From Carcharhinus longimanus (lineage: Eukaryota), in NCBI GenBank assembly GCA_030264375.1, contig JASCQW010000190.1, positions 98,978,714 through 99,042,713 of the forward strand: 64,000 nt of DNA, in the 5' to 3' direction. Below are positions 1 through 64,000 of the stretch, in pieces (the stretch's first letter is position 1; each line of letters starts with the position of its first letter). The translations under genes were made by a program, and so were the position numbers. The notes under the pieces were generated by a model. It worked only from the letters and a program-made list of their open reading frames with translations, was not told the DNA's origin and did not search any database.

Positions 1-1175
1 GCGCGCGCCGCCCCCCCCACCCAGAACAGGTGACCGAGTTGAATGATCACCCATGATCATAATGAATGGAGAAGCAAGCTCAAAGGGTCGAATGTCCTAC
101 TCTTGTTCCTATCTTCTGTGTTTCAATGTGAGACAGATGCCAAGCTCTGAAATTTTTTTTTGCGTGGAAAAAAGCAGTTTGATCTTTTATTAGAACACAT
201 TTGTCAATTCCCCCTGGATCAAAAGGCTCTGTGCACACAGGTAACTTCAGGTTTCCCACTAACCTGGAAAGTTGCTATTTACTCAACTTTGTATTTTGCT
301 CTTATTCATTGAATTTCAGTTGTATGTTGCAAACCTTTCTAGTAAGACCGTAACCATAATAAATGTGAATATGATTCTTATATCAATCAATTCAACTGAA
401 AAAATGGGCGTCTGCCATGGAATTGTTTGTCTCATTGAAGTGCGCCGTGTTACTGAAAAAGGTTGGGAACAACTGCTTTAGACACACTATATAAAAACAG
501 CTTTAGCCCTGTGGATAGCCTAATGGTACAATGTAATGTGCCCTGCAGCGTGAAGTCCAAAGAGCTGGGAAGTAGAAAAATAACATTATGTAAAAACATT
601 AAACTGTGTTGTAGTATAGTTGCAAAAAGTCACATTTTTATTTGTCACAATGTGCTTGCAACATACTAATAGATAATTTACTACACTGTAATCGCACTAT
701 TGTTCAATCATTTGTCTTGTCCCTGTGAAGCATTACCCTTCCACTTAATTAGTCACACCAGACATGAATCTGTTCTACTACTAATGTACTGTAATGCTAA
801 CAGAAATAATACGGGAACTAAACCACTGATGTTTAGGCCTGAAATATCTGAAATCTCTGGAACATGGAAAATATGATACAAATCCATTGAAATATTACAC
901 ACTTGATGGGATGTTTTAACCACACAGTATTCAGGTTTTCAAAGGTCAAATTCCATGCATTGATATTCTGCCATGTTAAACAATAAGAACAGTTAAGTAC
1001 CTGGCTTTATATGCAAAGCATCATTAAATGGCACACAAGAAACATGCGATTGTCTGGAATCCTCGCCTTGACCAATACCAATCAGATCACCCATATGAAT
1101 CTTCTAATTATATTGGGTCTTAATATTTTATTAGATAGCTTAGAAAGGTAAAGCATCAGACTGAAGCTTTATTAA

Positions 1176-1430
1176 GGGACGACACAATGGTTAGCACTGC
1201 TTCCTCACAGCGCCGAGGGCCAGGGTTTGATTCCCTGTCACTGTCTGCATGGAGTTTGCACGTTCTCCTCCTGTCTACATGGGTTTCCTCCAGATGATCT
1301 GGTTTTTCCTCACATTCTGAAAGGCATGCTGGTTAGACGTCTTGACAAGCGCTAGAGTGTGGTGACTAGGAGAATTTTACAGTAACTTCATTGCAGTGTT
1401 AATGTAAGCCTTACTTGTGACTAATAAATT
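1176..1430 (+). mobile_element. tRNA-derived V-SINE (tail type B)
   Basis: Pol III A/B boxes (TGGTTAGC, GGTTTGATTCC), V-domain GGAGTTTGCACGTTCTCC...GGGTTTCCTCC, tail CAGTAACTTCATTGCAGTGTTAATGTAAGCC...CTAATAAAT. Confidence 0.85.
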
Positions 1431-1516
1431 AATTTTATTAGGCGAAGGTATATTTATAAATTCTATCAAATGATCATCCAGAATTCTTTTTTAATAACTT
1501 GTGTCAAGATGTGTAA

Positions 1517-1838
1517 GTCATAGAATCATAGAACTCCTACAAGTACAAAAACAGGCCATTTGGCTCATCAAGTCTGTGCTGACAACAATCCAACCCAAGC
1601 CTTATTCCTGTAACCCCATACATTTACCCTGCTAATCCCCCTGAATTAGGGGGTCAGTTTTCGCATGGCCAATTAATCTAACCCACACATTTTTCAACTT
1701 GGGAGGGAACCATAGCATCTGGACGAAACCCACAGGGAGAAAGTGCATACTCTGCACAACTTGTGACCAAGGGCAGAATCGAACCTGAGTCCCTGGCACT
1801 GTGAGGCAGCAGTGCTAACATCTGTGCCACCGTGCCAC
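1517..1838 (-). mobile_element. V-SINE, HE1-like (CR1-type tail A)
   Basis: Reverse complement of the same head and V-domain, with an (ATTCTATG)n-type tail. Confidence 0.85.
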
Positions 1839-3030
1839 CTCAAGTCATTTGTGACGTGAGCTGGCGAAGACCATTTGAAATATAGATTTACATGCTATTG
1901 GGTTCGGCTCTTTGCTATGAGTTACTGTCAGCTGGAAGAATATTGCAGAATGAAAAACTGAAATACCTTCCAGTATTTAATGTGAGAAGTCTGTTGAATA
2001 GCAAGTTACCATTCCCTGAATGAATTAACAACTAATAGTGAAGACAGTAAAACCATTTTTTTAGGTCTCAGAGCTTGGTGAAAAATCTCCACTGAGTGTT
2101 ATAAAATCTATGCACACCATTTGGATGATGCATGTCAAACGTCCCTACGTTGTACATATATGCCTCACACCAGTATAAGAATTGGGGGAAAACTCTCCAC
2201 TGGATGGTTGAAGTCATCCTGAACACAAAGGAAGATGGTTGTGGCTGTTGGAGGTCTATTATCTCAATGCTTTTTCTTCACAAAAGTTATACACAAAATA
2301 TCTGAAAGAGCCTTACAAACTTTTCAAAATTGCCATCACACAAATTGCAATAATATAGAGGTTTTTTACATTATCATCACTGCACTCTTGAGACGCCTCA
2401 ATGCAATCAAACAAAAGTTACAGACATTTCAGAATGGTCATTAAAAATAGTGCAAAGGTATTTAAGTTGTCTACATGGATGAAGTTGCACTCTGAGGTGC
2501 TTCAATACAATTGTGATACATGTAATATTCACTGTATAAAATCAGTGTAAATCATACAGACTGAGGGAGTTCTATCCAATTCCTCTCCCCTGAAAGTTCT
2601 TAGATAACACCCTTCCCCCTGTCCCAAGCTTTAGTGCATCCCTCAGCTCATGGTCTTGGGATTTAGAATGCAATCATCTCAGTACTTGACAGTAGTGCAC
2701 AAGTTCCTCAGGATAGTCTCCTAGGCCCAATCATCTTCAGCTGCTTCATCAATGACCTTCACTCCTTCATAAGGTCAGAATGGAGATGTTCACTGATGAC
2801 TGCACAATGTTCAGCACCATTCATGACTCCTCACTTACTGAAGCTGTCTGTGTTGTAGTGGATTCTCACAAATATGAACTGATTTGTATATGGGGAATTA
2901 TCAATGTGTATGTTATAAGTGTCATAAAGTACTTACTTCTTTCTTACCCTAAATTATGCCTGGTAAATTGTAGGATTTGCGCCTTCAAATGGCTGTGAGA
3001 CAGACACCATGTCTGGCCAAACCCCTCAGT

Positions 3031-3172
3031 GAGAAGTCTCACAACACCAGGTTAAAGTCCAACAAGTTTATTTGATAATAAGCCAACAAGCTTTCAGAAC
3101 GCTGTTCCTTCGTCAGGTGAGTGTAAAGTTCTTACTGTGTTTACCTCAGTCCAACGCTGGCATTTCCACATC
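3031..3172 (-). mobile_element. Penelope-like fragment with partly degenerate hammerhead (3087-3120)
   Basis: Reverse complement contains TCAC-CTGACGA-A-GGAAC-AGC-GTTCT-GAAA-GCTT-GTTG. Flanked by the near-identical repeats AAACCCCTCAGT / AATCCCCTCAGT. Confidence 0.7.
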
Positions 3173-3807
3173 AATCCCCTCAGTCACAGGAAATCCTTTG
3201 TTTGGATATTCGTTCTCAGCTTTTGGTAGATACTAAGCTCCTCGACACTTATGATTATCAATAATGAGTAAAACAATAACTTGTAATTGTAAAAGCATTT
3301 GTCTAAACATCCTGGGTATGTTACAGATTGAAACTTTTACACGACGGGCTCCATCGTCAGCTCTTCTAACAATCAGAGGTGGGATTCTTTGTCTTATTGT
3401 GTGAGTATCAGCCCAGGAAATGAACCCTTAGCATGAGAGATGATATCACATCTGACAGTTCATGGAGCTGATCGTGCATTAGGTTAACCAATCATTGACT
3501 GCCACAAGGCATGAGAATGGAGGAAAACCGTGCACTAAGGTGGATAACAGGGCCTTCCTCCTTTGTTCCACTGCCATGCCATCAGGACTGTTGGCCAATT
3601 TGCATCAAATCCTCCCAAGCTTCTCCATGATGTAGCACTCTGTGCTTTACAGACTCTTATGCACAACTAAGCAAATGTCAACTCTGCTGGAACCTCATCA
3701 ACTTGGCAAAAGATGCTCTTCTTTGGTCTGCTTGAAATTTGTTGATCTTCCAGTGTGAAAAATTGCCTATGACCAGGTGTTGCCAACTGCCCCATTCCAA
3801 GGTCCTT

Positions 3808-4158
3808 GATGGTAGCACAATGGTTAGCACTGATGTCTCATAGCACCAGGGACACGGGTTTAATTCCTGCCTTGGGTGACTGTCTATGTGGCGTTTGCAC
3901 ATTCTCCCTATGCCTGCTTGGGTTTCCTCTGGGTGCTCCAGTTTCCTCCCACTCTCCAAAGATGTGTGAGTTAGGTTGATTAATCATGCTAATTGCTCCT
4001 TATTGTCAGAGGAATTAGCAGGGTTTTTTTAAGCTGTATGATTCTATGAAATACATAGGATTATAGAAGAGGGCCTGGATGGAATTGTTGTTGGTGCAAG
4101 CTTGATGGACCGAATGGTCTCTTTCTGCACTGTAGGGTTTCTATGGTTCTATTCTATA
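3808..4158 (+). mobile_element. V-SINE, HE1-like (tail A)
   Basis: A/B boxes, V-domain, tail GATGGACCGAATGGTCTCTTTCTGCACTGTAGGGTTTCTATG. Confidence 0.85.
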
Positions 4159-6596
4159 ACTTGGTGCAGAGGGATACACTGAAGTTTGGGGCCACTATCG
4201 CAAAGGAGCAATGGCAAAAGGCAACAGTCTTAGGTCTTTCTGCCAAAAAGTATACTAGAGGACAGGTAATTTATGGAACTAATCTGAAATGTGTTGGAAT
4301 GAACTTTTAGATTTATGAATGAAGCAAAATTTTGGAAAATGAAATTCGCTCTGGGGCTACTCAGCACATGGAGAGGGAATTGGAATAAAGCTGGAAGAAA
4401 GAAAGAGCTGGACCTGGACTGGATAAGATAAAAGCCTGTAGAATCATACCAGGCAAGTAGATGAGAAAAATCTTTTAGTCTCTGTGGTTTCATCAGTAAA
4501 TACAGAATTGGGTATAGAGTGGGGCCAGTAGGAATAAAGACACTAGATGGGAGGGACCTTTAGGAATGAAGACACCAGATGGGAGGGGACAGTCTGTATT
4601 AATGATAATCCCTGTGCCTGATTCTCAGCTATCAGTTGGCTATCTTTATTCTGGGTGTTTGAAGAATAGTTCAATAGATTTAATTCACAAATTTTGTAAT
4701 CTTATAACTGTTGTCAGTGTTGTCATTTAACCTTTTCAAGTCTGAACCCAATTTCTGGTTAAACATGTTAATGTGTCCATATACAGCATGACCTGGCAAC
4801 ATTCAGGCTTATGTTGATAAGTGGCAAGCAATGGTCATGCCACACATGTGCCAAGCAATGACCATCTCCAACAAGAGACCATCTCCTTTTGACATTCAAT
4901 AACAACACCATCCTTGAATCCCCCATGATCATCAGTCTGGGGGCTATTATTGACTGAAAACTTAACTGGACTATCCATATAAATACTGAGCTTACAACAG
5001 CAAGTCAAATGCAGGGCATTCTATTGCAAGTAACTTTCTCTTGACTCTTCACCATCTACAAAACACAGGGGGAGTGGTGGAATGATCTTCACTTGCCTGG
5101 ATGAGTACAGCCCCAACAACAACAACTCAAGATGTTTGACACCATCCAGTATAAAGCAACCCATTTGATTGTCACCCCATTGACTACCTTTAACATTCAC
5201 TCCCTCCACCGCTAACACAAAGTAGATAAAGAGTGTATCATCTACAAAGTGCATTGCTGCAACACATCAAATCTCCTTCAACAACATTTTCCAAACCTAT
5301 GTCCTCTACCACTTCAAAGCACAGGTGCAGCAGATGCACGGGAACATCATCAACTGCAGGTTCTCCTCTAAGTCATATGTCACCCTTATTTGAAAGTGTA
5401 TTGCCATTTCTTCACTGTCACAAGGTCAAAATCCTGGAATTCACTCCCTAACAGCACTGCGGGTATATTAGCATCACATGGACTTCAGTGATTCCAGAAG
5501 ACACCTCATCACTAGCTTCTTAAGAAAACTGGCAACAAATTGTGGCCTAGCCAGTGAATCCCACATCCTGTAAAAGAATTTTTAAAAAGTCTTTTTTGAG
5601 TGTAATGGTGTAATTAATTGATGACATCTCTCTAACATCATCCAGTGCAGATGCAATGTTTAATTTGTCATAGCCAATTTGCCTTTCCTTCTGGTTCACA
5701 GGGAGACCGATGGTACAATTTAAAAATAAATGTAGAAAAATGTAGCAAAGCAATATGTTTATACCACTCCTCCAAGGCTGAGTGCTTTACAAACCAGATT
5801 CAATGTCTGATTTGGGTCCAGTAAGTTGATACTAGCTGGGCAGCAGAGGACACATTATAATTAAACAGCTGTTCTTCCACTGCATGTTTAGATCTGATAT
5901 TGGGAGACAGCTATTCCAGCATTTATGCAACTAACCCAGAAATCATCCCATTGATCCATAAAGAAATGGGTCTGTGTATTGTGCCACAGACATATTGGAG
6001 AAGGATTTAGCAAAAAATGCCAGGAGCTGCTCATGGATCCCAGTAACCCAGAACCCAATAATGGTTGTCACTAATGTCCTTGGATCAGAAGAAAACTATC
6101 AGTCAGGGCTTACATAAGATGTCTGCCTGATGAGTTAGGCAAAAACATGGCTCTATCTCAAGAAGAACATCCATGATCTCTTTCTATCCTTACCATGATT
6201 TTTCTTCAACCAACACTACAAAAATTAAACTATTTTATGATTTGTTCATTTAATATTCATGGAGCCTCCTTCTGTCCAAAAGTAACTGCTGTGTTTATCT
6301 CTATAACAGTAAAGACACTCTAAAGAAATCCACAGGTTATCCTTTAAAAAACCTCTTCCACCTCATCAAGTACTATAATGCCCTTCTACTCACCACCAAC
6401 ACCTCTGTTCACCTTAATCTGCTCTCTTATGACTGCCTCATTCCAATTTACCCCATCATTTACAGTTATTTTTTCAGTTGTCTACTATCTATGCTTTTCA
6501 ATATCTTCCAAAAACCACCAAACTCCCACACCTCCCACCTATTCTCCTTCAAACTTACCAAACCATTTTCCAACACCCTCCCCCATCCAGAATTAA

Positions 6597-7862
6597 TGGG
6601 GGCAATTCTCCCAGCCTGCTGCATTGCAGAGATCATTTCAGGCCTTCCCGCTGAGCATCACGGCCTCCATGTGTCTCCCGCACTAGGATTTCCAGAGTAA
6701 TTAGCTCCATACCGGAAATCGATGCAGAGCTGATTACCAAATGGAAATCAACATTTCATTATCATTAGGGATTGAAGTTTACAGGTCCACAAGCATCTCC
6801 CCACCCACCCCCACTTCCTGCCTTCTCCCTTCCCCCCACTTCCCCTCCCCAAACCAGGCATGGTTCATTCCAGTGGGGTTTATAACTACGCCCCACTAAT
6901 GGAGAACAGGTGGCTGACTCCACTGGAGTGAACAGAAGCCATTGTGCAATCCCCCCCACTCCCCACCCCCCCAAGGAGGATGGGGGTCGGGTCTCTCTTG
7001 GACAATGCCAGCCTGGTCCCCTGGCACTGCCCAAGGGCTAAACTGGCAATGCCCACAGGTCACCATGATACTGCCCAATGGGCATTATGCAGTGCCAAGG
7101 AGGGGCAGTGGTGGCAGGGCTTACTGGGAGATGGAGCCTGTTGGAGCGGGGCCTGTTGATGGGAAGATTGGTGGAGTGGGGGTCCCACTGCCCCTCTGTA
7201 TATGAGATTGATGGCAGAAGCAGGGAGGACAGTGATCGGGACTGGCCATCCAGTTGGGGGTGAATCAGGGCTGCCAGGGGACTACTGGGGTGACTGCCAG
7301 GGGCTGGATGACTGCCACAGGGCGGGGGAGGACCCGTGGGGTGGCTGGGATTATGGATGGGGTGAGGGCTTGCCCAGGGAGATCTGGGAGCCCAGAGGTT
7401 GGGGTGGGGGTGGGGGGAGTCGGAGGGGGGCAGTGATGAGGGTTATGGGGCTGGTCAGCAACTGTGTTGGCCAGCAATCGGGAGAGGCCATTAATGGGGG
7501 GACCATTACGCATGCGAGGATCTTGGTTCTGACTGATCAGCACATGCGTGATGATCCCTTCAGCACTGTGCTGCTGGCCTTTCGGGCAGGAAAAGGCCCT
7601 GCCCACCACTTTTCAGACAGAATCCTGCTAGGGCATTCTGCAGTGCTCAGAGTATTGGAGATCCAATCTGAAAGTCACGCTATAAAAATTGGCAGGAGTT
7701 ACTCCCATTGTCACACGATTGGGGANNNNNNNNNNNNNNNNNNNNNNNNNNNNNNNNNNNNNNNNNNNNNNNNNNNNNNNNNNNNNNNNNNNNNNNNNNN
7801 NNNNNNNNNNNNNNNNNNNNNNNNNATTGGGGACTTAGAATTTTTTTGTTAGAATCCCGGCC
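6597..7862. mobile_element. GC-rich non-autonomous DNA element, probably Harbinger-type (gapped)
   Basis: GC-rich island that begins GGGGCAATTCT and ends AGAATCCCGGCC, TIR-like ends resembling those of the 60813-60914 MITE; no coding signal. Confidence 0.45.
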
Positions 7863-9466
7863 AATATTTGATATTTGTTTCCCTGTCATTATTTTGTTAT
7901 TTCCCTATGAAGCATCTTGGGATTTTTTTCTAAATTAAAGATTTTGTGTAAATGTATATATGTAAACATTGAAACTCAAAGAGGTTAAGTTCTTCGGCTA
8001 CTTGATAATTTACAGCTAGTTTCAGAGACTGGTTCTCCGATTGGCTGATAACTAATGGTTCTAATGGATTTCTTGCATCCTGGGTAATACGGATCCATTC
8101 CCTTAAACCAGTTTTGATAAAATAATCACTGCAGGGAAATTTCAGAGTAACTTCATTACAGTGCTAATGTAAGCCTTACTTGTGAGTAATAAATAAACTT
8201 TACTTTTCAGTGACACTTCTGAGGCCCAACCAATTTGGTTAGGATGAAGGAGGCCATCGTTATCCAATGGAAGGTTGATAACGACCATTGAGATTTGATT
8301 TTCCCTTTTGTCAAGTGTGAAACATGGAGGCAGGCTGTCTAGAAACTCCACAGTCCTTTGTTGCTGGCCCGTCCTTAAACAATGAGATGTGTAAATTCCA
8401 CAGGTGGGAAAAATGCCTTCACCTATGTCAATATTTAATTAGATATTCATTGGAGACATTATAATGTCTGTATTTCAAATGCCAAAGATCACATGATTTG
8501 CTGTAGCTTCTTTTTGTGTCCAATTTTTGAAAGTATTAACTGAAAGTTTATCATATCACATGCCTCCACTGGGCTTGACCGTAAGAAGAAAAGCTTTCTC
8601 TGTCAGGCCACTTTATTTCAATAAAACCTTTACATTCGAACTGTCTAGATGAATAATTTAACTCTTAAGTACTGATTTCTTTTGTCAAGATTAAACACTT
8701 CACTATGCATTCAGCGCAAATTATTCAATTATTCAAATTGACATGTTATTACAACAAGGCGAATCACAAGCATAAATTGATATATAAAGCTGGCATGCCA
8801 CTCAATTTGGTTGGAAATTTAATATATTGCTTTACATAGTGTTGGAAAATGGACTAGTAGTCATCTGCTCTCACATATAGTTTGACAATCTCAACTGTGA
8901 TGCAGTGAGAATCCCCCCAGCAGAGGCTAAACGTTTTGTCAGAAGGACAAAGAGGAAATCAGAGAGAACTCACTCCAGGCAACCTTTCAAGAGTGCCTCA
9001 TAGAACAGAGATCTAAGAGGAAATTTCTTTCATGCACTCTCGGGAAGGAACTGGGTGCAAGTCAGAAGCAGGTTATTCGCTTAAAACATATTGACTCCTC
9101 ATCAGAAAGGTCATGAAAAGAGTCATATTAGTGAGCAGTGACAGTGACAACAATATCACCAGTAAACATGTCACAAAGCATTCAAAATTTCCTATGGTGC
9201 TTTGTACAGAAATAGCAACAGGAACTGAAACTAACTCTGTAGAAAAGAGGTTGGAAAAGTAACCAAAGAGGAAATCTTAATTATTCTGAATGATTAACAT
9301 CACTACTAAGGTGTATTAAATATTAGTGGGGTTCATCAATATCAGTAAGATTTATTAGTAAACGTCAATTGGAAAAGCTTTATTTCTATCGGTAAAGTTT
9401 ATTACTAATACTAAGGTTTAAGAGCAGTAACAAGGTTATTAATTAATAAATTGAGGAATAGCAGGG

Positions 9467-10250
9467 TTGCCCCAATCTCAAGAATGTGGGTGCTGTGCTA
9501 TGTTGCTAGTCCAGGATGCTTCACACGTCCTGGTTAACTATTCATGCAAAAGCTATCATCAGTTAAAACAGCCTGATCTCTGGGTCTCTGAACTTGAGCA
9601 ACATCTGGCATCACTGTGGCACATCTGTGAGGTTGAGTACTTCACGGATAGCATGTTTATAGATGTGGTCACCCTGTGGCTTAACAGTCCCTCTGACTTG
9701 CACCCAGTTCCTTCCCGAAAGTGCATGAAGATTTCCTCTTAGATCTCTGTCCTGTGGGAAAGAGACAAAAGGTGACTACCAGGGCAGTCCAGTCACGTTA
9801 TGCAGGAGTCCCCTGAATGCACCCCATTCTCCAACCAGTATTCAGTTCTAATGAGAGTGATGGTTCATCTGGAGAGTGCACCCAGAGTTAATTCCATGAC
9901 ACCTCAATTATTCAAGGAAGACTGGAAGAGCAATATTGATAGGTTATTTGAGAGTTAAGGGTGCTTCTGCAACCACAGACAATAAACCAGGTTGGTGTGT
10001 TGAGTCCCTGGTCCCAGGGGTATTAGTGTCACTGGACAGCTGCTGAGACTCTGAGGGAAAAAAATGAACAGCCAGCAGTCGCATTCCACATTGGTACAAA
10101 CAACATAGGCAGAAAGAAGAACGTGGTCCTGTGATCATAATGCAGAGAGTTGCATAGGAAATTAACAAGGAGAACCTCAGAATAGTAATCTCATTGGGGC
10201 TGGTTCTGAGAGAAATGGGATCCATATAGGCTGGTTGGTTTGCACCTAAA
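9467..10250 (+). mobile_element. CR1 LINE ORF1 remnant
   Basis: CxxC...YxCxx zinc-finger-like start and coiled coil (VSELEQHL...DSMFIDVVT), SPE..PFSNQYSVL motif, then decayed SGNH-esterase-like sequence. Confidence 0.65.
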
Positions 10251-10650
10251 TAGAAAATAGAAAATAAGAGCAGGAGGAGGGTATTCAGCCTGTTCCGCCA
10301 TTCATTATGATCATGGCTAATAATCCAACTCAATAGCCTAATCCCTATCTCCTTTGATCCCCTTCGCCGCAAGAGCTATAGCTAACTGCTTCTTGAAAAC
10401 ATATAGGCCAGAGTTTTACCACCCAGTCGACCACAAGAATCAGAGGGCAAACGAGGCCATGAAATCCAACCCACAATGTTTTGGCCTTGATTACTTTCTT
10501 TGGTAGAAAATTCTGCAAGCTTACCATTCTCAGCGTGAAGAAATTTATCCTCAAATCTGTCCTAAAGGGTCTATACTGTATCGTCAAACCGTGACCCTTG
10601 ATTCCAGAGAACCCCACCATTGGGAACATCCTTATTGCATCTGGCCTGAA
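10250..10650 (-). mobile_element. CR1 LINE 3' end
   Basis: Minus ORF MFPMVGFS.IKGH.L.I..RPFRTDLRINFFTLRMV.L.NFLP, typical of the CR1 ORF2 C-terminus, plus 3' UTR. Confidence 0.8.
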
Positions 10651-10789
10651 ACTCATCAAAGGTCAAAACCAATTTGAATGATGCCCTTATAAAGTGAAAC
10701 AAAGGAGAAAGAAGTATTACAGCCAAGATACTTGTACACTGTGTCCTGTAGAATCTGGGTCAGTCATGATCCATACCATGCATGGCCAT

Positions 10790-11225
10790 AAGATTGGCTG
10801 AGTAGTGGATAGTGTAGAGGATAACAATAATCTCCAAAACAATATTGATGGGTTGGTGGAGTGGGCAATAAAGTGGTGGGTGTATTTGAACATGGGGAAA
10901 TGTGAGGTCATGCATTTAGGGAGGTCAAACAGTTATAATAAGTACACAATAAATGGGAATATACTAAAAGGGTCAGATGAAGTAAAAGATCTAGGCATAC
11001 AAGTCTCCAGGTCCCTAAAGGCAGGAGTTCAAGTCGACAAGGTTGTAAAGAAGGCACATGGAATGCTCTCCTTCAGTGGCAGAGATATAAAATATAAAGG
11101 TAAGGATCTATGTTGCCAAGTGGGATTAGAAAGGGCACCTGTGTGTCCTCAGGCTAGCATAGACAAGATGGGCCAAATGATCTCCTTCTGAGAAGCAACT
11201 TTTCTATGGTTCTATGGTTCTATAA
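10790..11225 (+). mobile_element. CR1 ORF2 3' fragment with internal deletion and TTCTATGG tail
   Basis: LQNNIDGLVEWA.KW....N.GKCEVMHLGRSN...KDLGIQV..SLK...QVDKVVKKA.GML.F. Confidence 0.85.
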
Positions 11226-14099
11226 TTTAACACCTCAGAACTGTCAGTTGTTCCAGGTTAAACCGAAAGATGTATATCACGTGGATACTGGTATGATGCA
11301 GGTATAGAAGGGGGTCACATATTGGAATGCAGGCAGACAAACTGTGTAGGAGCTGCTCAGTTACTGCTAATGGACATCTACAGTCATTAGCTCCTTGTCC
11401 CCAATTATTGGAACCCAATATTTCTACAGGTGTCGTTTGGGGTGGGATGACATCTGAACAGCTGCATTCTGGAGAAAGTTTGGTTAATATCAAATGGCTG
11501 GTGGAAGGCCTGCATATTGAGCAGTGGAGTAATCACACTTGGAGGAGGCAAAGGCATGATTATCACTTACAGTGGCAGAGAAACTGAAAGAACAAAAGTA
11601 GAGCTAAGTGATATCAATGAGTGAACTCAATTCAGAGTCAAATATAATGACATGATTGCGCACAGTTTTATACAATGAGTGAATGGCTGGAGACCGCAAT
11701 AACAACAATGCCAAGGTCACAGAGTTAATGGAGGGCAATTAAATGATGGCTTCCACCTTCCTAACGTTTCACTGAAGGAAATTGTGAGACAGCACAGAGG
11801 CTTCAAATAAAAGTGTCCTATGAAGAAGTCCATTGCTTGGATCAATGATCTATGTTGAATTAGCTGATGTTACTTGATGTGAAGGTTGCAATGAGCTGAG
11901 TGAGGATGGCCTAGGGGGTTCATTGCAATTAATTTCACCATGCCAATGTTTGGGAAAGGAAAAAATAATAATAGTTCACTCTCCTGATTACTATTCCAAC
12001 AAGTCATAGTGGCAACCCTGATAACATCAGAACTTCGGATATAGCCAGGAAATCCCCTTCACCGAATAGCCTCTTGACATTCCCTGTCAAGATTTAGGTG
12101 GTGGATGAAAGATTACTTGTGCAAGGTACATGGGCTATGGAACCTTGTGTAGTAAGGAATCAATACCTTTGGGAAAACAGTGAAAAAAATATTCAAAACG
12201 TAACTGTGCTGTACAGAAGCTGAAAAAATCAAACAGGTATTCAGAACACAGGTAAGGAGCAGAAGGATCTGCTGGATCTGACTCAGGGAGAAGAGTGAAT
12301 AGCCTTCAGCTGGTTGAGACAAAGTTAAAAAGACAAGAACAGGATGGAATAGTGTTGAGAGCATTGGAAAGTAGCTGCTAAATTCTGAATGATGGTAGGA
12401 GGAGGGTTTTTTTCATGCATGGAATATTAAATACAAATGCATTTTCATTTTCCACTAAGCATTAGAGAATCACCGCAACAATAAAATCAGTATTTTTAGC
12501 ATAGCCTCATTACCACAGATACAAATGGAATAGTATTCCCAGCTATTTCCTGCACCTGCAGATGTATAGAGGCTCATGATTCTAATCAAAGAAGTATGGT
12601 AACTGGAGATACGGAGTGGATTTAGAGAAGAGCTATATGCAGTATTTATAAGGGTCAGGGGTGCTTTAAAACAGCACTGAATAACCAGGGAGATCTGAGA
12701 GAAATTGAAGCATTGATAATTGGAGAGCTTGGATTAATATTTAAAGTAGATGTAACTAGCTAGGGGAGATCAGAATGGTGTGTGATACAAGAGAGAACTG
12801 TAAAGTGTTTTCAGTATTAGCAAACAGATAAAACTATTGAAGGGAATCAGTGAACAGCCTCAGGCCTAAGTGGGGCTCCTATGCAAAATCTCCATGTGAA
12901 GCATATAAATTAGTCTGACTAAGGCCCACAGTTTTGCATAACAGCATTTGAAGGCTTTGGCTGAAATGCTATTTATAAATATATCTGAATGTCAGATGTA
13001 TCAGATGTTCATGTTTCGCCCAGTGCAAGAAAATGTTTTATTTATGAAAAGGGCAGTTTCTTTACATGGCATGTGAAGAAAAAGCCATTGCCACTCTATT
13101 CTGGACTAGTCCTAACTCCCTGCAATTGTTCTTTCATGCATTGATTCGCTTTCAGCGTATTTTGTGAAAACTAACAGAAGAGACCAACTGAAGAGGTTCC
13201 CAGTGAAAGCACATGGGGCATGACAGTATTGGAAAACATCTTCTAATATCACCAAGGTTTTGCTTTGAACATTTCAATGGGACTCAGGACACCGTCTTTG
13301 ATGAAGTGATCATGCTTGTCATTTATCCAATCATTTATATACCCATGATGTTATCACACACAGATCTCATGTGGTGCATTAGTTGCAACTGAGGCAGAAG
13401 CTCGGGGTTCAAGTCCCACTCTGTGATTTGATGGCTATGGAAGGTGTGTACATTATGTGCTAAACAGGTTGATTATCGCCTGGAAAATCCTNNNNNNNNN
13501 NNNCTTCTCCTATGCCAGTGTAACAGCACAGTCAGGACCTGCAGAAAACCAACAGCAAAATTTTGCAGTACCTTGCCAAGCATAGCTATGGATAAAGGCG
13601 TGGAAGTCCACAATCACCAATGCCTTCTCAAGGCATGAAAATAGATGTTATCACAGGGCTTACATGATGTGTTTTCACATTATAACACATGCATCATTGT
13701 GACACGTGGGCTCTTCCTTGTTCTTGATCAATGTCCCTGTGTTGAAAAATACTTTTCAAGCACTGCTTTCTGTCCCTTTAAGAAACTTGAATCTCAACTG
13801 CTGGTGCATAGCTATGAAAAGTAGGTCTACATTCAAAGATATCCATCCATTCAGTTTTGAATACAAACAAATTCATTGGGGTAAACCGTTCAGAAATTTC
13901 ACAAATGTAATGCAGATATGAAAAGTACAGCTTTTTTTAAAGTAGTTTATTTATTTATTAGTCGCAAGTAAGGTTTACGTTAACACTGCAACGAAGTTAC
14001 CGTCTAATTCTCCTAGTCGTTTACAGTGAGAATGTTACTTTTGTTAACCTATTATTGCTTTAGCATGGAGTTAGGTAAGATCATGCTTTCCTGAGCAGC

Positions 14100-14660
14100 A
14101 GTGATCCCCATGCTCCTCCATGCTTTAGAGACTTAGACAAATTAGACAAGGAACCTCAAAGCACTGGAAAAGTACCACCATATGCCTTTGCAAGACCTGC
14201 CAAACTCAGGACCAAGAAAGGCAGTCCAACAGCAGCATCTTCTTGCCAACTTGCTCTTTATTGAGCCACTAATGACTCAAAAACAGTTCCCCTAGGCAGG
14301 ACATGTACACCTGAACACCAGACCCGTGAAGCAACTGCTCTACTGGAATTCAATCACAGCAGGAGACTCTCAGGAGGACAGCAAAAAAGGCTCTAGGATG
14401 GCACCCCTGAAGAAGTCAAACATCCCTGCCAACGATTGGGAGTCCCTGGCTTGTGACCGATCAAAATGGAGAAGGCTCATAGATACTGAACACATCAAGA
14501 AGAATGTGCAAACACTAAGGTGAGGTATAGGCGGGAGTTCAAAACCCCCCAAACGTCTATCCAATTTTTCAAGCAACACTGCCCTCCATTTGGCAGAGTC
14601 TGCAGACCGAACAATGGACTTTTCAACCTCTCAGAGCCCATCTAACTAGAGGGCACCCAG
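14100..14660 (+). mobile_element. RTE-clade LINE 3' fragment
   Basis: LKALEKYH...KQLLY....G....LKKSNIP..DWESLA.DRSKWR matches the RTE/BovB-like C-terminus. Confidence 0.75.
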
Positions 14661-15227
14661 GCTGTTCTTGACAGAGCGTCTCTCTGAGAAGATACAGGCA
14701 GCACAGAAAAAAAAACCCAAATAACCTCCTTCTAGACTGCAAATTTCTATGATTCAAGATGTGTCACATCAATAGACTTTCAACAAAACAAATATTTGAA
14801 CTCAAGCCATGTTCGCACTGTCTATTTGACAATAACTTTACATTTATAAAGCGTATTTACATAGTAAAGATGAGGCACCTCACAGGACTGCCATGAGGCA
14901 AACATTAGACAACAGGCCATAAGGAGGTGACTAAAATCTTGGACAAGGAGATTGATTTTATGTATTTTAATTGGGAACAGTGTGCAGACAGCAAAGGTGG
15001 TGGGGGGTGGTTTAGAAATGGAATTCCAAGGGCAGAATTTTACTCTCCCTTCAAGGCATGTTCTGAGGTGGTGGGGAATGGGGTGGGGGTATAGTGGGGG
15101 ATACAAAAACCCCTGATTTCTGAGACTTTTCAAACAAAGTTTAAAATATATATACAATGTGCCTCATTTATATTTTATGAAGGTATTGTCTGTACAAACA
15201 CATATATAATCATTTTTGAACAATAGA

Positions 15228-15856
15228 TGTAAGCTATATTTTTGTATTTTCTTGTGAGCTTTGGTCAACAAGGAGTTTGCCCTTTGGTGTAATAGGAAAT
15301 GGGTTTAATTAGGCAGACCACATTCTTTTGGAACAATTAAGCACATAGCACAATACCTTATTATCAGGGGCAGGCCAGGCAGCTTTAAATTGAATTGTCA
15401 AGGCTTTTAAAATGAATATTCAGCCTCCATAGGAACATAAAATGTATAAGGACGATGGCTCCTTTAATGTTCTCAGAGCTGCAGGTGCTAAGAGCGACCC
15501 TGGAACCTACAGGACTTGCATAAGCAAAGTTACTAGGCAATGGGAGAGAAAGAGTCTATGGGGTCGGTTGACCAATGATTCCTAATTCTGCTGGAAGGTG
15601 GAATGCTATTGGCCGAAGTAAATAAAGTGTATTAGTGTAATTGGATCATCGACTTGGCTGACAAGTGGGGCGGGAAAATTGAATCTTCAGAAGTATGTAC
15701 CTGTTACGCGCATGTTACGTAACGTCAGAGAGAGGTTGGAATCCTCTGACTATTTCTCTCCCAATGCGTGTCAGTCAAATAAAGAACATCTTTAACTTCT
15801 TACTATCTCGCAAAATCTTTGTATTAGCTGGGTTTGGCTGAATACAAGATTCTGCA
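15228..15856 (+). mobile_element. Possible solo LTR
   Basis: Candidate TGT...GCA ends, LTR-like composition and AATAAA ~75 nt before the end; no TSD established. Confidence 0.3.
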
Positions 15857-15947
15857 GTGGGACATCCCAAGAAAATTCCCTTTATGGGGGATGGGGTTAC
15901 CACTGAATTACTCAACATTCAAACACTGATGGGTCGAGAACATATTA

Positions 15948-16270
15948 TGGGTGGCACAATGGTTCGCGCTGCTGCCTCACAGCACCAGGGACCTGGATTC
16001 TACTTCAGCCTTGGATCACTACTTGTGTGGAGTTCGCACATTCTCCTCATGTCTGTGTGGGTTTCCTCCGGGTGCTCCGGTTTCCTCCCACACTCCAAAA
16101 GTTGTGCAGGTTAGGTTGATTGGCCATGCTAAATTAACCCTAGTGTCAGGTGGAATAGCAGGGCAAATATAAGGAGTTACGGGAATAGGGTCTGGGTGGG
16201 GTTGTGGTCGGAGCAGACTCGATGGGCCCAATGGCCTCTTCCTGCACTGTAGGGTTTCCCAAATTCTATA
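15948..16270 (+). mobile_element. V-SINE, HE1-like (tail A)
   Basis: Colinear with 3808-4158, 44961-45280 and 47876-48198. Confidence 0.85.
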
Positions 16271-19200
16271 TTCCCTGGTTGTCCCAGGAATGAATCAAGG
16301 CTGGAAACATTTGAGATATTTTGAAATGAAAGTAATTCAATACCTAACTACACAACCTCATGGGCTCTAATTCCATCTGCTGTGAATTTAACCAAGTCTT
16401 ACCTGTGTTTTATGTGGCCAATTTATGTTTCAAATCCTGTGTCTGCTTCTTTGCTTTTGCAGGAATTATTTTTTATAGCTTTATATTTTGCACGGTTCTT
16501 TCAGGTCACTTCATAGAGGTCAGTAAAATGGTTGAGGGATAATAAAAGAAGAAAACAGCAAAATATTTAACTCTTGTGCTGTTTCTGTCCTACTATGGAG
16601 TGACAGATGGGAAGGATTTCTTGAGAGGTAATGGGACAGGACAGGGCAGGCTGTCATGGCACAGGGAAATCCTGAACAACATGGAGATACTGAGGCAAAA
16701 AATCTAATGGTGACTGATACATTGGAGGCTTCTACCAGGTACAAACCGTCAAAGGGCACGAGCCATTACATTTTACTATTTACAGATTAAATGCAGACTC
16801 ATAAACGCAGGATAAATTATTCACGTTGCTGGGGTGGCTGCATCACACCTCCCTCACAAACTGTACCAGATTCTTTTTACTCTCGCGATTTATTAACATA
16901 AACAAGTGCTGCGAGGCATGGGCATCTCATCAATCAAAGAAACTCAGCTAACGTACCTGTCACAATCCTGTCACCTCAAGCTGGAGCAAAAAAAACTACT
17001 GAAAATCACAACAAAATCCTAATGCAGTGCCTTGCCACCCCTGGGAACATGATGTGGAGATGCCTGCATTGGACTAGGGTAGACACAGCCTACCTCTGGG
17101 AACAAAGCAACTTCTTGTGATTCATGCTTTAATCCATGCACTCCCTTGAAACAATCTACTCATGTCCAGTTTTGGATTTTGTTTGGATTAGCACTGCATT
17201 ACCTTTTAATTTGATGTTTAATTTTCTTGATGTCAATTAGAACTGCCTTGCTCTTTCTTTCTCTCTCTCTCTCTCTCTTCCTCTCTCTCACTTCCTTTCA
17301 AAGGCCACCATAATCTCCACTTCAACCTATGATCACTGCATCCTGTTTGGTGGGATGAAAATTGATAGTGATGATGCATTAGGATTAAACTATAGCATGA
17401 GCTTTCTTTAAATATTGCACTCTCTGCAGGGTCTCCCATCACTGACCAAGTACAGGATCTATCTTTTTCAAGTGGTATCAAAGAATTCCATCTTGTCACT
17501 GATGAGGATATTGTTTGGCTCTGTGACAATGCATGTGCCAAAGAAGTGAATAAAACTGACAAATAGGTTCTTTAGATAAGTACCCAGCAATACCGGGTGC
17601 TTGAAAAATCTGTAATCCAGTTGAATAGCAGAAATGAGCTGCTATGGTTCATGGAACAAGCTCAGGTACTGGTGAGGTTTTGACTCCCCAGTGAATGTTA
17701 CAAACAAGTAACAACAATTTTCAGATAACTTCTAGTGATCATGGTTGTGGTAAAAAAAAGTCATGAATGGAGGAAATCCGTATATTTGTTTATAATTTCA
17801 ATTTGTAAATAAGCTCCTCAAATTTAAAGTGATTTTTATAGTCGCCTTGCCTGTCCCTTCACAAAGGCAGTCTTCTCCTCTTCTTTGGGACAAGTGGGAT
17901 AATTGTCGATTCTGAAACAAACAAGGGACGTTTGGCTAAACATAGGATTAGTCCTGGGAAAGAAAACATAAAGTTTAGGAAATGTGCAGCAGTTCTGGGA
18001 AGAGGGAAAGTGAGTTATCCAGATCACTCAGAAAATTGTGGGAAACACTAATTTGGAATGCTTCAAATGGAAGTCAGTCTGATTGATAATCTGGGCAGTC
18101 AGTTCTATGGGGATCCAGTCGATGAAGTTCGCAGTATGAAGTAAATCCACTTTGAGGTCATGGGGGGGGTGGTAATGTGATGGCCGATTGGGAATGGGGG
18201 CTGACATGGACATTGACTTGGAGAAGGAGAGAGATGGGGAGGGGGACAATGGAGGAAGAGGTGATCAATTGGAGGGGAGGGTGACTAGAGAGGCTTTCGA
18301 TCAGGGGAAGAAGGATTNNNNNNNNNNNNNNNNNNNNNNNNNNNNNNNNNNNNNNNNNNNNNNNNNNNNNNNNNNNNNNNNNNNNNNNNNNNNNNNNNNN
18401 NNNNNNNNNNNNNNNNNGGGGCTAGGGCGATGCGGAGATCGATGGTGTGGGCTGCTTGTGCTTGAGACCAAAGGTCAGGGACATGAAGTGGAAAGGCCAG
18501 ATGGGCAGAATCGCAGGCCTGAGGTGGAAGAATGGAGGCTCCAACAGGTGGAAGGGATTAGAGTTTGGAGAATGGGGGGAATCAATAGCGTCAGTGTGGG
18601 ATCAAGGGCCTTGGTGTAAGTGTTTGGGTGGGACGAGGTGGAGGGGGAGGGGGGGGAATGGGGTATTGTTGTCCGGTCACATTGGTTTCTTACCTAGGAA
18701 GAAAACAAACAGTAAAATTAGGCAATAAGAATACAGGTTAGAAATATTTGTTTCTTCTAGATAGGCAGGCACTTGGATCTACATGGAGACCACACCTGAA
18801 TCTATCAAGTCCTTTGAAGCTGCAATATCCCGTAGCACACTTAAACCCAACTGACTGCAGCTAGAGTCCAAAACGTGAAGCACATTAGGGCTTGCAGATG
18901 CATTATCATAATTAAGGTTCCAAACTGCCTCCTTTGGAGTGGTTTGTTTGTTCAGCCACGTTCTAGCCTCAGTTAATACCAGCCAAGGCAGTTAATGCCT
19001 TGTTTTTTGGTTAAAGCACACTCCAATATTTCTGGTATTGCCTAAGCCTTGAGGTAGTTGCAGCATTTTCTGTTAATTTCAGATTTCCACCATCTGACAT
19101 ATTTTGCTTTTGTGGTCGGAGTCAATTTGTGAATTCAACATAATTGAAGCTCGAGCAAACTACCGACGCATTGTGAGATTATTTAATGTTATGAGACCTG

Positions 19201-19604
19201 AATCAGATTACACATAGTTGTGAGCATAGTGGGCTGTGGGTCTAACAACAAGAAGACTAATGAGCAAGAAAAGACGTAGAATAATTAGTCATGTCCCACT
19301 TAAGAAATAACAGAAAATCTAACAAGCAGGCGAGCCTTGGAAGCAATCAGAATCACAACCTCTTTGTGCTAGTCAGGCTAACATGAAGGAGAAAGGAAAA
19401 AGAATTATAACACAGGTCTTCATCAAACAAATTGACATCTGGCAATCAAAAGCTTGATGCAAGCTTGTCTGACTGACAGACACTTTGGAAGAGATTTATG
19501 TGTTTGAGTTTATCCTTTTAACATTCATTACATATTTCACAAATTTACTAAAGTTTTAAAGTTTAAATGAAGGCCGGGCACCATCTCCAAAGACAAAAGA
19601 AAAT

Positions 19605-19862
19605 TGAAGTTACTGTGGAAATCCCCTGGTCGCCACACTCCAGCCCCTGTGCGAGTACATTGAGGGAGAATTCAGCATGACCAATGTATCTAACCAACCC
19701 ATCTTTTGGATTGTAGGAGGAAATCAGAGTACCTAGAGAAAACCCACACAGACACAGGGAGAACATGCAGACTCTGCACAGACAGTGATACATGCCAAGA
19801 ACCGAATCCGGGTCCCTGGCACTGTGAGGCAGCACTACTAACCATTGTATCAACTGTGCCAC
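19605..19862 (-). mobile_element. V-SINE (tail B, 3' truncated)
   Basis: Reverse complement is colinear with 62017-62313. Confidence 0.85.
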
Positions 19863-21926
19863 CTTTACTACTAACTGTTGGTTATATAAGTATCTTAATT
19901 GAATTTAATTTATCCAAAGAGAGAGAGAGAAGCTTTCAAGTACCTGATAGAAAACTTCCTTGAAAGAACAGAAAATCAAGGGAAATTAAAAGAATCTGAG
20001 ACAATTCGGGAGATACTGGCTGAACTTAATCAAACAGAATTAAACGCTGTACATCTAATTGTTCTCACATGAATGTCCCAAGGTGTTTATGAGGCACTTC
20101 CGAGGAAAATTAAACAAAAGATGCTTAATGCTTGGCCTTTTCACGATTGCACTCAGCTTCTATTTCTATTCTGTTGTGAGCTTAATTCTTCCTTGTATCT
20201 TTAAATCAGGAGTTAAGTGGATTGATGTGACATCAAGCGACCCCCATATCTGCCAGCTGCAAGTCATTCAGAATGAGTGCCTGGGTTTACAATCTATATT
20301 TAAGGAATCCTTTATGCTGGAAAGGCAATGGCCTGAGTTGGCAAACTGGTCAGAACTCAATGACAGAAGATGCTCAACCAAACTTGAGGGCTCATGCAGT
20401 CTCCTTGTGGGAGTCATTACATGGCTCCTTTGCACTAGATTCCACTAGACAAGGGCCTACTCCTGCCCCAATGTCTAGACTCATTCCAGGGAGACATTAG
20501 AGGCACATGTAACATCAGGGAATCTGCAATATATAAATGTATCCAATAAGCGAACTTCCTATGGAGTTCAGGAAGGTACAATCTAAGCACCAGGCTTTTT
20601 GTAACTGGCTGGTTTTCCCAAAATGCAGAAGCTTTTGGGCCCCTCTTGACAGAAGAAAAGGAAAGAGTTTGCAACTTCCTAGCTCCAGTCCAGTGTAGCG
20701 GGGGGGCACTCAAAAATGCACAGGGGAAACACCCTCCACACCACCACCCCCCAACCCTTCCCATGATAGTTCCCAGGTAAAGATTGCATGGTAATTGCCC
20801 TGGAAGTTCAACTTTCCAACGGACACTTGACCTGCTCTGGGAACCATGTAAAAATGTAATTTAAATCGCAAACATTGGATAGTTACAATTGTCTTAAATC
20901 TACAGTTATCCAGAAACAATTAGAAGAATTAAAACAACTTCTATCTTCTGGGTCACTGTGGTCGTNNNNNNNNNNNNNNNNNNNNNNNNNNNNNNNNNNN
21001 NNNNNNNNNNNNNNNNNNNNNNNNNNNNNNNNNNNNNNNNNNNNNNNNNNNNNNNNNNNNNNNNNTCCATTGACTTTCAGTGAGACCAGGTGATCCTGGT
21101 AGTGAGTGGGGCTGTAAAATGTTGCACAAGGCTCTGAATGGGTGCACACGCCTGATAACCTGGTGAAAATTTGGATAACTAACTAAAGGTGGCAGGGTAT
21201 ATTCAGGGATGAATACCATTATGATATAAAATCAGTAGAAGTGTGCATCTTTAAATGACAATTTTTAAAAAAAGCTTAATATGAAGTAATCATAAAATAA
21301 TTTTTTTTAGGATAAGCAAAACATTTCTATTTTAACAAGCATAGGAGGGAAAAATGCATTCTAACAATTAGGGTTTATAAGGAGGTTAGAGGAATTGCGT
21401 CTTTTGGGTGTCCTGTTCTGAAGTCTGCCTGACAGTAAGCCTGGAGTGGTTTGATTGCTAGAGATCAAAAGGAAGCCTAAGAGTGCTTTACTGGGAAGAC
21501 GATGCAAGATTGAGGAGGTTAGAGACAGTGGCAGCAGCCTATGTATTAACAGTGAAAAACTGTGATCCCCAAGGTCCTAGAGAAATATTGAGAATGCTGG
21601 GCTGCAAATGGCTGTGCTTAAAACTATCCATTTAATTCCAAAAAGAAAGTAAGTTAACCTCTCAAGGATAGATAATTAACATACCCAGATTGCAAGGCCC
21701 ACATGATGCCGTGGGGCTGGATGCAGAGGAAGTCACTGAAAATATCAGGTTACAGATTTTCCTAGACTATCACTGAATATCACAATCAGTGATTTTAGCC
21801 TGCCTGGATCCGGGAGGGAGCAGGTAGAAACCAAAAGATTTCCGGGGTTAACCCGCAGGATCATGCTTGGACATTTATGATCAGATTAAAAACAACATAT
21901 TTGTGGGAAGTTAAAAAAACGTTTAT

Positions 21927-22175
21927 TAAAGTTTATTTATTTGTCAAAAGTAAGCCTTACGTTAACACTGCAATGAAGTTACTGTGAAATTCCTCTAGTC
22001 ACCACAGTCCGGCACCTGTTCAGGTCAATGCACTTAACCAGCACATCTTTCAGAATGTGGGAGGAAACCACATAGACAGGGGGAGAACATGCAAACTCCA
22101 CACAGACAGTGACCCAAGCCAGGAATTGAACCCAGGTCCCGAGTACTGTGAGGCAATAGTGCTAACCATTGCATC
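21927..22175 (-). mobile_element. V-SINE (tail B)
   Basis: Reverse complement is colinear with 1176-1430. Confidence 0.85.
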
Positions 22176-23696
22176 ATCGTGGATCTTCATTTGGCACCAG
22201 GGAGGATTATTGCATAGTCACATTCTCGATTCTGTCAGATCCTTTCATTATAAATACCTTTTTTATTATTGGCAATAAATCGAACCACAGAGAGTCACCC
22301 TTGATTGATTACAGTAACTAATGTGCTGACCTCCCACAACCTTCCATCAGAAACTGCTTCACACTCTCAGACCTCACATGGGATGCATCCCCCCTCCCCA
22401 TCATATTCCCTCCCCTCAACTGCTCTTGAGACCCCTAAAGTCTCCCTAGCCTCCCACTCGAATACACTCTGACATTTCCATGGAATGCCTCTACCCTCTC
22501 TGACCCACATGGGTCCTCTCAAATGCAATCCCCCCCCCCTCAACTACACCTGACTTTACCAGAAGTCGCTTAACAATTCCCTCAGTAATTCCGACTTGCT
22601 CCAGAGAGCAAATCATTCACCAGGCTCGTGGGATCTATTTTCCTGATCTCATATTGTGCACAAAACTATTTCCTCCATCCACCCCACAGAGCAGCTTTCA
22701 GCTTCCAGTTCCTTCTCTTTACTTCTGGAGAATCCTGTGCACTGCTGCTGAGTATGTCATTGAATCTGCTAGCCTCTGATTTCCTAGAAAGGCTCAGCTT
22801 CTGCTTTCAAAATGTCTGATGTTCCAAGACCTTCTCAAAGGTTTTAAAGTTTAATAGGCCAATTTTGTTAAGCAATCAACCATATTAGTGGAACTGTGCA
22901 CAATCATTCCAACAATGCTCCTTATACTATGGGCAAGTGTTAAATGGAGATTACACCTTGCCTAAGATCTAATTGTTATGGTTCAGGTCAGAAACTCTAA
23001 AGTATTTTGTGCAGCCCACTTGGATCATAGGTTTTAGCCTTTTGAATTTGGCTAGGGTAAGCAAGAGACATTTCACTTTGAGTATGATTCAAGTGACCCA
23101 CTCGGAAGTTTTATCAAATAAACCATTGTTGATTGTCGTAAAATCCATCTGGTTCACTAATGTCCCTTTAGGGAAGGAAATCTGCTGTACTTACCCGGTC
23201 TGGCCTACATGTGACTCCAGAGCCACAACAAGGTGGTTGACTCTCAACTGCCATCAGGCAACAAAGGATTGGCAATAAATGCTGGCCAGCCAGCGATGCC
23301 CATATCCCATGAATTAATTAAAAAACAACAAAGTTTATATCAGAATATAGTTAACATGTATAGTAAGAAAATTAGCAAGAACTTTTACCAATTACAAATA
23401 AGAAACAGAATAAATACTATAATGTATAACCCTTAACAGATATATCTAATTTTTTTCCAATAAAACCAATCCCATTGACAAAAGACCCTTTTCACAGGCT
23501 TAACACAACAGAGATTAATGCTCATGTGATACTGAACTTGATACCTTTGGATGAAGTCTGCACTTCTCTGTATAGACTCGGAACAATTTGAAGTCAGAAC
23601 AACTTCCCAGACCAGGGAGACTCTGGTCAAGACACTAAAAGCAGATTTTCTACTCCAGGAAGGTTTTCAACTAAACAGCGGAATTTCCCAAAACCA

Positions 23697-24296
23697 GGCA
23701 TGGTCGCTCAGTGATTAGCACTGCTGCTTCACAGTGCCAGAGACCTGGGTTTCATTCCAAGCTTAGGGTTTTGTCTATGTGGAACAAAGAACATTACAGC
23801 ACAGGAATAATTTCTTTGGCCTTTCAAGCCTGCAGCAACCATGCTGCCCAACTGAACTAAAACCCCATACCCTTCCAGGGACCATATCCTTCTATTCCAA
23901 TCCTGTTCATGTATTTGTCCAGATGTCCCTTAAAAGTCACTTTCGTATCTGCTTCCACTACGTGTCCCAGCAGCAAGTTCCAGGCACCCATCACTCTTTG
24001 TATACAAACCTTGCCTCATACATCTCCTTTAAACCTTGCACCTCACACCTTAATCTTATGCCCCCGAGGAATTGACTCTTCCACCTTGGAATTTGCACCT
24101 TCTCCCCATGTCTGCGTGTGTCTGCGTGGGTTTCCTCCGGGTGCTCCAGTTTCCACCCATAGTCCGAAAGGTATGCTGGTTAGGTGCATTGACCCAAACA
24201 GGTGCCAGATTATGATGACTCCGGGAATTTCACAGTAACTTCATTGTAATGATAATATAAGCCTTATTTGTGACTAATAAATAAACTTTAACTTTA
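23697..24296 (+). mobile_element. V-SINE (tail B) interrupted by an antisense CR1 3' fragment (23785-24086)
   Basis: The SINE head ends ...TCTATGTGGAA and resumes TGGAATTTGCACCTTCTCCCC; TGGAA is duplicated at 23780-23784 and 24087-24091. Confidence 0.8.
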
Positions 24297-24779
24297 ACAG
24301 GATGAGAGAGAGAGAAAGAGAGAGAGAAATTGCTTTCAGTCTGATGTCCACTCCCTTCTAAAACTAAAACTCAAGCCTGCAGTTCCAAACTGAAAATGAA
24401 AAAGAAACTCCTATCGCTGAACCTGCCAACCAGTTTTTCTCCTAACAATGCAGAGTCATGAACATCCCAGTAAAAATAAACAAATCCCCATTTAAGCAGC
24501 ACTAAAAGACTCTCGTAGACAGCCTGGCAATAATGAGAAAAACAAACTGAAGCTGTGAGCTGAGGAACACTGAAGTTGTGAGAGCTGCAGAGATCATGAT
24601 TAAAAAAAGACTTTCTTAAATGTATACTAATATCACACTAATCCCATGACAAATATATAGGAATTCCAGCCCATTGTTTCCCCATCAATTCTGGTGAATT
24701 CCAATCTTACTTTAAATTTATTACTTTTCATCTGACTCAATTCTCTTGTCTTTAGAGATGGTATCCTGCCTTCACATGT

Positions 24780-25690
24780 TCATAAAATCATAGAATTGCT
24801 CAGCCATCTCACTTGGCAGTACATTCCAAGCCCCCACCATCCTCTGTGTAAAAAATTTCCCCCGCATATCTCCACTGAGCCTCTCCCCCCTTACCTTGAA
24901 CTAATCCTTCCTTGTAAGTGTCATTTTTGCCCTGGGAAAANNNNNNNNNNNNNNNNNNNNNNNNNNNNNNNNNNNNNNNNNNNNNNNNNNNNNNNNNNNN
25001 NNNNNNNNNNNNNNNNNNNNNNNNNNNNNNNNNNNNNNNNNNNNNNNNNNNNNNNNNNNNNNNNNNNNNNNNNNNNNNNNNNNNNNNNNNNNNNNNNNNN
25101 NNNNNNNNNNNNNNNNNNNNNNNNNNNNNNNNNNNNNNNNNNNNNNNNNNNNNNNNNNNNNNNNNNNNNNNNNNNNNNNNNNNNNNNNNNNNNNNNNNNN
25201 NNNNNNNNNNNNNNNNNNNNNNNNNNNNNNNNNNNNNNNNNNNNNNNNNNNNNNNNNNNNNNNNNNNNNNNNNNNNNNNNNNNNNNNNNNNNNNNNNNNN
25301 NNNNNNNNNNNNNNNNNNNNNNNNNNNNNNNNNNNNNNNNNNNNNNNNNNNNNNNNNNNNNNNNNNNNNNNNNNNNNNNNNNCTTGTCAATTTGGCACTT
25401 TTGGGAGAATTGCCCTCGGTATTCCAAATGTGGCCTAACCAATGTCTTATATAACTGTGACATAATTTGCCAAATTTTAAACTCGATGCCAAAGAAAGGC
25501 AAGCTTTCTTCACCACCTTTTCCAACTGTGCTGCCACGTTTAAGGGTCTATGGGCCTGTACTCCCAGATCTCTGTGTGTCTATGCACCTGATGGTGCTGC
25601 CATTTATCTTATGGCTCCCACCTGAGTTAGATCTGCCAAAATGCATCAGCTCGCATTTTTCTGGATTAAATTCCATCTGCCATTTTAGTA
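24780..25690 (-). mobile_element. CR1 ORF2 3' fragment (gapped)
   Basis: QLEKVVKKA..; IEFK...IM.QLYKTLVRPHLEY..QF. Confidence 0.85.
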
Positions 25691-26954
25691 TCTCTCTCAT
25701 GTGCATGGAACTGTGCTTTTTTTTGTGCAGTTTGAAAATTATTTTTTGCCAGGGCTTAGCTTTGAAGATCCCAGAATCAATATGTGAAAGTAACCTTTTC
25801 TACTTCATCCTGACCAATGAAAAATATCTTATTTTCTATTGTAAATCTATAAGCAATCTTTCTGTTACGGGGCTTCATAAACATGTTATTGCAGAACTCT
25901 TCCGAAGAGGTGGCGAATACTCGGTTCTTAGATTGCTGTAGTGACTGCATGTCTTTTGTTACATCTTGTACCACAAATCAATAATTTAGGTCACTGGCAG
26001 GGTTGGAATACCATTCACTTCATTATAAGTGAGGAGGTCAATCCTGTTGAGGAAAAAACTCAAGCTTAAAAGTAATTTACCTGCTAAAAATGAATTGATT
26101 TGATATCTAGATAAATAACATTCAATTTTTGCGGTATTTGGGTACAAAATGAAGGAAAATAAGCACTTTTACTCTCATTTAATTGAAATCTGTCTTGGAC
26201 AGGGCATTCTGTCTTTATCAGATGTTGTATTGATTTTGCACACTTTAATGCCTTCAGAGGAGAGGAAATTTGAAGTGAGTTTTGTGTAAATCTCTGAAGG
26301 ATTGCTGAATTTGCTAATGCAAATGCCAATCATGAGTTCACCACAGTATCAAAAGATTACATCAAAAATTGCAGTACACTCAGAGATTTGCAATCCACTG
26401 TCAACCCTCATTCACCAAACCCCTTATCGTAATGCATCTTAGTTTTAATAAGGAGTCCATTCAAAATGGCTTGATTGGTCTGGTAATGAGAAAACATTTA
26501 CAACAAGGTAAAATTGATATTTCCTTTTTCCCCTTACTATTCATTTTCTCCTGAAGGCAATGACTCTTTAACCGGGTATAGTTCCAGAGGCATCATGCAG
26601 CTTACTGTTCTTTACCAAGTTGGCAATTATTCATATGTCAAGCTTGTTAGTGGATGTTGACAGTTGACTTAACCATACTGAGGGGCCAAGTCATATTGGG
26701 GAATATCTAAAACTTTACCCATCATGGAATAGGGGTGTGATGAAAAGCAGCAGCCTATCGACCAGATGTATTATGCAAAGCCTCCAAGTTACCATAGTAG
26801 GTATCTTCAAATGTAAAAGTGCCCCATCTTGTTCTGCCATTTCTTGTTGTAGGATTGGTATGCTTGCACTAAACAAAAGAATGCAACATGCCAAAGCTGA
26901 GTTTGATGTATAATCATCCTATGTCGGGAACCTGAGGACTGAGTTGCTAATTCA

Positions 26955-27785
26955 TGTTGGCAAGAAGCCATCAATCCCAAACATTTCTAATTTGCTCACC
27001 AACCTACCATGTGACACTATATCAAATGCTTTCTGAATAACTAAATATACAACATCCAGAGCATTAACCTCATCCACTGCCTGTGTCACCTTGCCAAAGA
27101 ACTCAATTAAATTTGTCAAACATGACCTGCCCTTGACAAAGTCATGTTGACTGTCTACCATTGACTTTTTTTTTCTCTAGTGTATATTTATCTTATCCCA
27201 TATTATAACCTCAATCAATTTCTCAACTATTAGTGTCAAGCTGACAGGTCTGTAGTTTTCTACATTATCCTTTGTGCCTTGCTTAAACAACTGCATCACA
27301 TTTGCAATCCTCCAATACCCTGGGATAAATCCTGTGTTCAGGGACGTCTGGAAAGCTTCTATCAACGTCTCCACAATTTGCTCCCTTACTTCTCTCCACA
27401 ATCTAGGATGCATCCCATCCAGGCCTGACGACTTCTTTACCTGGAGTGCTGCCGGCCATTTTTGACACATTTTCATTATCCATCACTATACTGTTCAGTT
27501 GCTCAACACCCACGTTTTCAACTGGGCCATTGTCGCCTTTTTCTAATTTGGTAAAGACAGAAGCAGAGATCTCATTTCGTACCTCTGCCACACCGTCCTC
27601 TTCAGTGAGCAGCTTACCCTGCTTGTCCGATATGGGCCTCACTCTATCCTTCGCTAATATTTTGCCATTAGCATATTTGAAGAACATTTTCCTATTTGTT
27701 TTAGTACAGCTTGCCATCCATCCCTCAGGCTTCCTCTAAGCCTTCCTGATTCCAGCCTTAGCTTTTCTCCTGCATTTGTTGTGAG
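26955..27785 (-). mobile_element. CR1 ORF2 reverse transcriptase fragment
   Basis: KSSGLDGMHPR, WRIANV..LFK.G....NYRPVSLT, QHDFVKGRSCLTNLIEFF, DVVYL..QKAFD.V.H.RL; frameshifted. Confidence 0.9.
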
Positions 27786-30700
27786 TTGTTGAAGAAAAGC
27801 TGTTGGCCATAATTAACTTGGCAAATTTACATTTACTCTGCTTTCCTCACTGGTCTTCAAGTAGTTCCACAGAAACTTCCTTAGATATGGTTCCTCTTTA
27901 CACGTTCAAAACTGTCAATGAAAGAAGTGAAAAATTGTAACAAGAAAGAAAATGAACATGCTGCATGTAAGTGGGCTGTTTCTTTTTGTCAGAGTAATCA
28001 TATTTTCCTCCCTCTGTTGGCAAAACTGTTCAGCCCACAGGATGAACGTGACAGTTTAACCAACAAGAGAACGCCTCCAAATGCTTGGAGTTGCAATCTG
28101 AAAGCAGCTCTCATCATAAGCCGGGTTTCAGAGATAAGTGATGCCAAGGGTTTGCCAAGACTGTCCAACAAATGTGGTGTCAGTGCCAGCAAGATCCTAA
28201 CTTTCTGGACATCATGAAGAAAATCATTCTCAGCTGAGCCAAAACAAAGCCAAGAGAAATGATGCAAAATCATCCGATCTGCCGATAGCAACTTTTGCTT
28301 CCGTCAGCTGCCTGTCCCTTAGTTCACCAACGATCTTTTGCATTCATCCACTGCGCCTTATTCCACCATCTGGTTCTGCAGTTGTTTTCTATTTCCTATT
28401 AAGTCTTTTTTTGGGAAAAAAAACAATTTTCTAAGTTGTATCCATTGATTTTTAAGATATCATAAACATACCCTTACCTTCCCCTTAAACAATAGTGTCA
28501 AAAATCCTATAATGCTTGGACTGAATTGTTCCAAATCATTGCCATTAAATAATTCCAGTCTTGTATCCCTTGTAATGAACTGTTGGTGAGTTCAATACCT
28601 GCCTGAAGAACACAGATAGTAAAATAAATCTCAGGGGCTGGGTGGCAAAATTGTTTTGCACCTTGACATTCTATCTCTGAGAAATAGGTACAAACCCACA
28701 TTCGATCTATAGAAAATTTGGTCTCTTTGCCAGTTATGAGAATCCTTTGTGTCTATGTTTTAGTAACGTTAACCCAGTGGCAGCTCATAAGGCAACAGTG
28801 CAACAGTATATGATAATTAAATTGGCCAGCGGTGGGGTAACATATGAATTTCACATTCCTGGGTGATTCTGCCATCTGAAATTAACACTAAGGCACAATG
28901 GTGCAGAAATTAAAGAAACTTTACTCGGCATCCAACTGATGGTGTATCTGACCTTGGTGTGTTTGATAGTGGGACAAAAAGCATTAATTGGGTGACTTGT
29001 ATGGCCTCTTTCATGGCAGGGAGGGCATTTAACTGGGTGGGAAGGTAGTATGCTGCCTACTGCCTTCTCACTTCTGCCAACATTAAGCCCAGGCAGGAAG
29101 GTTCATGGACAGACATCTCACCCAAACACCAATTGAAGCCCTTAAATGGCCAATTAATGACCATTTAAGGGTGTCATCCTACTGCTGTTGGTATTACTGT
29201 AACTCTGGGAAGGTCTGTCACCATGAAGCACGCATGACAAGAAACATTGACCAGGCTGCTTGTGGTGTCCTGGTTGGTAGGGAAGTGGGGGGAGAGATGG
29301 AGGGGTGGGAGAAGGTGGTTCATTTCCAAAGACATTTAGTGCCTGATCAAGGAACGTGGCATATGGACAAGGCAGGCCCACTGAGAGTCATCCCATGCCC
29401 TTGCTACCCACCAGCCCATGAAGCCCCTTCTGCCATAATTTAGCTCTGGCCTGGCTGTTATTCAATTTTGGGTCTCCAGTGGCTGCCATTCCTGCAGCAG
29501 CCACAGCTTCCCTGGTAACATTGGTGAGCAAAACTGTTGCTGGCCTCTGATTAGCCAACAGCTCTCAGCAGCTGAGATTTCTGTCCCTGGGTCCTTGATC
29601 CTTTATGTTATCCATGTAAATACCTGAAAGGCACCTTTATCAGCAGGCCTTCTCAGAGGCAGCAACAACATTTGTCTCTTGCTGGCTGTCCAGCTGGCAG
29701 GAGAGACCCTGATACCTCCATTAAATCCCCCCATTCATTCATATGTGCTCTGCCCAAAAACAGGTCCTTACCTCATTATCTGCTGCTGCTTTATCCCGAG
29801 CCATTTTTCTTGGCAGATAGTTTGCTATTACCTGTCACTCTCAGGGACAGGACAAGGAGCCAAAACAGGAATCAAATCCACACTTTTGGTGACATTCTGA
29901 ACCATATGCTAACCAGCTAGCCAACTGGTCTAACCATGACAAAATTCCCAACATACACACCTCTTGCCTGGATCAGTGCAAGTAAGCTTTGTTGATAATT
30001 TAGTAGGTGTTTTCTGAACTGGTGTTAAGCTGCAGCAACCAGTTGTGCCTATTCAAACTGACCCAAGTAAACCAATCTTTACCACTGAAGCAAGTAAATA
30101 ATAAATTGGAAGATCAAACAGAGTTTTTGCTCTTAGTCATTAACTATCAGTTCATCTTGGGTATTCATGTGTGACCACTGAGGGAGGATGAGATTTGATT
30201 CATACGTGGTCACTTCTACAATTGTATAGCTGGCAGTTTCACTCATTGTATTGTTTCACACATGAAGAATTGTTACTTGTGCCTGGTACTTTGGTCCCTT
30301 GGGACTCTAAGCCTGTAAGATTCACTGTCTTTTTAAATGGATGGTAACAAAGTGGGAGAAAATTGGAAGAAAATAATTAAAATGTATATAAATCAAACAA
30401 ATTTTAACACTTCATATGCAAAATTATAACATAGATATGTACATTCAAATATAAAATCACTGAGCGCATTAACAGTGAAATTCTCAGTTCATAAAATTGT
30501 CCCCAAGAAATAACCAGTGGCACTTTTGTTGTGATCTAGCAACTGTGTGCTTCACAGTAAATTTTAACTTATTTATCTAGAACATTAAAAATTATGAGTG
30601 TATTTTATTTCCATGACCTAGATTGAATCAAACATGAGTATAAAGCGTTTTCACCAGGCTGCTAGATTTTTTAAACATTCTGCCCGAAGCAAGCTGGTTT

Positions 30701-31059
30701 CACACAAACAATTATGTAAGTGGACCATTTGATGGCAGTGCTGACACTCACATAGTCACACAGTCCAACCAACTTTAGCACTGTGCTTCCGGATTCAGTC
30801 TGGATGAATAATATCTGCACATCCCTTTACAATGTTGTTTTTTTTCAAGCATCAGAACAATTTATCAAGTGGTTGTTCTCAAGGGTATTTTTAAGAGCAT
30901 AATTTTATTCATTATAAATAATCAAGTTAATATTTTTTACAAACTGCAGTTTTTAGTACCTTATTGTATTTGCAAAACTGTCACAATGTACGAAGCTTAC
31001 AATGAATTACCTTTCAAATGCAATGAATGTTGTTTCTCGGTGGTTACATAGTTGCTGCA

Positions 31060-31450
31060 GACAATTGTAGGTGCAAATCCCAGTCTTGGACACAAAAACT
31101 GAGCTGACTTTCCAGTGCAATATTGAGGGAGTGTTGCACTGCTGGAGGGTCGTCTTCCAGATGAAGCACAAAAAGCCCTATCGGGTGGACAGAAAAATTC
31201 ATTCCACTATTTCAAGAAGAACAGGGAGTTATCACTAGTGTCCTCACCAGCTATTATTTCTCAACCAATATCACTAAAATTGATTATCCCCATGCTGCTT
31301 TGTGAGACGTTGATGTTCACATATTGGTTGCAGTAGCCCATTAGCTCACAACAGTGACTATATTTTAAATGCACTTCCTCAGCTGTTCAGAAATCCGAGA
31401 CATCCGAAGGTTGGAAAGACATATTATATTAATGCAAGGTATCTCTTTCT
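31060..31450 (+). mobile_element. DeuSINE (SacSINE1-like)
   Basis: Deu-domain-like motifs: CAGTGCAATATTGAGGGAGTGTTGCACTG, CCACTATTTCAAGAAGAACAGGGAGTT, CTCAACCAATATCACTAAAA, CAACAGTGACTA; L2-like tail TATATTAATGCAAG. Confidence 0.7.
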
Positions 31451-33174
31451 TTATATAGACAAATGTACTACCCAGACAGCAATGTGATGACCAATCATTT
31501 AACTTCTATAGGAAAACAGTTCAATTAAAACCAAAGAATGGGCCACTTTGAAAATATTGGCATTCTAATAAATGCCCTTTTGAGTGCTGAGAACAAATGG
31601 AAGAAAAGCGTTTTGGAAGTCAATATATTTTGATGCCAATGTGATTAGTTGAATGAAGTTTTTATCTTCTCATCCTGCAACAGTTTTCAATGGCCAATCC
31701 CCATTAATCTCTCAGGCATACAGGATTACCAATATAAAAAGTGCACTGGAGGTCAATATATTTTGATAAAATATTTTGATATCATAAATGACCTTTTAAA
31801 AAAATACTCAAATGAAAAATGTAAACATTTAGTTTTATTGAACAATAGACTTTTGTATTCATAGACCTGAACAGATCAGATTTTTTTTTCCCATGTCATT
31901 CAATATGATAATCATTCAGGAAACTAAAAGCTATCATTAGCTGAATATAGCCACTAAAATCTTTGCACTGTAAAATGGGCTGAAGCCAAATCAAACTAGG
32001 ATGAAATATCATCTCAGGCATCAACACTGTGAATAGCATTTCTTTTTTTTTGTCAATTGTATTTCTGATTGATTAACTTGCAGTAATTGTTTCTCAATCA
32101 AGTTATCTTTATTCAGCCAAATAAGACAAAGGGGCACCATCCAACAAAATAAAGGTTTGAATCCACGTAGAGAGATTTCAAAAAAACTTTAGGATAAAAA
32201 TTTTCATCCTGTATTCCCAGTCAGCAGCCATGTTCAAGGGAAGATTAAGTTGAAGATGGGGCTACAGCATGCAGCAGTGCTGATTCTCTGACTCTTAAAC
32301 CCAATCAGCATATTCACCTACTGAGAGCACAGGATTGACATATTTAGCTTTACATGTTTTGATGGTTTTGGAGTATCTGAAAAGGGCAAAATTGTGTTCA
32401 ATCGTGATGTCTCTTGTGTACAGCCTTTGGAACATGACTCACGGAGGAGTCTATAGAGGTCCTTTTTTTGGTCTCACTACCACCTTGAATTTTGGTGATG
32501 GTGAGATAGTAAAGGAATACAAATCTGGTGGGGAATCAGCTCCACTGGATTTCCAGTTGATTGAGACCCAACACGATATTTTGAGTTGGGCCTAAAACAG
32601 ACACTTCATCAACATATACAAAAAAACTGGAGTCTCGGAGCCATTTTCAGCCCAAGGAGAGTCCTGAACACCAGTGAAATGTTGTGGAAAAAGGTCTAGA
32701 AGAAAAATGACAGTTAAAAGGCCCACACATTTTAGGAGTAAGTCCATTCAAGATTTGAAGGGTCTTTTTTCAACAATCCTTTTATTTCTGTTTTAAGCTG
32801 ACATTTGCACTTTTATTAGTTTTAGGGACAATTATTTAATTTCTCATTTTGTCCACTTCTTCCCTAATTGCCACTGTGGAGGTTTCCTGTCAGGAACCTT
32901 TCAAGCTTACAGAGATTAGAGATGAGTGGAAGAATGTCAAGCAGGTCAAGCTAACCAAGATCTGTCCTTGACTTTCCCAGCATATGCACCCCAATATCTT
33001 CAGAGAAGTAACAAACATTGCCTTGACAGGAATGGAGACATTACTTCCCAATGATGGATGTGGTGTCACAATGAGATGTGAATACCTGTCTAACCCTTAT
33101 GCCAGAAAAAATTCAAAATATGTCCCAACAACAGCATGGTATTCCATAGGGCAAGCAGGACCCAGCATTGTCCA

Positions 33175-33520
33175 TTAGAACATATGACAATTAAAAAAAT
33201 AAGAGCTGGAGTAGGCCATTTGGCGCCTTGACCCCACATCACCATTTAACAAGATCATAACTGATCATGAATTCCATCTTCTTGACCATCTTAATATCCC
33301 TTAGCACCCTTACTATCCAAAAATTAATCAACTTCTGTCTTGAATATACTCTATGATTGAACATGTACAGTTCTCTGTGGTAGAAAATTCCAAAGATTTT
33401 CAACCCACTGAATAATGATATTTTTCCTCAGCTAAGTCCTAAGTGCTCTTAAACTGTGATCCAATGTTCTAGATTGTCCAGCCAGGAAAAATACTTCTCA
33501 TTATCTACCCTCGTTCCCTA
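33175..33520 (-). mobile_element. CR1 3' end
   Basis: Similar to 10250-10650 (GAGTAGGCCATT..., GGTAGAAAATTCCAAAGATT). Confidence 0.7.
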
Positions 33521-34222
33521 TTAGTTCTGGAATGCTTTTGGTGTCTTTGACCATGAAGACAGATACAAAATTTTTGTTCACTCCATTATTATCATTAAAA
33601 TTATTAGTCACATGCATCAAGATGCCACCAACCATTTATGCAGTCCCTGCCAATCAGTCACCACAACAACCATTCCCCCTCCCACTCCTCACCCTCCACC
33701 ACACCCCTCTACTTTGTGCCTTCACAAGAGGAAGGAAGATAATGAAAAAATATAGTGTAGAAAAACTGGCAGAATAATTTAAATTTTTATTGTTGATTAC
33801 AGTAAATTAATTATTGTTCCGACCCTAAAAACTGTGACACTTGAAATGTAGCGATTTGATTGTTTACTAAATAACAAGTGAAGTACTTTTATTCAATTAA
33901 ATATGTAACTATTAAGCAATACCACTGACGGCTCTATGTTCTTGGCAATGACTGTGACTAACTAATGCATTCAGAGGATTGACATACAGTTAAATAATAA
34001 CATTTATTCTCTGGTTTGAGTAGCTTTCTACACTGCTGAACAAGGTGATAATTCAAAGGAATGAAAAGAAAAAAAACAATAATTCATGTTTATAAAAACA
34101 AACACATCTTCAGCACTCAACGGTGCATTAGCCTCTTTCACAATGATCTACAGCACTCTACATTGTAAATATGTATAGGGTGGCCATGAAGCTGGCTGGA
34201 TCTCTCTTTCAAGATTTCTTGA

Positions 34223-34470
34223 TGTGGGTACTCTCCATTCACCTGACGAAGAGGCAGTCCCCTCGAAAGCTTGTGAGAATATTATCAAATAAATAGGTTG
34301 GACNNNNNNNNNNNNNNNNNNNNNNNNNNNNNNNNNNNNNNNNNNNNNNNNNNNNNNNNNNNNNNNNNNNNNNNNNNNNNNNNNNNNNNNNNNNNNNNNN
34401 NNNGAAAGCTTGTGAGAATATTATCAAATAAATAGGTTGGACTAAAACCTGGTGTTGTCAGACTTTTTAA
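34223..34470 (+). mobile_element. Penelope-like element pLTR fragment with hammerhead motif (contains N gap)
   Basis: TCACCTGACGAAGAGGCAGTCCCCTCGAAAGCTTGTGA...AAATAAATAGGTTGGACTAAAACCTGGTGTTGTCAGACTTTT, flanked by the 12 bp direct repeat AAGATTTCTTGA (34211-34222 and 34471-34482). Confidence 0.75.
34239..34276 (+). ncRNA. Minimal type-I hammerhead ribozyme motif
   Basis: Stem I TCAC/GTGA; core CTGACGA(+A); stem II GAGG/CCTC; GAAA; palindromic helix III AGCT; predicted cleavage after CUU (34272). Confidence 0.7.
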
Positions 34471-34626
34471 AAGATTTCTTGAGACATTGCTGAATTTTTA
34501 TCTTTTGTTTTCGTACCACCTGTGAGATATGTCTGGAAATAACAGTTTTCTCATTCTTTTCCACAATGAATGGTGTCTAAAGGTTTTTGTCTTCATGTCT
34601 GACCAACTCAGCTTGGACTTACTTGG

Positions 34627-34783
34627 GTGTGGAGATGCCAGCATTGGATTGGGGTGAGCACAGTAAGAAGTCTCACAACATCAGTTTAAAATCCAACAGT
34701 TTTTTTTTAATCTGAAAGCTCCAAAAGCTCACGGTTCCAAACAAACCTGTTGACGTTTAACCTGGTATTGTGAAACTTCCTAC
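34627..34783. mobile_element. Penelope-like fragment with internal inverted duplication
   Basis: CAGTAAGAAGTCTCACAACATCAG...CCAACAG faces its reverse complement CTGTTG...CTGGTATTGTGAAACTTCCTACTG. Flanked by the 13 bp direct repeat TGGACTTACTTGG (34614-34626, 34784-34796). Confidence 0.65.
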
Positions 34784-35684
34784 TGGACTTACTTGGACCA
34801 ACTTATTCTTGCCTTAGCACAGAAGGAACTGTAGAAGCTTGTGTAGGGCCTCGACTGATATTTTGGATAAGTTACATGTTCCTTCTAAAGTGCAAACTAT
34901 TCTTTTCAATTTACTTCATTACCTCTCTCCACCCTCCATATGAATAGATTATGTTGCTTAATTGCAATACCACTAGTATAATTATTAGATATATTTCTAC
35001 CCAAAAGGAGATATATTTTGCCCGAAGGTAATGTTTGGGAAGATTTTAAGTAACAGTTTGGTGTTTTGTTCCTAAAGATGCTCAGATTGATGTGACTTAG
35101 AGATCACCTTACATTTAAAATCCAACTGTTGCACATTTGTCCAATTTGTAATAAAACAAGAAACTAAATATTATTTGTTTAAGATTTATTTAGAATCAGG
35201 CTGGAACATAACATGAGGAAGGATGGGTACATTTCAGTAACAATAAGGAAAATACTCCTGAAGTTATTGGTTTCTTGCTCCGATATGATGGATAGGTTGC
35301 AGTCACTCACCAGTATTTCATCCCAACCATCTTAAGAATGAACCCTGAGAGTTCTTGTTGGGAGGATGTTCAACAATAAAAGACACCACATCAAGCACTT
35401 GACCTATGGACACTTCCAGTGAGGCCACTGAATAACTTCAAAGAGCAAAAACCCTCCCGAGTGACTTTATTCACTGTAATCCAGGACTCAAAATACAATT
35501 TAATAAGCAGCATTACTACTGTTTAGGTTAGTATTAGTTAACACAGACCAGGGATTAGTTATGGAATCTTGTTGATGAACATATTTCATCTACTCACTGG
35601 CACTGAGTCATTATGAAGCTGCGGTTGTTTGCATCAATGTAAAAGAGAAATTGAGTATTAACAAACTGCTGATAAAACGATTAC

Positions 35685-35785
35685 AAAAACAGAAAATGCT
35701 GGAGAAACTCAGCAGGTCTGATACTATTTGTGGAAAGAGAATAGAGCCAAAGTTTTGAGTCAGGATGACCCTTTGTTAGAGCTGA
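35685..35785 (-). mobile_element. Second Penelope-like family fragment with decayed hammerhead core
   Basis: AAAACAGAAAATGCTGGAGAAACTCAGCAGGTCTG...TTTTGAGTCAGGATGACCCTTTGTTAGAGCTG. The minus strand gives CTAACAA-AGGGTCATCCTGACTC-AAAA, i.e. CTGACGA/GAAA after G>A changes. Confidence 0.5.
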
Positions 35786-35799
35786 TACAATGATTATCT

Positions 35800-36146
35800 G
35801 GATTCAAATGTATGGGATTCAGATTCAGATGTATGGGATTGTGGGTAATCTAGGAAGTTGGATCAGGAATTGGCTATCAGATAGGAGACAGAGGGTGGTG
35901 GTNNNNNNNNNNNNNNNNNNNNNNNNNNNNNNNNNNNNNNNNNNNNNNNNNNNNNNNNNNNNNNNNNNNNNNNNNNNNNNNNNNNNNNNNNNNNNNNNNN
36001 NNTTTAAGAGATCTGTGGATAGGTTTATGGACGAAAAGGGATTGGTATAGGCTAGTGGGTCATTGTTTTTGTAACTGGTGGGCGCAACATCGTGGGCCGA
36101 AGGGCCTGTTCTGCGCTGTAATGTTCTATGTTCTATGTTCTATGTT
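35800..36146 (+). mobile_element. CR1 fragment (gapped) with (TGTTCTA)n tail
   Basis: GIVGNLGSWIRNWLSDRRQRVV; tail GGGCCGAAGGGCCTGTTCTGCGCTGTAATGTTCTATGTTCTATGTTCTATG. Confidence 0.85.
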
Positions 36147-36959
36147 CAATACATTGTACCTGGTAGGCCTTACAGCAGCCCTTGAAATGAAAAATCTCTC
36201 AAATACATTCATTTCAATGATTTCCTACTTTAAAAAAGAAGTTCATTTCATTTGCATCAATAACAACAAAAACAACATTTTGTTTGTAGCATTTTGAATG
36301 CAGTAAAATGTCCAATGGTGCATCAAACAAAATATTAACATTCAGACACATACGGAAATGCGAGAGAGGAAGACCAAACATTGGATGAAAATGTTATGTT
36401 TTGGGGAATCATAAAAGAAGAAAGAAAGATAGAGAGGCAGAGAGTTTAGAGAGTGAATTTCAGAGCATAGGGCCTAGGTATGGTCACTATGGCCCGTATG
36501 GTCACTTACCAATGGAATCAAGGTTGATCAAAGGGTCAGAATGCATCTGGATTTTAAAAAATATAAAAGTAGCAAGTGGCAAGGCCGTGGAGAGATTTAA
36601 AATAAGGATATAAGTTCTAAAACTGAGATGCTGCTTAACCAAGGGCCAAGATAGGTTAATGAGCACAAATACAATAGATAAATGGGACTTGATGTGGTTA
36701 AGATATTTGGCCATCAAATGTGTCCAACACTTTTGCAGAGCAGGAGCAAATACCTGTGCATTTTCCATATCAACAGTGGCCCAAGCCTACCTGTTTTAGA
36801 TGTTACAACAAATACACAAACTTTTGTTTGACATTATGTGGTTGGGCAACATGGAGATAATTTTACTCAATTGGCACATTTGTTACAGAATCAAAAAATA
36901 GCTAGTCACACAAAATAAGTTATGAAATCACAACATTTCTTTTAGGGACTAGTCTGCAT

Positions 36960-38070
36960 TCAGATGAAAGGCTTGCCTTATGAAAACAGAACAGGTTGGG
37001 CCTATACCCATTGGAGTTTAGAAGAGTAAGAGGTGATCTTATTGCAACATAAAAGGTCCTGAGAGGCTTTGAAACTGAGAGGGTGTCTCCTCTTGTCAGG
37101 GAGATGAGAACTAGGGGCCAATGCTTAAGATAAGAGATGTCCCTTTTAAGTCAGAGATGAGGAGAATTTATTTTCTCTCAGAGGATCGTTACTCTGAGGA
37201 ATTCTCTTCCCCAGAGAACAGTGGGGTCCAGGTCATTGAATTTATTCAAGACTGTGTTCAGTAGATTTTTGGCTGATGATGAAGTACAGGGTTGTGGAGG
37301 AAAGACAGGAAAATGGAACTGAGGTCACAGTCAGACCAGTGATGAACTTATCAAATGGTGGAGCAGGCTCAAAGCACTGAATGGTCTACTCAGTCTCTGA
37401 ATTCCTACATTCCTACGTTCATCCCATAATTATTACCCTGAAGTATTCATGGATAAGTAACAAAAATAATCAAAAGTTTAACTCATGGAACACAGATCTT
37501 TAGATCTTGAGGATGAAAAACAAGGAGATATTAGTTTGCTGCAGTGATCCAAAACTCTGACAAGACAACAGCTAGAGTACTCTCAACAGTCCCTGGGCTT
37601 CTTAGGAAGCGTATGTTGCCCTTGGGAGGAAGAGCAGTGTAGATTTACCAAAATAATACTTGAACCCTAAGCCTTAACATATGAGAAGAAATTACAGCAC
37701 CTGAAGTTGTATTCTCTGGAATTTAAGGGGAGGTTTGAATGAAGTTTTTAGGGGATATTGAGGAGAACTGATAGGGTAGATATTTCTGTTGGCCAGAAAG
37801 TCCCTCGACTCTGGATCTTAGTCCAGACATTAGAACCATATCTTTTAGGAATGAAATTAAGAAACATTTCCACATGCAACTTGTGGTAGAAATCTGAATC
37901 TCTCCTTGGCAATTCATGTTGGATCAGTTGTTAATTTTCATTCTGAGATTGCTAGATTTTGTTAATCAAAGGTATTAAAGGATATGGAGTTAGGTTGCAG
38001 CATCAACAGTAATGTCATTGAACGGCAGACAGGTTACAGAGGCTAAATGGCTTACTCCTGTCTCTAATTT
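36960..38070 (+). mobile_element. Two CR1 3' fragments (~36960-37400, ~37590-38070)
   Basis: LEFRR.RGDLI motif, TRG..L.IR..PF..EMRR.FFSQR.V.L.NSLPQ, and CR1-type 3' UTRs. Confidence 0.75.
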
Positions 38071-38967
38071 CCAATCTGGTATACAACAACAGTTGCTGGG
38101 TAGGAGAATGTCACTGTTATAGTAATTGTCAAAATCTGGCAATGCATCCTGTCACCCCTGAGGATATATGATTCTGACATCTTATATATTCAAGTGACAC
38201 AGGCAAAAACAGTTGAAGTTGCACTGTGAGGGATTTGGGGAACTGAAGTTCCTGTAGCTCTATCTATCAAGTGATGGAAAACCGAATATGAATCACCAGA
38301 TGTGCAATTTGACAAATACGTTATTGAGCATGACGTGAGCAAGGCAGTGGAATAGTATAGTGCAAAATACCGAAAGAAGATAAATAAGAGTGCCGTTTAA
38401 ACCTTCACAATGAACCATCTGGAATAACGGCAGTCCTCCCCGGATTCAGTCACCTTTTTCATTCATCCTTGAACCACAGAAGTATAATTGATCTTGCCTA
38501 CCAGTTTACTAATCATCCTCAACCGAATTTCAAATTAGTCAACATATACCCTGAAGTGTTGTGGTGAACGCAGAGGTAGTCAATAGTGCTGCTATTGCGA
38601 AACCAGGCTTTGTTGAAAGGATAGGTCTTTTAATAAACAAAGTGCTTTGCAGCTACAAACAAATGGAGTACACAAAACATAAAGGAAACAACATAACGTG
38701 GAAAACATTTAATGATGTTGAATTCAGAATTCTGGTTAGACAGGAAAACACCTTCATCTAGCTTATCAGTGAAACTAGCATACACTTCCTGTCATGTCAG
38801 GAGTGACTCATAGGAGACTGAGACTGCAGGACTGGATAACAGATTTTTTTTGTATTCATTCATGGAACATGGGTGTCATTGGCTGGCCAGCATTTATTGC
38901 CCATCTCTAGTTATCCTTGGAGGGCAGTTGAGAGTCAACCACATTGCTGTGGCTCTGGAGTGACACA

Positions 38968-39035
38968 GTAAAAAGTCTGACAACACCAGGTTTTAGTCCA
39001 ACCGATTTATTTGATAGTAAACTCACAAGCTTTCG
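38968..39035 (-). mobile_element. Penelope-like pLTR fragment cut by assembly gap
   Basis: Near-identical to 61735-61802; ends CACAAGCTTTCG at the N run. Confidence 0.7.
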
Positions 39036-39523
39036 NNNNNNNNNNNNNNNNNNNNNNNNNNNNNNNNNNNNNNNNNNNNNNNNNNNNNNNNNNNNNNNNN
39101 NNNNNNNNNNNNNNNNNNNNNNNNNNNNNNNNNNNNNNNNNNNNNNNNNNNNNNNNNNNNNNNNNNNNNNNNNNNNNNNNNNNNNNNNNNNNNNNNNNNN
39201 NNNNNNNNNNNNNNNNNNNNNNNNNNNNNNNNNNNNNNNNNNNNNNNNNNNNNNNNNNNNNNNNNNNNNNNNNNNNNNNNNNNNNNNNNNNNNNNNNNNN
39301 NNNNNNNNNNNNNNNNNNNNNNNNNNNNNNNNNNNNNNNNNNNNNNNNNNNNNNNNNNNNNNNNNNNNNNNNNNNNNNNNNNNNNNNNNNNNNNNNNNNN
39401 NNNNNNNNNNNNNNNNNNNNNNNNNNNNNNNNNNNNNNNNNNNNNNNNNNNNNNNNNNNNNNNNNNNNNNNNNNNNNNNNNNNNNNNNNNNNNNNNNNNN
39501 NNNNNNNNNNNNNNNNNNNNNNN

Positions 39524-40530
39524 TAATCACTGTTCTGTGCTGAGATACCTGGTCTTGGTTTGGGCGGTGGTCGAGGTGCAACAAATGATCCAGGGAGCAG
39601 AAAATCAGTCAAATTGATTACTCCTGATTACTGGCCCCTCCTGGCTGTTTGGGTAAGAGCATCAGATGCTTATAGGATAAGTGATGCGCTCCAATCCAAA
39701 ATACTCACCCACACTCATCGAAAAGGTTAAGACTTTAATAATGATTACTTGACTGAGCTAATAAGGCTAAAAATTGATTGGAAAGAAAAAAATGTTTAAA
39801 CAAAACAAAATTTGAAAAAAAACCTGAAATGATTGGTTTTAATTGTACTCAGTGTCCTGCAATTCAAGATTCTTGGATGTCAATCTCTGGAAAACATTGA
39901 GTACAGATTTCTTTACATCGATTCATTTGTGGACAGCTTCTACTAAGCCCTTGGCATGCAAGAGTTTCAGGACAAATATTTTCAGATTTATTTTATTTCA
40001 TCTCCAGTTCTTTGATCACTCAATTGCAGAGCAACAATGTCAATGAACCAGCAACCCCTTCATTTAATTTTTAAATAGGTTATTGACAGCCATATCCAAA
40101 AGCTAAAGGACCTCATTGCATGACATAGAAACAAAATAAATGAGTGTCCTTGCTTTCCAACTTGCACCGTACAATGTCCATGACATGTTCTTGAAAACGA
40201 TCTCTCATCAATTAAAACCAATCATTTCAAGGTTTTTTTAAAATTTTGTTTTGTTTCAACATTCTTTTCTTTCCAGTCAATTTTTAGCCTTATTAGCTCA
40301 GTCAAGTAACCACTATTAAAGTCTTAACCTTTCCAATGAGTGTGGGTGAGTACTTTGGATTGGAGCGCATCACTTATCCTATAAGTATCTGATGCTCTTA
40401 CCCAAACAGCCAGGAGGGGCCAGTAATCAGCAACAATCAATTTGACTGATTTTCTGCTCCTTTGATCATTTATTGCACCTCAACCACCGCCCAAACCAAG
40501 ACCAGGTATCTCAGCACAGAACAGTGATTA
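39524..40530. repeat. Long inverted repeat: 322 bp arms (39524-39845 / 40209-40530) with a 363 bp spacer
   Basis: The arms align end to end as reverse complements with roughly 18-19 differences by hand count; the left arm abuts an N gap. Confidence 0.95.
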
Positions 40531-42559
40531 AACCTGTTTGTGCAGTTCAGCCATCCATGAAATAAGCTCTTCACATTTTTGTTGGAGTTGAAGGGAGATG
40601 GAGTCCTTCTTTAAATCCATTAATGTTCAAGTTGTGAAACTGTCTTCAGGGTGAGTTACAAAGTTTGCATGCATAAAAATTTTATGTCACCGGTGGAGAA
40701 GCTGGTAGGATATAGTGAATATAAAAGTTTTTCTTGTAGTCTTCTATGCTATTGTGCACTATATTGTGAAGAGGCAATAATAAAACACAATACGGTCTGT
40801 CTTCATAGGTTATACAGTCTAGACTATTTATTTTATCTAAACAGGCTGAGAGTTCCAGACAATAAAATTGACAACATAGGTATATTTTTGAGTAAAGTGT
40901 AAATACGCTAAGTTTTTTTTACAATATGTGCTTTGCCTTTCTGTACATTCAAGAACCCTGACTCTCCCGACATTCCTATAGCAAGATCTTATTTCCCGGT
41001 CATTGATTTTAGATAGGAGCTGACTAATGAGCCTCTGTGATTCAACTTGACATCGCCCACTCTCTCAGTTGGTGTCCTCTGGGACCAAGATACTCTACTC
41101 CGATTCAAATATTCGATTTATAACAAATGTAAGTCAGACATAAGCCTATTGTTTTATTTATCAGGTACAAGCACCAGTTGATCTGACTTAACATTCTAGA
41201 TGAGATGAATGCTGTTTGCTGGACTCCACATCTAAGTTACAACCACATTATCCAATGTGCATATTGTTGGAACTTTCATTTTGTTTGTCACAGTTAGCCA
41301 CTCTCATTCACAACTTAAAAGTTCCAACAAGAAATGAATGATGCCCCTTAGATCAGACTAACCAAGTTACAGAGGAAGGGCTCACATAGTTTAGAATCCT
41401 TTTCAGTCCTAAAGTCACATTATCTTCATTGCTCCTATACTGAGTACAAAGTTAAGTTTAAAAACCCCAAGATGTGACCCAGATTCTTTGTATGTGATTG
41501 TTGCAGTGGTTTCAAGTTTTCTCCACAGTGTTCACCTTTATGGTAAATTCAACTGACCTTTATATCTTTAATATAGTTTACACCTGAATTATTTACTGTT
41601 GGGGTGTATGGACATAAACTGGTAGTCAACAGCATTGCAGTACAAGTATCTTTAAGGTATTTCCTTGAACTTTACATAGTTGATCTGCATTTTCTCAGCA
41701 CAGCCAGGTTTTGCATAGCGGTGCTCCCTTTATGACTTCTCACACAGCACTGATGAGCTGGTTAAACAGCCAGTAATTGAGCATATTGCAGTCAATGACA
41801 GCTGGCACTTGTGGTGTGCGCTTGTCTTTCTGGGGTTTTTCAAAATGATTTCCAAATGTGGCTAACTGCTGTATACTGGACCACTACTGTGTTTTCTCAG
41901 CTTGACGTCTCTTGATCAATATCCAGAATCAGCCAGATTTTAGTCTTTGTAACTATAGATTGGTGTTGAACATCAACGTACACACACAACATATTGTGCT
42001 TGTTTGCTCTGTAACAGGCAAATGAAACTCTGTTGCCTTGAAGTCCAAGTGAAATATGTGTAGCTGCGTTTGAGAAATCTAGTTTACGGTTCAGGTACAA
42101 ACATATTTTTATGCAGGCCTGGTACCCTTTAACTATCTAAAACGGAGCTAACAATTTGAGACACATCTTATCAGTATGGTTCATTACTTTTCAAGACCAA
42201 TCTCAAAACTCCTGCAGCCACATATTAAGGATAGTTTTGGCTAAATGGGATGGTGCCTGGAAGTGTGTGGTCATTATGATGCACTTCTAACTCAAGCCCG
42301 TTCAGTTTACTACAGGAAGTATGACAAATTTGTACTGACTGCTTATTTGAAGAAGTCTGACAACACCATGCTTACTTGAATGCAGACCAGCACTAACAAC
42401 CCTGTTCATTGGCTACACACATCTACAGTGAGCCTAGAATTGTAACATCTTGGTACCACTTTAAGTTGCTCCGTAAATCTGAAAGGGGAGGCGCTTTGTG
42501 GCTAGAACCTGTGCTTGCAGTCCTGAAGGAGGTGTATCTGGACTTGGAAACAGTGAAAT

Positions 42560-44250
42560 ATGGAAAAACATGAGAGAAAGCAGGATCTGGAGGTTTCCAT
42601 GTCGCTACAAAGGGTCTGGAGGTTCCCAGAATAAACACCCAAAAGGCAGCGGGAACAGATAGCCATGAAAGTCAATGACAAACGTCAAGCCCAGAGGAGC
42701 TGGATGCAGTGCTGCAAGACATCGAATAACCTCACACAATTGATCAAGGTCACTAAGTGCATCATCAAATGTCATATCGCTCACTGCCCAACAATCTCTA
42801 TAAAATAAGGGTTCACTCTGAACAGTCTCTTCTCACACATTTAGCAATGCTGGAAGGCTCACACGCACATCTCACAGCTTGCACTCACTGTCAAGTATTC
42901 AACCATGGCAGCCACCTCGCCCAAACAGATTGCAGGACACTAACTCACACATTTCCCTCTTTCTTCCAGGACAGGCGGTTCACAACTAGAAGCTAACCAA
43001 AGTCACGTTGCTGCACGTCTTAATTCCAATGAAGTTAGTGGTGCTGGCCATTGTTGTGATATCCATTGATGAGGTCATGGCCAATAGTGGATAAAACCAT
43101 CAAAGATGGCTGCATCCTCAGACATAATCCTCCTTCTCACATCAAAGTCCCCGTTCATTCTGCATTCAGTCTTGAATTATAAGCTGCAGTTCCCCTCATT
43201 CAGCAAAGCACACAGTTCTGTCTTTCTTCTTTCCCAACAGACATAGCATAAGCAGGCAGTGGAGGGGCTGCAGGAAGAGAATGATGACAAAGACACAGCA
43301 TTGTCACTTGATTGCAAAATCATAAGCACCAGCTTAGATACAGACACTGCACACAGCTTGGAGAATAAATTACAGGCAGGAACTGCACATGCTGAGACGC
43401 CAAGCATCAGCCTGCCACAGCCAGGCCAGAAGCAAATATATTTAAAGGGTTTCAGGTTGCTCACAGGTTCTGCTGCAGAGGATGGGCACTTTAAAGGGCT
43501 AGTGTATAGAAGAATTCCAATAGGTATGGTCACAAAATACTTGGAACATTGGCAAGCCTGTCAGAAAGCCTGTGGTCAATGTTGAGGAGTGAGGAGAAGT
43601 TCAACACCAAAATCACACCGGGCTCTTTGTAGAGCTCAAAACCCAACCTTTTCACCATGGAAGTGGTAGATCAAAGGGTATAGGGACAGAAGTAGGCCAT
43701 TCGGCCCATCCAACCTGCTCCACCATTCATGACTGATCTGACAAGATAATCTTCAACCCTACATTCCTGCCTTACTCCCTTGATTCCCTTACTGATTAAA
43801 ATCTGTCTCTCTCAGCCCTGATCAACTCCAAACCCAAACATGGTGCAGCATCAAATGAATGATGTTGCAGCTTCTGCTGTAGCACAAACAGCAGTCACCC
43901 AACATCTGAGCGCTCAGACTGATGTTATGCAAGGTCAGCTCGCTCCCATGCCAGCTTGGACTTCTGCCATCGTGGTTTACAGAGTGTCACAGCTGTCCAG
44001 AAATTTATCCTCCAGCAGATTACTAGTGTTGTTGTGGCGAGGTTTGTTTTATGGGGAGCCTGTGTTTCTCCCTGAGGGAGACAATGTTTACATTTCCATG
44101 CCTGCCACTCCATCAGTACCCATAATGTTGCCAGTCAGCCAGCAAGTTCAAACAACTGCTCTTGCCGAGAGAGTGCAGCAAGTATTTGGACCTTCAAGTT
44201 TAGAGCAACTCAAGATTATTCTCCAATACTGTCTTCAGCATTCTTCACAT
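42560..44250 (+). pseudogene. Decayed Myb/SANT-like DNA-binding gene of a PIF/Harbinger transposon (multi-exon)
   Basis: 42644-42751 translates RQREQIAMKVNDKRQAQRSWMQCCKTSNNLTQLIKV, matching the Harbinger Myb-like pattern W..IA..VN....R.W.QC.K..N.L. It is followed by a degenerate donor (AAG|GTCACT) and polypyrimidine-AG acceptors at 42969 and 43240. Later ORF pieces (43259.., 43840..) are low-complexity or coiled-coil-like. Confidence 0.65.
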
Positions 44251-44459
44251 TAGCCACTGTGCTAGCACTGCAAAGAAGCATAATGACGGGAAAAGGCAGA
44301 GGGAAGACACACATGATTTTACTTATCAATTTGATTTGAAAAAATTATTTTGTGGTGAATTTTACTTTTCCATTATGAACAAAGGATGGTGGGCAACGAT
44401 AGAGAAAAGGTACGGTCTGGAATGTCAACGAATGGGGAATTGAGATTGTAGTTACTTAC

Positions 44460-44835
44460 GTTGGAGTTCCACATGGATAGTACAGGCAGAAAGGGGCTAT
44501 TGAAGTTGTCCCTTCCTCCTCCTCCTCCTCCTCCTCCTTTTGGTCCTGCTCTTCGGCTGGTTGCTGTATGGAAAGGACTGTCCCCTCATAATGGCAGAAT
44601 GCAGGAGAGAATACTGTAAATCTTGACACCTGCTCTGCTGAGTAATGTAGAGCTCTTCCACAGTGCTCCAGAAAGTGCAGGCATTTGTTTCAGCACCCAG
44701 TGCTCTGTGCTATCCCATTTTATGTGGTAAGATAGTTTTCATTGCATGTGCACAGCCCCACGTGTGATTGGGTTGTGCACCAGAGTTATCAGCCTCATTG
44801 TCAGTGGTTAACCCTTGTATCCAGGAGCCACCTTG
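44460..44835 (-). pseudogene. Decayed HARBI1-like DDE transposase, C-terminal part (PIF/Harbinger)
   Basis: The minus strand reads, with frameshifts and stops, WLL(G)YKG*PLTMRLITLVHNPITRGLCTCNENYLTT*NGIAQSTG/VLKQ/..LEHCGRALHYSAEQVSRFTVF/LHSAIMRGQSF, then poly-E. This matches the recalled Harbinger consensus WLLGDKGYPL..WLMTP..NP....E..YN..H..TR..IE..IG.LK.RF.CLD.SGG.LQY.P..V..I...C..LHN.A..RG. Confidence 0.8.
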
Positions 44836-44960
44836 GTGGAAAGGAAAAATAAACAGTAAAAATGGGGCCACCAGAATACTCGCCCAAAATGCTCTTGCGT
44901 TCCGTAAAATGGATCACCAGAAAAAAATGGGAAATAAGAAATATGAGAAGCTGGGAAATA

Positions 44961-45280
44961 GGATGGCATGGTAGCACAGTGGTTCGCACTACTAACTCAC
45001 AGTGCCAGAGTCCTGGGTTCGGTTCCAGCCTTAGGTGATTGTCTGTGTGGAGTTTACACATTCTCCCCGTGTCTGCGGGTGTTTCGGTTTCCTCCCACAC
45101 TCCAAAGGTGTCTGGGTTAGGTTGATTGACCATGCTAAATTTCCCCTTATTGTCCGGGGGACTAGCTAGGGTAAATAACATGGGGTTACCGGGATAAGGC
45201 CTGGGTGGGATTGTTGTCAATGGAGGCTCGATTGGCTGAATCCTTCTTCTGCACTGTAGGAATTTTATGATGCTTCTATG
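44961..45280 (+). mobile_element. V-SINE, HE1-like (tail A)
   Basis: A/B boxes, V-domain and CR1-type tail. Confidence 0.85.
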
Positions 45281-46149
45281 AAGAACACTGATCTGAACTG
45301 TTTCTTCCGATTGGGTTTTGATACGTTAGAGTGGCTCAAATGCAGCTGCATGGGAACTGCTTCAGAATGAAGACATCACAACTGCTGCCAGGATATTGGG
45401 CCCTGATCTGCAAGATATGCTGCCGTTAGTGGCATAGCAACTTACTATTAAGAGAGTGAAACTTTTTGGTTCTGGGAAAGGGTAGAGCTGCCAGGAAAGC
45501 AAAGTTAATGACACTCTATACCATATGAAGTCACGTTCTCACTGTGCCTGGTTGTCTCTGACAAGAGTGAATAAGATACATTTAGCTCTCTTGAATAGGA
45601 AATGACTTTTCTTCTGTCAAACTGTGAGACGTTGCTAACTGGCATTATTCTGGAATGAACCAGATGGATAAAAATTGATCACTACAGTCACCTTGGCGGT
45701 GGTCTACCACTGGTAAACCAATCTTTGCCCTGCTCTGATGCTCCATTTGTGGCTTCATTAGGTAACAAATCTTCTTGCTGAATCGTGCCTTGATCACAAG
45801 GTAAGGTAATTGCTCTCGGAACCTTGGGCATATATAACCTCCAGTTCAGAATTCTACTCCTCCTTTCTTGTCCAGCTGCTTATCCTTCACTGTGTTGCTT
45901 TTGTCATTCTCCCAATCATGCTGTATTTCAAGGGGAATATCAACTAATGAACCCATGTCTGTGAGCACCTAGCTTGCAAAGAAACTTTCACATAAGTAAA
46001 AAGAAATCTTTGAGCCCACATCATTTGCTGCAGAAGTTTGAAACTTGAAATACCTACAGAAAGCACTTAATGCATGTAGAATCATAACAACAGCCAGATG
46101 AAATCAAGGAGTAACTAACCTGTAGGTAGTTGGTGACTTTTACAGGAAG

Positions 46150-46617
46150 TATTCCTTTTGGTGGTTTCACAACTTGATACAGCTCCTGCTCTGCACAAGG
46201 CCGCAAGTAACCACAAAAGGTCGTGAATGTAGCCCAATCCATCATGCAAACCAGCCTCCCATCCATTAACTCTGTCTACACTTTCTGCTGCCTCGGCAAA
46301 GGACCCTAATTAAGGACCCTACGCACCCAGGACATTTTCTCTTCCATCTTCTTCCATTGGGTAAAAGATACAAAAGTTTGAGNNNNNNNNNNNNNCGACC
46401 AACTCAAGAACAGCTTCTTCCCTGCTGCCATCAGACATTTGAATGGATCTACCTTGCATTAAGTTGATCTTTCTCGACATCCTAGCTATAACTGTAACAC
46501 ACCATTCTGCACTGACTCATTTCCTTCTCTATGAATAGTATGCTTTGTCTGTATAGTGCGCCAGAAACACTTCTCACTGTATTCTAATACATGTGACAGT
46601 AATAAATCAAATCAAAT
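46150..46617 (+). mobile_element. Rex1/Babar LINE 3' end
   Basis: QKVVNVAQSI.QT.LPSI.SVYT..CL.K..IKDPTHPGH.LF.LLP.GKRY.S....QLKNSFFPAA.R; tail AATAAATCAAATCAAAT. Confidence 0.8.
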
Positions 46618-46844
46618 AGTGCATGTGGGCAGGATGGGAGGTGGAGTCATGCAAATCAGTGTTCTAGGATGATTGACATTTTCATCTTCCATTGGACCTG
46701 CACTATGTGCTTGCTAATGATCTCACCAATGTGGCATTCAGCACAATTCACCCATAAGTATATACATGATGGATGGCCTGCCTGTACATAGATTGCTTGA
46801 GGTTGCAGTCCCTATTTAGTTATTTGAAGGGGCTGCCCCTTATC

Positions 46845-47580
46845 CTTTTTTAGGAACAGTAATGGATTAGGTAAAGCAAGTCAGATTATTACCATCGAAA
46901 AAGTGTTGCATTTCATCCCTATGTTCCTAAGCTTTGATCATCAACTGTGGAAGGGAAGGCAGGAGGGAAGAGGGCCTCCTTGTGGGTTTGTTTCTGGGTC
47001 TAGCCCAGTTAGCCATTAACAGGTCTGGGCAGCATGCAGTCAAGGGAGTCATCCAACCCGTCTGTCCCCCTACTGTGGCTACATTCACGGCTGGGTGGCC
47101 TTGGAGTGGGAGAACATGATGTCCACTGGTTTGCTTCAGGCTTTCTGAGACCACTGGGAGCAATGGGGGCTGGGGTGTATCATCACCCCCAGGAATGACA
47201 CTTCAGTTTAACTTGTTAAGTTTCTTTTTGAAGCTTTGTTTTAGTTACAGTGCCCCACCAGGGACTGTCACCTGTCATTTTTGCTTAATTTATTGACTTC
47301 TTTTAATCTAATAAAAGAGTATATAATGAACCCCATTTTGGAACTGTGGAGCGCAAGTACTGGCCATAAAACAGGCATTAACAAGCACAATTGCTCCTTC
47401 ATTCTCTTTCCTACAATAAGCAGCACTCTAAAAATGAAAGACATTTGTTAAGTAGCCTGCCTAGGAAAACATTTTTGATAAAAAGTAAGGACCTTATGTT
47501 ACAGAAGGAAACTTTAACTTTTTTAGGAACAGTAATGGATTAGGTAAAGCAAGTCAGCTTATTACCATCGAAAAAGTGTT
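46845..47580. repeat. 63 bp direct repeat pair (46845-46907, 47518-47580), one mismatch
   Basis: CTTTTTTAGGAACAGTAATGGATTAGGTAAAGCAAGTCAG(A/C)TTATTACCATCGAAAAAGTGTT. Confidence 0.95.
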
Positions 47581-47875
47581 CAGCTTAACTATATTTAATT
47601 TACAGAGAACTGGGAGAAGTGACCATGAGTCAGAATTCAAGAATAGTTCTCTAGAATTCAAGTAGAACTATTCTTGAAATCTAGATACCATGTATTCCAA
47701 TGGATATAGGTTGCATGGCTTTGATTTGACAAATTATGCTGCCAACTTTATCTCAGAAATGTGGCTGTCTGGGATGTTTTAGCATTTTCTTCTCTTAAGA
47801 GATTTAAGTTGAAGAGTGACCACTGCAGTATGTGTTTTGCACAATCTGTTTTGGTCTTTACTTAATGGACTTAAG

Positions 47876-48198
47876 GGGTACCACGGAGACACAGCGGTTA
47901 GCATTGCTGCCTCACAGCACCAGGGACCCAGGTTCAATTCTGGCCTTGGGTGACTCCCTGTGTGGAATTTGCACGTTCTCCCTGTGCCTGCGAGGCTTTC
48001 TTCTGGCTGCTCCGGTTCCCTCCCAAACGCCAAAGGGTTAGGTTGATTGGCCATGCTAAATTGCCCCTTGGTGTCAGGAAAATTAGCAAGGCAAATACAT
48101 GAGGTTACAGAGATAGGGCCTGGTTGGGACTGCTGTCGGTGCAGTCTCAATGGACCAAATGGCCTGCTTCTGTACTGTAAGGATCCTATGATTCTATG
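47876..48198 (+). mobile_element. V-SINE, HE1-like (tail A)
   Basis: A/B boxes, V-domain and CR1-type tail. Confidence 0.85.
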
Positions 48199-49589
48199 AC
48201 TGATCATTTTCATCCCTTCCTATCCTGTGTTCATATATGATTGTCTGCTAAAATTGGCAGTTGAGTATCGTGCCAATTATAGATCAAATGCATGCATAGT
48301 TACTTTTGTGTAACATTCTGATGAGGGTGTTTCCATGTTAAAATCAAATTTCGTAGGACAATAGTGTATAGTTTACAATAAATGGGTTAGTATGTTATAG
48401 TTTTTGTATTTGTTTTACTTGATAGTGGAGTTGTTACAGATTTTAAAAGTCTTCAAAATCTAATCCAATAGTTCACAAACTTGGGTTTGTGGACCTTCGG
48501 GTGTCTACAGGAAGTCCACAAAATAATCAATAATGTTGCTGGGCTCGTGCTGAACGTATTTTACCAACTGTGACAGAGGGACATCTGATATTAACAATAA
48601 CATGCTCCACTACAGTTATTTTCCAATACGACTAAATATACAATGATTTATAATGGTCAGTGCAGAAGGAGGCTCTGACTCCTCAGCATCTTGAGAGCTG
48701 TACAGTTGGTAATTATGTCCTGGTTGCACTATGGTTGAGCAATGGTCAAATAAGAAATAAGCAGCAGCTGGAGCAGGTCTTGCTGTAAGCTGGGAGACAG
48801 GAGTGGGCTGCATCCGCCACAGGTGCAGGATAGACTGGGCTGGCTGTCTCACTGAGGAGAGGAGCATGCATAGATGGGCACTGAGTCACTAATCTCCCCT
48901 AACTGTAGAGATGGGATAAAATGCTCTGTCAGAGAGTCAGTGAGACTCAATGGGCTGAACAGCATCCTCCTGCACTAAAGGGATTCTGTGATTCTAAGAG
49001 TGGCATAAACATGCCAGAAGTTTATCAATAACAATGTTTGTGACTCCACCATGCTGCAGCTTTGGAGTGAGATGGGGTATTGCAGTATTCTAGACATTTC
49101 ATGGGGGGAAAAAAATACCTATTTTAGATCATAATAGTGTAGACTTTACCGCTGCTGATAATGGGATTAGAATTAAAACATTTGAAGGGAAATCACATTA
49201 TTAAAACATGCTGAACCTTTTCATTGTTTTATGATATTACATTACAATTTCGATGGGAAGGTCTGTTATTACTGATCTATTTGAAAAGAGGCTCTTCAAA
49301 TAAAATCATTTGAGAACTCTGATTCAATGTAATCACCCTTATATCAGTGGAGAAGTATCTTATCCTGAATTTCTAACACAAATCAACAATGATATGGCAT
49401 CAAAAGTGATGTGTTACTTAGTTGATCCGAAATGCTTATTATTTCTCTTCTGTTTCTGCTGAATAGTGACTTTACTTGATGATTTTATAGTCGTAGAATT
49501 ACATTTGACCAAAAAAACCTGATCCAGAAGAAAAAAATGTAATAGTTTATGTTTAAGTAAACAGCGCTCCATATTTATTAAGGGAATTA

Positions 49590-49910
49590 TTGAGGCGCAG
49601 TGGGTCATGACCCTGCCGCTGAGCCAGAAGCTTGGGTTTTGAGTCCCACCCCAGGACTTGATGTCCAAGAAAGATGTGTTCATGACGGGGACAACAGGTT
49701 GAGTATCAACCTGCAAAATCCTTCCAATACATGCTAATGGCTGGCAGTGAGAGTGAGAGAGACTTCTGGCCAACCATGCTTGGTGTGGAGTGGCACCCTC
49801 AAGCTATAAGCCTCTGGCATCAGGGTGGTGACCTGCTCCAGGAAAAAAATCTCGCTATGGAAACAGATGAAAGTCTGCCTTGTGCACCATGAGGTGTGAG
49901 AAGATAAACA
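49590..49910 (+). mobile_element. tRNA-derived SINE, fourth family (related copy ~13368-13640)
   Basis: Both copies share CTGAG(C/G)CAGAAGCT.GGG.TT..AGTCCCAC...TTGATG...AACAGGTTGA.TATC. Confidence 0.6.
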
Positions 49911-50029
49911 ACAACATTAATTGCATGGCTGTATGCTCTAAGCCTTATGTTATGCAATCATTCGATAGATTAATATGAAAGCTGACTGTCAATTTGAAAG
50001 CCCTAGGAAAGTATCATCATTCTCTCCGG

Positions 50030-50680
50030 GCTCAGAAGTATGTTGTATTAAGCCCCACTAAAACATTTGAACACTTATTCATAGCTGTCAGTCCTGTACA
50101 GGACTGAGGGAGGGCTACCTCTTGGAAGTGCCAACTTTCAAATCAGACATTAAACTGAGGTTCTGTCTGATCTCTAAAGTGATCAGAGTGGCCTCATGGT
50201 GTCAGGGACCTGGGTTCAATTCCCAGCTTGGGTCACTGTCTGTGTGGATTTTGCATGTTCTCCCTGTGTCTGTGTGGGTTTCCTCTGGGTAGTCTGGTTC
50301 CCTCCCACATTCTGAAAGATGTGCTGGTTAGGTGCATTGACCTGAACAGGTGCCTGAGTGTGGTGACTAGGGGAATTTTATAGTAACTTCACTGCAGTGT
50401 TAATGTAAGCCGTACTTGTGACTTAAAAATTATAAGAGATTGCATGACATTATTGAAAGAGCAAAAGACTTCTGTCATTGTTCTGGTCAATATTTCTCCC
50501 TCAACTAAAACCAGCAGAAGAAAGTATCTATTTCATTTCCTGTTAGTTTGCTGTGTGCAAATTGGCTGTTGTGCATGTTGCAGCAGCAATTGTATTTCAG
50601 ATAATAGTTAATTAGCTGTGAAATGTTTCAGAACATCGTAAGAACAGGGAACACTAAAATGCAAAGTTTCTTTTCAGTGA
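50030..50680 (+). mobile_element. DeuSINE-like element split by a V-SINE
   Basis: Colinear with 31060-31450 on both sides of the insert (GACTGAGGGAGGGCT...ACATTAAACTGAGG; TGGTCAATATTTCTCCCTCAACTAAAACC...TTGCTGTGTGCAAATTGGCTG). Confidence 0.65.
50185..50425 (+). mobile_element. V-SINE (tail B) nested in a DeuSINE-like element
   Basis: B box GGTTCAATTCC, V-domain and tail B. Confidence 0.8.
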
Positions 50681-51219
50681 TGCGTTTTTTTTAAAACAGG
50701 AAACAGGAGGCGCAGTGGAAACATTGTTTCAAGCATTATAAAATCGATGTTGAAACATACTACAGGAACCCCAACTCTGTGCAAAGTGTTGGAAACACAA
50801 CCTTTCAGTCAGCAAATAAATTAGCGCTTTGCCCACAACCCATTCCTCACAAGTGTAAGGGGCAGAAAAGGCATTTCAATGCAACGAGTAAAAGACAGAG
50901 AAATCTAATGCATAGAAAAAAGCAAGCCTGCCAGGGTGAGTGGAATTGTGTAGCACATCTCACCTCAGTCAAGTAAGACTTAACCGGGCAGGAATATTAC
51001 AGCATTGCAGACATCAAGGGTGTGTGGAGATGTATGGAAGTGGGGAGGGAGATGTGAGGATTTTTGAGTGAGCTGCAAAAAAAATATAATTCTGGATCAT
51101 TTAGGATGAGTAAGTAGGTGATTCCGCGTTGTTTTTTTTATTTCTGCTTTTTTGGACATTGATGCAAAGGTGTTCTTCAATTTCTATTCCCAAAGAATTT
51201 CTCGGGACCAACTGGGAAG

Positions 51220-51480
51220 GGAAGGCTCCGCCTTCCTTTGTTACGTCAGGGTGGGAGGAAGCCAATGGGGTGTAGATATGTAGATTAGGAGGGGTGGCGG
51301 TGGTGCGGGAGTCCCGCCCGCCCGCAGGCACTGTGGATTGGTCGGTGCGGCGGCCGGTGGGAGGTGCGCCTGGCTGGGGCACGGAGGGAGAGGGGGGCCG
51401 GCGGCGGCCGCTGAGTGGATGCGGCAGGCGTCGCTCAGGCGGTGCGGGGCTATCAAGTTGCGGCGGAGCCGGAGACAGAG
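51220..51480 (+). promoter_or_regulatory. CpG-rich TATA-less promoter of the protocadherin gene
   Basis: Sharp rise in GC and CpG against an AT-rich background. CRE/ATF-like TTACGTCA at 51241-51248, CCAAT at 51262-51266, reverse CCAAT (ATTGG) at 51337-51341, GC box CCGCCC at 51314-51319. Lies ~1 kb upstream of the coding exon. Confidence 0.75.
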
Positions 51481-51731
51481 CTGCAAAGCCGGGGAGAGCT
51501 GAGTTCGTGCAGTAGCAGCGGCAGCAGCAGCTCCAACTCAGGACGCACAGATAGACGAGAGAGAGAGAGGAGGAGAGGCGCAAGCTGAGTAGCAACAAAA
51601 TCCACCTCCTGCCAACTTCAGCACCCAGACAGCAGCATGTCTCCTCCCGCAAGACACAGCTTGACCTGACTTTTTCCCCCCAGTTCTTCTCTTTTTTTTT
51701 ATTGAAGAAAACAGCGTTTCCCCCAAAAGAG
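51460..51731 (+). other. Putative non-coding first exon (5' UTR)
   Basis: Follows the promoter and contains CAG/GAG-rich leader sequence. Candidate donor GAG|GTGAAA at 51731/51732 would pair with the strong acceptor at 52309. TSS and donor are inferred. Confidence 0.4.
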
Positions 51732-51782
51732 GTGAAAAAGGAGAGAGGTGTGTGTGTGTACGAGAGAAGGCTTGTTCTAAAT

Positions 51783-52090
51783 GCTTGTTTTAAATGTTTC
51801 AGTTTGGGTGGGAAAAAAGTAATGTCTTGCTTCAAATATTACAGTTCGGGTGGGGGGAAAAAATAAAAATAATCGCTTTAAATAAAGCAGTTTGGGTGAA
51901 TGAAAATAACCTTGCTTTAAATATTACAGTTTGGGTGGGAAAAAAATAAAAATAATTGCTTTCAATGTTACAGTTTGGGTGGAAAACGATAAAAAATAAT
52001 TGATTGCTTTCAGTGTTTCGGTTGGTGGGAAAAATAAAATTGTTGGCGTTTAGATCTTTCAATTCGGTTGGGAAAAATAATAACTGCTCG
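51783..52090. repeat. Degenerate minisatellite, ~7 units of ~40-48 bp
   Basis: Repeated unit approximates GCTTTAAATATTACAGTTTGGGTGGGAAAAAAATAAAAATAATT. Confidence 0.8.
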
Positions 52091-52243
52091 TTCTGAAGTG
52101 TGCAGAAGCTCAGATTTTGCAATGCATTGCACTTGGCAGCGCGATCCGCTGTTAAAAAGAGTTTGAAATATTCCCCCTCGAAATATTCCTGTAATTTTGC
52201 ATGTCTTTATTTTTTTTTCTCCCAAATGTACTTGTAATTGAAG

Positions 52244-52309
52244 TTTTTAATTAAGTTTTTCTCTCTCTGTTTTTTCTCTCTCCCCCCCACCCCTGTCTCC
52301 TGTTTGCAG
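52244..52309 (+). promoter_or_regulatory. 3' splice acceptor of the large protocadherin exon
   Basis: A ~50 nt polypyrimidine tract ends in TGTTTGCAG (AG at 52308-52309), with a TTAAT branch-like motif just upstream; 141 nt before the ATG. Confidence 0.75.
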
Positions 52310-52397
52310 AAGTTGCTGCTTTTTTTTTAATTTTTATTTTGGGGATGGGGTGAGATTGATTTGTGGAGGAGCTGAGCTGCGGTGTTGCTGGAAAGGG

Positions 52398-52450
52398 GGA
52401 GAGAGAGAGAGAGAGAGAGATCGCTGCCGCCGCCGCTGCTGCTGCTGCTG
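52398..52450 (+). repeat. (GA)n followed by (GCC)n(GCT)n microsatellite directly 5' of the ATG
   Basis: gagagagagagagagagagaga tcgctgccgccgccgctgctgctgctgctg ATG. Confidence 0.9.
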
Positions 52451-55400
52451 ATGGAGAGGCGAGGAGGGCTGGATGTGTGGCGAGGCGCCTCCGCCGCCGC
52501 CGCCCGCTACCTGCTGCTGGGGCTGCTGGCGCTGCGAGCCGGGGCCGGCGGGCAGGAGCGCGACTACACCCTGCGGGAGGAGCTGCCCGACAACGTGCTG
52601 GTGGCCAACCTGGTGCGGGACCTCAACCTGACGGCGGCGGCGGCGGCCGGGCTGCCGCTCACCTTCAAGCTGGTGTCCAAGACCGGGGACGCCCCGCTGC
52701 TGCGGGTGGAGGGCGGCAGCGGCGAGCTCTACACCACCCCGCACCGCATCGACCGCGAGAAACTCTGCGCCAACGTCTACAGCGACAGCCGCTGCTTCTA
52801 CGAGGTGGAGGTGGCCGTGCTGCCCAACGAGGTCTTCCAGCTGGTCAAGATGCGCTTCCTCATCGAGGATGTCAACGACAACGCGCCCCTCTTCCCCTCG
52901 GCCGTCATCAACATCTCCATCCCGGAGAACACCGCCGTCAACTCCCGCTACTCCATCCCCTCCGCCCTGGACCCCGACGTGGGCATCAATGGCATCCAGC
53001 ACTACGAGCTGCTCAAGGGGCAGAGCGTCTTCGGGCTGGACATCATCGAGACCCCCGAGGGGGACAAGTGGCCGCAGCTGATTGTCCAGCAGAACCTGGA
53101 CCGCGAGCAGAAGGACACCTACGTGATGAAGATCAAGGTGGAGGACGGGGGCTTGCCCCCCAGGTCCAGCACCGCCATCCTCCAGATCACCGTCACCGAC
53201 GTCAACGACAACCGGCCCGTCTTCAAGGAGGGCGAGGTGGACGTCCACATCCCCGAGGACGCGCCGACGGGCACCTCGGTCATCCAGCTGCATGCCACCG
53301 ACGCCGACCTGGGCTCCAACGCCGTGGTCCGCTTCTCCTTCAGCAACCAGGTGTCGGCGCTGGCCAGGCGCCTCTTCGCCGTCGACGCCGCCACCGGCCT
53401 GATCACCGTCAGGCAGCCGCTGGACCGCGAGGAGTTCCCGGTCCACAAGCTGACCATCTTGGCCAGCGACGGCAGCTCGACCCCGTCCAGAGCTGTGGTC
53501 ATCGTCAACATCACCGATGTCAACGACAATGTGCCAACCATCGACACCAGGTACATCATTAACCCCGTAAATGGCACCGTGTTGCTGTCCGAAAACGTAC
53601 CACTTAATACCAAAATCGCACTGATAACAGTCACAGATGAGGATGCAGATTTAAATGGGAAAGTTACCTGCTTCACTGATCACGATGTGCCATATCGTTT
53701 GAAACCTGTGTTTGAAAGCCAGTTCTTGTTAGAGACTGCAGCCTTGCTGGACTATGAGAGCACTAAAGAATATACTATTAAGATAGTGGCTTCTGATGCA
53801 GGCAAACCACCGTTAAATCAATCAGCCACTGTGGTGATTAAACTGAAGGACGAGAATGATAACGCTCCTGTTTTTAATCAGCCTGTAATTGGCCTGTCAA
53901 TCCCTGAAAATAACACCCCTGGTACACAGTTAACAAAAATCAGTGCCACGGACGCAGACAGTGGGAAAAATGCAGAGATCACTTACCTCCTGGGTCCCAA
54001 TGCCCCATCCATCTTCAGTGTAGATCGGAGAACTGGCATTCTGTCAGCCATGAGGAGATTAGACCGTGAGAAGCAAGACCGCTATGTCTTTACAGTACTG
54101 GCCAGGGATGGAGGAAGGCCTTCCATTCAGAGCAATGCTACTGTGGTTGTGACTGTGTTGGATCAAAATGACAACAGCCCTTCCTTCACACACAGTGAGT
54201 ACAACTTCTACGTGCCTGAAAACTTACCCATGTATGGGACAGTTGGACTTATCACAGTTACAGATGCAGATGCTGGAGGTAATGCGGCCGTTAGCCTGTC
54301 CATCTTGAATGACAAAGGTTACTTTATAATTGACCCCACCAGTGGTGTTATCAAGCCCAATATTACATTTGACAGGGAGCAGCAAAGTTCCTACACGTTT
54401 CAAGTCATGGCTGTGGATGGAGGTAGGCCTCAACGGTCTTCAGTGGCCAGGGTGACTATAAATGTCGTTGATGTAAATGACAACAGTCCAGTGTTTGTGT
54501 ACCCTCCATCTAACTTCTCATATGAACTGGTCTCTACTTCCGCTAACCCTGGCTCCGTGGTGGGGAAAGTTTTTGCAATTGACAATGACACAGGGATGAA
54601 CGCAGAGCTTCGCTACAGCATTGTCAGTGGGAACTCCAGAGGACTGTTTGCCATTGATCCAATGACTGGCAATATCACTTTGCAAGAAAAGGTGACTACA
54701 TCAGACCATGGTTTGTACAGACTCGTGGTGAAGGTCATCGACTTGGGACAGCCTGAATCCTTGCATGCCATGGCACTTGTGCATTTGTTTCTGAACGAAA
54801 CCATCAATAATTTCACCTATGTCCAAGAGCTGGTGCGGAAGAGCATGGAGACTCCTTTGGACAAGAATGTTGGGGACAGTCAGATGACTCCACAGACCAA
54901 TGACTATATTAAGATTGTTATTGCCATCATAGCTGGGACTATGACTGTCATCCTTGTCATTTTTGTGACTGCTTTGGTGCGCTGTCGCCACACACCAAGG
55001 CACAAAACTGTGCAGAAGGGGAAACAGAGTGGGGAATGGGTTTCTCCCAATCAGGAAAACAGACAGATTAAGAAAAAGAAACGAAAGAAGAAGAGGTCTC
55101 CAAAGAACCTTCTTCTAAATTTTGTCACCATTGAGGAGTCCAAACCTGACGACCCGGCCCACGAACACATCAATGGCACTTTGGACCTTCCGGTGGAACT
55201 GGAGGATCAGACTATGGGGAAGTACAACTGGGGCAAAACGCCTACCACTTTTAAACCAGATAGTCCCGATCTAGGAAAGCACTACAAGTCGGCCTCCCCA
55301 CAGCCCTCCTTTCAAATCAAGCCAGAGACTCCGGTGCCAGTGAAGAAACACCATGTCATCCAAGAGTTACCGCTGGATAACACATTTGTGGTGGGCTGCG

Positions 55401-55504
55401 ACTCCCTGTCCAAGTGTTCTTCGAGCAGCTCTGACCCCTACAGCGTATCAGAGTGCAGCTGTCAGGGAGGCTTCAAGACTGCAGGGCCAATCCACACCAG
55501 ACAG
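52451..55504 (+). CDS. PCDH11X: Delta-1 protocadherin, PCDH11(X)-like: large first coding exon (signal peptide, EC1-EC7, TM, proximal cytoplasmic domain); partial CDS
   Basis: First in-frame ATG of the 52382..55522 ORF is at 52451, followed by a hydrophobic signal ([16 protein letters not shown]). There are six DxNDN linkers plus a seventh EC, repeated LDRE/LDYE motifs, a TM segment ([22 protein letters not shown]) and a basic KKKKRKKK patch. Motifs recalled as PCDH11- rather than PCDH9-specific: [71 protein letters not shown]. Donor CAG|GTAATG after HTRQ at 55504/55505; read-through gives VMQRF-stop at 55522. Confidence 0.9.
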
Positions 55505-58500
55505 GTAATGCAGAGATTCTAACTGGCCCTCACACAGAGATCTTGTCTTGAAGATTAAAAGCCTTGAATGGTCATGCATGGCTGAGGCATTGAAATGTAA
55601 ACAGCTTGTGATTCATCAATGTTGGAGAGAGAAATTAGAATGAAGTGGCATTTAGCTGGTGGTGATTTGCTGAGTTGTTGTTTCAACAATATTGTCTCTA
55701 GGTGGCACTGTAGTACTTCCTGGGTGTACAGAAAGCTGCAGCAGTTGTGAAAAGTACTGTGAAGTAGCAAGCACAGGAATCCTGAGATGCGTAGTGCAGG
55801 TGCAGTGTGAGGCTGTACAAAATCGATCTTTTGGTTTCTGTTCAGAGACGTTGGCACCAGCAGTAAGGAAGGGAGGAACAGACCACACATTACACAGCAA
55901 AACAGTATCCCATTATACTGAAGAACAAAGACAGCAATATATTTAAAAAAAAACTTGTAATAAAACTGCTGTGAATCAACCATTGCCTTTCTGTTTAAAT
56001 GAACATGCTTTTGTCAGGAATGTTCTGTAATTTCTAAATCTGGAGGTCTCCGGGGAGGAGGGGAAAAGAAGTGCTTCTCAATTCCGTTCCGTAGAATCAG
56101 TGAAATTCTCAAGCTGTCAAACCTCGGAATGTCAGAAACACAACAGCATGATTATTCAAGTTTTGATACACCTAATGTGACTTCTGTATCATCGCGCATG
56201 CTGGAGTCTGGCTGCCTAAATTAATTGTCTATTTTTAAAGTGTTGAACAGGCACGTTGAATTACATAGGCAGCAGGCATACCACGTATCGTCTGTGTCTT
56301 AAGAAATTGATATTGAGTTTACAGAGCCAGCCCCCTGGGTCACAGTTGAAAAATATGCCCTCGTTTTTCTCGTGCCAACCCTTCTAATGCTTTTAACGCA
56401 ACCACATATTTGTGAAAAATAGGAGACTGGGGGTAAATACAAATCCTTGTAGCAAAATGAGGCAGTTAAAAATGAAGAGAAAACGGATATGCACCAAAAT
56501 TATCTTGAGGACTGAGGGGAAAGAACGATGGTGATACAGGTGTTTTCAAAAGCATGTTGATTGACAGATGTGTTGTGGGAGGATGTACTTGCAAACCTTA
56601 ATGGCAACAAAAGTCCTCAAAATGATATGCAAATGTTTCAAATGAAATGGGTGGCAGAACAGTGTGTACTATTGAACATTGTAATGTCTGTTTTAATGTA
56701 GCTCTCTGAATCTCCATTATTCTACTGTGCTGCGTTCCTTTGAGACCTGTTTAACCCTGGTAGGCAAACGGAACCGTAGCTGGAGCCAAACCGCTACCGG
56801 CTTTGCTGCTCAGTTAATTATTCAACTGCTTGGAGGACAATTGCATGTACTGTTTGTCTCAAGTATTTTCCCTGTGAGTAGATTTTGTTTTTGTCTAGCA
56901 TTTTAGGTCAGTAATCTGTGTTATCAATCACACACAAAAAAACGGAGAGAGACTAATAAGATAGGGTTAGTTCACCGAGCAACTTAAAGCTCAAATTCAC
57001 AGAAGCATTTAGCTCCAGGAATTGCGTTTCACTGATTTTTTGGAGCCTATTCATCCATCAATATGCTTGTTTCCTGGTGTGAATAAACATTTCACTGGGT
57101 CCTGTGGCTCTATTCNNNNNNNNNNNNNNNNNNNNNNNNNNNNNNNNNNNNNNNNNNNNNNNNNNNNNNNNNNNNNNNNNNNNNNNNNNNNNNNNNNNNN
57201 NNNNNNNNNNNNNNNNNNNNNNNNNNNNNNNNNNNNATTAGATTGTGGTTTTCCTGAGGATTGGCTGAGCAGTAAACAAGGCTGTAACCTGATTTTGCAG
57301 AACGTGCAATTGAACTGGTGCAGACACTCAGTCATTGCTCAGCTGTGGGCATCTGACAGTATGCCCACTAAAATGACACATGGTTGTCTAGAAAATGCCT
57401 CTTTTTTTTATATAGTGTAGGTTAAGCTTTCCACAGTTGTAGAGAATATATTCTATTGATGATGTTTTTGGGGGGGTTTGTGTGGAAGGGGGAGGGGAGA
57501 GCTTCCCAGATGTTTTGTTCTGGCATTTCCTTAAATTGATGCCCTGTCTTTGTTTTTGTGGTAGAGAGCACTAAAGATACGTGTGCACTTTAATATTAAG
57601 AATGCCATACATATTTAATCAAGTCTGTGAAAATGTTGTATTTTTACCTTTCCAAAAATATGTTTGTTTGACTTCTTTGAACACGTTTATTGAACTATAC
57701 CTCCTACTTAACACAGTGAAGCAGAAACTAGGCTGTAATTAAAGATAAAAGGTGTGATTTAATAATGATAAACCTGTGGCCCTTCTCACCTTTGGTAACT
57801 ATGGTCATGTCATTGTTGATGGTGCTCTTTTAAGATCCATTTGCGGTTACTGGCTTGTGTGAAGTCTTATTGTTACTATATTTACAGTTAATACTGGACA
57901 TGCGTTTTGTTGCATTTCAAGTAAACTGTTTTTCTTTTGAATCTTCACAACAGATTTGAAAATGATAGGTGAGAGCAGCAGCACAGACTTGTTGTACAAT
58001 TCCTACTTAATAATCCCATGGTTAAGCCCTGAATGCCATTTGCAGCTTCCATGGATTACTTCTTTCTGTGGTATTCCATACAGATCTACAATACTGTAGA
58101 TGCTTTATCTGTAACAGTAAATCAAAGAAGCAGAACACATGCAATAAATCAAATAGAGCAGAAAGGTATATGGATTCCACAAGAAATGTTCTTTCAGAGC
58201 TGGCAAACATTATTTGCTCAGGTCATTTGTTTTTGTTTACAGAAATGTTATGTTTTTAAAATTTATATTATACAAGAAGTACAATGTTGAAGTAGTCAGA
58301 ACAGAGTGACCGATTCCCATTTTGGTTACCTCATTTTGGCCATTCAAATTGTCCGAAGAGGGAACTAATCCTATTATTAAACTGAAATACACTAGACAGT
58401 GCTTGTTCGTTTTGAAAGAAGCTGTTCAGTATGGGCTAATGTTCATCCTTGATATTGCAACATGTTGTCATGCAAATTAATTGACTCGAGTGGAACTTTA

Positions 58501-60812
58501 TTGTTACAAACTCACCGGTCTTTAAAGAAAATCCCTGCCTAAATCAGTCAGTTCCCATCAATGCTCTTCACATACTTGGTAGTTTAGTCTTCAGCCTGTG
58601 CCAGTGTGTGTGTTCTGAAGGAGAGGTTACACAAAATGGGTGCTGGAATTGATCTTATTGCCTCTGGACTGAGAATGGGGACAATTGACTTGGTTTGATT
58701 TGGTATTTACTGATTCCAAGAAGCAAGTGTACACCTGTGCACTTCAGTTAAAGGCGGTTAGGCCTAGCTCTGACGACCTGTTGAAGACCTTTGTCACCAC
58801 ACATGAGGAGAGGTCACCTTTTTTGGCAAAGAGCTCAAGGGTGACAGTTGTGTGTGGAACGCACAGCTTTGCAAGATCCAGCCTTCGCAGCAGAGAGCAC
58901 AATACATTTTTTTAAAAATTTGCAACTTAAAAATATTGGTCACATCGATGACAGCCACAAATGAGGCGTAGCCAGACTGCTCGGCTGGTCTGAGTTTGTA
59001 ACAATAAGGTTTGACTGCGTACTTGCAATGTTATGTGAAATGTGCAACATTCAATTTGCACGCTTGTGTATGTTGATTTTATTATTCTTGTGATTTCAAT
59101 GAAGCAATTTGCAGTTGTACCTATTAAAAGCAATAGTTAAATTGAAGAATTTAATCCAATAAGAGTAAGTGCAATGTAGTGTAAAACCGCTCCATTTCAA
59201 TCTTAGTGGTGGACGTACCATTTCTTTCATTTGAATTAAAATTCATTTTGGAATTTATACATTTTCTGTACTTTTGGTATGGCCTGTGTACTTCATTTTG
59301 TATATTTTAGACGCATTTAATGTCTTTTGTGCAAAACCCATTTCCTCATTAAACTTTTTTTGCATTATACTAACACATGAGCAGAATCTTTGGTGTTTCA
59401 AATCTAAGGTCATTGGGAGTGTTGTGTTTTAGTTCTTCAAATCAGCTCATTTTCTACTCTTCTCCATGGCAGTTCTCTCTTTTCTCTGGAATATAAATAT
59501 TGTTGAGAATAGGATTTCGGGAGCATCAGTTAGTCTGTGAAACTTTACTCAAACAACCACTGTTTGCACAGACCTTGACAGTGAGTACCAGACAGATATT
59601 CAACTGCAGTGCATTACATCAGTGCCCATTTCTATCTTCACTTGATATCCATACAAATGCACTGCCACCAAAGTTGTTGCATGTCACTGAGGAGCATATG
59701 GACTCGGAATGATTGTTATCCTGCATAACCCGAGGAAACAGCTAATTGTAATACTAATGGAGGGTAGCTAACTCAGCACAGGATACATTTTAGACACTGG
59801 ATGAACTCATTGAGCCTTTATTGGAGCTGTTTTTAAATTGATATGTAGGAAGAATCCAGGGACTCTCAGGCATTGTATACAAGGGAAAGACTTGGATTTT
59901 TACTCATTTTTTTGTCCATGTGTGATGGACTAGTTCATGCTATTTATTTCCTGTACTTGCTGAACCACCATTCAACAGCTCTCATTACTTTGCCCATGGA
60001 GCCTGCGTAAGTAGGAGACCCTAGATACGAGCTATCACTCTATATGTGGGGGCAGGTGGCAGATATCAATAATTTTAAAACAACAGCACACATGCACTTT
60101 CCAGCTTAGGAATAATGGTTAAGAACACTGGTCTATTTTGTGCCTGTCCTTTATCTTAGGGAAATGTTTGCCAATTGTACAACCAGCTATCTCTGTAAAG
60201 AGCAGCAGTCGAACCAGGAATTCATCTTGGCTGAATTCCATTCTAGGAAGACCATGGATCAAAGGATCTTCTGCTTGATTTCTAATTGGGTGGAACAACA
60301 ACTAATACTTAACACGCTGACTGTAGCAAAAAGACCAAGGGCATTTCAGAGAAACGTCCTCAACATCAGCCACATTAGGAGATACAAAGGCAAATAGGAC
60401 AGGTTTGAGGCATTGCCTTAAAAGAGGGATGAAGTTTAGGGAGTGAATTTAGAGCTAGGGCTCTGGTAGCTAAGGACACAGCTGCCACTGGTGAATTGAT
60501 TGAAATTGGAGACATTCAAAAAACTTAAAATTGGAGGAGCTCAAATGTCTTTGGAGGGTTGTAGGGCTGGAGACGATTCCAGAATTCTGGAAGTGGAAGG
60601 ACATAAGCATTTGAATACAAAAGATGAGTATTTTAAAGTTTGAGGTGTTGCTGAATTGGGGGCCAGCGGGCTCAGGGGTAATGGGTAAATTGGGCTTGAG
60701 GCAAGTAAAGACATGATCAGCAGAGTTTCAGACATCTCTGGTTTACAGAGTGTAGAATTTGGGAAGGTGGCCAGATTTATGAATTGTCGATTCCAAAGAT
60801 AAGGAAAACATG

Positions 60813-60914
60813 GGCCTGGATTCTCCAGTATTCTGTGCCCCACTGCCAAACCTCCATTCACCTCAGCAGGACTGGAGGAATCCCAGTCGTGGATGAAGTT
60901 GGAGAATTCTGGCC
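60813..60914. mobile_element. 102 bp Harbinger/Tourist-like MITE
   Basis: Imperfect TIRs GGCCTGGATTCTCCA ... TGGAGAATTCTGGCC; 3 bp direct repeat ATG on both sides. Confidence 0.65.
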
Positions 60915-61789
60915 ATGGATAAGTGTTTCAACAGAAGATGAGTTGAGACAGGGTGGAGTTAGATGATACAGAGGTGGAAAAATAAAGCATTAGTGATGGT
61001 GCGGTTATGTGGTGAGATGCTCATCTGAACTCTTAAGGTACTTGTCTACTAAATCAATGCTGTTGACAACAGCAGTGCAGATTTCCCTTTTAAACAAGAA
61101 AGACCAAGTTGGAAATGGCGGCATGGGTTATTTAAAGTTAGGAACTGGTTCAAGAGAGTTGCTTCATGTGAGTCAATCTAGGAAACCAGTGGAACAGCAG
61201 AAACTCACAGCCCAATCTAAATGTAAAAAGTATGTTCATCTAAAATCTTCCTCCAGATGTAAGTGTAGAAGTGGCTTTGTTTGCAGATGCAACTGAGCAT
61301 AGTAAGATTATGCAGAAGGAATAGGTTTACACCATCACTTGAACATTTTCCTCTCTTTATGGAGAAAACCAGATCAAAGTAGATGTAAGTTTATAAATGC
61401 TCACCTTCACTATTATAAGATGAACACATTTCAATCCATGCGTCAGTCGTGTTTCACAAAAGAACCTACTCTTTTCAGTGAGAATGGAGTTATCTGTAAT
61501 GACCAATCAGAACAATTGAATAAAACTATCAGGTATTACTTTCTCTTGCTAACTGAACTTGGGCTGCACGTTTTCGAGGTGAACTAATGGTTTCTGAAAA
61601 CTGCAATTATAGTTTTTCTCTTGCCTGTTTGACTTACGAGAATTATACTTAGCAAATAACCTGTAAATATCCAGCTTTTCAAAAAGTGAAACTTTCTCCC
61701 CAAATTCAGTTGTTCTGTCCTGTATCCAAGACTGGTAAAAAGTCTGACAACACCAGGTTTTAGTCCAACCTATTTATTTGATAATATTC

Positions 61790-61824
61790 TCACAAGCTTT
61801 CGGGTTAGACCCTTCGTCAGGTGA
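61790..61824 (-). ncRNA. Minimal type-I hammerhead ribozyme motif (in Penelope-like fragment ~61735-61835)
   Basis: Reverse complement reads TCAC-CTGACGA-A-GGGT-CTA-ACCC-GAAA-GCTT-GTGA. Confidence 0.7.
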
Positions 61825-62016
61825 ATGGAGAGTTCTGGCCTCAGACAGAGCATATAAAGCACAGACAGTTTAGAGTATATTTTGAAGTACTGAGTTACTT
61901 GGATTCTCTTGAATACTCCACCATTAAAAATAATGACAGCACTTCAGAAGTTATTTATTGTCCGTGAAGAGCTTTGAAACATCCTCAAGAGGCAGTAAGG
62001 GGTTATATCAAAGTCA

Positions 62017-62313
62017 GTCACACAGTGGTCAGCACTGCTGCCTCACAGCACTGGGGACCTGGGTTTGATTCACAGCTTGGGTCACTGTCTGTGTGGAGTT
62101 TGCATGTTCTTCTCTTGCCTGCGTGGGTTTCCTCCGGATGCTCCATTTTTTTTCTCACAGTACAAAAGATACACTGGTTCGATGCATTGGCCATGCTAAA
62201 TTCTCCCTCAGTGTACCTGGATAGGTGCCGGAGTGTGGCGACTAAGGGATTTTCGAAGTAACTTCATTGCAGTGTTAACATAAGCCTGCTTGTGACACTA
62301 ATAAATAAACTTT
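62017..62313 (+). mobile_element. V-SINE (tail B)
   Basis: A/B boxes, V-domain, tail ending CTAATAAATAAACTTT. Confidence 0.85.
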
Positions 62314-62789
62314 AAGTAATTGCCGGGGCTGAATATTAAGTGGGGTTAGAATGTTGATTTAAGTTGAAAAATTGCTCAAGATTCCTATATTTGGATTTCA
62401 CCATAGCACTAATGTGTCATCTGATCCAAATTGTTGGCCTTTTTGTAGATGGATTGTAATGCCCGATTATGTTTGTAATTTTGCAATCTCTTTTTAATTT
62501 GTTTCCATGTTCGTGGTGGAGGGCTCTGTCCAATATTCGGGGGAAAAGGAACACACAAGTAGTCAACACCCATGGAATGTTAAGGATAACATTAATAATC
62601 CAAAAAACCATGTAATGAATTGCAGTGCTATATTGGAAGCAGCTAGTCAGTTCCATCTAAAGCTCTGCGCCCGTTCCTGGACACCGACAGTTCAACTTTC
62701 TTTCTAATGACTTCAGCAAGTCATTTTTCAATGCAACAAAAGGCAAAGAATTACCCAATAGGATCAAAAGTTGGCAATGAAAGAAAAAT

Positions 62790-63215
62790 AATGAATAAAC
62801 TCTTCTAATGACCTTGGAACAACCCAACATGCCTCACAGTCAATGAAGTACTAGTGAAATGTTGTTGCTGTTGCAATATGGAAAGGATAACTAGTTTGCA
62901 CAAAGCAAACTCCAACAAACAGTTATAAACTAAATGGCCAGATAATCTGTGTTCAGTATGTTAGTTGAGGTATAAAGGTTGGCCAGGACACTGGGGAAAA
63001 CATCCCTATTTGGAGAGTGGCATGGGTATTTTTACGTCAGATTGGGTCTTGTTTAATATCCCACTAGGGAATAAAAGTATAACTGGGGAAATAAGAACAC
63101 TGGTCTGAAGCGTTCTTGTGGATCTAAAATGGATCATCAGTAAAAAAAAATGGAAATAAGAATACTGATCTGAATTGTTTTTCCTCTGGGACAATGCAGC
63201 ACTCTGTAAGCACAA
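62790..63215 (-). mobile_element. DeuSINE-like element
   Basis: Reverse complement of the Deu-domain motifs (GTTGAGGTATAAAGGTTGGCCAGGACACTGGGGAAAAC, TTTGCACAAAGCAAACTCC, GACAATGCAGCACTC). Confidence 0.65.
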
Positions 63216-63394
63216 AAGAGAATGAAATAATGATCAGGATTAAGTGAAATAATACATTTGCATGGTGTGACATTTTCTTTTTAGTGCCACCAGCAACAAC
63301 CAGAATCTGGCAGTCTTGCTGGATTCACAATGACCGGCTGCCAGCAAGATATGTCAAATAATGGTCCTCCCAACCACCAGCCTTAGTGAGTTCT

Positions 63395-63687
63395 TTATTT
63401 GTTATTGTCGCTGGTTGGGCCAGCATTTTTTGCCTAGCCATGTGGGTCTGGAGTCATATGTAGGCCAGCTAAGTTCAGGACAACAGATTTCCTTCCTTAA
63501 AGGACATTAGAGAACCAGCTGGATTTTTTTAACATGGTTTCATGGCCATCATTAGACTTTTAATTCCAAACTTTAGTTGGATTCGAGTTTTGCCATCTGC
63601 CGTGGGATTTGAACCTGATCTCCCGGAACACTACCGTAGGTCTCTGGATTACTGGTCTAGTGACAATGCCACTACACCACTGCCTCT
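63395..63687 (-). mobile_element. tRNA-derived SINE, third family (partial copies at 23115-23325 + and 38845-38962 -)
   Basis: Minus-strand head GAGGCAGTGGTGTAGTGG...GGTTCAAATCCC. Body and tail are shared with the two partial copies (CCTTTAGGGAAGGAAATCTG, ACATGTGACTCCAGA, GGCAATAAATGCTGGCC), and the tail resembles the LINE end at ~5520-5580. Confidence 0.7.
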
Positions 63688-64000
63688 GCTTGGTCAATAA
63701 GTTTACTCTAGATTTCCAACTGCAGCACACTACTCTATTAAGGATCTAACTAAGCACAATGTAAAAGCAGCTGAAAAGAGGGTGGTTGAAAAGAACTGCT
63801 TATTGCAGAAACAGTCCTCCAATGTAACTAACCACTCAATTAAAAATTAGTGCTGTCAAATTCACCCTGTGGATTGAGTTACATCCGTTCATTAATTAAT
63901 ATTCAGTTTATTCAGTGTGCAGTTCCACACATAGAGGAAACCCTTGAATAACATTTCTTGTTTTGTCTTCCTTTCCCCTGCTGACTCATGTTAGTTTCAT

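Follow-up and report, generated by a model that had tools for sequence, protein, structure and literature searches.

An intact minimal hammerhead motif in a young Penelope-like insertion of Carcharhinus longimanus, probably a single copy beside an assembly overlap

Introduction

In the 64,000 nucleotides of Carcharhinus longimanus DNA analysed here (the window), a complete hammerhead ribozyme motif ends shortly before a 100-N gap, and part of it recurs right behind that gap. Is this a ribozyme with a tandem partner, or a single copy whose neighbour arose in the assembly? Minimal hammerheads (min-HHRs) in the pLTRs of metazoan Penelope-like elements (PLEs) were defined by Cervera and De la Pena (2014, PMC4209133); the available part of that paper reports monomers that did not cleave and dimers with low cleavage. 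For PAc, a PLE of Anolis, the available text of Frangieh et al. (2024, PMC11167929) describes reverse transcription that begins at two adjacent internal sites, which define a tail, a hammerhead that cuts only when the protein of the element is present, and uncut RNA as the main template.

Results

The motif and its core

The minimal type-I hammerhead at 34239-34276 on the forward strand has all its core bases intact (Table 1). The 38 letters are as the original prediction had described them, including the reduction of helix III to the palindrome AGCU, and the cut it placed after CUU agrees with hammerhead numbering. All the parts that define a min-HHR were found: the CUGANGA and GAAA boxes with U16.1-H17, helices I and II, the G10.1-C11.1 pair, the extra base and a palindromic helix III. 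The hammerhead descriptor that had been proposed as a check matched twice in the window (34239-34276 on the forward strand and 61820 on the reverse strand), compared with a mean of 0.0 matches in 100 mononucleotide shuffles. In the genome searched (2.68 Gb) the 38-mer has 336 exact copies and its reversed control has 0. Taken together, these counts argue that the motif did not arise by chance. The Rfam scan, also proposed, returned four weak matches in 30000-40000 at E ≤ 10 and no hammerhead among them, and the folding energy of the motif is ordinary (z = -0.46); the case therefore has to be made from the conserved bases and the family.

Table 1. Positions of the insertion, its ribozyme and the flanks of the gap
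Feature	Position	Strand	Remarks
Left target-site duplication (TSD), 12 bp	34211-34222	+	single copy at the empty site in X2, X4, X5
Putative inverted pLTR 'tail' remnant, 7 nt, at 5' junction	34223-34229	-	resembles inverted heads of other copies
Direct pLTR piece, 5' end, 9 nt ahead of stem I	34230-34238	+	compared with 61820 (minus) and L031
Minimal type-I hammerhead	34239-34276	+	stem I, CUGACGA box, extra A, stem II, GAAA box, AGCU, H17
Stem I	34239-34242 with 34273-34276		4 Watson-Crick pairs
C3-A9 box (CUGACGA)	34243-34249		
Single extra A	34250		between 9 and 10.1
Stem II	34251-34254 with 34261-34264		6-nt loop, G10.1-C11.1
GAAA box	34265-34268		G12, A13, A14, A15.1
Palindrome AGCU (helix III)	34268-34271		
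H17 (U)	34272		cut predicted after CUU, between 34272 and 34273
pLTR 3' of ribozyme	34277-34303	+	end of left contig
100-N gap	34304-34403	.	likely placeholder for a negative (overlapping) distance
39-nt exact repeat of 34265-34303	34404-34442	+	likely assembly overlap
pLTR 3' end	34443-34470	+	at the family's usual stop
Right target-site duplication, 12 bp	34471-34482	+	

A recent insertion

The 12-bp flanking duplication seen by the original prediction is a true TSD. In all three other runs compared (X2, X4 and X5; two studies, one of them giving X2 and X5) contigs join 34210 straight to 34471, with flanks about 1-2% different from the window, and these empty sites establish that the insertion is real and recent. 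A contig of X1, which may be the source sample, contains the left junction as far as 34257 with 0 differences. With the gap flanks merged, a single insert of 121 nt including one TSD is obtained (~109 nt plus the TSD).

Copies of the family share their 3' end but differ at the 5' end. The 34-nt 3' anchor has 5,947 exact genomic copies (reversed control 0), and in 68 of the 90 copies sampled the end falls in a span of 5 nt, 11-15 nt past the anchor; the window insert ends 10 nt past it. Where the 5' end is closed, it falls 0-12 nt ahead of stem I in 23 of 29 copies; 12 of 41 ends are open, and since the 5' end of 72 of the 90 3'-anchored copies disappears in a gap, the map favours short copies. 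A relaxed form of the hammerhead motif gave at least 20,787 genomic matches, with 0 for the reversed control.

An inverted head made of pLTR tail stands at the 5' junction of 33 of the 90 copies (21 have too few called bases to tell), and where it is visible the TSD measures 12-16 bp in 29/33 and 12-13 bp in 24/33. We suggest that 34223-34229 is what is left of such a tail: it agrees with the beginning of the longer inverted heads at L010, L027 and L031, as well as with the reverse complement of the forward tail at L080 and L047. The piece is short and is assigned by its position; it may reach 11 nt if three bases shared with the TSD and one shared with the direct part are counted. With this piece the insert would combine the 5' truncation, inverted 5' piece, tail and TSD of PLEs that encode an endonuclease (EN+). 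A TATA-like motif, which longer copies carry ~30 nt upstream, is absent from the insert with its direct part starting at 34230.

Related sequences and a gene in the window

Several other family members lie in the window. On the minus strand there are a copy at 61735-61870, with an intact core at 61820 and a different stem II, a copy at 38970-39035 that runs into a 488-N gap, and a copy at 3030-3170 of an older subfamily (3116) with an inverted head. An older related Penelope insertion occupies 34614-34796, 130 bp downstream of the young one, between 13-bp TSDs (34614-26 and 34784-96). Its inverted head is long; of the hammerhead, only a decayed 3' half is left, and contigs of X2, X4 and X5 enter the insertion from both sides. 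This remnant (34627-34783) was considered as a cis partner and rejected because it lacks a CUGANGA box and a complement for stem I. Elsewhere in the genome, the loci L097, L098, L236 and L241 hold opposite-strand, head-to-head hammerhead pairs, from a few to ~250 nt apart, an inverted layout known for PLEs. The window also contains a protocadherin first exon, a 1,048-codon open frame at 52376-55522 (+) in a GC-rich island, whose translation matches protocadherins in the PDB strongly, protocadherin-1 and -10 among them.

The repeat across the gap

The recurrence reported right after the gap is present: 34404-34442 equals 34265-34303 at 39/39 positions, so that the two gap flanks overlap exactly, suffix to prefix. 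We take the 100 N as a placeholder length, because this exact length is shared by 5 of the 10 gaps in the window and because at L032 a gap of that size replaces just 4 nt of a single copy. When 93 copies were examined, 62 were free of N within 130 nt from stem I (one of these reaching a contig end), 21 had a gap without overlap, and 10, the window copy included, had a gap together with an overlap of 13-42 nt. A gap lies just upstream of the anchor in 72 of the 90 3'-anchored copies, and in 55 of these 72 the sequence resumes 20-37 nt before the anchor. The window copy resumes 22 nt before it, where most contigs that enter the repeat stop.

Head-to-tail copies were also sought directly. A genome search for the junction pattern with a spacer of up to 90 nt gave 0 places, a count biased low, since k-mer contigs and short-read assembly under-report true tandems. 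Placed in single-copy order, the two motifs occur at 3,261 places. No joints were seen among 2,485 X1 contigs aligned to the single copy, a comparison blind to junctions that run through the tail. These data are strong, if indirect, evidence for two contigs that overlap inside one repeat copy, and the apparent tandem is probably artefactual.

The original prediction had gone further and proposed that the repeat, if real, provides the tandem arrangement for dimeric cleavage. That the gap conceals a real second head-to-tail copy, and so a cis double hammerhead or two-unit, retrozyme-like insert, strikes us as very improbable. Such an arrangement would have precedents, since PLEs form partial tandems (available text of PMC8557442; L057 below) and a 2026 preprint reports, in its available part, PLE-derived tandem retrozymes in one chondrichthyan genome (10.64898/2026.07.22.740005). 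Moreover, no read or contig spans the gap; X1 covers the left junction up to 34257 and is without cover at 34512-34613. Against it stand the exactness of the overlap and its recurrence, with varying lengths, in 9 of the 92 other copies, the resumption of the right flank at the usual contig stop, the 0 short junctions set against 3,261 single copies, and the lack of joints in the X1 contigs. The animal non-LTR retrozymes of the preprint resemble the window copy in being non-coding, PLE-derived and equipped with a type-I hammerhead. They are, however, defined by at least two tandem units with complete hammerheads; all indirect tests favour one unit here, and the window copy falls short of the definition unless the unspanned gap hides a second.

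Four of the 93 copies appeared to have a second hammerhead without an intervening gap. Three were discarded because the stems were lacking, and the fourth, L057, is real. There, at 1526-2150 on the minus strand, a young hammerhead, a 3' piece of the endonuclease, a UTR and, 492 nt on, a hammerhead of an older subfamily follow each other ungapped. This partial tandem is a natural candidate for dimer cleavage in cis, or an assembly chimera.

The parent element

Upstream of the related hammerheads in longer, older copies (L161, L162 and L057) lie ORF remnants with an RT motif, a CX4CX2C linker, a GIY-YIG-like motif and CCHH residues, followed by a UTR and the hammerhead. The RT fragment matched Pfam RVT_1 with E 0.008, below the cut-off, and the GIY-YIG motif was read by eye, Pfam making no GIY-YIG domain call. 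Among 20 homologues of the ORF, 17 are shark proteins and three have an RT domain (PF00078); PDB sequence searches with the ORF pieces gave no relevant match. The linker, present in the translations of L161 and L162, agrees with the CX2-5CxxC definition of Neptune and is also common to Nematis; placed before GIY-YIG, it is a feature of the Neptune and Nematis clades (PMC8557442, available text). As read from these translations, the layout is the one described for endonuclease-bearing PLEs, with a linker of the Neptune/Nematis type. The youngest subfamily is tied to the ORF only via gapped or mixed loci (L125, L057, L061 and L090), and no full-length element was recovered from the copies walked upstream.

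The RT/endonuclease remnants in related copies and the features of the family uphold the proposal of a Penelope-like pLTR insertion: the insert is a young, 5'-truncated pLTR end of a Neptune-like Penelope element. Pieces of the endonuclease region also occur in five shark proteins that bear host names (septin 5a, FAM210B, PPP1R12A-like, IQCK and NOXP20-like; P0009, P0012, P0015, P0018 and P0020), either as exonised remnants or as gene-model errors.

Variation of stem-loop II

Selection by just the 5' leader and the 3' strand of stem I gave 2,305 copies, and the first 100 of them were compared. In these near-identical copies stem-loop II takes 53 different sequences. The pair 10.2-11.2 is G-C in 52, A-U in 42, G-U in 4 and mismatched in 2, the paired changes across members expected of a min-HHR, in related copies whose counts are not independent events. 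The GCU after the GAAA box is preserved in 88/100, and the whole core is intact in 48/100, most losses being G-to-A changes at CpG sites. Discrete classes also exist for the five bases that follow stem I on its 3' side (L168-L265); H17 is U in 79/100 and A in 19/100.

Markers on either side of the ribozyme are linked with each other (adjusted MI 0.31, n=35, and 0.35, n=56; p<=0.004), and because this linkage extends over the cleavage site, a crossover at exactly that site is not supported. For the stem II swap the linkage to flank markers is weak, 0.01-0.08 for five pairs inspected and 0.18 with one rare marker. A tree of 37 of the 100 copies does not group the swap; it needs 10 changes for it, compared with 12.5 when the labels are shuffled (as few in 51 of 500 shuffles). 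The tree contains no well-supported branch, and a single origin of the swap is compatible with it. One speculative reading, to which we give a minor share of the probability, is that stem-loop II behaves as a fast-changing, always-paired cassette in a near-constant backbone, produced either by repeated RNA-level variation selected for folding or by exchange of hairpins between transcripts. If so, the exchange would occur during dimer formation or reverse transcription. Selection on source elements, transcript exchange, hairpin-templated mutation, which is a known mechanism, and chimeric assembly are all candidate causes.

The family data also bear on the function of the locus. A chance motif, or a host-domesticated ribozyme that regulates the nearby protocadherin gene, would fit the missing Rfam hammerhead, the ordinary fold z-score and the position of the protocadherin exon, ~18 kb downstream on the same strand. 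We give this virtually no weight: identical copies are dispersed by the hundred, stem II pairing is maintained through swapped pairs across the family, and the insert is missing in three close relatives and is hence recent, not conserved.

Origin of the insertion and cleavage

By analogy with the lizard PAc, the RT-endonuclease of the element would have nicked both strands 12 bp apart. Of the two start sites near the end of the pLTR, reverse transcription would have used the inner one and broken off 9 nt ahead of stem I, and the 7-nt inverted piece may stem from a second start at the outer 'tail' site. In the parent element the RNA would cut as a double hammerhead, with two AGCU palindromes forming a 4-bp helix III, probably helped by protein.

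In a monomer, helix III would have to consist of 2 bp with a loop of 0 nt between the strands. Because helix III cannot close, the window copy is likely inert without a partner RNA or the element's protein. No intact partner on the same strand was found in the window, the other intact motif lying 27 kb away on the opposite strand; with helix III unclosable and the TATA-like motif missing as well, cleavage would need read-through transcription plus either a partner in trans or the protein of the element. Nearest-neighbour energies, which leave out tertiary contacts and protein, give -13.7 kcal/mol for the trans double hammerhead versus -16.2 for two monomers, and in the local context -11.8 for the best fold versus -9.7 for the hammerhead. 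Of the catalytic competence originally suggested, what stands is that no core base is mutated; the published monomers of the same type did not cleave (PMC4209133, available text). We are therefore left with a highly probable reading in which the locus holds a single, catalytically silent copy of an intact hammerhead motif in a TSD-flanked young Penelope end, its neighbour being an assembly overlap.

A single copy might still be cut slowly in cells, through trans pairing of read-through RNA or folding by the element's protein. The intact core (48/100 among the sampled relatives), the thousands of possible partner copies and the cutting of the PAc hammerhead once protein was added (PMC11167929, available text) speak for such activity, which we nevertheless hold to be very unlikely. 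The youth of the insert accounts for the intact core, no ORF of at least 130 aa overlaps the site, the lowest-energy local fold is not the hammerhead, and CUU is outside the fastest triplets, GUC and GUA (PMC3138052). None of the 22 sequencing-run matches listed came from RNA, a result that carries no information on expression.

Discussion

The kind of sequence found here has already been published (Cervera and De la Pena, 2014, PMC4209133), and the probably silent single copy adds a shark case. As far as the available text of that paper goes, the motif agrees with metazoan PLE min-HHRs in its type-I form without loop III, the palindromic 15.2-16.2, the extra base between 9 and 10.1, G10.1-C11.1 and the 4-bp helix I, as well as in the mostly dispersed single copies from truncated elements and the high variability within a genome. 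Its helix II, on the other hand, has 4 bp, unlike the 7-8 bp of the Schistosoma min-HHRs. The shark motifs, at least 20,787, compare with ~4,000 in coelacanth and ~9,000 in Xenopus, counts obtained with different descriptors. Sharks are unnamed in the first half of the text and in supplement file 2. A literature search for work devoted to shark PLE hammerheads found none, in a coverage that leaves most subscription journals outside.

PAc (Poseidon_Ac) of Anolis, in the available description (PMC11167929), likewise has a hammerhead in the pLTR, two end points 30-40 nt apart and inserts with an uncut ribozyme. It belongs to the Penelope/Poseidon clade and was assayed biochemically, whereas the shark ORF remnants have the Neptune/Nematis linker and are known from sequence. 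The available texts on EN+ PLEs of the Neptune clade (PMC8557442; PMC3846280) describe the same 5' truncation, inverted 5' piece, one-sided tail and short TSD, and the same trouble in assembling them from short reads. The window copy departs from those insertions in its small size and in an inverted piece that would be down to 7 nt.

Exact overlaps across 100-N gaps in the Carcharhinus longimanus assembly mimic tandem ribozymes and call for caution. The variability of Penelope hammerheads has been called hard to explain (PMC4209133, available text). If the cassette reading of stem-loop II is true and survives long-read assembly, a vertebrate would offer a direct test of this hypervariability. 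As a locus the insertion is unremarkable, one stub among the thousands left by a known ribozyme-bearing retrotransposon. Being recent, and with empty sites in close relatives, it shows late activity of the family, which is thereby a candidate system for studying the role of Penelope hammerheads in cells.
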